Source of the DNA: Carcharhinus longimanus | Taxonomy: Eukaryota | Direction of reading: 5' to 3' | DNA: 63,835 nt | Assembly (NCBI GenBank): GCA_030264375.1 | Contig: JASCQW010000099.1 | Location: forward strand, 50,677,770 to 50,741,604 | In this document: positions 1 through 63,835 of the stretch, piece by piece | Position numbering within the stretch: the first letter of the stretch is position 1 | Layout of the letters: every line of letters starts with the position of its first letter | The notes under the pieces: model-generated | Told to the model about the DNA's origin: nothing | The model's input: the letters and a program-made list of their open reading frames with translations, nothing else | Databases searched by the model: none | Program-made: the position numbers and the translations under genes

Positions 1-1
1 G

Positions 2-1291
2 CCATTTAGCAGACCAAGCATGAGCCAGTTTGATGTTGATCGGCTTTGCGATGAGCATCTGCGCGCTAAACGTGCCCGGGTTGAGAACATAATTCGTGGC
101 ATGAGTCATTCACCAAATGTGGCATTGCGAGGTGGAGATAATGACCGAGATGGGGTGCAGCAGCCTGTGAGTCCCAGAGACAGCTACAGGGAAAACAAAC
201 GTAAGCAGAAGCTTCCCCAACAACAGCAACAGAGTTTTCAACAATTGGTTACAGCCCGGAAAGAGCAAAAGAGAGAAGAACGACGCCAACTGAAGCAACA
301 GCTGGAAGATATGCAGAAGCAACTGCGGCAGCTCCAGGAAAAATTCTACCAAATATACGATAGTACAGATTCTGAGAATGATGAAGACGGCAACCTATCT
401 GAAGACAGCATGCAGTCAGAAACTGCTGATACTAGGGCACATGACAGGTCTGACAATGAGATGTCGGATCTCGATCCAGGACACTTCCTTGATCGGGCTC
501 GTGCTCTTATTAGGGAACAAGAAATGGCGGCAGAAAATGAAAAATTAAAGAGGGATGGTCACTCAAGAAAAAACCAAGGCCCATCCAACTTGCATGCTGA
601 AGGAAAACAGCTAGCTGACACTCTTAAACAGGAACTTAATTCCACCATGTCACAAGTAGTGGACTCTGTAGTCAAAATGTTCTCTAAGTCCTCCCACCAG
701 CTTCCTCAGGTCTTCCCACCTATCCAGATTCCACAGGCACGATTTGCTGTGAATGGAGAGAACCACAACTTCCATACTACTAATCAGCGGCTCCAGTGCT
801 TTGGTGATGTCATCATTTCCAATCCGTTGAACACTTTTGCCAACATGCATGTATCCAATTCTTCAGACCAGACAGAAGCACTGCCTCTAGTGGTACGCAA
901 AAACTCATCGGAGCAGTCTGCCTCCACCCCTTCTCTAGGTGGCCACCACAGCTCTCTTCATCAGTCCCCACTTTCAGCTGCGGCAGGATTTTCATCCCCC
1001 GCATTCCGCCACCCACTGCCTCTCCCTCTTATGGCCTATTCCTTTCAGAGCTCTCTAGGTAATGCTTCCAGCACAGTTTCTGGGAAAGATAGGTCATCTC
1101 CTGAGTCCTTGGACTTGACCAGGGAAACTGCCTGCCTGCGGACCAAAGTGTCATCACACCACATGAACCATCGTCCGTGCTCACCGATGCATCCATCCAA
1201 CACAGCTGAAGGTCTCTCTTTGTCTCTCATTAAATCTGAGTGTGGTGACTTGCAGGATATGGCAGACATTTCACCATATTCTGGAAATACG
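2..1291 (+). CDS. PROX1: PROX1 large coding exon (equivalent of human exon 2), 5'-truncated by the window edge
   Basis: Frame is open from base 2 (PFSRPS-MSQFDVDRLCDEHLRAKRARVENIIRGMSHSP...) to ...LSLIKSECGDLQDMADISPYSGNT and is collinear with vertebrate PROX1 (QQQQQSFQQLV, EQKREERRQLKQQLEDMQKQLRQLQEKF, TEALPLVVRK, SPESLDLTR, IKSE). The ATG at 20 is internal. The exon ends at codon ACG 1289-1291, directly before the U12 donor. Confidence 0.97.
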
Positions 1292-2210
1292 ATATCCTTT
1301 TCTGATAATGTCTTAGTGTTTAATATAGGTGTATGCAGTTAGAGTACAATTTTTTTTCACCTAATTAGTGTCATTGGTACCCCATCAGAAAAATGAGTTG
1401 AACTTTCAGCAGGCAATCTCCATCTCCTGGGGCATTCATTTTATGCACCATCATTACCTGCTTTTGCATAACCCAAACATGTTAGAAGATGCAACAAGTG
1501 CATCACCCCCACCCTCCAATGTTCTGCAAGTTCAGTGCAGCTGCCTGCTATGCATGATTAACCTCTGTTCAGCTGTACACAGAAATCTTTTGTTCTTGTA
1601 TATACAAAGCAAATGATTTTAAAAGCTTGTGAGCACAATCAGAGTGGGCTCAGCTAAACTGAACTTCTTTCACAAGAATTACTTGCTTTTTTCTATATTT
1701 TAGGTAAACGAGTATACTATTTCTTTTTAGCAGAATTTTTGTAATAATAAAAATGATGCTGGATTATCTGCCGCCAATTGCCCTCTGTCAAAGTGCCAGT
1801 TCTCTGTATAGCTTTTCATTTTTCCTTTATCATCTCACTTGGTCAAAGTAATAGAGCTTCTATTTTTATTCTTAAGTTTTGTTGACAGGAGTCAGTAACA
1901 TACTGCGTTTTTTGTCTGTGGCACGCTGTGATATTTTGTGAATAGCTAGTTGCATATTTTACAGTAGCAAAAATGTCTATTTAAGATTGTTATGCTGAAC
2001 TATATATGATAGATTTTGGATGTAACTTGGTGTTAATTAATGGTCTCCTCCTTTCTTTATTGCTCTAGCCCATCAGTTACCTGCCAATGTTGTAGGAATT
2101 AGGAGGTGATTTCCCTATTTAGGTAATTTAGAGAGTGCCCAACTATATTTCCTTCCTATAATAGTTGCATTGTCTTCTTGTATAACAAGCAAATATTGGG
2201 AACAGCTTAC

Positions 2211-2416
2211 AAAAGCAAAATACCTTGGATGCTGGAAACCTGAAATAAAACAGAAAATTATGGAAATACTCAGCAGGTCAAGCAGCGTTTGTGAAGAGAA
2301 AAACAGTTAGAATTTCAGGTCTTTGCTCTTTCACCAATTGACCTGAAATGCAAACTTTTATTTTTCTCTTGAGATGCTGCCTAACCTGCTGAGCGTTTCC
2401 TATATTTTCTGTTTTC
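2211..2416. mobile_element. Inverted-repeat (hairpin) non-autonomous element, Penelope-like-derived
   Basis: Left arm aaaacagaaaattatggaaatactcagcaggtcaagcagc...tttcaggtc is the reverse complement of right arm gacctgaaa...gctgcctaacctgctgagcgtttcctatattttctgtttt. Related copies near 25020 and 57030. Confidence 0.75.
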
Positions 2417-2774
2417 ATTAATGGTAACCCCCTTCTTTGTTAACAATATGGCTCAGTCCTTTTAATGAAACAGAAGAAAAGAATGCAAACCTGGAACAAA
2501 GATGTACATTCTGGACAGCTATGTAAGACTATATCCCATAGAACAAATTTACATTTTATTGTTAGTTATGTTTATTTATTGGGCATAAATTTTATTCCAA
2601 TGATTAAAGGCAGCTGTTGAGTTATTCCCAAGATTTCAGGCGTTATCTTTCATCTCACGAACACACTCTGCATCTTAAGAAAATAGCCTTGAATACAGAA
2701 GGATACAGAATTTGCATATAACAAATTGGAATAGTGCTACAGCATCATGCAGGCGAAGATAGCTGAACTTGCAG

Positions 2775-2877
2775 GCCGGGATTTTACAGCCTCACCCGCC
2801 CCAGAATCGAGGCAGGCAAGGCTCGCAGAGTGGCATTCTCCGTTGGCCTTGGGCAGGCGAGGCAGTAAAATTCCGGC
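2775..2877. mobile_element. ~100-bp MITE with 13-bp terminal inverted repeats (probably PIF/Harbinger-type)
   Basis: GCCGGGATTTTAC (2775-2787) and GTAAAATTCCGGC (2865-2877) are inverted with one mismatch and enclose a GC-rich interior in AT-rich flanks. Confidence 0.65.
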
Positions 2878-4737
2878 AACAATCTCCATGGAATTATTGT
2901 AGAATATGATTAAGAAATAGAAATTTGAGTTATGGCAAGTAACAAAACAGGATGGGCAGAAAAGAATAGATTTGCAATGGTGTTCTAATGAAGTTTGATA
3001 ATTGCTGCAGTGCCAGTGTATTTAATTGAGGGCAATCTGGTAACTAAGATTAAACTTGAAATGAGACAAACGAAAACAAACCCAGATTTAGAAATTATAC
3101 CTGCGACATAGCAATTATCTTTTTTGATCACAAAATTTTGCAGTGCTATTTTCCTGGTAGCAAGAATCATAATAAACATACTTGTAGTAACATTTGTAAA
3201 GCATATACAGCTTTAGATTTTTTAAAGAAACTCTATTATGTCAAACAAAGTGTGAATTAAAATGTCTTTAACTTCCTATACTGAATTGAAAATGATAATT
3301 GGTATTCTAGTTGCAGTCTTTGATCTAACTGTATAGTTCCATATTGTACTCCACTGACATAACGACTCATCTGCCTCTCAGGTAATACTACATATTTGCC
3401 TTGTAAAAACTCTGTATGCAGACTACACACAAACTCATGTGGTGTTTGAATACTGCTTTAGGTTCAGCTGCAGCACAGTACTGCTCTGATCTTTTATTTT
3501 CCTGAGCAGATGTCTTTCATTAATTTATGGATTTATCATCTTTTCTTTTTTTACACCTGGCAGCTGGCTCAAGTTTCAGCAGTTATTGTCTATTTTGCAT
3601 CTCATGTAGAATTGAATGTCATCTGTCTTAACAAAGCTGAAGCTGAAAGAATGAGGTGAGCCACATGAGCTGCTGGGACAGAGCTGTACGTTTTCTTACC
3701 TCCTTAATATTTANNNNNNNNNNNNNNNNNNNNNNNNNNNNNNNNNNNNNNNNNNNNNNNNNNNNNNNNNNNNNNNNNNNNNNNNNNNNNNNNNNNNNNN
3801 NNNNNNNNNNNNNTGTACGTGTTCTTACCTCCTTAATCTTTATTTGTGCTCATTTCTTCTGGCCTTGAATGGGCTGTGCTTGCATTCTGTGCAGCTGTAT
3901 GTTTACCAAATCTATTCCAACATGAGTCATTGTGCGTGTGTAAGTATCCTAGAAACAGCTAGCGCTTTCTTGGGAGAACAGTTGCTTTCAACGTAAGCTT
4001 AAAAGGGAAATTAGCCAATTGGTCAGTCCTGGTTTAGAATATTTTAAGAAGCTGTGGCATCTTTCAGCTGTACTTCAAATTTAGGATAATATTTGTGGTT
4101 ATTGTTGTTTTAAAATACATGTTACCTAACAACATTGTTTGAATGATGCGCTTGATTTTAACAATATTAATGATAGGACTTTTAACAACTGCTAATAAAA
4201 GATGCTACAATCGTATTTCCTTGCATCCAGCTTAGTATAATTGGAGAAAAATGCATAAATACAAATTTACGAAATGGTTAAAAGATGAACCTACTGATTT
4301 TTGTCGTGTTTCATTTTATAAACCAAAGTATTTTATATTCAACCTTTTGTGTTTTTAAAAATCTACTAAGTAAATTGGAATTAATGCATGTAAGTAATAT
4401 TTCAGTGATCATTCATGCTTTAATTTTCAATGCTTTATATTCTTAATTTTTCCTGTTTCCACCTTTCCTTCCTAAATGTAATGATTAATACTGAGGTACT
4501 GTGTTGTAGGCACTGACAACCATTCAGTAACTGACCTTTCCTCTTGTGGAAGCTTAGTGCATATTGGCAGGTTGCTTAACAATCATGAGAAGGAATTATT
4601 GTAGAACACAACTTGTCTTCACTGACTAGTCATGCATGTACATTCTAGCAAGAGTCATTGTGTGGTAATAAAGAGGGGGGGGGCAGCTATTTGGTTTGTT
4701 TACTCCTTCTTAGCCTAGAACACAGAAAATAAAGATA

Positions 4738-5020
4738 AATTGTATTTAAGTGGAACTTTTCATGACCATGTGCATTCCCAAAGTGCTTTATAGCCTACGG
4801 AGCACTTTTTCAGTGTAGTCATGTTGTAATGTAGGAAATGCAGCTGCCAATTTGTGCACAGCAACTTCCCACAAACAATAAAATGATAATAACCAGATAA
4901 ACTGTTTATTGCTGATGGGGGATAACTTCCTTGCTCTTCAAAGTAATGCCATGGAATCTTATGTTCACCTGAACACGCAGATGAGGCCTCTGCAGTGCTT
5001 CATCTGAAATTCCAACATCT
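4738..5020 (-). mobile_element. Deu-domain SINE fragment (SacSINE1/AmnSINE1-like)
   Basis: Contains the reverse complement of the recalled Deu-domain core and tail: cccaaagtgctttatagcc...gtgtagtcatgttgtaatgtaggaaatgcagctgccaatttgtgcacagcaacttcccacaaac...gccatggaatctt. Confidence 0.75.
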
Positions 5021-6354
5021 GCTATGGCAAAGATCAGTTAAGTTTAGGACACTTAGGATTAAATGAGGCCTCCCTACTCCCAAACCTCAACTGTAAGGCT
5101 CAGCACCAGACTTGAGCACGTTTGCTGACAGAGTCATTGAGAGATTTCACTTGGTGCAGTTGGGTTTAGTCTTTGAATTCTTACAATAAGATATGTAAGG
5201 TGATCTTGCCGATTCACATAATCTGATGTAGCCAGCTGGTGTGAGCTTAATACAGTATTAAGACATGCTTAATGTTAAAGTGTTGGACGCATGTTGTGCA
5301 GCTTTCTGCTGCATTATTTTAGACAATATATAAATTATGGTATATGTAGACATCCTGTAGAAATAAGCCCCAAGTATGCATAAAAGAAAAAGCTCCTCTC
5401 TACCAGAAGTGATAATTGGAACACATTTTTCCACTCCAGATTTAATTACTGAAATAAAATATTTTGTAAACGTTTGTAGCAAAGTAAATATTAAATTATG
5501 GAGTGGGGCAATGCTTGCAAATGCTTATAATTAGAGTTGTCAGGATTTATTAATACAGCCGTGGACTGATTGACTTCAGTTTTTATTTTCTCCCTCTTGT
5601 GTCCCATTAAAACAAAAGACTTTAAAATTCAAATGACTGTTCTNNNNNNNNNNNNNNNNNNNNNNNNNNNNNNNNNNNNNNNNNNNNNNNNNNNNNNNNN
5701 NNNNNNNNNNNNNNNNNNNNNNNNNNNNNNNNNNNNNNNNNNNCCATTAAAACAAAAGACTTTAAAATTCACATGACTGTTCTGTGAGGTGATTGCATCC
5801 TCCCAGCAGTGCTCCCAGGAAATGCAGGTTGAAAAAGGATCTAAAATTGTGTTCCTAGTTCTTCAACTGCACTTTCAGCAAGCCCAGCTGCCCGGCATGA
5901 ATGAGTATCCACAGAATACTCTTTAAATTATTTGGTGCTGATTGACCACATTAATGAAAAATTAGCACACACAATACTTGCTATTATTCAGATTTTCCTA
6001 TGATTCACTTTCTAAATGACTGTAAAAGTGAGAAACAGCAATATAATAGATATTTTAAGAATAGCAGAAAATTACACTCGGGGATACATTGTTGCAAGAG
6101 GACACTGGAATGGGGAAAGAGGATATACGTCCATTGTAAGAACTTGCAAACAACTTAGTAAGAACTCTGTTCAGAAATGTTGCTGCCTTTTATTTAATCT
6201 TGTCTTGCGAAGTACTTTTCATTGTAATTTTCCTTATCTATGGCAAGAAGATATAAATGTATTTCCCCTTTGCATCATAGTTACACAAATTAGTCTGTAT
6301 CTTCTAGGGGATAATGATTTTCAAAGGATAGAAAATAAGAACATCTACCTAAAG

Positions 6355-6818
6355 CAGGGCTTCCCAAACTGGGGTCACGAGATGAGATTTCGGGATGCGA
6401 GCTGCAAGGCAACAATTGCTGGTGTGAAGCTTGAACTGATTCCTGACAGCTGCGAGGTCCCTTTTTAAATGTGTTTTATTGGTGATCGTGGCCTAATTGA
6501 CTGCTCTTTGAGGCTCTATTTGCCATTGCATAAAAGCCTATGATTAAATAGATTTTTTTTTGGATAAACCTTTCCTCTTCATGAACTATCCCCTCCTCAC
6601 CTAGCCTCCTGTTCCATCCCCACCCCCTGACAAAGAACCAAAGCCACCCTTTAGGCTTCCCTCCAAATTTCACTCAACAACTGAAGGTCCATCTACCAGC
6701 TCTCATACCTGCCAAATCTCTGTTAACCTCTCCCCTCCTTTTCCTCTCCCTCTCTTTACTACTGTGCCACATGACGCATCAAAATGGGATTACATGAGGA
6801 AAAGATTTAGAAGCCATG
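6355..6818. mobile_element. Possible hAT (Charlie-like) non-autonomous element
   Basis: Begins CAGGGCTTCCCAAACTGGGGTCACGA and ends ...AAAGATTTAGAAGCCATG, a degenerate inverted pair resembling hAT-Charlie ends. No clean target-site duplication seen. Confidence 0.4.
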
Positions 6819-9800
6819 GTTTAATTTAAAGGGTAAGGAATATAAAACTTAATCGAATGTTGAATATTTTCTAATACTGAATAAACCTGCACAGTACTTA
6901 GCTTTATTCAAGCATAACCTATAGATAAGACTATTTAAATTCATGATTCTTATTTAGGAGAGTTGAATAATAGTGCAGTCTCTTCTTTCAGGTATTATCC
7001 TTTTAGAAGCTCAAATAAAATAAGTATGATTGTAACCGGTTTTGATATATTCTGCATCGTCCATAAAAACTGAATGACAAGTTTTTCAAAGCACACTTTG
7101 ATTTGTCACACTAACATGATATCTGCTGAATAAGCATGCATATAAGAACTAAGTTCTTATAAAAATAATTGGATAAAATTTCTTCCTTATTCTTTGTTAT
7201 TTTGATGTTTTTATGCAAATTCTTTTGTGTAATTATTGTCTTCCCTTGGGGCTTTCCATCATCCGTCAGTTAAAACATTCCATCCTCCCGTCAATATAAA
7301 ACTTTCCAACAATGGACCGTAGTAGAGCAGGATAGGTCAGTGATTACAAACAAGCAAATGTTGACCATCTCTGAATGTCACACTCTCAGTCATTTTAAAA
7401 ATTCAGAGGATTGCACATATAAGAAATAAGTGGTTTGCCTGCTACCTTGATTATTTTCTTTTGCTAAGGATGATAGCATTTAGACCCCATGAATCTAAGT
7501 TACAAGTTTTTGGGATGCACAGATGTTTGACATTTGTCGTGTATTTTAAGCACAACATGTTGCTGTTGAGGTAAATTGAATCGCTTTATTATGCCAAACT
7601 CTGGGTGTGTGGCGCAAGAGAAAACCCACAGGAATGGTTTTTGGTGAGATGCCAAAGTTTGTGGGTGGGAGCAAAAATCGTGTTGGAAGACTATGAAAGC
7701 GGGAGATGGAGACTCAAAGGAACATTCCCTAGAATAGAATTAGCGTAAGGCAATGACTGGGACACTGGCACTGAGAAGGGGCGACAAATACCTGGATTGT
7801 GCCAAGGACTCTTGGGGCCTTTGGGAGCACTCCTACTCTTTGCCCATAAGGATTTCAAGGGTAAATGATTTTTCTACACTTGTATCTGTTTCTTCTTGCT
7901 GCTCCATTCTTCCTTCTAGTGTTCTGCAGTCAGGGTGTCTGACCCCATGTAGACATCCCTAGTTCAGAAGTTATAAAGCAGTTGTGAAAACCCTCATTGC
8001 CCATTCAGGATGCAGAGGGTGAGTGATTTTTCTAAATGTATCTGCTGCCTTGCCACCCCATCCACGCCACCTTCTAGTGCTGGGGGAGGGTGCTGTATCA
8101 TTGTTGTTTGCAGTGGGGAATTTATGCAACAGCTTGAGAACTTGGCACTCAACCCACCATCTTACTATACCCTTGCTTGCACCATTCCTACCAGGATGTG
8201 GGGAGGGGTTGAAATGAATTTGACTATCTTCAGCATTGTTTCTCATCCAACAAGATCCTGATACTCTTGATGCCACATTGGTATTTCTTCTTTTGATATT
8301 TCTGAACTTGGTGACATAGTGCACAAAAAAGTGTTTAGCATTATTTAAAGACTGATTTAATGGGGATCTTCAAATGAAACTATTTGCAGGCACCTAATCT
8401 GTTGTATTTTGTGGTTTTCAGCAGTATCAGGCTTGGGTGTAAATGGTGCTTTGAAATAGATTGCTGAATTTTGTAAATATCCACAAAATGATCTATTTNN
8501 NNNNNNNNNNNNNNNNNNNNNNNNNNNNNNNNNNNNNNNNNNNNNNNNNNNNNNNNNNNNNNNNNNNNNNNNNNNNNNNNNNNNNNNNNNNNNNNNNNTG
8601 TTGAATTTCTAGAAACTTTGGAAGTTTGCACAGTATCTCCATCGAAAATCGATTATGCCACTTAACTCCATGCAGAGTAAATTTGATTGAGGTTGTTTTA
8701 TTTCAGACTAGTGCATTATAAAGCCTCAAATGGTATTTCCCATGATGGAAGTTGCTGACGTACAATTTGCCTAATTTATTTCGGCTTGGACCAAGTTAGT
8801 TAGTAAATATCCCTATACAATCAAATAACATTTAAATATTAAATTTATCATTAGATTAATCATTATGGAAATTCACTATCAAAATGATATGCTTGCATGA
8901 ATTTACTATTTATAAACCAAATTTATTTGTCTCAAAATTTGATATGGCATAAATATAAATGAACTATTCTTACTTAACAAATAGGGGTGGGTAATAAATA
9001 CTGCTTTGCCAGTGTTACATCCTCAGAACAAAATTTTAAATTGTGCCAGGAAAGTATTGCAGTAATTGCATGTTTCTTTGCAAAGAAGCAAGATCAAGCC
9101 TGAACTTAAAAATATTCCTTTCCTTATAATCAAATTTTCAAAATGAACAACTGCAATTTTCATAAATTATTCATGATTTCATATTTGAACAGTAACTTTA
9201 TTTTTTATGATGACCTTTATAGCAATAATGCTCCTTAAAGCACCTGAACCATAATATGATGTAAAGTGTGTCTTCCTGAATCAATACACAATGAGTTACT
9301 TGATGAAAACCAAAATATTTATTGAAAGTTACTCCATGGTTTGCAGATTATTAGTAATTTCTCACGTGTTTTAATTTTGGCATTTAATAGCAGTAAGCAC
9401 ATTGCCTTGGAATATATTTAAATAATGTTTTACAATGTCATTATCCTGAATCATGTGAAATCCATAAGTATTGTTTTCAGTTTTTGAGACATCTACTGAG
9501 GCTTGGATTTCTTTTTGGAATAAAAGTACAGTAGTTTTCTTAACCTGGTTATTGTCTTTTAAATTTTCATTATTTGCATCTTCAAGGGGCTTTCAACATG
9601 ATGGATCCAATATAATCTTGTTTGCCAAAGTGCCTCTGGCACAACAGATGCAAGCCTGTAAGATTGCTTTGTGTAACTCATAATCTTGTGGGATTTCACC
9701 ATTTTGGCAAATCTGAAATAGTCATTTCCACGTTAATGATGTTGAAGTTATTTTCCACCAGTAGAGATTTATGAGCTTCTGTTTTACCAGTTACTGACTT

Positions 9801-12058
9801 TTTGTTTTGGATGCGCTATATTTGATCTTAAAAAAATAACCTGATAACATCAATAGGGCATTGGATTCACTACCAAAAGGTCAGACATTATGCCCTGAAA
9901 CTTCTTGCAATAATGGGTATCCACTAGTTTGCCAACAGATCAAAGAAGGACCCTATTCAGATTTTTGTTCAGTCAGGTGAATTGACCAAGAATATCATTG
10001 GCGTAAGTGAAGATCCTTCAACTGAAAAAGTTGCACTCTTCCAAACCAAAGGGAATAGTAAAAGACACAATGTAATTCTAAATGAATTAATGTGCTTCTA
10101 CAAAGTGCACTATATATAAACAATTATTTGATTCTTCCAACCGTGTTCTAAATCTGAGTATGTTCTGAAATTGATAATTTCATAATTTTTGGAGATATTA
10201 AAATAGACTTAGCAATGTTCTGTAACAGATCTGGCCTACACGGATCAACTTTCCACTGAATCTCCAAGTTTATAGTAAAATTTTAAAATTATATCAATAG
10301 TTTAACAATTGTATCTTTACAAACTAATTTTTGTCAGTTGGCTTGTATCCTAGTCTCTTTTGTTTCTATGGTTTTGCTTCAGTCATCTGGACTGAGCACA
10401 GCAGAAATCACAAGTAGGTTTTAATTTATGAATTTCAACTGAAATTGATGAATAGATTGTAAGAGAGAGCAGTCATAAGCACAAATCTTAAGTTGATATA
10501 GTTCAGAATCTCCAAAGTAAAATCCCATGAGGTCAATAATTTTTCACATGAAAATGTCTACTGTTGTGACACTTAGCTCACACTTCTGTAAACATTTTTG
10601 AGGGTCTTGTTTATTTCTGGTTTTTCTGTTATACTGTGCAATGCAAGCAGGCATTGATTCTTTTAATACTCTGCATTTCATGTGCCATTGCAGAACAGCT
10701 TGCTGCACTTCCTTTCATTTGCCATCGTTATTTCACTTATACATTATGACAGATGGCAGTGGAGAGTGTAATGCTCTTTTAGTCTTCCCTATCAGTCTAA
10801 TGGAGGTCACAGAAGGTTTTTCAACTCTTTCCCTCTTGGTACAAGAAGCATGTCAATCATGAGTTATCAACTCTGCCATCATTAAGCTTTGGAAACACAA
10901 AGGACCAGCTTGATCGAGTTGCTAAAGAGTTTGTTCACTCTGATAAGATCTCCTTTACAATAGCTTCACCGTTGAAATAAATTTGTAGATCCTTTTATAA
11001 TAACTTGCGTAGCTTTGGAAGTTAGCAGCATTTTTGCTCTTAAACATACTCTTCCAAAAAAAAACACCCTTTGGAATAACTTCTGGAAAGGGCCCCTTAA
11101 TTAACCTTCCGGGGTCCAGATTGATTTGCTCCACATGTATCTTCATTTCTGATGAATTATAAAGCCATTAATTTGTGGAGGAAATGGTAGGCGATCTGCA
11201 GCACAGATGTGTCAACACCATACTAACGCACAAAACACAAAAGAGTGCCAAGGAAGCTGAATGAAAATCAGAATTGCTAGATTGTTACACTTAGCCTCAC
11301 ATTAAACTTTCTCCTGGGAACTATTTTAGGAAGCTTCTGTCTACAGAGCTAAAGGGTAATAATATTTGCAGATAAATAGGATTCTTTATCATTGTAAGAG
11401 AGAATTTATTGATCAGCTGTCCCCTGGGGACTTTTTGACAGTCAGAAAATGAACCTTTGATACATCTTGGTTCAGTACCCTTGTGCAGGTCAGATATCTC
11501 CAGATCTACCCAGTGACCTCTCTTTGTAAGATTCCTAGGCATACAATGTTCTCTGCTATGAGTCAAGATGTTTAATTTTTAACTTTATAATAATACCCTT
11601 TTTGTTTTGTGAATTTTTTTGCATTTTGAACTTTCTTGTTAAATTTTAATTCAGATTGTGAATTATTCTGTTACAACATATTCGTTGTTTTCATGTTGTG
11701 TTGGAGCTGATGAATAGCTTTATTTGTGGATTAATGACAATTTATGGCTCTTGATTGTAAACATTCTTATATTCATCATTACAATTCATTGCGTGGTACA
11801 ATATTACTCTCTACGTAATACTGAAGAAACACATTTCTTAAAAGCATTTTTTTTCAAATAAGCAAACTTTTATTGGATAAACCTAATGTTGAATGAATGC
11901 ATATCATCAGATGATTGAATATCAGCAGCTCATGTTCATTTTGGTTTGTTCACTCATTTGCCTAGTCATTAAGGGGTTGTTCTGAAAGCTCTATCCTCTC
12001 CAAATAGCCTTGTTTCTGTAATTGCTTTGTATATTTTCCTTGACAAACAGCATCTCAC

Positions 12059-12166
12059 ATACAGGAAGGACTGTCACCTAATCACCTGAAAAAGGCCAAG
12101 TTGATGTTCTTCTACACCCGGTACCCTAGTTCCAACATGCTGAAGATGTTCTTCTCTGATGTGAAG
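12059..12166 (+). CDS. PROX1: PROX1 exon encoding the start of the atypical homeodomain (36 aa)
   Basis: 108 nt translating [36 protein letters not shown], followed by a canonical donor AAG|GTAAGC. Confidence 0.97.
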
Positions 12167-13144
12167 GTAAGCAAGCGAAGACGAGTTGTGGCCTCTTTCT
12201 TGCCACAGCCATTGCAACAAAAAAAAACAATGGTGGTTATTGTTTTCTATTTACTACTTAATTTGTTTTTGGTGTAGCATAGACTGAGCATAAGGAGGAT
12301 GAATAAACTGACAGATTCAGGCCACATTATTCAAATGAGGATGTGAAGGCTGTCTAGTTGCAGCTGCACCCTCCCTCTGTTAATACATTTAACCCTAATT
12401 TGTACTTTTACTTTCATGGTTTGAATAGTTTGTCTTTTCCCCACAAAAGCCTTTTAAGATTGTTATAAAAACTTAAGATTATTTCATGTACATAAATACA
12501 TTAACGTTTTAACAAAAACATTCTAAAGCAGCTTGTATTATTGCTTTTGGTAGTTGTGCTTATCATATTAGCAAAGGCTTTCCACATCAGAGTTCAAATT
12601 TGCTTTTGTTGCTTGTCATTGCAAGCAAATCATACAGTCCAGTGAGGTATCTTTTTACTTTAAGAAATATCAGCAAAAATATTATAGTCCTAGTAAGGTG
12701 CCTGGATGGTATTAGTTCAGGTAATGGGTTTGTTTGTCTCTCCATCTGAAGTAACGCTTCCTTCTGATTTTAAAATGTTGCAAAGTTAACAGAAACAATA
12801 TTGAATTATTACAATAATTCCTGGGCACTTGCTGGCTGCTTTGTCAGCCTTCTGCTGCTGTCAGTATTTTCCAATCGCTTAATATATTGTAGGATGCAAA
12901 TTGATATATGTGGTAATGACTCTCTCGTTTGCATACAGCTTTTTAAAATTAGGAAAAAACAGTTTTTTGTTTTCCTAGTTAAGCTAGAACTGTCAGGTAG
13001 GAGCAATATCCTAATTTTAAAAAACACAGCTTGACTTGTAGAATTGCAGATCAATCTGCTAACGTTTTGAGATCTGCAGAGCATTTCTGCATCAAAATGC
13101 AATGTGCCCAAGATGATAATTATAAATGCTTTATTCTTAACAAT

Positions 13145-13452
13145 CATAAAATCCCTACAGTGCAGAAGGAGCCCATTCGACCCATCAAATCTGCACTGAC
13201 GACAATCCCACCCAGGCCTATTCCCATAAACCCACATATTTAGTGTGCTAACCTCCCTGACACTTCGGTCAATTTAGCATGATCAATCAACCTAACCCGC
13301 ACATCTTTTGGATTGCAAGAGGAAACCAGAACACCCGGAGGAAACCCGCACAGATATGGGGAGGATGTGCAAACTCCATACAGACAGTGACCTGAGGCCA
13401 GAATTGAACCCAGGTCCCTGGCGTTGAAGCAGCAGTGCTAACCACCCTGCTA
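13145..13452 (-). mobile_element. tRNA-derived V-domain SINE (HE1-like), near full length, CR1-type tail
   Basis: Reverse strand reads gtggttagcactgctgc...ggacctgggttcaattc (A/B boxes), then core tggagtttgcacatcctcccc...gggtttcctccgggt, then tail ...ccttctgcactgtagggattttatg. Confidence 0.85.
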
Positions 13453-13977
13453 ACAATGAGAATTTGCAAATGATTACTAACAGTTACGTCACCTTATTTC
13501 TGGGGGTTCCTTATTTAGGAGAAAAAATTCTTATTATGTTTTTCCAGATGTCCCATACTTTGAAAATTGCCAAACTGTTATCAAATGATTAATATCAAGA
13601 TTTATGGAGGAAATAATTGTTACTACCCGTGTTGGCTATTAATGCAAATAAATATTTTCTGGCAGCACAATTGTTGGTCAGTTTAAATATCGTGGGTTTT
13701 TATTATCTTCCTTGTCCAGAAAATTTGTAGTAATGACTAAGTTCTTGTTCAATTTTAAGATATACACAGCATGTTGAGGGATAAATTTTCCTTCCCTGAA
13801 CAATTAAGTGCTAATTGATCTAAAGGGTGTCCCTTTTTGACAGTTTGCCCACAAGGGCTCCCTAAACAATCAGATTAAATGGATAGGTTAGGTTAAACAA
13901 TGCACATGCAGTAGATCAGCATCACACATGTACTCCAGAAAACAGGATTACCTGTGGGATTAACTGGAACGAAAGTA

Positions 13978-14187
13978 CTTGCATTTACATAGTGCCTTTC
14001 ACACCGTCGGGGAAATCCCAAAGCACATTGTAGCCAATCAATGTACTTTTGAAGAGACATCGCCAATAATCCAGCACTACTTTTTACTGCATCGCAGTGT
14101 TAGTCAAGATTATGTGCTCAAGTCCTAGGAAAGGGCTTTAGCCCACAGCCTGCTGACTCAGAGGCGATAGTGCTACAACTGAGCCAA
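13978..14187 (-). mobile_element. Deu-family SINE with internal deletion (head plus tail)
   Basis: Tail cttgcatttacatagtgcctttcac...cccaaagcac...gtagccaatcaatgtacttttgaag resembles the copy at 4738. Head ctgactcagaggcgatagtgctacaactgagcca is tRNA-like on the reverse strand. Confidence 0.65.
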
Positions 14188-14614
14188 TCTGACTTTTTAC
14201 ATGCAGACCCTGTCATGTCCCTGTAATCACTCATGTACTGCCTTGTCCATTTCTGCATGCTAAAGAAAGGAACATGATTCTCAAATTTTCAGCCAATCTC
14301 AAGTTGGATTGTTCAGCAGGTAGCATGTTTACTCTCCTATTTTTTTTAGTGGTTTGATCTGCTGGTCTTGCCTGAAGGTGAGAACATTTTAGTGCAGTTG
14401 CCAATACAGGTGGAATGGATATTAGTCCATTTAGGTTGAACTAAGTAATTCAGGTGGTGGAATTGCAGCTCTGTACTTTTTCTTTGTAAACAAAATAATT
14501 TCTGCTCATTTAGGGAATTGAAATTGTGCTCCAATTTGCCATTGGCAGCTACTCCAAGCAAAACAGTTCATCTAGTTCATACTTTGCCACTACACCTGAA
14601 ACCTTTTCATTCCT

Positions 14615-15243
14615 AGAGTCATAGTCATAGAGGTTAACAGCATGGAAACAGGCTCTTCAGCCCAACTTGTCTGTGCTGCCCTTTTAAACCCCTCTAATCC
14701 CAATTGCCCGCATTTGGCCCATATCCCTCTAAATACATCTTACCCATGTAACTATCTAAATGGTTTTTAAAAGACAAAATTGTACCAGCCATTACTCCTA
14801 CCTCTGGCAGCTTGTTCCAGACACTCACCACCCTCTATGTGGAAAAAAAAAATTGCCCCTCTGGACACTTTATATTTCTCCCTCTCACCTTAAACCCATG
14901 CCCTCTAGTTTTAGACTCCCTTACTTTTGGGGAAAGATATTGACTATCTAGCTGATCTGTGCCCCTCATTATTTTATAGACCTCTACAAGATCACTCCTC
15001 AGCCTCCTACGCTTCAGAGAAAAAAGTTCCAATCTATCCAGCGTTGCCTTATAACTCAACCCATCAAGTCCCGGTAGCATCCTTCTGCATTCTTTTCAGT
15101 TTAATAATATCCTTTCTATAATAGGGTGACCAGAACTGTACACAGTATTCCAAGCGTGGCCTTACCAATGTCTTGCACAATTTCAACAAGACGTCCCAAC
15201 TCCTGTATTCAATGTTCTGATCGGTGAAACCAAGCATGCCACA
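14615..15243 (-). mobile_element. CR1-clade LINE 3' fragment (end of ORF2 plus 3'UTR)
   Basis: Reverse translation MLPGLDGLSYKATLDRLELFSLKRRRLRSDLVEVYKIMRG...SKTRGH is the typical CR1 ORF2 C-terminus. The tail ends in (ctatga)n-like repeats. Confidence 0.9.
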
Positions 15244-15595
15244 TACTTTACTATTGGCAAGCCTATATTTTATGATAAATATTGCACTTGGGGATTTGCA
15301 AGATCAAGCCTTAAATTCCATATACTGACTTGTAGCCTTATTTACAATTTCAAACTTTTTTTAGTGCATCTCTTCACGGGCATTGCTGGCTAGACCAGCA
15401 TTTATTGCCCATTCCTAATTGCCCTTGAGTAGGTGGTGGTGAGCTGCCTTCTTCAGCCACTACAAGTGTAGATTCACCCACAGTGATGTTAGGGAGGGAA
15501 TTCCAGGATTTTGAGCCAACAATAGTGAAGGAACGGAATATTTCAAAGTCATGATGGTTAATGGCTTGGAGGAAGTTGCCTGTGTTCCTGTTCCT

Positions 15596-15921
15596 GGGCG
15601 GCATAGTGGTAAGCACTGCTGCGTCACAGCTCCAGGGGGCTGGGTTTGATTCCCAGCTTGGGTTACTGTCTGTGGAGTTTGCACATTCTTCCCTTGTCAG
15701 TGTGGGTTTTTGTCGGGTACCTGGTTTCCTCCCACAGTCCAGAGTTGTGCGGGTTGTATTGGCCATGCTCAATTGCACCTTAGTGTCATGGGATGCGTAG
15801 TTTAGAGGGATTGGCGGGGTAAATGTGTGCAACTATGGGGATATTCCTGGGTGAGATTGTTGTCAGTTCAGACCCAATGGGCTGAATGGCCACATTCTGC
15901 ACTGTTGGGTTTCTATGATTC
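15596..15921 (+). mobile_element. tRNA-derived V-domain SINE (HE1-like), full length
   Basis: gggcggcatagtggtaagcactgctgcgtcacagctccagg...gggtttgattccc, core gtggagtttgcacattct...ggtttcctcccacagtcc, tail gaatggccacattctgcactgttgggtttctatgatt. Confidence 0.85.
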
Positions 15922-16359
15922 GACACCTACTTCTCTTGTCCTTCTAGATGGTCAGGGTTGCAGGTTTGAAAGGTGCTTTTAAGAGATTTGCTGAGTTGTT
16001 ACATTGCATCTTGTATCTGGTACATACTGCTGCCACTATGGTCTGTGGTGGAGGGAGAAGTTGTTGAAGATGGTGGATGGGGTGGCAGTCAAGCGAGCTG
16101 CTTTGTCCTGGATGGTGCCAAGCTTCTTGAATGTTGTTGGAGCTGCACTCGTCCAGTCAAGAGTATTCCATTCCATCACACTTCTGACTTGTGCCTTCTA
16201 GATGATGAACAGACTTTGGGAAGTCATTAGGTGAGTTACACTCCCAACGTCTGACCTGCTATTGTAACCACATATTTGGCTGGTTCTGTTCACTTTCTGG
16301 TCGATGATAACCCTCCAGCATGTTGTTAATGGGGTGATGGGTGTTGGGGAGGGTGGTGA

Positions 16360-16685
16360 ATAGATTCATAGAGGTTTACCTCATGGAAATAGGCCCTTCG
16401 GCACAACTCGTGCATGCTGCCCTTTTTTTTTAAACCCAATTGCCCGCATTTGGCCTATATCCATCTATACCCATCTCACCCATGTAATTGTCAAAACACA
16501 TTTTAAAAGACAAAGCTGTACCTGCCTCTACTACTATCTCTGGCAGCTTGTTCCAGACACTCATCACCCTCTATGTGAAAAAAATTGCCCCCCCGGACCC
16601 TTTCGTATCTCTCCTCTCTCACCTTAAACCAATGCCTTCTAGTTTTAGACTTCCCTACCTTTGGGAAAAGATATTGACTATTCCC
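16360..16685 (-). mobile_element. CR1 LINE 3' end, 5'-truncated
   Basis: Collinear with 14620-14950 (catagaggtttac...catggaaa...ggcccttcggc...ctctggcagcttgttccagacactc...ttttagact). Confidence 0.85.
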
Positions 16686-19600
16686 TGGTTCAGTAATGTT
16701 AATGCCATTGAATGGCAAAGAGGAAATTATTAAGTCCTTGTGTGTTGGAGATGGTTGTTGTCTGGCACTCCTATGGCACGTGTACTGCTTTTCACTTACC
16801 AGCCCAACTTGAATGTTGTTTGGCACTTGCTGCGTAGCGGCACAGATTGCCAAATTAAAGCATTACCTTAATTTCAGTTTGTCAACTTAAGTTGAAATGT
16901 TTGTGCTTTCAACTGAACAATGACGATGCCACTCAATGTTCTGCCTTTAGATTGATGCCATTGTTAACTTCAATACAGTTGAACTAATGGTGACTAGACA
17001 TTCACCAACGTATGTTGGTAACCTTCTTCCATTCTCTTTATATGACTTGCAAAGTAGTTTAACCATTATTTATACCATTTTTTTCTAGAAATTGAGAAAA
17101 TTCTAGCCCAAAAAATCCATGGGGGTGCTGAATCTCGAGTCCCAAAGATAGGTGGGTGGGTTGATATCATGATGGAAATCTGGAACAGTGAACCCACCCA
17201 CATCCAGTTTTAATGAAGTGGGGTAACAAGGGGTCTATGACCCACATGCTTGTGGGGAATGAGTTGCTCATTTAAATATAATGAGGCTGGATACCTTCAT
17301 TTAAACATTCATTCTATTTTTCACCGCAGGAAGGGTGGTTTCCTGGGCCCCTGGGAATTCAGCAGTTTGAAGGAAGTGAGGGGTCCACGTGCCTTTTATA
17401 GTACTGTTTGTGAGCCAGAAAGAGTAGAAGTGTTTCCTTCCAGGCCCAACGAGGTAACTCTTTAGAATTACCGCTCCACCCTCCCCCAACATTCTCTCAA
17501 TTTCTCTCACTTCCAGAATATGGCTTCCTATGCTTCTAACTTTGACCCTGTGAAGCAAGCTTCTAGGCTGAAAGATCTCCAGTTTGCCATCAGTAGGTGG
17601 AAACCCCTCTTAAAAGAATCCCCACTATTAAATTCTTCAGTACATTTACAAAATGCACTTCACCAGATTTCCCAACTGCAAAATAGCCTTCCTGCACAGA
17701 ATTTGCCTCCTACTCCAAACCGGAAATGTGCAGGAAGGTTTGTTTTTCCCCTGTTACTGGGGAAAGCTCTGTACACAGGTGACAAGAAGGTTATTTGGTT
17801 TTGCCATTGAAGGAAGCATTCCATGATCCCAATCCTAATGCCAAGATAAGTTCTGAGTCAGCAACCTGGAGTTGATGGCAGGATCCTGGAAGTGATTTTT
17901 TGAGGTGACCAATTATGCGGGAGTCTCATGCAATGAAAGACAGTGGGAAGTCTCCTGAGGCTGGAGAGCCAACACGAGCCCTTCAGCCCCACCACCAGGG
18001 GTATAACTGCTGTTGTAGCTCAGAGAAAGAGTAGGCAGCTCAGTCTTGATGTGTAAATATAAAGAGGCCACAGCTGCAAAGCTGTTATCATGGAAGGGCA
18101 AGCTCACCATTGAACAGCAAGTAGCTCCAGCTTTGGCCCTCTGCCTTTAGCAGATGCGGGGTAATGGGGGTGGGTGGTCTTGCCTTGCACCATGGCCCTT
18201 GCTCTGACACAGGGAGGTCTCCTCTATCCCTCAACCATGTTTTGGCCTCATGCTGATGAGAAAATTCCAGTCTACATCAGTAGAGTGGCCTTCACACTCC
18301 CGATCCAAGCTTGAGCCAGAGACTGGAATATGCCAGCCTGGTGTTTGATGCATGAAGTTGTAGCCATTGCCCACATCTGGTTCTGCAGTTCAGTCCTGTT
18401 GATGGGCTGGTTTTACCAAAACAGCAAAATCAAGTTACTTCTACCAGTGGCTATATCCTATTAAAACAAAACCATTTCAAATGTTTTTATACTGATGGAA
18501 GGTGATGTCCCTTTCTTCTTTACTGCGCTACCTGTTCACTGCTGCTCCCCCTAAAAAGACAAATAAGAACATCTGTTTTCTTTTTGTACTTTTGACAGGC
18601 ACTCTTGAGACCCATGGAAGTGCGATGCACTAAGTTCACTTCATTTATATTCTGTGTGCACCATCAGTGGTGACGGGCACACGGGACTGCCAGCAATGGA
18701 ACATTATTAATATAAAAGTGCCTTTTGATTGCATGGTTTAAGGTCCATTAAATGTGCCTGAGGTCATTTTTTATTGAAAACAACTTTTTTTCAGTTATAA
18801 AATGCAACCAAGGCCTATATATGGAAGCTTTTGATGATGTTTTGTCCTTTTTATCAGCTGGTGGAAAATGGGTTCCAAGATTCACGGGAAAAGTTATTAT
18901 TTATGAATACTGTATAATGTACCATGCTTCTGTTACTGCACATTTAGTAACACTACAGAATATTAATGGTAATTCTAAAAGTAAAATTTTGCCAAAACAT
19001 ATTTTTTAAAAGAAAGAACATAAAAGTGGAGCAAAGCATTGTTTTCAATAGTTACATTCAAACACGTTTAGTAATAATTGAAATTGACCTGATACATCAA
19101 AGCAATTTTGATAAAAGGTAGACATAATTCCAGAAAACTAACATTTGCATCTTGTAGTGAATTCTGAGCACAAATATGATGCACCTAAATAACCGACGGG
19201 TCTTGCACAATAGACGTAGTTGCAAAATGTGTTTCCTCAGTTTTTTTTAAAAATTGCATTTTTGCTTTATTTTTCACTCAGCCATTTATTCATCTCTTCC
19301 CTCTTCCTCTTAAACTTGATTCAAACTGGCTTTATCTTCGGATGTAGTAATATACAGTATGATTGGGGGTGAAACATCCATGGCCTGAGTGGTATTTATT
19401 CATCAGTTAATATGCTTGATATGATCATCATATTGTGCAATATGTTGCACAGAAATTGACAAAGCAGATCATTTTTTAATGATAAGTAAACTTATTACAC
19501 TCGGATCCCAACAGTTTTAAGGTTCAAAGGTCTTGTGTTTTAATTAATGACGTTATGCCATTACACCAGTATTTGATGTAATGCCAAAATTTCTTTCAGT

Positions 19601-22194
19601 CATGTTAATGTCAGAGGTTTTACTACAGGACAACTATTAAAGTAGCCCATAAGCTTTCTAGCTGTATGGAAACTTTGTCAGTTGTTGCATTTTAACATGG
19701 TTTACTGCACCCAATTATTCTTGGACTAGCTGAAGATCACCTCAAATAAAAAGAAAATTCTGAGTTTTAACAGCTGTGTATCTAATATTAAATGACTTTG
19801 TTCTACTAGCACAGGTGCTTTTATGGTGTCTGTGCTTTGCTAATGGCTAACAATGCACACAATAATATATTGAACATTCTGCAAAATGACTTTTTAAGAC
19901 CATAATTGTAGAAGAGAGGAAATATGATTAATGTAGTGCTTGAAGAGCCACTGACATTTTGTTTTAGGATGCATCATGCACACTGAGAACAAGGTTCTCA
20001 TCTATTTTTTTTTAAATTTACTTTTTTCTTTTCTGTCGACTGCTTCCCTGCTCAACCCTGTCAACTTGAGCCAATTATTGCCTGGCTAGATTAAGGTGTC
20101 AAATCGATTTTGTTTTATGTGTCTTTTGACTGTGTTCGCTGAATATTTAGGAAGTTTCTTCGACAAACACTGGGATTGTCCCATGTCCCATGGGAAGTAT
20201 TAATCCATCATAGGGACAACCAGGCTACAGAAAGAAGAGGTCTTCTCTTGTGCTATTCACTTGTTTGTGATGCACCAGTAAAGACCTTAAAGATCAAGAT
20301 TATTATGTTTGTTTAAAAAAAACTGTAATTCAGGAACTGTTGATGTTTGATAAGCAAAAAGTGACACAAGTCTTAAATGCTGAGCCCTCGTGTTTGAGTG
20401 GCTCTGTTGTTGTGGCCAGTACATCTCTGGTATTTCAATTCTGCAACAATAGATTTTAAATCTCCCTTTATACCCTTCTGCCAAACACTGTCATGTGGAC
20501 TTACTTTTTTTTGTAGTCCCATTAGGTCAGCTACAGGCCATTCTAGAAAAAAATACCCTTTCTTTTTCTCTATTCTTGTATGTAGGAGACAATGTCTTGT
20601 AACAATACTGAAGCTTAATCTCCATGTCAAAGCAATTTTCATTCCCGGGTGCGCAGGCTGCTATCGTTTTGTTATGTTTTGTTTCTTATACTAAAAGAAT
20701 TAAAAAGGAACAGTAGTCGTCATGGGGCCTGTAGTTCTTATCTCAGTGTCTGGAAATTTGGACAGTGTATTTTGCTGCAGAGATAACATGGAAAGAACTC
20801 TGAGTTCAGCAAATAGTAATGGGTTTAAGTTCTATTGAAATCAGCAGCAAATCAGATAACGGGGTCCTTCAGTTGTCTTTTTAATCAGGTCCCCGCAAGG
20901 CTGAATGGAGACAGAGCAGACACACAGAGTGAAAATATAATTCTTGGATAGGTTAAGTACATGTTTGAACTCTTGCAGTCAGAGTGATTTGATGATGACT
21001 TAATCATTTTCTGGTCAATTATCTGTGAGGACCCTTGCAACTGGAAGGCAATTATAATGCAAGCTGGCCTTTGGGAGCCGCAACAGCCTCCACTCCTGTT
21101 TCCGTGTTCCTTAGCCTTCACTGCCATGAATTTTCATTCACTTCATTATCTTAAATTCACTGGAATAGAAACAACTTTCTGCATTGTAATTACACACCCA
21201 TTAGCTGTCAGCTTGATAGAAGCAGGCAGCCCTCTTCATGGCCAGAGCAAATGCTTGATAAGTGCTCACTGTGATTTTTGATTAATGCACACCCTTTGCT
21301 GTAAAGGGGAAAAAATGATAGATGTATCAGGCTTTCTCGTGTACAGGCGGTTTAAATTTATTGGTTTTAACTTGACTAATAAAGATTTAGCTGACCTTGT
21401 GCACATATGACCCTGTTGGAGACAAGGACAACATTTGTTGTAGTCAAGTGGTCCCCATAAAAGTTCAGGGTCAGCAAGCTACCACGTCTCAAGCCAGCCA
21501 CCACGAGCAATCTAGCTTCCAAATAGCTTGACAATAGATATGTCTGGAAGACTGTCTATGACCTTAACAGCCTTTATGAAGAGGGAGGGGATAGAAGAAC
21601 TAGCCTGAAATCATCCTCTTTGGTCACTTCAGTTCCCAGCTGTGGTTAGTGCAGACTATAATTCTGAAGCCTTGAACTTTGACTTTTCCATGAGGTCAGG
21701 ATGTGTTGGTGGTGGGCGGGAGGAGGATGGCAGGGCAAAATAAAACAGTTGAAGATTATTAGCTAGCCAACATTTGCCAGGCTTTTCCTGTGCAATTGAT
21801 ATACTTTTTTAAAAAAAATAATGTTTTGAACATTTTGGTTTGCAGAATAAATGAGATAGAACATAGTCTGGCGCTAAATTTACATGGGCAGTTTGCCCAG
21901 CACTTACTGGGATTGTACCTCGAGTGCAAGAGTGTTGGCATGGGGCCAGCAAGTCTTCATCAGTATGGGTGCATTTTTGTTGTCTGTCAGCATGGGGATG
22001 CGGTGTTGGAGTAGCCCCAGCACACTCTACCCTGCTATTGAGAAGTTACTTTCGTGTACCTTAGCCCCCTTATATAAAGATACAGATAGTTAAACAAAAA
22101 ATAAACATTCTGTTAGGGACCCAGGTCAATTCTCTAGCTTAAGCCCCAATAGCACTTGTGTTCTTATGAAAGCCAGTGTGCTTCATCTCACTGA

Positions 22195-23062
22195 ACAGAA
22201 TCATAGAAGTTTACAGCATACAAACAGACCCTTCAGCCCAACTTGTCCATGCTGCCCAGTTTTTACCATTCAGCTAGTCCTAATTGCCTGTGTTTTACCC
22301 ATATCCTTCTGTACAAATCTTGCCCCATATAACTGTCTAAGTGCTTTTTAAAAAAACAAAATTGTACTTATCTCTACTACTACCTTTGGCAGTTTGTTCC
22401 AGACACTCACTACCTTCTGTGGAAAAAAATTGCCCTCTGGACCCTTCTGTATCTTTCCCCCATGCCCACTAGTTTTACACTCCCCTACCCTTGGGAAAAG
22501 ATGTAGACTACTTGATCTATGCCCCTCATTGTTTTAGACTACTACAATCATCACTAAACCTCTTACGCTCAAAGAAAAAGTCCTAGTCTATCCAGCCTCT
22601 CCTTATAATTCAAACCATCAAGTCCCAGTAGCATCCTAGTAAATCTTTTCTACACTCCTTCTAGTTTAAAAATATCCTTTCTATAATAGGGTGACCAGAA
22701 CTGTACACAGTATTACAAGTGTGGTCTTACTAATGTCTTGTACAACTTCAAGAAGACATCCCACCTCCTGTAGTCAATGTTCTGATCAATGAAACAAGGC
22801 ATGCTGAATGCCTTCACCACTTTGTCCAACTGTGACTCCAGTTTCAAGAAGCTGTGAACCTGTACCACTAGATCTCTTTGTTCTATAACTCTCCCTAATA
22901 CCCTACCATTAACTGAGTAAGCCCTGCCCTGGTTCGATCTACCAAAATATAACACCTCACACTTATTTAATTTAAACTCTATCTGCCATTCATCAGCCCA
23001 CTGGCCCAATTGATCAAGATCCTGTTGCAATCCTCGATAACCTTCTTCACTATCCACTATAC
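22195..23062 (-). mobile_element. CR1 LINE 3' fragment (RT C-terminal region)
   Basis: Reverse translation VDSEEGYRGLQQDLDQLGQWADEWQIEFKLNKCEVLYFGRSN...QRDLVVQVHSFLK...LYKTLVRPHL. The 3'UTR matches the copy at 14615. Confidence 0.92.
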
Positions 23063-23065
23063 TAT

Positions 23066-23756
23066 CAGTGTAGAATTGCAGAAGGACATAGATAAGTTGG
23101 TGGTCTGGACAGATAGGTGGTAGATGAAATTCAGTGTAGTAGGGATGCATTTTGGTAGGAAGAACATGGATAGACAATATAAATTCAGGGGTACAATGCT
23201 AAGGGGGTGTAGGGACAGAGAGACCTAAGTGTGTATATATGTATAGATTATTGAAAGTGGCAGAATAGGTGGAGAGAGCAGTTAATAAAGTGTACAGTAT
23301 AGAGTTTTATTAAAAGGGGCAGATAATACAAAAGCAAGGAGGTTATGTTGAAATTATATAAGACCTCAGCTGGAATATTGAGTACAGTTCCAGGTGTCAC
23401 ACTATAGGAAGTACAGGAATGCACAGGAGGGAGTGCAAAAGAGGTGTATAACAATGGTTCCAGGGATGCAAAACTTCAGTTTTGGAGATAGATTGGAGAG
23501 GTTGGGACTGTTTTCTTTGAAATGAAGAAGGCTATATGTAGATTTGATAGTCAAAATCATGAGGGGTGTGGACAGAGTAGATAAGGGAGCAACTGTTCTT
23601 GCTTATAAAAAGATCAAGAACGAGAGGGTGCAAAATTAAAGTGAGATGCAAAAGAAATAAATGTGAGGAAAAAATGTTTTCACACAATGGGTTTGGAATA
23701 CACCACCTGAAAGTGTGGTGGAGGCAAGTTTAGTCAAGGCATTCAAGAGGGCATTA
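23066..23756 (+). mobile_element. CR1 LINE fragment of another subfamily, opposite orientation
   Basis: gaattgcagaaggacatagataagttggtggtctggacagataggtgg (ELQKDIDKLVVWTDRW) through the decayed LERLGLFS region to tggaatacaccacctgaaagtgtggtggaggc. Confidence 0.85.
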
Positions 23757-23835
23757 GAGCACGGTAGCACAGTGGTTAGCACTACTGCTTCACAGCTCCA
23801 GGGTCCTGGGTTCAATTCCCAGCTCAGGTCACTGT
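23757..23835 (+). mobile_element. V-domain SINE head running into an assembly gap
   Basis: gcacggtagcacagtggttagcactactgcttcacagctccagggtcctgggttcaattcccagctcaggtcactgt followed by Ns. Confidence 0.8.
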
Positions 23836-23935
23836 NNNNNNNNNNNNNNNNNNNNNNNNNNNNNNNNNNNNNNNNNNNNNNNNNNNNNNNNNNNNNNNNN
23901 NNNNNNNNNNNNNNNNNNNNNNNNNNNNNNNNNNN

Positions 23936-25562
23936 CCTTATAATTCAAACCATCAAGTCCCAGTAGCATCCTAGTAAATCTTTTCTGCACTCTTTCTAGT
24001 TTAATAATATCCATTCTATAATAGGGTGACCAGAACTGTACATGGTTTTCGAAGTGTGGCCTTGCTAAAGTTTTACACAACTTCAACAAGATGACTCAAC
24101 TCCTGTATTCAGTGTTCTGATCAATGAAACCAAGACTGCCGAATGCCGCCTTCACCACCCTGTCTGACTGTTACTCCACTTTCAAAGAGCTATGAACCTG
24201 TACCTCTAGATCTTTGTTCTATAACTCTCCCCAAGGCCCTGCCATTAACTGAGTAATCCTGCCCTGGTTCAGTCTACCAAAATGCGTTACCTCTCAAAAT
24301 CAACTCCATCTGCCATTCATCAGCCCATTGGCCCAATTGATCAAAATCCCATTGCAATTCTAGTTAAGCTTCTTCAGTGTCCACTACGCCATGAATCTTG
24401 GTGGTCATCTGCAAACTTTCTAACTATACCTCCTAAATTCCTATTCAAGTGGTTAATATAAATGACAAATAATAGTGGACCCTGCACAGAGCCCTGAGGC
24501 ACACCGCTGGTCACAGGCCTCCACTTTGAAAACCAACCTTCTGTAACCACCCTCTGTCTTCTGTCATCAAGCCAATTTTGTATTCATTTGGCTACGTCAC
24601 CCTGGATCCCATGATGATCAACCTTTGGCAAGCACCGCATGGTAGGTTGTTGCATATGTCCATGTAGACAACTTTAACTGCACTGCCCTCATCTACCTTC
24701 TTGGCTACCTTTTCAAAAAACTCAATCAAATTTATGAGACACGATCTTCCACACAAAGCCATGCTGACTGCCCCTAATCAATCTTTACCCCTCTAAATGC
24801 CTGTAGATCCTGTCTCAGAATACCTTCTAACAATTTATCCACTACAGACGTTAGGCTCACTGGCCTTTAGTTCCCAGGCTTTTCCCTGCAGTCCTTCTTA
24901 AACAAAGGCACAACATTTGCCCCCCTCCAAAAATCAGGCACCTCACCTGTGGCTGTCGATGGTTCAAATATTTTCCTCCCTAGCCTCCCACAATATCCTG
25001 GGATATATTTCATCTATCTTGAAAATCTTAGCAGGTCTGGCAGCATCTGTAAGGAGAGAAAAGAGCTGACAAAGGGTCATCTGGACCCGAAACATCAGCT
25101 GTTTTGTCTCCTTACAACTCTTGCCAGATCTGCTGAGATTTTCCAGCATTTTCTTTTTTGGTTTCAGATTCCAGCATCTGCAGTACTTTGCTTTTTGCCT
25201 TCATCTACTTCAATGTGCTTTAAGACTTCCAGTACCACCACTTCTGTAATATATACACTCCTCAAGATATCACTATTTATTTCCCCAAGTTCCTTAATAT
25301 ACATGCCTTTCTCAACAGTAAATACTGATGAGAAACATTAACTTATGATCTCGCCCATCTTTTGTGGATCTGCACATAGATGACCTTGTTGATCCTTAAG
25401 AGGTTATGTTCTTTCCCTAGTTACTCTTTTGCCCTTTATGTGCTTGTAGAAGCTCTTTGGATTCTCCTTTTCCTTATTTGCTGTAGCAATCTTGTGTCCC
25501 CTCTTTGCCGTCCTGATTTCTCTCTTAACTCTACTCCGACGCCCTCTTTATTCTTCAAAGGA
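23936..25562 (-). mobile_element. Long CR1 LINE ORF2 fragment (RT domain), interrupted near 25010-25200
   Basis: Reverse translation LCKTLARPHFENHVQFWSPYYRMDIIKLERVQKRFTRMLLGL. Further decayed RT motifs on the reverse strand (gtcatctgcaaac = FADD; ccctgaggcacacc = GVPQG; aagccatgctg = QHGF). Confidence 0.9.
25018..25197. mobile_element. Penelope-derived inverted-repeat element inserted in CR1
   Basis: gaaaatcttagcaggtctggca...tgtaaggaga pairs with tctccttaca...tgccagatctgctgagattttc. The centre holds CTGACAAA-GGGTC-ATCTG-GACCC-GAAAC. Confidence 0.75.
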
Positions 25563-25569
25563 ACCAATT

Positions 25570-25650
25570 GGGTGGCACAGTGGTTAGCACTGCTGCCTCA
25601 CAGCACAAGGGATTCGGGTTCAATTTCTGCCATTGTCTGTGTGGAATGTG
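25570..25650 (+). mobile_element. V-domain SINE head fragment
   Basis: gggtggcacagtggttagcactgctgcctcacagcacaagggattcgggttcaatttc...tgtctgtgtgga. Confidence 0.75.
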
Positions 25651-27040
25651 ATCTTTTGCTTAAAGGAGGAGAGAGGGAGGGGAAATACTGAAGTAGTTGT
25701 TTGAGGTTTAAATGTCCCTTGAAAACATACTGTCCTCAGACCTAATTTTGGGTCTGACTGAGGTTGGTGAAGCAAAGACTTTGTGTGACTCTTAACATGG
25801 AGGACCATGTTTAAGGCAGTTGAAGATTCCACCCAAGTCATGGCCCTGTATTAAATCCTGGGTCCTAACCATTTTCTGAAGGCTTCTGTTGTACTTCTGC
25901 TGAAGATAAAAGGCAATGTAAATTTGGGTTCGCACCTTAATGGGCTAAAAGGCCTTTTACAGTGCTGCAATGAGTGTGTGATTTAAAACATATGTTCATG
26001 TTAATTTAACCAAAAAAGATTTTCTCAAAAAATGCATGCTACTCGGTGCATTGGTAAATAGAGGTGCAAAATTAAGCTATTGGGAATATTTAGATTGAAT
26101 GTTATATTAAATTAAGATTGTCAAAGCGTATATTTAGCAATAACATTTGGCCAAACATCCTTCTTCAGCTGCAATTATTTTGTGATCATGACAATAAGGA
26201 TATTATTGAATCATGATATCTGTAAATTGCTTTAGTTTGTTCGTATTATGTTTCCCCCTGAATGGTAGCCTGCATCATGCACCAATCAAAGGGTGAACAG
26301 GCAATCGACTTCCAGGCTTTTCCCCATGTAGGCCAGATGGAGGAGGTGCATCAAAACACCCTGGCGAGATAATACCCTGTGTCCCATCCTTCTGGGGATG
26401 CACCTGGTCCCATCTCCATGCTTCATGGTGTTGTGTTTTTTCTCCTGAACAGATGTTTGGGAAAGGGAAAATAGAATACACAAATATAGGATCTTTTTAT
26501 CATTCAACCTAAACTATTTTATAAGATCACAAAATGTGATAAACCTGGAAAGTATTGAAATTTGTCACAGCTACTTGGGCTAATCTTGCTACGATTAAGC
26601 AGTTGTCAGTTCTTGCACTGTTGCTTTTTGTATGATATGCATGCAAATTTGGGAGAATAAATATGTCTGCAATTTGTTTTTAAATGTACTTCAATGATGG
26701 ATTCAATTCATAGATTAAATAAGATTTCAGTTGAGCATCAAATCAATTGAATGATCTCTAATGATTTAGTTTGTTTTTGCAGTGACCTATTTATTGAACT
26801 AACCATGTAGACAGTGAGACAAAACTGCTTCATTAGGAATTCTGAACAGGACACCGTTCTGATTTTACAAAATATCCCAAATGTATATATTGCATACATT
26901 TTTAAATAACGTCACTTAAGGTGGTTTTAAAAAAAAACCTTTCTGAACATATTTGATTTCATTTAGAATTTTAGTGACCAAAGTGTATTGTGAGATTGAC
27001 ATTTTAAACTGCTCATCCTGTTATGTTTTCCTATTGACAG

Positions 27041-27235
27041 TTTAATAGGTGCATCACCTCGCAGCTTATCAAGTGGTTCAGCAATTTCCGAGAATTTTAC
27101 TACATACAGATGGAGAAGTTCGCTCGTCAGTCCATTAATGATGGAGTAACAAGCACCGAGGAGTTAACTGTCTCCCGTGACTCTGAACTCTTCAGAGCCT
27201 TGAATATGCACTACAACAAAGCAAACGATTTTGAG
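27041..27235 (+). CDS. PROX1: PROX1 exon encoding the homeodomain recognition helix and start of the Prospero domain (65 aa)
   Basis: Acceptor ttttcctattgacag|; 195 nt translating FNRCITSQLIKWFSNFREFYYIQMEKFARQSINDGVTSTEELTVSRDSELFRALNMHYNKANDFE; donor GAG|GTACAG. Confidence 0.98.
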
Positions 27236-28669
27236 GTACAGACTAATTTGTTTCTTTTTTAAAGTGGCTGATCAGGAGCAATTGTGAAGGCTGATTTTTT
27301 TTTGTGTTTTAATTGTATTTGTGAATATACCTTGGCCTCATGGAACTAATTTGTCTGTCTTTGTAGAAAAAGAGTAGGATCATGAGCCCAGGACTTTGTT
27401 TTAATGCTTATAGATTGACAAGTATGTGTTGTAAGTATGTGTTGATGGAAGCTTACTCATTATGATATTGAATGCGAAAGAAATGCATCCTAATAATTTG
27501 TGCCGGCTAAAATAATTTTGGTTTGCCAAGCAAAAGGAATTAAAATCATAGCTTGAGGTCCTAATGTTGCAATTTTAGAGATCTCGCTTTGTTGTCTGCT
27601 AATTTTGTGTTTTGACCTTGGGTGTTCTCAGCAGTTAGTCTTTGATGTCGGTGAAATTTAAATTCCACTGTGTCACAAAACTCTTGGTATGATGCAATCT
27701 GCTTTATAGAGGTCACCCAGAAGAAGCCACCATAAAATATTTAAACAGAGGTACTGACCACTGTCACAGGAAAGAAGGAAGTAGAACTGAGTTTTTAAAA
27801 AATTGTAAAATATTGACCAATATTTTACAATAGTCTTTCTCCATTCACATGCATTTTCTAAGTTATCCCATAGACCATAATGGTTGATATAAAGTTAGGT
27901 AGTGAAGTAGGATTTACTCACTTCATTCTGTATTTGGTTTTTTGGGAAAAATGTGCTTTAGGAAGGAAGTAAAAGGGTATATTGCCACTAGAGGATGAGA
28001 ATTAACTTCCATACAGCTGAGTGTGAAATGTTTAGAAGAGATATGGAAAGTTTTTTTTGAAAGGGGGAATTTAGCTCTTACAGATCCAATTCAGCTTGGA
28101 TAGAGATGTTGGCATACAAGAGAGAAAGAAAGTAATAATTTGGAATTATTGTAGGCAACCAGGATGCCAAGAGGACATTGGCTTATTTCAACAAATAAAA
28201 ACTGGATCAGGAAAAGAAGAGAGAGATGGTTATGAGGGATTGTATCTGACTTAAATTAAAGTAGAATAGGGAGGGAAATATCTTAAATGTCAATTTGAGG
28301 ACTCAGTGTAGTCTGTCATTTGATCTTGTTTAAGTCGAGAACTAGGAATTTATATACTTTAATATTAGATTTATTGAGCTAGAGATGGTGAAAAACATCT
28401 AAGGTAAAGAAAGTAACATTAAATTTGATGATGTGGTGCACTTAGGAGTAAGTGAATCAATAAAATGCAGTAAAGTTAATTTTAAGGTCAAAATGGTTAG
28501 GATGAACTAAGGGAAAGAGTAGTCTGTTCCCAATTAAAAATTAAATGTTATGTGCATTCTGTAGTGAAAAAGAATTCTATCTTATAAGAAGTAAGAGGCT
28601 GTTGCTGAAATTTAAGCCTAGAGTTTAAATTTCAGCAACCAGCTAGCCTGTATCCATTTTGGTTTTAAT

Positions 28670-28955
28670 CTGTAATTGGGATATTAGCAATATCGATGAT
28701 GCAGTATTTTGTCGCCCATCTTAAATTACCCTGAGGGCATTGAGTTGACCACAAATTGTGGGATTGGAGTCCGTAGGTGGCCAAACCACATTAGGGTGGC
28801 AGATTTTCTTCCTCAAAATACATTAGTGAGCTAGTTGAGTTTTGAGATCAAGAATTTATGGTGTTAATGCACACATTATCAGATTTATTTAACTCAAGTT
28901 AGCAGTTTTTCATGTTGGGCTTCTTGAGTTGTAGTACATAACTATCAGCCTATTG
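28670..28955 (-). mobile_element. Degenerate copy of the SINE family seen at 45470
   Basis: cagtattttgtcgcccatcttaaattaccctgagggcattgagttgaccaca...gtaggtggccaaacc...ggcagattttcttcctcaaaatacattagtgagc parallels 45500-45660. Confidence 0.55.
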
Positions 28956-29273
28956 CCTTGGTAACAGCTGCACAACCAAATTGTTGGTTAGCAGCAGGAA
29001 AATGGACAGATGTTGGAATTCTACTTGCTTTAACAGCTATCTTGTGTTCTGGTGGATTTTTTGATTACCCATGGAAAGTGCCCATTCATTTTTGGATGCA
29101 CAAATTAAACATGAATTATTGTGATATACAAGCCATTTTCTATTTTGTGTAAATTCATTCATATTCCTACCAATGCAGATTAGGATCTACAGGTATTAGC
29201 CACCAAAGAAGGAAAGTTCTATGTTCACTACTAACAGCTACTTTTCACTTGCCATCTGTATCATTTAACATTT

Positions 29274-29563
29274 GTTTATTTATTAATGTCAAAAGTAGGC
29301 TCACATTAACACTGCAATGAAGTTACTGTGAAAATCTCCTAGTCACCACACTCCAGTGTCTATTCGGGTACACTGAGGGAGAATTTAGCCTGGCCAGACC
29401 ACCTAACCAGCACATCATTTGGAGTGTGGGAGGAAACCAGAGCACCCGAAGGAAACCCACACAGACACAGGGAATGTGCAGACTCTGCATAGACAGTGAT
29501 CCAAGCTGGGAATCGAAACATGGTCCTTGGCACTGCAAAGCAGCAGTGCTAACCGCTGTGCCA
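29274..29563 (-). mobile_element. V-domain SINE with alternative tail ending AATAAATAAAC
   Basis: Same head and core as the HE1-like copies, but the reverse-strand tail is cacagtaacttcattgcagtgttaatgtgagcctacttttgacattaataaataaac. Confidence 0.85.
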
Positions 29564-32454
29564 TACGATTTACTATTTAATGCTCTCCTAGTTGGTTGTT
29601 TTTCCCCTCCTTCTCCCCTCAACCCCCATTTCTAATCAGAGGAAAAAAAGATATGCAACAGCATGCGACCAGGCTAGTGAGGCTATTCTGTGCATATCAC
29701 CTAACTGCTTAAACTCCACACGTCAAAGTAGAATTATACCAATGGTCATTAAGGTTGCCGTGTTACTGTTTAATTTCCATGTCACTCAGCACAGCTTTAA
29801 CATTAACTAAACAGCTATGTACAATTGCATTAGACTACAGATTCATCATATTCTTGTTGAATAGTGGTGCAGGCTCAAGGGGCTGAATGGCCTACTTCTC
29901 CTATTTTGTATGTTCATATGTATGTTCATATGGATTCATTATTCCCTAAATGTATCTACTCTATTGACAGCCAGTCAGAAAATGACAAAGCAGCAATTTT
30001 ACAAAATGACCAGCTTCCCTCCTGTCCAAAGGGACAGATATCAATTGTCTTTTGCTCAAGACCTCTACTGACATTAACAAGAACTGATTTTCTTAACAAG
30101 TAGTTTGGGATGGGCAGCCCAGCATAATACTTTTGCTTCCCTGGAATTGTGACAATTCCTTCATATTAAAGCTATCTTTGACCTTTTAAAGCACAATGCT
30201 GCATAACTGCTGGGAGATCAAGGTTATCCTCTGCACCCCTGGTTAATGGTGCATGTACTGTCCCAGGACACCAGATGAGAACCACTTTAATGAGATTCAT
30301 TCATTACTATCATTGAGTACATCACCAGCATGTTGAAGGTGCACTACGAGTGTTTGAATCAATCTATAAAGGAGATTCAAAATTGATATGGAGGAGAAAG
30401 AGGAAGGGGACTGGGAGGAGTATGGAGGTGAAGGAGTTATGGCTGAAATTTCTGTATTTTGTTTTGGAATCCAATCATAATCCCAGAAATAGACGACCTG
30501 TTGGTTTGACATCTATAAGCAGAAAAATGTTGAACGTAAATCTGACTTTGTAGGGTTTACAATGTTTGTTTGCCACCAGATTCCCTCTGCATCCTTCAGC
30601 TCAAAAATTTGGGCTACGTTAATGATATCTTAAATTAAGTACAGAAAGAGCAATGGAGAGGGGAGGAATATTGAAATGAGAGGGGGAAAAAGAGAAAGAA
30701 AGGAAAGTGTTTTTAAAAAAGCTTGCATTTAAAAAAAAAAATTAAAACCTGAAGGAATGAGAGTCCACATACATGATAGTTAATGTTCATTGTTAGAGGG
30801 ATTATTTGGCAAAAATTAGCATTTATCATATCTTCAAAAAGATACTTGCGTTTGTCATATCAAGACTTTTTTTATGTACTTCAAACCATTCTTCTTTTAA
30901 TAGGCAAATTTCTACAAAAATGGAGGCTAAGGGTGAGAAGTTATTTTCATAAAGCTAACAGTGGAGTAGTGTAACTAGTACTGCAACTTTTGGGCATTCG
31001 CATTTAACTTCTCATCTGTTCCCAACCTGAAGTGACTACCATTTTCCCAATGATAACAGTGAGCACCATTTAGCCCAGCAAATTCTCACCTGATCGATTT
31101 AGAAGGAGCAGCTAATGGAAAAAAAACACTGCACCCATGAATTTATGAATAGCAGATGACTCTTATTACTGAAGGATGGCATACAACTTGTGGAAAAAGG
31201 TAGTGTGGTGGATGTTATTTTGTTTGATGTTCAGTCTGAAAGTATCCTTAACATCAAACTTGTGGCTAAACAGAGAGCTTTTGAAATGGAGGGTGTTTCT
31301 AAATGGTTACTAATAGGAGATAAATAATTACTTCAGTCAATGGCAGAATTTCAAATTGGCCAGCCATGGGTAATGGAATACCACACAGATCAGTCAGGAA
31401 CAGCCAGATCTCTGATTTTTGTTAGTCTCTGTCTTAATCTCAATTGTCCTTCTCTTTGTACCCTTAGAGATTGGCAGCCAAAATTAAATGTATGGAAAAT
31501 AAAGTTACTGTTGGGTTGAAAAATATCTAAGCATGACCTAAAAAATAAAAGTTGTGGTGGTCTTGTTGTTCAGCAGCCTGTCCCCCAGGTCTCCCACCCA
31601 CCATATGGTCAGCAAGGGCTCGAAGGCCACATTAGCTTTTCTGTGTGCCTTCGCATTGAGGATATCCAGCAAATAAAAGAACAGGAGCCAGAAAGCCTTA
31701 AGTGATTCAGTTTACTCCCTCCCTCAACACATTTCAATGGTGGTGTCTGTCCTGTGCATTCTGCATACTCGGGGTATGTCAACCCACCATTTGCCACCAC
31801 AGAAAGTTCCAGAAATCCAAAAATAGCATTTTTTTTAAAAAAAAGATAGAAAACCAATAACCTGAGTTTGGCTCCTTTCCTTGAATCTTGTGTCAATGGA
31901 ATGTTCAGTTCCCCCCAGTGTAAGGAAAATTAGCCCTCGTAAAGATGAAATTTGGTGTCATTGTACTTATAAAAGTATTATGTAGAATCACTTGTCACTG
32001 CATGTGTCCTTGAGTTTGGAAGTCCTCTTGTGTCTGAACCATATCAGAAGTACTTGGCCTTCATCTTAATGCATGCTTGCACATTCTCCAGCTTCAAAGC
32101 TGATATTGGAGATGCACTCTGATACTTGGAGATTTTTCTTTTGATTTGCAGTGATTAGAAGAATTTTCACAATCCATTACCAAACATGTATGGTGGGGGT
32201 GGAAGAGAAAAATATATTGAATTATTCTTAGAACTGCCATAGGAAGAAAATCTATTGCTGACTAAGTGCAGTACAAAGTAACAGCAGAACCAAATGAAAA
32301 TGTTTCATTGATTTCTACAAGCAATGTTTGATACGCAACTATCACTCCATGAAATAGACAAGTAAATGCAGTTGTTTTTTTCCAATAAATGCTCGTCTCT
32401 TTTTGAGAGTAATGAACCTAATTGAATTGAAGTAAATTACTCATGTAAATGACA

Positions 32455-32726
32455 CTTGGAACATAGAACAGTACAGCACAGTACAGGCCTTTCAGCCCTT
32501 GATGTTGTGCCAAGCTATGTCCAAACCCAATATCAAGTTATCCCACTTCCTATCATTCTCGTGTGTTCCATGTACCTATCCAAAAACCACTCAAGTTCCT
32601 AAAGTGTCTGACTCCACTATCACAGCAGGCAGTGCATTCCACATCCCAACCACTCTGAGTAAAGAAACTACCTCTGACATCCCTCTTAAATCTCCCACCA
32701 TTAACCTTTCTAGTTATGCCCCCTAG
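32455..32726 (-). mobile_element. CR1-clade LINE 3' end
   Basis: gaacatagaacagtacagcacagtacaggcctttcagccc tail. Reverse translation KVNGGRFKRDVRGSFFTQ matches the CR1 C-terminus. Confidence 0.8.
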
Positions 32727-34050
32727 TAGAAGCCACATTCACTTGGTGGGAATATTTTGAATATTCGATTCATTGAACCTTATATTCAAATATCTTACGT
32801 AAATGATGTTAATTAATTACACAAGTCACCCCATAGTGTAGTCGCATGTTGTATTGCCAGATTTGAGTTTTTGACAGTGGGATAATTTATCAATTTGGAG
32901 CACCAATTCCAGAGACACAGGTCGGTGCACAGACACCAACTAACAATCTCCTTATTCCCCATAGGAAGCAAGGGAAATTTGGGCATATTAATCCATGAGC
33001 TGCTGGTCCATGCCATTTCAGCTAATAACAGCTATCCTACTTGACCGACCTCCTTTGTTGCCTATAGGGGGATGCTTGGGGTGAATGTGGGGGTGGGCAC
33101 ATGGAGGAATTTTGAAAATCAAGGGTGAACATCATCTAGCAAAGCCTCAGGATTATGAAAACCACTCTGTTCCTGCATGCATGCTTTCTTGGAAAATGAG
33201 AGAGCACGCAAATTGCAGATAGCCTCGCATTTCCAGTATTTCGAGTTGATATCTAACAATTTGACTTATGCCGTGCCAATAATTGCCATGAAGTACCAAG
33301 TCAGCACCCCTCTTGCACTGTCGTGATGGTTGTGAAGCTACTTGCAAACACATGTATAACCAGGTTTGAGATTGTTGCATGCTGTGTGTACTGTTGGTGC
33401 AAAGTGATTCCAAGGAAGTCAGTCCAGGATACATGGTCAATACCCGGACTACTATTTAAAAAGTGCATCATTGTAGTTAACAGGCAGCACTTGATTTGTG
33501 CTAGTAAGTAAGTGGAAACATTGATGTGCGTAGGATCCTGAAGAATTGTACTGGGATTTTTCTCCTTTTGAGAAGAGAAAGTTGAGAAGATTTGATCGAG
33601 GTGTTTGAGAGGGCTGGACAGAATTGTATTAAACTGGAGTTGGACAAGGCTGCTCTACAAAACACGCGAATGTGCATTTTGCCTTGTGTTTACAATCGAG
33701 TCATCTGAATGCAGCACCACAATTGGAGTATCCTGCAAATAAAGCACACAAACCCCCAAATAACTCCATACAAATATTAGAATGCAACTTTTCTGTTTGC
33801 CTTATACAACCTAGCACGTTTTCCACTTGTCGATGGTCTTCATTATTGTCTGAAATCTTCAACCTTTACTTTTCAGTCTTAATGGAATTGGACCTGAATT
33901 TTCACTTCTCAGTCGGGAACTCACTGCAAAAGCACCTTGGGAGAAAATGCCACAAATAGTCTGATTTTTATTTGGGGGGTTGCNNNNNNNNNNNNNNNNN
34001 NNNNNNNNNNNNNNNNNNNNNNNNNNNNNNNNNNNNNNNNNNNNNNNNNN

Positions 34051-34900
34051 AGGTTCAGAGGCGCCCTGCGTGAAAGGCCAGGATCCGCACTTCAGCATTT
34101 GTCACAGCTGTAAAAAAAAATCACAGAATAGTTCCCCTCCCCAACACTCCCCATGCCATCTCACCCACCCTATAGTCCCTTATACCATTCATATTAATCT
34201 ATGCCCCTCTACCAAACCATCATGACCTCTTGTATCACAGTGCCCTTCCATGCCCCTCTGTGGCCTCTGTGCTAACTTGGTGCAACTCATGCAATCCATG
34301 CCACAGCACCCTTTGCCTTTTATACCCTCAAGACAACTTGCCCATTATTCACAATTGGCAGACCTCAAAACCCATGCAGAGATGAAACAAATTTAATTTC
34401 TATTAAATATCTATTGATGACTCCACTACCTTAAAAAAAACTCAGTAATTGATAAGCCATTCATAACATTTAAATTAATTGAACTATTAAATCTCTTAAA
34501 ACAAGCATTTGTATTCATACCCTATATAACCACTTTGAACTGACAAACATCTCACTGTGATAGACTGTGGAATCAGTCATGTAGAATAAATCCTATAATG
34601 AGACCTCGGGCTTATGCCAACAGAGTGAAAGGCTGTATGTGTTTTTAAAATGACAGACATCTTTTACATTTAAAAGGCAGGATATTGAAATACCTTGATA
34701 GTTCCCAGGGAATTTAAATGCCTTGCCAGTTTGATAGGTCCTTTGTGTTTACTTGCTTTTTATGCTTGTTCATTTCTACGTTTAACAATTCCAAAGAATG
34801 CCTGATAGCTCTCAAAGATGTCTCTGCACCCCGCCAAAAAGATATCCTACTCCCCAAAGAACTCTAATACGTCTAAATCTTCTCTTGAAACATGTAATGC
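34051..34900 (+). repeat. Dispersed ~1-kb non-autonomous element, related to 50010-51140 (+) and ~47500-48450 (-)
   Basis: Blocks shared with the 50-kb copy in the same order: ctatgcccctctac; aagca..ttgtattcata; gtgatag..tgtggaa; gggaatttaaat..cttg.cagtttg.tag.tcc. Confidence 0.6.
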
Positions 34901-35049
34901 CCACAAATCATGATTTGGACAACCAGTAATGAAAATTGGATCTGTTTGGCACCTGCACTTTTACACATGTCTCCATGAACCACAGATGTGCAAACTACAA
35001 CCTGCTCCTGTTCCACCACGGTGAAAATTGCAGGTGGATTTCTGGCACC

Positions 35050-36420
35050 GTTTTGGCTAAGCTGGAGATCCTTTCTGTCATTGCAAAATATTTGACTCTT
35101 GGAGTTTAGCAAGTAAATTGCAGAGGTGCTGGCCATAATCTTCAAATCCTAGTAGATTAGGAAATTGCAAATGCTACACCCTGGTTCACAAAAGGTACAA
35201 CCATAAAGTAGGCAGCTACAGCCAGTTAGTTTAACCTCCAGTGGGAAAGTTTATACAAAAAGTAATCTCAGCAAAAAGAACAGTCACTTGGACAAGGGTG
35301 GATTAAGGAAACACAGAATGGATTTGTTAAAGGCTACTCATGCTTAACTAACTTGACTGATTTTTTTTTTACATATACAACAGGGAATTGAAGATTTTGC
35401 TTCTGATGCAATGTATATGGACTTGAAATAGGTGTTTGATAAAGTGTCACATCCTTGCCAGCAAAGTCAAAGCCCATAGAATAAAAAAGGACAGTGATGG
35501 CATGAATATAAAATCGGTTAAAGCACAGTGACATAGTTGTTTTTTGGAACTGGAGGAATGTATGCAATGGTGAGGGAAGTACAAAATTGCTGCTTTTCTG
35601 ATCTATTTTAACGACCTAATTTTGGGTGTAAGGATAACACTAGACTTGGAAGTATTGTAAACTGTGAGGACAGTGATATACTTCCGGACAACGTAGGATG
35701 GTGGAATGAGTGGACTCTTGGCAGGTGATATATAATGCAAAGAAGTGTGAAATGATAATTTTGGTAGGGAGAATGAGGAAAGGCAACATAAATGAAAGGA
35801 TAGAATTCTCAAGGGGATAAAGGAACAGAGACATCTGGTTGCAAACACACAAATCATTGAAAGTGACAAAATAGGTTGAGAAAGTGGTTAACAACAGGAT
35901 ATGGGATCCTTGGCTTTGTAAATAGGGTATAGAGTTCAAAACCAGGGAACTCTGAGGGGTTTTGATAAAACATTGGTTTGGCAACAAGTGGAATATTATG
36001 TCCAACTCTGGACAACAGGTTTTAGAAAGGTTTTTATGAAAATATTTTCAGCAATTAGGAACTGTTACGTGGATAGATTGAAGAAGCTGGGGTTATTCTC
36101 CTTTGAGAGGAGGTTTGATAAGAGGTGTTCGTGATGTCAATGGGAACAATTTCCCTCCTAAAGACGAGTCAAGAATGAGAGGATGGAGATCTGAAGTGAT
36201 TATTGAAATAACCCATTTTTATACAGCAAATGATTGCAATCTGGAATGCACTGCCTGAGATTTTGATGGAGTCTGATTCAGTCATGTTCTTTGGAAGTGA
36301 TTTGAATAAACACATGATGAGACAATTTGTAGGGTTACAAGGAAAGGACAGGGGAGTGGCATAGCTAAATTGCTCTTGCAGACAGTCAGCAGATACTAGA
36401 CAGACCAATGGCAGTAAATA
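35050..36420 (+). mobile_element. Decayed CR1 LINE ORF2 3' half and 3'UTR
   Basis: Decayed QHGFVKG-SCLTNL (gaatggatttgttaaaggctactcatgcttaactaacttg), FDKV-H (tttgataaagtgtcacat), DRLKKLGLFS (gatagattgaagaagctggggttattctcc) and WNALP (tggaatgcactgcct). Confidence 0.85.
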
Positions 36421-37661
36421 CTCCATGAATCAAACTTTGGTGGTAGGTTGTTCGATTTTAAATAATCAATAGGATTCCCTTCATGACCTCACTGTTTGGA
36501 GAAGTGGAAGTCTTATGATCCAGGTCTTCCAGTTACCAGCCTACCACTGACTTATTTCGTTTGTTCAGTTAGCATTTATGCTGGAACCTTTGCAGTTTCT
36601 GATGCTGGCTTCGGCAAGGTTATAGTGACAAACAAAACTGGGAGACCAGCGAAGGAAACCCCCTTTTTTTTATCATGAATTAAAGATATGCCCCATTAAG
36701 AATTGTCTTCAGTTCTTCGACTTGCAAAGTTTTAAATGGATTTATCACTCCTAACACTGCACAGCCTCTCTCTCACCAATAATGCTCACCCATCACAACG
36801 NNNNNNNNNNNNNNNNNNNNNNNNNNNNNNNNNNNNNNNNNNNNNNNNNNNNNNNNNNNNNNNNNNNNNNNNNNNNNNNNNNNNNNNNNNNNNNNNNNNN
36901 CAACAATAAGGCTAACCCAACACAACGCTTACCCCGCTTCTCCCCCCCCCCCCCCATCCCTCTCAATGCTTATCCTCATCTCCAATAGTGCTCACCCTCC
37001 CTCACCCTTCCACTCCCTGATGATGACTCTTCTGACATCAACTGTTTAGGAGCCAGGGAAACCGAATATTGGCTTGACATGCTAGCTGGTTTATTTAGTT
37101 ACACCTGCTCCAAAAAGCTCTAAGTAAATCTTTGTAAAAAGCAATGCAAGTCTAGGGCAAACAGCCCAAGCCACCATTGTTCTGACCATCTCATCCACTG
37201 TCATAGTCTATCAATTCAGACAGGATAAAACTGACAACTTGATGATTATACATCCTGCAGATGTGTGCTTCAGGACTTCCTTAGGGTTCTCAGGCACATC
37301 AGCAACTTCGGTTGAGTCATTTGCTGCTCCACATCCTGGAAGACTCAGGCCATCATGCTAAACCAGCTTCCTTCTGAGTTACTGTAGAATTTGACTTTAT
37401 ACAAGGAAGTTTATAGCTACTGTCCTTTTAAGAGGTGTTCCACTATGTAATATAGCTGTAAAAATGCTCATTCACCAATTTAGAGAAAACACAAGTTAAA
37501 ACTATACTGGCAGCCTCGTGTCTACAGTCAGCACCCAAGATGATGCTGAGTACAAAATCTANNNNNNNNNNNNNNNNNNNNNNNNNNNNNNNNNNNNNNN
37601 NNNNNNNNNNNNNNNNNNNNNNNNNNNNNNNNNNNNNNNNNNNNNNNNNNNNNNNNNNNNN

Positions 37662-37686
37662 ACACACACACACACACACACACACA
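37662..37686. repeat. (AC)n microsatellite abutting an assembly gap
   Basis: acacacacacacacacacacacaca directly after the N run. Confidence 0.9.
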
Positions 37687-38962
37687 GACTGCTTCTTGAT
37701 TGATTCTCTGCATCATATGACCCCATTCTCTGCAAGCTAATCATTTCAAGAACAGAACCAGCTGTAAAATGCCCAATTCTTTCAATTGTTTCAATTCACT
37801 ATCCACTTTCTCTTGTGAGCTCAGTACTATGTTTTACCCTAAAGAACTGAGGTGTGATCCTGTAGATCTTCACTCGTAGGCCTTTTTACTTTGCCTAATT
37901 CATCCTTGAAGACACTCATTTTTTTTCATCAATTTGAGCAGCCCTCCTCATATTTGGAAAATCTCCAGACCAATTTAACTTGATTTCCTTAAGCCAACCA
38001 CAGTCAAGAATTCTTGGTTCATCACCTGTCACTATGATCACTGGGAATTGGGCAGACTGTTGCCATAGCTTACAGGTACCATTGCAGTGCTTACTATTTT
38101 TATCGCTTCTCCAGTATAATTTGTTAACTTGGCTGCGGTACTCTTCAAATCCAATGGCTGGACTTCTCAAGTATATGTATGCTCACCTATCACAGTAACT
38201 GATGCCTCCGTTTTGACTTGCATCTTAAGCGATTATCCATTTATTGAGAACATTACAGTAATAGAGGCTATCTTGCCCAATTTTATACTGAACAGTGAGT
38301 GAATATTTAAATAGATGGTGACTATTTAATCAGCCATTCAGTAGACTTGACTTGGCTCTACATCTATGTTGTAAGTGGCCTCTCCTATGACAAACAACAC
38401 TCAGCTTCCTTATACCTGCAGGATTCGGGGTAGTGGTTACCTCCGTATCGGCAACATTCTGCTTCAAACTTTTCTGATTGCCTGTTCTAAATCATCTTGT
38501 ATTTGTGGCTGAATTCATTTCCTGCCTCATGGCTACTACTTTGGTTCTGGCACAACTGCTGATTGCATGTTCTCACCCTAATTGGTGAACAGTGCCATTT
38601 TGTGCATTCTTCCTCTTGTGCGCCCTTTTCAGCACTTTCCATAGTCTGTACTATCTCCATTGCTCATTTAAAATTTATATCAACCACCAAGTAATCTCCA
38701 TTGAATCACCTCATTATTCACCCCACAGACAAATCTGTCCCATAACACATTCAACACAGCTTCAAGTTCACAATACTCCAATATCTATTTCAATTTAGTG
38801 ATATAAGTCGCAATTGTTTCACCTGGGACTCTCTCCTTGAATTAAACTTGAATCGCTGGAGTATAACTGGTTTAGGTTGGAAATATGATTTTGCCAATTC
38901 ACAGTCTATTCATTCAAACTCCTACAACGTTTTTTTAAGAGTTTTCCAGTTGAAATCATTGT

Positions 38963-39229
38963 GGGCAGCACAGTGGCTAGCAATGCTGTAAAAGGAACCC
39001 TGGCTTGGGTCACTGTGGAGTCTGCACATTCTCCCTGTGTCTGTTGGTTTCCTCTGGGTGCTTCAGTTTCCTCCCACAGTCTGAAAGACATGGTTAAGTG
39101 CATTGGCCATGCTAAATTCTCTTTCAATGTATCTAAACAGGTGCCAAAGTGTGGCGACGAGGGAGATTTTCACAGTAACTTCATTGCAGTGTTAATGTGA
39201 GCCTACTTGTAATACTAATAAATAAACTT
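38963..39229 (+). mobile_element. V-domain SINE with alternative tail
   Basis: gggcagcacagtggctagca...gtggagtctgcacattctccctgtgtctg...cagtaacttcattgcagtgttaatgtgagcctacttgtaatactaataaataaactt. Confidence 0.85.
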
Positions 39230-42200
39230 TGATTTTCTATTTTACAGCCATTATTGCTGTCAACCTTTCAACACAGAAAGGGATAGACAAAAGTTGCCAA
39301 GCTAACTGATTCAGTGCGCTCTCAATAAAATTGTCTATTCTTGTTTATAATGCAAGGTACATTTCAGTGCACGTTACATAGGTGGATAGTGGTTTGAATA
39401 AGCATTCCCACCCGCTAGCAAACATTTAATATTCTGACACTTGGATCCATACTGTGAAGCTCGCCAAGGGGTGAGGGTGATCGGGGTTGAGAAATGACTG
39501 CTCATCCATAAATCCAAGCCAACATTATACAATTAAAATAGAGAAAGGAGAAATACCGGGATCAAGGTTTCAAGGATTGGACATCAACCCGTTGACTGAA
39601 ATTTTCTTTTCCAACCCCTGGCATTGGCAGGATTTTACCAGTCCTGCCAATGAAAATTGAGACTTAAATGGCCTCCATGCCATTTCTAGCCCTCGGTACT
39701 GGAAAATTGCCATGGCAATTTTCGCTTTATATGATGAGACCCATGCTTGTTTTCAGTAGAGTTTTAGCTATTAGCCAAATGCCAGAGACAATGAGCTGGT
39801 AAGTTCTGTGCTCTCACCCACTTCCAGCTGAAAATGGGGATGAAAATCAGGGTTGGGCTCTTATTGCAGAGCAGGAAAGTAGTAGTTAAACTTCAGTTTT
39901 ATGAAGTTACCTAAATTGTTAGATGAAAATTACAACCTTGAAATTGCCCCCATACACAAATGTTTAAATGTGTGGATTTTATGTGTACATATGTAAAGTA
40001 TTTTACATAAAATAACTGGGATAATTGAATTTAATATTTTATGTTGGTACTGGCATTTTTAGGGATATTTAGTCTATTACCGGCTTCCGTTGAAAAATCA
40101 TGTTTGTGATCTCACTGCAAGCTTACCGAGTGATAATCAATATTTAGCAGGATGATGTAGCAGTTTGCATATACAGTATGACCACTCTTTCACCACAAAC
40201 TAGTAACTCTATTCTGAAAGTGCTTCCTTTGCATTTCTATGAATAAGTATAATACATACATCAAATATTCGCAACAGTTTGGATTGTAGCATTTACTAGA
40301 TTCTACCATCTCTCATTTGATCTGCTCGGATGTCAAGATGAAATGAAATTTCATTCATCCCCTGATGGCTGATCCACAAAGTCATGATGATATCCAAGTC
40401 CATAACCTACCTGTTCTAAGAAGGAGAAAGCAAGCGTGCCTTTAAAATTTTCAAAGGTTTTTCAGTATTGCATGTTCAGAAAGCATGGGAATGTATTTCA
40501 TGGGAACTCCTTTCATAAAAATGTTTTGCTTAAAAGTACCCCTCACCTAAATTAACTTCTGTTTATTGTAAACTCTTGAGGTTTGTGCCCATGACTGTTT
40601 AACCAGTTATAACGTTTTTTTTCTTGTTTATCTTAGACGCATTTTACAAGTGGCAGTATTCCTTTGTCTGTAATTTTAATATTTTATTTTTCCTTTCAAC
40701 TTATCTTTGCTATGTGCTGCTCACATAATATCATCCCAGTTCTGAAGATCAATTTTTGTTCTTTTCACAGAAATTGCCTGAACATGAACATCTCTAGCAT
40801 TTTCTGTTTGTCAGATTTCCAGCTTCTGCAGCTTTTTGTTGCTTTTTGTTCGCATGATTTCTAGATTTTACTCCTGTTTTACAATTCTAAAAACCTCCAA
40901 AGCTAGAATGTCACAGAAGAGTGAAGGAATACCTTATTCTTACCAAAATCAATCAGTTTTTAAAACATTGGCTGGAATATTACCACGTTCATGTCTGCAG
41001 GATTTCCCCATCCCACTGCAGTGAATGGAGATTTGGCTGGTCTGTAACCTCACTGCAGCGGGAGAGCGTGGTGTGAACGCCCAGTAAGATCGTGCCCAAT
41101 AGTCAGAATTCTGAATTCTTTTTGGAAAATATAATCCTGAAATGGTTAGAAAGACTAGAGTTTTCTCCATTTTTGTGCTCAGTTATACCTGTAATCTGGG
41201 TGTAAACCTTTCCCATGTGTGAATTATATCTTAACTATAACACAGCCAAGTCTCCTATGTCTATCTGACAGCCTATTATCCCAGTAGGTTGCCATCTCCA
41301 ATCCTTAAATATGAGCATTGCCCAAATGCACATGTTTTGGGTTGAGTGAAATCTCTCAGTAGACACATGGGAAAACAATTTTTCTGCTCCTAATTTTTGC
41401 AAATGTTATAAACATCCTTCCTTTTGAAAATATTGAGCAGAACCCAAAATGCTCTATTTTCTGCTTGTTTTAAAAACTATTTATTTTTATGGTGTAAGAA
41501 TGTCACATAAAATTAAAGCTTCCCTGATTGCATGTTCTTATGCATACTGTGACCTGAATGAACAATGTTTTACATGAGTTAAAATCTAAATTTTTAAGAT
41601 GTCTTTAGTCTAGTTTGATATAAATTCTTACTGATTTTATGCCCATTTCCATTTGGGCATATTCTAATGAGACTGGGAAGATTTTTGAATGCAACATTGG
41701 GTGCATTTTTGGGTTTAACTTCCAGATTACATCTAAGGAGAAAATTAGGTATCACAGTCACTAAACCTTCAGATTCAGCAACATTGAATGCATTGACAGT
41801 TGATGCTGGCATGAACAACTGCTGCCAGCAGAAAATAGAATAAAGTTCCACTTAAAATTAAAACTGTATATATTTTAAAAAGTGATTACAAGGCTGTAAT
41901 CTAATCTAGGGATTCAGATGCCTGTTATAAACCACTCAGGTTTTGTTCTCGCAGTTTATGATGCCATGTCAAGCCTTCGATCAAATTACTGCTTTGTAAT
42001 CATTGCCAGGTATCCATTATTATCCATAAAAAGAAGTGACTCTTATAGAGTTGTCTGGTTTGTGTAATTTATTCATGCAATATTCTTCAATTTTAAAAAG
42101 ATGTTAGAAAGGATTTTTGTTTTGAAACAAGGGAAGAGTAAGAAAAGCTAGGTTTTGGATATTGCCATTGTTGGTAGGCACAGAAGGACTCAATGGAAAT

Positions 42201-43949
42201 ACACAGTTTACACTTAATTTTCCAAGGTCAGCATAGTACAGGCATGGATGCAGCTTGTATACTAATGATTGAAGTAAGGAATTATGTAAGTAAAATTTAA
42301 AGGATTATGTCCATGAAAGGACAGGAAGAAAAGTTCTTAAACTTTTGAGAAGCTTGTAAAAGGCATTAAGATCCTTCAACAGCCTTCATCAAGACAGGAA
42401 ACTAAGAAGAATAAGCAAATGTGAAAGAAAATACAACCTGAGCACCTGACCCTTTATTTAGTGTCTGCTTTTAAAGCGTTTCAGTAAATGATTGCAAGAA
42501 GGGCTGCCCACTGTGTTACTCCATGGCATTGTTTCCATTTCAACACACCTACTTGTATTTAGCCCTGTGCTAATGGAAAGCACAGGTGTCCAAGTAGTGG
42601 ATGATACAATCCTGCGTCTGCCCTTCTTCCAACCCATAAGTTGCCAGGTGGATATATTGAGATCTACAGAAAGGTGGGCATCGTGGTGGATGTGGCAAGT
42701 CGGGCTTTATAGGCTCCTGGCATACCTCCTTCTATGCAGTGCTGCTGAAAGTATGACATGCTATGATTCGGGTGTGTTCAACGTTGCAATTTGTGCATTT
42801 ATCACATTGCTCAGTGTTATCACTATTTCTGCTGCCTGGTTTCTTTTGGAAAGAGGAACCTCCACCTGGACTTAACATCTACCAAAGTGAGATATTTTCA
42901 CTGTATCTACAGGCACAAGTACCCTGGAGCATGCACAGATCTCCTCTCTTTGCAGATTTTCCTCTTCCAAATGCATCAGATAGGAATTCCCATTGCCAGT
43001 AATGATGCTGATGAGAGGAGTTTAGTTATAATGCCTAAAATGAATGGGACCATTAATAGTTCCATGATTTCCAGTATATTTAATGCTGCAAAGCAAACCC
43101 AGATTGCATTTTAGATGCACGTTCTTTGCATCTGGCAACCTGCAACATCAGAATGGAGGTAAATGCTGTGCATCCACAAAATCCAAGGTAGTAATTGGCC
43201 GGTTTAATGTTTCCACTGGCTGGTGTACTGCCTGTCAGAAATTGTGCGACTACAAGATTGACATGTTTGAGAGACTGGGACTGTAACCCACCCAATTTCT
43301 GCTGCAACAATTGCAATTTGCAATTGCAAGTTCAGCCTATAAATTCTATTTATTCAAACTCTTCCCTCCCATGCAATATCAGCCTATTGTAATTTGAACA
43401 ACTGAAAAATATTTTGTTTCCACTAAGCTACAAGGCAGGTAGTTCCAAAGATTTACTTCTATGAACTAGTTCCTCTTGATATATATTTATAAAAATTTAA
43501 ATTTATTTAAGAGGAAAATGCAGTTCAGTGTTTAACTCCCACTTCCTTATTCTATCTGAAAGTAAGTAACAAATGTATCTTATCAGCCATATGATCATTT
43601 TGGATCTTTAACTCTGTGCATCAGTCATTTTAGAACTTTGTTACATATGTGTCTTAGAGCTGTTTCATTCACTGCGATGGTAATAATCATGCATATTGTA
43701 TTTCACCACACAAAGGTGGGCAGTTACATTTGATTCCAATACCTATTCAATGTGCTGCTCACCACTCGCACCCCTTCCCACCCCTTACCCAACCACACTA
43801 AAGGCAATATAAAGAGCCAGTCTGGAGCTCGGCACTTGCGTGTAAAAGGTGAGGCTAAAACCTTCTTACCTACAGCCAGAAGTACCAAGTGGCTGATGCA
43901 CCTTGGCTTCTTCATTAGGTCCCCACCATCGCAGGAGTAAATCTCCAGC

Positions 43950-44185
43950 CATGCAGCAACACCACTTGTAAGTTCCCTTCTCAAGACACTCGCCCTCCTG
44001 ACTTGGAAATGTTGCTGTTCCTTCACTGGGTCAAAATCCTAGAACTTGCTCCCCAATAGCACTGTGGGTGTACCTACACCACAGGGACTGCAGTGGTTCA
44101 AGAAGACAGCTTACCACAACCTTCACAAGGGTGATTAGGGATGGCCAGTAGATGATGAACTAGCCAGCAGTGCCTCACCACATAT
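43950..44185 (+). mobile_element. LINE 3' end (same family as 15372)
   Basis: ctgacttggaaat...gggtcaaaatcctagaacttgctccccaatagcactgtgggtgtacctacacc...gcagtggttcaagaagacagc, the reverse complement of the 15380-15560 type sequence. Confidence 0.75.
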
Positions 44186-44287
44186 TTTAAAAAAAAGCAC
44201 TTTACTCATTGATGCTCAATGTAGGTTCTTCCAGGACCACTCGACTTCAGGACTTATTAGAGCCTTGGTGCAGATACAGAATTAGAC

Positions 44288-44995
44288 AACAGAAATATAG
44301 AATGGTTACTGCACAGAAGGAGGCCTTTTGGCTATCATGTCTGTGCAGGCCTTCTGAAAGAGTAAAAGATCTAAAGCTGCTTCCCTGCTTTTTCCTTGTA
44401 GCCCTAAAGTTTTTTTTCCCCCTTTTCTGATAAATTCCCTTTTGAAAGAATTATCCCAATTTCTCCAACCAATCCACATAAATGAAATTCTTCATCCCTG
44501 CAACCATTCTGTAGAATTTTTTTCTACATCCTCTCTGATGCCTTTACATCATTCCCACAGTGTGATGCTCAACTTGATGCAGCACTCCAGTTGGGCCCAA
44601 CCAGTGTTTTTATACAAGTTTATCATGACTTACTTGCCTTTGTACTCTATGCCTCTTAATAAAGGCCAGGATGATCTATATTTTTAACTGCTCTCTCAAC
44701 TTATCTTGCCACCTTCAATATATACACGTATTTATAGGTTCCTCTACTCCTGAACCTCCTTTAGAATTGTACCCTTTATTTTATATTGTCTCTATGTTCC
44801 TGTTATCAAGATGAATCACTTCAGACTTTCTGCATTAAGTTTCATCTTCCAAATGTGCACCCATTTCACCAATCTGATTATGTCCTTTTTAAAGTTCGAT
44901 ACAATCCTCATCATGATTTGCCACACTTCCAAATTTTGTATCATCTGCATGTTTTGAAATTGTGCTCTTTATATCAGGAGCTATGTCACAATATC
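44288..44995 (-). mobile_element. Decayed CR1 LINE 3' fragment
   Basis: Tail gcacagaaggaggccttttggctatcatgtctgtgc; internal ccagtgttttatacaagttt; gtatcatctgcatgttttg (reverse-strand ADDT). Confidence 0.75.
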
Positions 44996-45029
44996 AGGAA
45001 GGACAAAACGGCTGAATTTCAGAGGCGAT

Positions 45030-46395
45030 GAGAGTGTGACTGCGCTTGACATCGAAGCAGCAATTGACTAAATGTAGCAAAATTGAAGTCTGAGAATCAG
45101 CTCTCCATTGGCTGGAGCCATACTTCACATATAGGAGGATGGTTGTGGAAACCAATTATCTCAGTCCCAGAATCTCGCTGCAGGAGTTCCTCATGGCAAT
45201 GTTCTAATAGCTTTATCAATAACGATCCCTCAAGAACTGAAAATATTTGTTGATAGTTATGCAGTTTTCAGCTCCATTCGTATTGCCTCAGATAATGAAA
45301 GCAGTCTGTGCCTTCATGCCGCAAGTAAAGCTTGGACTAGTGAGTGTCCAGTAGCATTCATGTCACAACTGCCAGGCACTGACCATCTCCATCAAGGAAA
45401 AATCTTCATACCTCCCTGGACATTCAATGGACAGGCCTTTTATAATCAAAATCCTGGGAATTGCCAATTTATTCATTCGTAGGTTATGGGCATCGCTGGC
45501 TGGCCAGCATTTATTGCCCATCCTTTGAACAGAGTGGCTTGCTAGGCCATTTTAGAGGGCAGTTGAGTCAACCATATTGCTGTGGCTTTGATGTCACATG
45601 TAGGCCAGACCAGGTAAGGACAGCAGATTTCCTCCCCTAAAGGATATTAGTGAATCAGATGGGATTTTCTGATAGTCGACAATGGTTTCACAGTCAATTC
45701 CAGATATTTTTTACTAAATTCACATTCCACAACCTGCCGTGGTGGATTCAAACCCAGGTCTCCAGAACATTAGTTCAGTTTCTGGATTAATAGTCTAGTG
45801 ATAATGCCACAAGGCCATCGCCTCCCCCTAATCCTTAACCAGATAGCCAGAGTGGCGACACAGACAGGCCAGAAAGTGGGTATTTTATGGCAAGTGACTC
45901 ATTTCATTAGTCCATAAAGCCTTTCCACCATCTATAAGCCACAAGCCAAGAAAGCGATGGAATACTCTCCACTTACTAGAAACTCAACGCAACCCAAGAT
46001 AAAGCAGCCCACTTGATTGGCACTTCAACCAACATGCAAAATGTTTATTCCCTCCTAAACTGCCCATTGTAAATGCAGAGTGTACCATCTACAAAATGAC
46101 AATACCTCCAAACCTGCAGTTTCCACTACCCAGGAAGCTCAAGAACAGCAGGTGTGTGGGAATAATAGAATGTGCAAGTCACCCTCCAGGTCACATACCA
46201 TGCTGACTTGGAACCATATTGATGGTCTTTCATTTCTTTTGGATCAAAACAGTGAAACTCCCTCCCTAACAGCACTGAGTATCCCTTCGTGTAACAAACT
46301 GTAGTGGTTCAAGAAGCGAGCTCTTTGAGGCAGTTAGGAATGGACATTAAATGCTTGTTTTGCCAGCAATGCATACATCTAAGAATGAATAACAA
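45030..46395 (+). mobile_element. LINE RT 3' fragment hosting a SINE at 45470-45828
   Basis: gcgcttgacatcgaagcagcaattgac (ALDI-AA-D) and gcaggagttcctcatggcaatgttcta (AGVP-G-VL); 3' end tgctgacttggaacc...gtggttcaagaagcgagctc...gccagcaatgc. Confidence 0.75.
45470..45828 (-). mobile_element. tRNA-derived SINE whose tail matches the 3' end of the 15372/59720 LINE family
   Basis: Reverse-strand head ggggaggcgatggccttgtggcattatcactagactattaatccaga...gacctgggtttgaatccaccacggcag. The + strand tail gggcatcgctggctggccagcatttattgcccatcc matches the LINE tail. Confidence 0.8.
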
Positions 46396-46969
46396 AAAAA
46401 AATTCTCCTTAAATGAAGGAATCTTTGTAAGCAAAGGAAATTCGAGTGCATGCAAGGAGTTAAATGTCACAGAAGTCAGGATCCTGGCATCATCCAGGTT
46501 TCAGTCAGGTGGATTTGAAGTTGAACAAGGAAGGCAGTTAAATATTCAAATCTGTAACTGAGTGCTGTTTTAACCAAGCCTCCTGGCTTTAATATTCAGC
46601 TCATTTATTTACGAGTTGTCAGCAACTTGCCAGGATCAACCATGCAGATGTAAAATGGGGCGTACTACTTTTGGTGAAACTCAGCTGGGAAGCCTTCGAA
46701 CAGTGAAAATCTGAAGAGCTGCAGCCATGTCCAGGTGAAAAATGGTTGCTCATGCTTACCTTCTCGGAGTACTTTCACAGCTTCATAGGTGATTGCCAAT
46801 TTCTTGGAAGACCTTTTTGGTTGTCTTGCACTTTACTCAATTTCAGCTGCACTATCCTGCTGCTAATCTGCATCATCGTTTATTTGGCTCTATCTTGCAT
46901 CTCTTATGTCAGTAGCAGCACCAGCTGTCTTTGCCTCAGCTACATGTCTTTCCACAGGGCAGAGGGGAT

Positions 46970-47240
46970 GGAAATAGAGAACAGGCTCCTACGAGGCAAG
47001 ACCCCAACATAGGATCTACCAGCAAAGGATCAACTGTATCAAAGTGTCTGAACCTCAGTGTCTCAGGCAGTTCAGGCTTCCACAGCATGTCATTGATGAT
47101 ATTTACACCTCCTGGAATAAGACCATCTTTCCAGTGGGCCTGGTTGAGTGTCCATCAAGGTGCCTGTTACTTGCTGCCATCTGTATAAGATCATTCACTG
47201 CATTCCTCCATATCTCTTAGCTGAACTCCAGCTAAGAGAC
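46970..47240 (+). pseudogene. Fossil PIF/Harbinger transposase N-terminus
   Basis: Manual translation around 47000-47105 gives PQHRIYQQRINCIKVSEPQCLRQFRLPQHVIDDIY, resembling the Harbinger/HARBI1 N-terminal pattern HRVYR-R----MSE-QC-RRLRL. Confidence 0.6.
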
Positions 47241-48864
47241 CCAGGGAGCAGCCTTCCCAAATCTGATCTCCATTCCTGCCTTTGCTGCAGGTGAGCCATT
47301 CTAGCTCTGGCTGTGGTCCTTTTAATTATGAATTCTTGCTCTCTCAGATCTGGCTAATGCCCCAGCTCTGGTAAAGAGCCAAGGCAAAGCCCATTGATGA
47401 TTCTGGCGCATTTCTGATCTGCCGGTTTTCCGGTGCTGGCAGCAATGGTTGAAAAATCAGGCCACTTTGTGCCTGGTGGAGCAGAGGAGAGCAAATGGCC
47501 CAGTATGATGTGAATGTTTTTAGGACCATTCACAACTCCATTTGCTAATTCAGATATTGGACCATGGAGTTCTTCAAATAGAAAAGACACTCTAGCCTTT
47601 TCTTCACCTTGTGTCTTGGGTGCACTTTATTTCAGACAAAATGCAGCTTTATAATTGAATGAGTGAACTGCTGCTTGCAATGGGTTATGCTGGATTGCTA
47701 CCGTTCATCAATGAAATATGTGGGAAATCGGAAATATAAATGACTTATTTATTCTTGCTCATATGTTTGCTTGTTATTAAACAGGAGATGTTTGGTCAGT
47801 CTTCTGTTTGAAAAGCCTTTAAAGTTTAGGATAATTGACACTTTTATTGTGCTGCAGTAAAAAATAGTTTTTTAGAAACTAAGTGGAAAGATATCAATTA
47901 AAAACTTTTTTAAAGCTTTTCTTGTCACAATAGGATTCATACATTTGCAGTGCATAGTGCATGAATAGTCACCAAAGCCATAGCTTGGTATGATGACATA
48001 AGGGTTCCATATATTACCATATGTCTGTGGGGCATACCTTAGCATGGGGATCAATAGGAGCCATAGTGTATAGGCGTTGGGTGTAGCTTGGCAAGAGGAG
48101 GCATAGGGAATGTGTGGGGGATATATCTTGGCATAGAGTGTATGAGAGGCCATGGGTGGGTGGATAGAGGACATGGTGTGACATAGATGGTGGTATGGGA
48201 GTGTGAGAGGACTGGAAAACATTTCTGTTTTTATTATAAATGGGACAAGTTCCACAGCACCAGAGCAGGCCTTTTGAACAACCTGCCTCAGCATCCGAAC
48301 TTGTTTGCAGGTCGACTGCCTGTCTGCACACCCACTTGCCCCTGTCCTAGAGAATGAAATTCCCTTCTTTGCAAGAACTTTCTTCTGAGGTAGCTAGGCA
48401 AAGCTGGGAATATTCCCTTCCCCTGCTACCTGGCCCTGAAAATCCAGTGACTTGAGATGCTTAGTGGCCCTGCATTGACAGTAATTTGCTTTGTGGTGCT
48501 TGTGGCCTTAAGGAACAACTGCTTCCAAATGTTATGAATCAACAGCCTCCCTGACGTCCATTGGCAACGTTTCAACTGTGTGCCACTTTGCCATGTATTA
48601 CTGTAGCAATGCAGCTCTATCACCAGGTACCAGAGAAAAACAGTAGTGAATTAATCTCATTTAGCTTGCAAAACCATCTTGTACATCATGATCTTCTCCA
48701 TATTATTTTGACATCTTTTAATATTAAGTACTTCCCTAATTGGCGAAGCAGCATTGATGTCTGGTTGCAGAGGGTAAAAAAGACATGTACATGTGACCAA
48801 CCCTAATACAATCACAGGGGCCAGCAATCTCTGGAGCTGTAGTTGTTCTTGGAATGGTTTTAAG

Positions 48865-48995
48865 AAAGTTTATGTATTATTCACAAGTAGGCTTACATTA
48901 ACACTGTAATGAAGTTACAGTGAAAATCCCCTAGATGCCACATTTCAGCGCCTGTTTAGGTACACAGAGAGAATTTAGTATGGCCAATGCATGCA
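48865..48995 (-). mobile_element. Tail fragment of the alternative-tail V-SINE
   Basis: cacaagtaggcttacattaacactgtaatgaagttacagtgaaaatcccctag...gaatttagtatggccaatgca. Confidence 0.75.
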
Positions 48996-50009
48996 CTCTG
49001 TATTTCTTCAGCAAGTTCGTTCCTTCCACATTACCTGACCCTAGTTATGATTTGCTTTACCACATGTCTTCAATTGGAAATTTGGCCACACAAATTTCTC
49101 TTACCACTGAGGAAATTCTCTTGTGCATTGAGCTGTGGTCTTTGTGACATAACTTCACTGCTGATGTTTCCAGGTGCTCAGTGGAGACGCAACAAAAACT
49201 TGCTTCCTGGTGTCTAATGCTGGTGGTATGTAACTAGGCACTGGGTTCTTTTGGACTGTCCAGCCATCTTGTGATGTAGTCTGTAAGGGACAATTGTATT
49301 TTTTTGCCTCTTTAATAGCTGACCCATTAATACCTCAAAAATATTGCAAGTGGAAAATAGCATATTGAGCTTTATTGTTGCTGCTACCCCTACCACCACT
49401 ATACCTTTCTTTACTAATAGTTAGTGCCTCAGTTTTTATGTTTCCTAATCCATATGCACTGTGTATATACCTGCTGGTTCCCTTCTGTAGATACTTTGCC
49501 ATTTTGATGTTGAGTGGTTTTCCAGCCTCTTGTCAAATGAATCCACCATTCTCCAGATATGAGAACCCATCTCCGATATTTGCTACCCACTGCTGTCCTA
49601 GTCTGAGAATTTTGTGCACAAGCCTAAGAGTAGCAAGATTTGACATAAACAATTCCTTCTTGCAATTCATAACCTCTCCTCCATCCAGACATATGAAGTA
49701 CAATGTTTCATCACTTCTGACGTCTTACTTGGTGCAACCTCATTAACATTTCTTCTGTATGTTTGTAACATTCTGTGTGGACGTATCTTTACATAAACCT
49801 TCCCTTGTGCATCTATTTGTCCTGCTCCAACATGACAATAATGTTGATCTGTGTGCTGCTCTATAAACACCTTTTCCAAATCTCCAGCCAGAAAGAGGAA
49901 GCAGTGACATGCTACTGTATTGATCACTTTCCTGAATATTATATGAAAGCAGGATAAATTCCATCCTCCACCTAAGGTGATTCTACATCTCTACATTCAC
50001 CTAACATCT

Positions 50010-51140
50010 AGGCCCAGATATTCACTCCCAAGGTGGGTGCAGGGTTGGGAAAATTCCTAAAAAACAACCCTAAATTGCTGGATTTTAATTCCAGTGGTCC
50101 AATGTGTGCTGGAGTTGGGCTCATTGCTCTCCAGAAGCAGTCTGGAAGTAGGAACAGGGGCAGCTGAGTGTTGTGGTGAATTGCTTAAAATGCCACCTTA
50201 GTGTTGTGGAACTTGGTCCCTATTATTTAAAAATGTGGTAAGGCCCTCCAGACCTCTCACCCCCCTCACCCACTCTCCATGACATCACTATGTCCACACA
50301 TGCCCACCGTGACAACTCATGCCTCCACCAAGATCACTCATACTCTCCATGCCAGCCTATGCCCCTCTACTGACCCCATGCTAATTCATGCCAATCCAGG
50401 ACCCCACCCTTTGCACTTAGTTTCCATATCAATCCACCCAGTATCCAATGTGAAGTGACCTCGGAGGCCGTGCTGAGATAAAATAAAGTTCTAAGCATTG
50501 ATTACAGACTTTATAGAAAATAAATTCCAATTCATTATATTTAAATCCCTCCCAGTACTTAATTCCTTATAAAAGCAATCATTGTATTCATAGCTCCACA
50601 TCAAAGACAGCTAATCCTTTAGTAACCTCCTGGAGCTGTCAGTCAAACGGTGATCTTGGAAGGCCCCACCGTGATAGGTTGTGGAAGCAATCAAGCAGTA
50701 ATAATACTATAGTTAATGCTTTCAGGCTGTTAACAAACAGCTGTCGAAATTGAAAATGTCATCTTTTATAAAAACTCTTGAGATAAAGCAAGCTGTTTCT
50801 CTTCAAAATTTAAAGAGCAGGGAATTTAAATAACTTGACAGTTTGGTAGTTCCACAGACCTTAGCCCACTTTTATGCACATTCACATCTGCTCTTAAAAA
50901 TCATAAATCTCTCTCTCTGCAGAAAACTGACCTCACTCCAGCAAGAAATTAGCTCTATCTGAACTCAGCGCCAAGTTCAAATGACCCTGTTGAGTTTGGG
51001 GTTCCTATAAGTGTCAATTGCATCTCGTCCCCTTTCCCACCTCTTCAGCAAAAATAGATCTGCTAGAAATGAGGTGATACTTCCAAATCTAGGGACTCAG
51101 TGCCATATTGGTTGAGGTTAAGTCTACATGAAAATTTGGC
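50010..51140 (+). repeat. Dispersed ~1.1-kb non-autonomous element with possible terminal inverted repeats
   Basis: Starts taggcccagatattcac and ends near tgaaaatttggctcta (degenerate inverted pair). Internal blocks are shared with 34051-34900. Confidence 0.55.
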
Positions 51141-54100
51141 TCTAGACTTTTGCTGAAATAGTTTTTATGCGACTTCTGTTCTTTCTTTTTGTTGACAACT
51201 ATTATCTTGCACTGCAAAGCCAGAGGTTTAGATCTGTTAAAATTAAAAGTGATTAGGTATCTCATTAGCTGCTTCAGAAGTATGGAAAACCCATATTACT
51301 AGTGCCATGAGCTGTGATTGCCTATCCTTTGTTACTAGTTGGACTTGACACTTAGAGTAATTTTGTTTGCTGATCCTTTCGTCACAGCAAAAGTATTTTA
51401 TGTCTGTTTTTAATAAATTGAGGAACATCTCTTTATTAATAGCCATTCTGCATTTTACTGCCAGAAGAAGCATAAGAGAGAAACTTCCAAATTTCAGTTG
51501 CTGCTGCCAGGAATAAACTAGCTATAATGATCTGGTAATAAAAGACTATACACATTCTCCAAAGCTGTTAATGACTAATAAAGGTGGAAAACATCCAAAT
51601 TGAAACTGGCTTTGTATCTATATATGTTAAATTAAAAATGTTACATTCACACACATTTCCTGTTAACTCAACTTGGCCTGAAAATTGGGCTGCATAAAGC
51701 GTCAAGTTTTCAGGTGCCGTGAAGCCTCCAGTCCGCAAAATGCAGGCAGGAAGCAGGCACACATTTTCGGCCATTTTAGATAAACTCAATAAAGAGACAT
51801 CCTTGACCAAAGCTTAACACTTGCTTGAGGGTCGCACTGCGGGACTGTTTAACATCTGAAGCAGCTCCTCACCTCCCCCCACCGTCCCGGCAATATGGCA
51901 GACTGCACTCAGAAACCAGCCTTGCAAATGCCTGCAACGAATATGTGTAGCTGGGCTGGTGATTGCACATTAAAACAACATTTCTCCTCCTTTCCAACCA
52001 CAAGGTCCCCAACATCTAGGCTCCCTGTGCCCAGGATTCTCAGCCCTCAAGCCTAAATGTTGTGGGTTGCTACTGCTTCCTTCTGCACATCCAGGCTGTG
52101 AGTTGTCCCAACTAACGATCAGTCACCCTTCCTCCCCCTCCCAACCCTGAGGTGCATTATCTCTACCCCTTGCGTCTATGGTCTTTCTCTGAGAACATAA
52201 AATAACTGTGGTCCACAACCACACTTTCAATAATCCAGTCTTCCTCAACTTGCATTCTTGGACTCCTCCCACAGAGCTGTTCCTATTCGAATGAGGTCCA
52301 AGGTCCAATACCTGAAGTTGCTCGGACCTCTTCCATGCATGTGCAGGTAAGTACCTGTTTCAATGGAATGCCCAAAATGAATTCTGTGAAATGTCTCCGC
52401 TCTTGATGCCTTGTCACTTTTTACTGTTATAAGTTGCTGGTTCACGTTTCTAGTGGACTTAGTACAGGTGAAAGTTATCCCCATATTTTCAGTATATATA
52501 TTTGAAATGGAAGAACATAAAATATTACTGTGAAGCGAGAAGAAAACAGGATTAGAGTAGATAGAATAGAACTGGCACATACATGGGTATGATAGCCTAA
52601 TTAGTTTCTTTCTATCCTATAATTTCTATGAATCATAACAGTGTTATGGAACACCAACAGATGCCCATGGTTTATGTAACCACAGTGCATCTCCTCTTCT
52701 ATCCTCGCAATGAAATGAAAAATGTACAGGACTCCAAACAGGAACCAGGATTTAGTGATCTTTGTCTCTGGCGAGGCCTGGGCTTTTCACTCCCCAGTTG
52801 TTTAGGGTGCATCTCTGCCAGACAGGACGTCTGTCCACACATTTGATTTTCAGCCTCAATGACAATTTGCATACTGGAGGCAGTTTCTCTAGTTTCTGCC
52901 AGAGGATAGATTTCTTGCACAGGAGGCCTTGAATATTTTTAGGAAAACCTTTTTGATCCCTGTCTTGGGTCCACTGTGCACGCACAACTCAAGTCACAAG
53001 CTGTGGCTGCCAGGAAAATATTTCATCTCCCTTCCATCAATCGTTTAGTGCCAACGGCCTGGATCAAACAGGGTAGACCTTTCCTCCAGCAGCATTGGAA
53101 ATGGTGAGAACCATAAATGGTGTTGATGTTCCCATCATTTGCATAGAGTTTACATAAACTTGCCTACACATGCATCACTATATTCTCTGGCAGTGAGATT
53201 AGTCTTCCAGAAAAGTAGTGGAGCTATGACAGGGTATGCTCCTGATCACCTTTCCCTCCTGTTGCCCCAGGTGTGCCAGTAAAAATAACCAGCAGTGGAA
53301 AGCCAATGCCACTTTGTAAACAAAACCCATGCTATGGGCTGAGTTTAGCTTCACTGTGCAGCTTCTGACTGAAGGAGCTGATCTGTTGGGAAGTAAATTA
53401 ACAAGTAAGGCAAATAGTGGCTCCTGTCTCCGTGAGAATGCAATGTGCTGTGCAGCGTCCCACATCTGTAGCACTGCTTTGTCATTTCCATCTTGGGTTG
53501 CAGATCTGGAGGTGAGGCATCCTAAACTGGAAGAGGAGAAAAACCTCCTCGGAATGCAAAGTGCATGTCAGGGTGCAATCCCTTTAAGAACCAGCAGTGT
53601 TATTGTCTGAATTATCTTTACTTCTCACAGGCAAGTCAGTTTGAGATTTTCCCAAGGTGAAAGTTTTACAATTGGTGACCTCATGTTCCTCCTTCTGACT
53701 TGCATGCAAACTGGTTGCAGAGACCAAGGAAAAGAGGTAAAACAAGAAAGAGGAAGTGAAAAGTGGAGAGAGAGAGAAATGTAAATGAGCACATAGTGTA
53801 ATAAAAAGAGGGGGAGGACTTGGAAACTGGGTGTGCAGTGAGTTCAAAATGTGCAGAACATTTGGAGGTTGGATACAGTGTTTCATCATGAAGATGTGAT
53901 CCACTCGCTAGCTATTATGCAAAGATCTAGTCCATTACGCCAAAGGTTCAATCCCTATCTTTAAATTAAGCAAAGTTTAAGGTGGGGGAACTTGGGGCGG
54001 GATTTTTTGGCCACGCTCACCCCAAAAGTGGAAAATACCACCCAAAGTCAGCAAACTTTTGCATGATCCGACCACCACCAACTCCCCCACCCGCGACGGT

Positions 54101-55994
54101 TTCCACGGCTGGCGGGATGGGTAAATTCCACTCTTGGAGCCTTGACAGGATTGATGGGATGCATATATTCAGCATTCTAAATGGATATCAGATTTGGCAA
54201 AATTAGCATGCAGATGTAACCTCTGTTTGCTGCACTGCACCAAAGTTTTTTTTCTGATGTTGGGATATAGTGAATGTGGATCAGAATTTGATTGTGGGAT
54301 TTGTTTTGTTGCCTGATTTTATAGATTTTCTTGTCTTAGCCCTCCCTTCCTAAAGATGGTGCAAGATATTAGAATCAACAACAATGATCCTACAGACACT
54401 GCAAATATAGTGAAATGTGCCTTCTACTTATTATAGTACTTACATTCTTCTTATAGTATTGACCAAAGGTAGAGACCAAGTCCCAGAGCTGTCATGTCTC
54501 TTTTCAAATCTCATTTTGCACCAAATACTTAACATTGGAGCATGAACGTATCATTCTCCTCCTTCTCCACCACCACCGCACCTCCGCCGCCCCGGCCACC
54601 CTCCCCCCCACCTCCGCCACCCGCCAATCCCACTGCACTCACCCTTGGGCCAGTTGAGGCCACTGGGTGGCCAATTTATGGCATCCAGCCACCACCTTGC
54701 AGATTTTACTTGTGATGGGCAGGTGAGCAGCAGGTGTCCAGCCCACAATGTTACACCTGGACCAGTAGATGGGCAAAGGTGGGAGTGTCTCCTTTTCAGG
54801 AACCATTGTGTCCATCGGAGGCCACCCACCCCCCCCGCCTCCCCACCTCGTGCAACCATGGTAATCTTTGCCCACGTCCCCACATATACCTTAAAAGTGC
54901 AGGTTCCATCTCCTCTTTGGGGCTGCAGTGGCCACCACTCTTGTGGGTGCTGCTGAGACAAGGTAGTTGTTGGCTGTCTGGCCAGCTCTTGGAGGCGGGA
55001 CTATTCTTGGAAGGAGTAGAATGCCTGCCTTTAGCTGATTAAAGCCCAAGAGCCATTAAATCAGTGGTAGGTGAGCCAATCCTGCACAAGTGGGCTTGCC
55101 ACCAACCTTGGTGATGGGAAGGGGGGAACCACTCCCAGTGTAAAGTTCAGTCCACAATTTAGTGGTGGTTAACTTGATATTCAACCTGGCCATTTAGCAG
55201 CAACAGAAAACTGCATTGATAGAGCACTCCTCACATCAGTCTTTAAACAGATAAATGCATTCTGAATGAGCTGCAATTCATAGGGAGTGAAAGCAGATAA
55301 ATTGATCAGGAAAGCATTTGCGAAGCTGACCTTCAAGCGATTTGCAATCTCCCATTGTGGCAGAAACATGAGGAAGCAGAGTTGTTTTTACCTTGGTCTT
55401 GACGACCAAACAGAAGAAAATCAACTTGGGGTCAAACCACAGTCACCACTCGATCTCCGTTGACCTGTGATGACAGTCAGGAAAGTTAATGGAATTGAAC
55501 AGAGGCACATGGAAGCAAAACAATGCCTCCTGTTTTGCTTACATTGTTAGAAAAATTTTTGATTTGTTCAAGACTTGATATTGGTTAGGTAAATTTGGAA
55601 ATAAAGTCCTGAAGTCGCACAGGTATCTTCAAATTTCGATCACCTGAAATGAAAGAGAGGGATAAAGGTAAGCGATCAGAAGATAGAGCAATGAATGATG
55701 AATGGCTGGTGAAAGAAGTAAAAAAGGAGAAAGAGGATACATGTGCAATGTCTCCTCCAGTGTTGCCACTTGCCATGTCCATGTCTCTTCACCCTGCCCA
55801 ACAGCCAATGAGTGGCGTTGTCCACGGCAGCTGCATGCTGAACCATCCTAATAGGTTCCCAGCAAGAATTTAAATGCTGCCTTAGGCCACGTGCACAAGT
55901 GTGTGCACCACTTGCCCAGTCTCTTACCTACTCATTTTTGGAGATGGTTCAATTCTTGAGCCATAATGTCTGACATTTTGCAAAGGAAGCTCAT

Positions 55995-56148
55995 TTAAAA
56001 AGTACTTGGATCTTTATCTGAAATGCTGTAATCCGCAAGGCTACAGACCAGGTGCTGGAAAATGGGATTAAAATGAGCGGCTAGTGTTCTTTCCTTTCAG
56101 CTGGCACAGACAGTGGACTGAATGGCCTCTTTCTACACCATGGTTCTA
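55995..56148 (+). mobile_element. Short CR1 3'UTR fragment
   Basis: tttaaaaagtacttggat...caaggctacagaccaggtgctggaaaatgggatta...ggactgaatggcctct. Confidence 0.7.
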
Positions 56149-57028
56149 ACCCATGTTGCCATTTGCACTCGTTGCAGAGTAGTTTGTTCAGAGCTGACCA
56201 CTTGTTTTTACTGGGAAGGGGTTAAAGTGCGGATTGACTCCAGCTAGATTCTAATCCTAATTGCAGGTTAGTGGTTTTAAATTGGTGTATCTCATTCACT
56301 TTCATGGGCTCTGCCAGCTTAAGACAGCTGAGCACTGAGCATAATCGAGCTCCCGGACATCCAGTATTATTTAAAGTGGCAACACAAAGCTTTAATCAGG
56401 AAACCATACAATCAGCAGCAAATTTAATGTCCCTTATATTTCTGACCAAAGCGTATTAAAGTTGTGCAGTATTTCAAAATGTAAAGATTACTTCAAGATA
56501 CTTTTGAAATATTTTCCTCACAGTTATCACCACTGCTGTTTTTTGTAGATTTTATGCAATATTTTGAACTTGGTACCCACATAGGTCATGGAAATTATAT
56601 CCTACCACCTTTCAAAGGAACAAAAACCTACTTAATCGTTCACATCCTAGTAGTTAGTTCAGTTTTGAGACAATTTGCAGTCTACTTGTGTTTTCTATGT
56701 ACTCTCTCTTCACATTTCATTGTGGATGTATACCAGTAAATGAGAAGTGAATGCACTGTGGAGAAACCAGTCGAGGGATATTGTGGCTTTGCTGTGGGCA
56801 ATATTATAGGCACTATATTACTGATGAGCTTTCTCTCTGGTGCATACTTAACTCTTTATTTGCATCATCCTGAATTGCTCTGCACAGAATAATGTGAATT
56901 GTTGCTATTGTAATCCAGTAAAGAGAAATGGTTTTGCTTCTTTTAAAGAAGTGTGCAGGATTGCCTCAATTCATGTGCAGCTGCCAATTGGTTAGCATAT
57001 GTTTAAGCTAGTCTTTGCTTATTGGTAA

Positions 57029-57648
57029 TAAAAAAGCAAAAATGCTGGGAAAACTTAGCAAGTCAGGCAGCGTTTGTGGAGAAAAACATTAATGTTTCAG
57101 GTAGAATGACCTTTTCATCAGAGCTGAAGAATGATAGAAATTTAAGAGTTGCCATTGCATCATGAAATCTTTTGTTATTTAATCACCGCTGCCCTCAGCG
57201 CCAGGGATCGGGGTTCGATTCCCGGTTTGGATCACTGTCTATGCAGAAGTCTGCACGTTCTTCCTATGTCTGCGTGGGTTTCGTCTGGGTGCTCCAGTTT
57301 CCTTCCACAGTCCAAAAGATGTGCTGCTTAGGTGCATTGGCCATGCTAAATTCTACCCTCAGTGTACCCGAACAGATGCCGGAGTGTGGCGACTGGGAGA
57401 TTTTCACAGTAACTTCATTGGAGAGTGTCAATGTAAGCCTGCTTGTAATACTAATGAATAAACTTAACAGTCACAGAGATTCATGGGTTTAAAAACTCAG
57501 TTCTATTGCTCTTTCGTTCTAATGGAAGGTCAGTTGACCTGAAATGTTAATTCTGTTTCTCTCTGCTGATGCTGTCTGACCTGCTGAGTTTTTCCAGCAT
57601 TTTTTTGATTCTATTTCAGTTTTCCTGCTATCCGCAGTATTTGCTTTT
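57029..57648. mobile_element. Penelope-derived inverted-repeat element with a SINE inserted in its spacer
   Basis: Left arm aaaatgctgggaaaacttagcaagtcaggcagc...ttaatgtttcaggt is inverted to right arm acctgaaatgttaa...gctgtctgacctgctgagtttttccagcattttt. Confidence 0.8.
57184..57465 (+). mobile_element. V-domain SINE (5'-truncated) with alternative tail; CpGs retained
   Basis: cagcgccagggatcggggttcgattcccggtttggatcactgtct...gtctgcgtgggtttcgtctgggtgctccagtttcc...cagtaacttcattg...gtaagcctgcttgtaatactaatgaataaactt. Confidence 0.85.
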
Positions 57649-58254
57649 GTGCGTTTTGCTTATTATTATTTCTGGCAGATACTTGAGTCACTTCAGAATC
57701 TTGCTGCACAGCAATCAATTGAATGAAATAAAAATAATGCTTTCCAGGCAGCTCCGTACTGCCCCTCGAGCTAGTGCCATGCAAATCGGAGTTGCCAAAC
57801 AATGGCACACTCGTAGCTCCCAGCCACTTGAGTATAGTCCATGTGGTGCGCTATGTTGGTAAGAGCACTAGCATGGTCTGGGCACTTCCAAACTGGGCAG
57901 ATTGTGATACCAAACAGCCTCTTGGAATTGATTTGATGCACGCATTGCCAATTTGAACCTCGTAGATCCAGTTAGCGCCATGTCCTGAACATTCCCAGCT
58001 GAAGAAGCTTTCAGCTTTGAGGCCTCCCTCATGAATGTTGTTTAAAGGGCCCACCATCCAAGCTACAGATGAGGTACCTCTGACTTGGTGCTTCCACTAA
58101 TTTTGCAAATACAAATATAACGTTCTCTTGGAGTGTTTTGGTGACTTGTTGGACTATTGTTGCTGCATCGTGAAAAGGAGACCAGTGCAGTTTTGGGCCC
58201 TGGACACAAAAAGCCTGCTGGAGTTATGAGGGCTGTGGGGGAGGGGGGATTTTC

Positions 58255-58790
58255 TGGCAGCACTTTCTTATCTCCACCTTAACCAGGGGCTATATTAGAG
58301 ATGCCTATGATTCAACAAGGAAATAAGTGGTGCTACTTCCTGCAATAGGGCAAGGATGGCACTGCCAGCGGTCATCAAGGACATCTTTGTGCTGAGCTTC
58401 TGTGGAAGTAGATCCTCCCAGCTATCTACAGGTGACAGCCAACATTTCCCTGTTTGCTATTGAATTGGGGGGGTGGGGGGGGGGGGGGGGGGGCGGTGGT
58501 GACAGGTGCACTTTAAACCAAAANNNNNNNNNNNNNNNNNNNNNNNNNNNNNNNNNNNNNNNNNNNNNNNNNNNNNNNNNNNNNNNNNNNNNNNNNNNNN
58601 NNNNNNNNNNNNNNNNNNNNNNNGGGGGTGACAGGTGCACTGTATACCAAAAGAGGAGACTTCATGATCTTTTCTCTTACCATATGGACGTAAGAGAAGT
58701 GGATGCTTGATTTTACCAGGATGGCAAGATGCCCAATAATGCAGGGAGCCATCTGTTGCACTGGCTCTATCCAAATGCATTTGGTGAGAA
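58255..58790 (+). pseudogene. Fossil PIF/Harbinger DDE transposase
   Basis: Manual translation across frameshifts: SYLHLNQ / RCL*FNKEI / CYFLQ / RARMALPAVIKDIFVLSFCGSRSSQLSTGD / NISLFAI / VTGALYTKRGDFMIFSLT / FTRMARCPIMQGAICCT. These are collinear with Harbinger motifs ALPVAVKVT-AL-F-ASGSFQ--TGD, ISQ, VT-ALY and FARIAGFP-VQGAIDCTH. Confidence 0.8.
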
Positions 58791-59344
58791 ACCATGTCAA
58801 ATTTGGAACGAAACTCTTCCCTGATTCTTGACTGAAACAAGAGACTGCCAGCAGGCCTTACAAAGTGCCCAGCATCTGGTCTGCATGCTATTCAGTCCTC
58901 TCCTATACACCACCCCATCAAAGTCCTCATCTGAGTCCCCTCTAGCAGAATTCATTTGCAACCTGGTCTTCTGGCAACTGCGCCATCATTTCCCCCTGGC
59001 TTGGCTGCATCTTATTTGTGCCTGGTGATTGACTGCTTACAGAATCTGACTCTGTAAGATGAGTTGTACAAATATTTGAGCTGGGGACTGCAATCATCAT
59101 ATCAAGTACTTCTTCCTGAGTGGTCTTAAGCAGATTTCACACTTCCTCATGAGGCTGTAGTGGATGGCCAAGTGCTGCTACTTGGGTATCTGAAAGTATA
59201 AATGCAGAAGGGAAGAGAAAGAGGAATGGGTGGAATGTGAGAAACCCATGATCACGCCATCTCCAGTTTTCAATTCATGCCAGGTAGCAGAATGAGGATG
59301 AGAGTTGAAAGGAAGGAATAAGGCAGAATGTTCTTGGTGATGCT

Positions 59345-59712
59345 GTGTTCTCTACAGCCATCCCGATGGTGCTGAGCACTGCCTCACTTAGAGGGCTCGG
59401 GTAATACAGCCTCCCTCGAGTCCTTTCTATGAGCCACCTTGTTCTGTAAAAGAAAAGGAAGAATATCAGAGATTCTGTTTGGGTAGTGTTCCTATCATGG
59501 CTGAAGAGTTGGAGCTATTTGGAAGCAGTGAGGTAGGTATGAGACTGGCAAAATTGGAAAATGCGTAAGGGCGAAGTAGAGCTTCTGCTTAAGTGATTGG
59601 ATGTGGTGCATTGAGCAGTGTGAGAGGTTGGTACAGTGGATAGGATTGCACTGAAGGTGCAATCACTGATTTTGATCACGTGTGAGGTCTTTGAACTCCA
59701 TGTGGTACTCCT
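59345..59712 (-). pseudogene. Fossil Harbinger Myb/SANT-like gene (two exon remnants)
   Basis: Reverse strand gives EFKDLTR (59700-59680; cf. KKFNDLTR), an intron-like stretch ending ttccttttcttttacag, then NKVAH... and LSEAVLSTIGMAV. It lies convergent to the transposase. Confidence 0.55.
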
Positions 59713-59719
59713 TTTTATG

Positions 59720-59975
59720 TTCATTCAAGGGATGTGGGTATCATTGGCTAGGCCAGCATTTATTGCCCATCCCTATATGCTCTTGAGAAGTTGGTGGTGA
59801 GCTGTCTTCAAGAACCTCAGCAGTCCCAGAGCTCTAGGTATACCCACAGTGCTGTCATAGAGAGAATTCCAGGACTTTGACCCAGTAACACTGAAGGAAT
59901 GGTAATATATTTTCAAGTCAGGATGGTGTGTGGCTTGGAAGAGAATTTGCAGATGGTAGTATTCCCAGGTACTGC
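59720..59975 (-). mobile_element. LINE 3' end (same family as 15372)
   Basis: gggatgtgggtatcattggctaggccagcatttattgcccatccct...gaattccaggactttgacccagtaacactgaaggaatgg. Confidence 0.8.
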
Positions 59976-60204
59976 TTCAGTATTTGAGGAGTTGCAAATG
60001 GTGCTGAACAATGCGTATAGTTACCTGTTACGAGGTTCTCGGGAATTCAGCTACCTCGCCAACTGCTCCCTCCTTTCTCAGGGTTTGCCTTCAATGCCTT
60101 CTGACACTCTGCAAACATTATCTCTGGCTGATCATCAAATTAAATACTATGATGCCACCTGCCACCTACCACCTCCTCCACCCCCAGCTTCCTCCCTCCC
60201 CTCT

Positions 60205-60595
60205 ATCCTTAAAAGCTTTTTCTAATTCCTTCTTGAAATCACATCACATTTTGGCCTCAACTACTTTCTGTGATAGTGAATTCTACAGATTCACCACTTG
60301 CTGGATGAAGGAATTTCTTCTTGCCTCGGTCCTGAAAGATTTACCCCTTATCCTCAAACTATGACCCCTAGTTTTGGATTCCCCCACCACTGGGAGCACT
60401 CTTTCTGAATCTACCCTGTCTAATCCTGTTAGAATTTTATGTTTGTATGAGATCCCGTCACCCTCTTCTAAACTTCAATGAATATAATCCTAACCGACTT
60501 GGTCTGTCATGTAACTACCCTGCCATTCCAGGAATCAGTCCAGTAAACCTTCGCTGCACTCCCTAAACAACAAGAACATCCATTCTCAGATAAAA
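60205..60595 (-). mobile_element. CR1 LINE 3' fragment
   Basis: gaattctacagattcaccact...atgacccctagttttggatt...ctaccctgtctaatcctgttagaattttat...cttctaaacttcaatgaatataatcctaaccg (reverse strand RLGLYSLKFRR). Confidence 0.8.
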
Positions 60596-63500
60596 CCTCA
60601 TATTAATGCCTTCTGTGCTGTATCAGAAAACCTGGGAGTCCTCAGTCTTGCCTGGTGTTTCATTTGGTCTTGCAGGCCATTCCTGCACAATCAACAGCAA
60701 CTTCCTTATAATGAATGCAGCTCTCCATTAAAGAGGTGCAGGATAACTGAAACATGTGCTCGCCATGTTGTCACCTTGACCAGTGTTGAACGCTGAAGCA
60801 GCCAGCAACATGTGTTGCCTCATCTGAATGTTATAATCGTTCAAATGGGAAAGCATCATGAAATTTATGCATCGCTTATCTCAACATGACCGGGTCATAG
60901 AGTAAGAGAAAGTAGTAACTCCAGAGCCCAAAAATAGAAGCAACTGAGTTCTTCTCTCTCTGGGTTGTATCAGTGGGTGAATGCCACCTAACATTGAATT
61001 TACTGTAAGGATTTAATCCTAAACTTCTACACACTTTTATGTGGTATTGTGATGGTTCCTTTATGGGCAACATAACAGAAGAGGGTCATCTGACTTGAGG
61101 GAGCAATTGGACAAGAATGGATAAATCACCCAAGGAGGGGAAGTCTTCACTCGGTAGGGGCATCTAGAAGACACTAAGAGACGTGGGCTGCTCCAGGGTA
61201 GCTGTGGTGGGAGGAGTGGGGTGTGGCTGCCAGCCTCTGCACAGTTTGTCCATATGAATATATCTTTTGTATCTTTGACAAAGTCAGTGAATGTGCATCA
61301 TTACACTGGCAATGAGGATAAAATAAATTGTTGATGACACTGCCTGTGGCCCAACACCTATGAGTATCCTATTTTAATCAAAGTCTGAAGAAAAGAAATA
61401 TTCACCCTAATATCTGTGTTTGGGTGAATAGACCCATTTGGGATGTTGAGATATTGCCAGACCCTGAGGGACAAAAGCAGAGCAAACCTGAATTAGCCGG
61501 TTCAGTCAGAAGTTTAGAAATGTATAGAAAGAAAGAACAGAAAACAACCCTCAGAAGCAAGAGCTGTGATTTTGAGTTTAAGAAAAATAGAACTTGTGTT
61601 GAGGAAAAAGAGTTGCTACAAAGTTGTTTAAAAAGAGAACGCATAAAGCAGTGTCGTAAGTAAAGAAGAAATACCCCCGGACTGTAACCTAGCAATGATA
61701 GCCTGGGGGGGTGGGGGTGTCTCTTCTGTTTAAAGTAACAGCGCAGAAGGAACCGTTCAGCCTATCTTGTCCATGCCAGCCCAAGGTCACACCTTGCCAC
61801 ACCCAGGCATCCTTTCCAAGTTCCCCTTCCTGCACCCGGCCCAGAGCTATGCAGCTGAAAGCATGATCAAGATCCACGTACTTCATACCAGGATTGTGAC
61901 TCTGTGGACTACTAAACAGTCTTAAAACTGTAATACGCTTTAAGCAGTAATGTGCTTAAAGCAGCAACCACAAGAAGAGATAAAGGACATTGTACCGGAA
62001 AATTGAAGAAGACCCCAGATAGGGGGCAACTCAAAAAAGAAGTCCATAAACAATTAAGTCCTCAAAGAGGCATCAAAGATCCCCAAACGGAGGGCATTGA
62101 CAGACCCCAGATGGTGGGCACTGAAAGACAATGATGCACCTCATTGACTTTGTCGTGATGTTTATTAGTAAGGAAAAATCATAGAAGCTATCAGCCCCCA
62201 GCCCCAGCCACCCCAAGAGGTCCAATAGTGCATCCTCCAGAGTGCGTCCAGTCTCCGAACGTCTGGAGACTGGAAGATCTGGACCTATGTGCTGAAGGTG
62301 AGATCTATTTAGAATAAACGTGAACACACTGTTGTGGAAGATGTAAATTTTATATTTGTAACTGATGTCTGCAATTTTTTCATTTGATTTTGAATGTTCA
62401 GTTACTAAAATCTTTTGGCATGGTTCTAGACCGGATTATAAAATAATGATAAACCCTAGAATTATGGTTAAATCAATGTGCACACATTAAGAATGCTCTG
62501 CGAAGAAAAATAATTTACAATCGTTACTCAGTCACCTCTGTCATTTAATTGTAACGCTGAAATGAAGCGACCAGAGGGGGAGGGAGGGTAAGGGTCTGAA
62601 TCAAAAATTAGGGCATAATGTGATATTCTCCTGTCTAAAAGCAGAGTCCAGTTTGTAAAATAGTTGCAAATATAAGCTTGTATTTATTTAAGAGACTCAA
62701 TTGTTGGGCTTTGACTCCGTTTTTTGGGCCTCTTCCCTGGGTATGGTGGTGCTGTTATACTTGAGCATTAATCTATTGCAGTGAGCAATCCAAATAGAAA
62801 GTGTTCTTTCAGAAAAATCTCGTGTTAAATTATTGTTAAAAACATGTTCAGAAGAACATTTTACTTTTTAATTGGCCTCAACATTTAATGTTGGAAATAT
62901 AATGCAATTTTCTAATGTGTTTTATTTGAACTGGAAACTTAAATGAAGTTGGCAGAAGATCACCATAGCCATTTAGCCTCATCAGTGCTTATATGTAAGT
63001 AAATTATTGGTTGCTATGGTAGCATGGAGCACCTGTTCTGACTTATTAATCTCAGAGTTTACCAGGCTAACCCGGTGTGTTTTATTGTGTGTTATGGAAG
63101 CATTCTACATGGGAAAGGGGAGAACGTGCAAATCGAGAATAGCTGCGGTTTTCTTAATTGCTGCCACTTTCCAAAAGCAGTGAGGAAACTCAAGACATTA
63201 TGAGAAGCATTGCCCCAGCCCATAGATTTGACTTTGCTTTCGGTCCTTAAGAAGTTTCTGCGATTTTATTAGGTTGGCGTATATGTTGATTTTTGCTGTG
63301 GATTCCAGCAACTTAATTCATCATATGTGAGCACAGTCTAAGCCTTGGCAGGTTGATCAACTGATATATTTTCCTCATCTGGCAGCCACACGCGTGCACT
63401 CTGCAGGATGGATTGTTCAATCACAATCAGGGGTAGGACAATGACCGAGATTTTGAATGACAAAGAAATTTCTATTTTTTTCAAGGGATGCTAAGGATGT

Positions 63501-63835
63501 GGCAAGCTTCCCAATCCTTAAAGACCTACCTTTGATCCCTCTGTACTCACCAACTGCTTTCCAACCTCCCCCTTCTTTGATCTCCCAAACCCTTGAATGT
63601 ACTCCATGTCAATCTCTCCTGCAACTTTGTCTGCATCCCTCCAGTCAGCTTCCTGCCATTCCCATAGCATTATCAATGCTCATAATTGAATTCATATCTT
63701 CAGTGGTATGGCAACGATGCATTATCCCTCCTTTCCCTCTGACAGCTGCAACCTTCAACGCAGTTACATCCTTCTACAACTTCTTTTTCACAGGGTAATC
63801 CCAACAGGTTGGCCAACATGCTTACTTTTGTTTGT

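Follow-up and report, generated by a model that had tools for sequence, protein, structure and literature searches.

An AT-AC intron, probably removed by the minor spliceosome, precedes the homeo-prospero domain of PROX1 in the shark Carcharhinus longimanus

The window analysed here, a stretch of 63,835 nt from the genome of Carcharhinus longimanus, contains part of the PROX1 gene, in which the coding sequence is interrupted by a phase 0 intron of 10,767 nt with AT and AC termini (1292..12058; this and all other features described within the window lie on the forward strand). With high confidence, we identify it as PROX1's conserved AT-AC intron, spliced at 1291^12059 and likely removed by the U12-dependent spliceosome. 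It has AT-AC ends and is absent at precisely those ends from transcript contigs, and is therefore a likely substrate of the minor spliceosome. The intron has a GC content of 36% and includes three assembly gaps (300 N).

The identity of the gene, first proposed in a sequence-only reading of the window, is borne out by the upstream exon, which is 94-97% identical to prox1/prox1a entries from sharks, rays and skates, as against approximately 75-80% identity to those of bony vertebrates. The window starts inside this large first coding exon, the 3' part of which occupies 1..1291 (the whole exon comprises 1,713 coding nt, starting from an ATG 422 nt ahead of the window), and reading frame 2 is open from the window start up to 1339. 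The exon ends at 1291 with ...GGAAATACG, the last codons being TCT GGA AAT ACG. Exon 3 (12059..12166, 108 nt) opens with the codons ATA CAG GAA GGA and ends at a GTAAGC donor. The homeo-prospero domain begins at the fourth codon of this exon, which from that residue matches positions 1-33 of the Pfam HPD family and the human PROX1 structure 2LMD, and the intron is thus located ahead of the domain, as had been suggested. A further exon of the domain (27041..27235, 195 nt) has AG and GT borders, and the last exon is found beyond the window, at G000:C99:50780375, after an intron of 75,370 nt. Both remaining introns of the coding sequence have GT-AG ends. When the coding sequence is joined via the AT-AC ends it comprises 2,202 nt and encodes 733 residues with one stop.

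The 5' splice site, ATATCCTTTT (1292..1301), conforms to the U12-type consensus RTATCCTTT. Near the other end of the intron a U12-type branch site, TATTTTCCTTGAC (12032..12044), includes TTTTCCTTGAC at 12034-12044, whose sole A, at 12043, is the predicted branch point, 15 nt before the intron end; the form TTTTCCTTGACA agrees with the branch-site consensus TTCCTTRAC. The intron closes with ...CATCTCAC at 12058, the AC acceptor being 12057..12058, and the 15-nt spacer that follows the branch A, AAACAGCATCTC, lacks a pyrimidine tract. This distance lies inside the 40-nt scoring window and is over the optimum of 11-13 nt given for minor introns (PMC3584512). The human ZC3H4 minor intron has the same donor 12-mer, ACGATATCCTTT, and the branch 12-mer is shared with PROX2, Vbp1 and Scn2a. 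In a published weight matrix these identical 12-mers score 98.9 of 100 and 93.0, respectively (PMC6717393 supplement 1), which supports the assignment to the U12 class. Every coordinate in the sequence-only reading (1291, 1292, 12034-12044, A 12043, 12058 and 12059) proved to be correct.

After AT, the consensus of a U1-type donor is A(A/G)GT at +3 to +6. The window has no such motif at these positions, where the donor follows the U12 consensus in full, ATATCCTT; moreover, the short pyrimidine run 15-25 nt before the intron end is the U12 branch site itself, with no tract after it. It is scarcely credible, given these features, that the intron has AT-AC ends but is removed by the major spliceosome, even though rare U2-type AT-AC introns exist (PMC6717393, PMC3584512) and both the pyrimidine run and the slightly long branch distance could be read in this way. 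The orthologs are also classed as U12.

Motif rarity within the 64-kb window was rejected as evidence, the counts being near chance. The sequence ATATCCTTT occurs four times where 1.24 occurrences would be expected, a count attained in 1 of 100 shuffles, and the copies at 15107 and 22672 have a common flanking repeat context and are not splice sites. The branch motif followed by AC has one match against 0.68 expected, a count that 48 of 100 shuffles reach. The long intron also holds a single match to GTATCCTTAAC, at 31242, which is likewise at chance level. The case for the intron rests on the place of the motifs, since protein homology fixes both exon borders; at these borders a simple base-composition model puts the donor at a probability of 3.3e-5 and the branch site plus AC at 7.3e-6. 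A search for structured RNA in the intron gave no Rfam match at gathering score anywhere in the window.

Assembled contigs from four runs (X1-X4), chosen among 24 listed, were compared with the window on the donor side only (700-3300). X2 is recorded as RNA and the other three are guessed to be RNA; X2, X3 and X4 are from relatives. The material consists of contigs rather than reads, which show the presence of a form and not its level, and from which rare forms are dropped. In all four runs, contigs match PROX1 up to 1294 and then continue without matching the intron; the X1 contig is 9,357 nt long, with one difference in 595. Loose-end letters were compared for two of the four runs, X1 and X2, and in both the contig past 1294 reads as window positions 12062-12091, so that the junction 1291^12059, which the sequence-only reading had singled out for such a search, is present. 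As the intron and exon 3 both begin with ATA, four junction registers fit the contigs, and among these equivalents splice signals are found only in 1292-12058. No full processed copy able to mimic the junction was found in a search of the genome, in which exon 4 and exon 5 each had at least two matches and exon 3 at least three. The third exon-3 match is a 72-nt processed fragment, and a third PROX gene was accordingly rejected.

Low-depth contigs within the intron were also observed, at 1325-1487 in X3 and near 2907-3081 in X1 and X3. These may represent pre-mRNA or DNA, and we draw no evidence of intron retention from them.

Orthologs were compared at the protein junction and by published 12-mers. 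Among the best 120 listed of 537 hits the junction is clean in 72 (70 fit the clean pattern and two carry another residue, SQIQ), while 30 have indels, 11 run into the intron and seven were not classed. The skate model P0004 has no indel at the junction, whereas P0001-P0003, the three closest listed models, are among the 30 and carry two extra residues (TIYIQ, ASYIQ). The proposal that the AT-AC junction restores the alignment with no indel therefore stands with respect to P0004 and the 72 clean homologs, but not with respect to P0001-P0003. In six frog models the donor is retained and two residues are added, possibly through an alternative acceptor. Of 17 Logan-sourced homologs, seven span the junction, all cleanly as STIQEG; nine continue into the intron with ISF, the translation of ATATCCTTT, and one ends earlier.

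The extra residues in P0001-P0003, together with those ending in Y before [MI]QEG in 24 of the 120 listed homologs, could indicate a main junction with two additional codons, 1291^12059 being a minor form. We consider this extremely unlikely, because the join is clean in the X1 and X2 contigs and because the additional residues vary by model and end in the intron-closing TAC, as forced splice sites predict. Moving the acceptor 6 nt upstream in the window would give an intron ending in CA, and use of the AG found 8 nt upstream together with the AT donor puts the following sequence out of frame.

Nearby conventional sites were scanned by combining 12 GT/GC donors (1230-1342) with six AG acceptors (11990-12100). 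None of the 72 pairs gives the same protein or length as the AT-AC join, although 20 keep the frame, in agreement with the expectation that gene finders restricted to GT-AG will mis-model this junction. Recognition of the AT-AC ends is thus of value for annotation, indels at the PROX1 junction being present in a quarter of the listed homologs (30/120), including three of the four closest.

A paralog elsewhere in the genome, on G000:C112, is interrupted at the same codon boundary by a 6,674-nt AT-AC intron with the termini ATATCCTTTT...TTTCCTTAACCAATCTTTAC. It is named PROX2-like here because its donor 12-mer, CACATATCCTTT, is identical to that of human and mouse PROX2. The PROX1 and paralog introns have no sequence in common by blastn at E 1e-3.

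A hypothetical GT-AG intron (1329..12050) can be drawn inside the AT-AC intron of PROX1 in the same layout as the fly twintron; it keeps the frame without a stop and adds 15 residues (ISFSDNVLVFNIASH). It is nevertheless very unlikely that shark PROX1 possesses a twintron, independent of the insect one, from which a form with these residues before the homeodomain is made in some tissues. The nested donor, TAG|GTGTAT, matches five of nine U2 consensus positions, equal to the real exon-4 donor of the gene, and in a relative a comparable acceptor 8 nt upstream may exist, to judge from the stingray model P0003 (...GNASYIQ). However, with 20 of the 72 donor-acceptor pairs in frame, chance alone would be expected to yield one nested pair. 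In none of the four runs does a contig carry the exon on to 1328, though contigs drop rare forms, and contig depth in the bin 1309-1395 is zero in X1, X2 and X4 and derives entirely from one unspliced contig (1325-1487) in X3. Furthermore, no AG occurs among the final 40 nt of the intron in the PROX2-like paralog, and the prospero twintron is confined to insects according to PMC3291851. If the twintron were real, the balance between two forms of PROX1 would be governed by the two spliceosomes.

The AT-AC intron is accompanied in this genome by genes for the minor spliceosomal RNAs U11 (114 bits), U12 (142) and U6atac (134), all above the Rfam cut-off. The 5' end of U11 is predicted to pair with intron positions +3 to +10 (8 bp, one G-U), and U12 with 12032-12042 in a predicted 11-bp helix that leaves A12043 unpaired. 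The AAAGGA of U6atac is the exact complement of positions +4 to +9 (TCCTTT); only this complementarity was used, because the folding program placed U6atac in a non-textbook register. The U11 pairing energy is equalled or bettered by 1.3% of 20,990 12-mers sampled from the window, so that the duplex energy is a weak discriminator and the pairing serves as a consistency check only. By analogy with the established minor-spliceosome pathway (PMC3584512), the U11/U12 particle would bind the donor at +3 to +10 together with the branch site, with A12043 unpaired, and U6atac would then take the place of U11 at +4 to +9. A12043 would attack the first A of the intron, and two transesterifications would link Thr-571 to Ile-572.

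Production of PROX1 is predicted to rely on the minor spliceosome. Upon retention of the intron an in-frame TAG is encountered at 1340..1342, and in conceptual translation the intron adds 16 residues, to give a 587-residue product without the homeo-prospero domain. Since this domain is wholly encoded downstream, unspliced RNA would stop at 1340-1342 without its DNA-binding portion. The TAG is located two exon junctions upstream of the transcript end, and the predicted outcome for unspliced PROX1 RNA is either decay or a 587-residue protein lacking the DNA-binding domain. Failed splicing would therefore cost a key developmental regulator its entire DNA-binding domain, a pattern that has been described previously.

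A search of published papers, in which most hits were judged by their listed entries, found none on a PROX1 minor intron in cartilaginous fish. The intron itself, a family precedent for which had been pointed out in the sequence-only reading, is already known in species from flies through to humans, and the window holds an ordinary local version of it. The pros/PROX1 intron is listed as AT-AC, as a twintron in fly and as U12 in human in Table 2 of PMC2831892, and in PMC3291851 it is one of just two minor introns found in all of the insect and vertebrate genomes analysed. Further literature on minor introns includes PMC2952598 and bioRxiv 10.1101/2023.08.21.550483. Table S7 of PMC6717393 gives the mouse Prox1 and Prox2 minor introns as 100% "cryptic" at both ends, with values in four tissues for Prox1; as printed, this stands against constitutive AT-AC use in mouse, but we infer that the Prox1 calls are an effect of read alignment. 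In 12 other genes with near-100% "cryptic" calls, hand-picked within the first of the seven parts of that table, the mouse donor is of the AT type in 10, and AT-AC introns make up approximately 24% of minor introns (PMC6717393).

The human and mouse PROX1 minor introns reside in the same gene, with the AT donor ATATCCTTT and a U12 branch site, and the proteins join at the same residue. They are shorter, at 6,904 nt in human and 6,998 nt in mouse (PMC6717393 supplements) as compared with 10,767 nt here; the branch sequence is TTTTCCTTGACA in the shark and TTTTCCTTAACC in the mammals, and the last exon codon is ACG rather than GCA. The branch 12-mer of human and mouse PROX2 is that of PROX1 in the window, according to supplement 1 of PMC6717393, which also places the PROX2 minor intron at 4.0-4.4 kb in mammals, in comparison with 6,674 nt in the paralog. 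In Drosophila prospero, too, a U12 AT-AC intron occupies the orthologous position ahead of the homeodomain (PMC2831892, PMC3291851 and PMC3564746). In the fly, as described there, a nested GT-AG intron is used to give a protein that is longer by 29 residues, whereas none of the contigs examined here uses the nested pair. With the present analysis a cartilaginous fish, through both PROX paralogs, joins the animals that have retained this minor intron, which is among the most stable of its kind.

The minor intron of PROX1 (window 1292-12058) had the lowest repeat share of the segments, 2.4% as against 3-11% in the others, in a crude test that used 105 kb of other loci for comparison. Conserved enhancers are present in the introns of zebrafish prox1a (bioRxiv 10.1101/2023.08.21.550483); none was identified in this shark intron. 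Low-depth intronic contigs were assembled at window 1325-1487 from sequencing run X3, and at window 2907-3081 from both X1 and X3; these may represent either pre-mRNA or DNA.

Among database homologs, six frog PROX1 models (P0029, P0031, P0034, P0036, P0039 and P0066) retain the U12 donor and have FY or LY inserted before MQ, which may mean that frogs genuinely use a second acceptor lying 6 nt upstream, or may be an effect of annotation. The skate model P0004 contains 17 additional residues between its final two exons, at a location different from that of the minor intron. Elsewhere in the shark genome, a piece near G000:C109:9045408 (L005:1504-1582) comprises 72 nt that match exon 3 of PROX1 at 97% identity and run directly into the initial 7 nt of exon 4; since the two exons are joined without an intron, the piece is likely to be a processed mRNA fragment. 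The sequence GTATCCTTAAC (window 31242-31252), in which U12 donor and branch consensuses overlap, lies within the 75-kb last PROX1 intron and is probably a chance occurrence. U6atac-like copies scored above the cut-off at 16 places in this genome, compared with 3 for U12 and 2 for U11, and most of them are probably pseudogenes.

The minor intron has a phase-0 AT-AC counterpart of 6,674 nt in a PROX2-like paralog (G000:C112:12449336-12442663, minus strand; pieces L009 and L010), with the branch sequence TTTCCTTAAC 10 nt upstream of the exon. The donor 12-mer of this paralogous intron is the same as that of mammalian PROX2.
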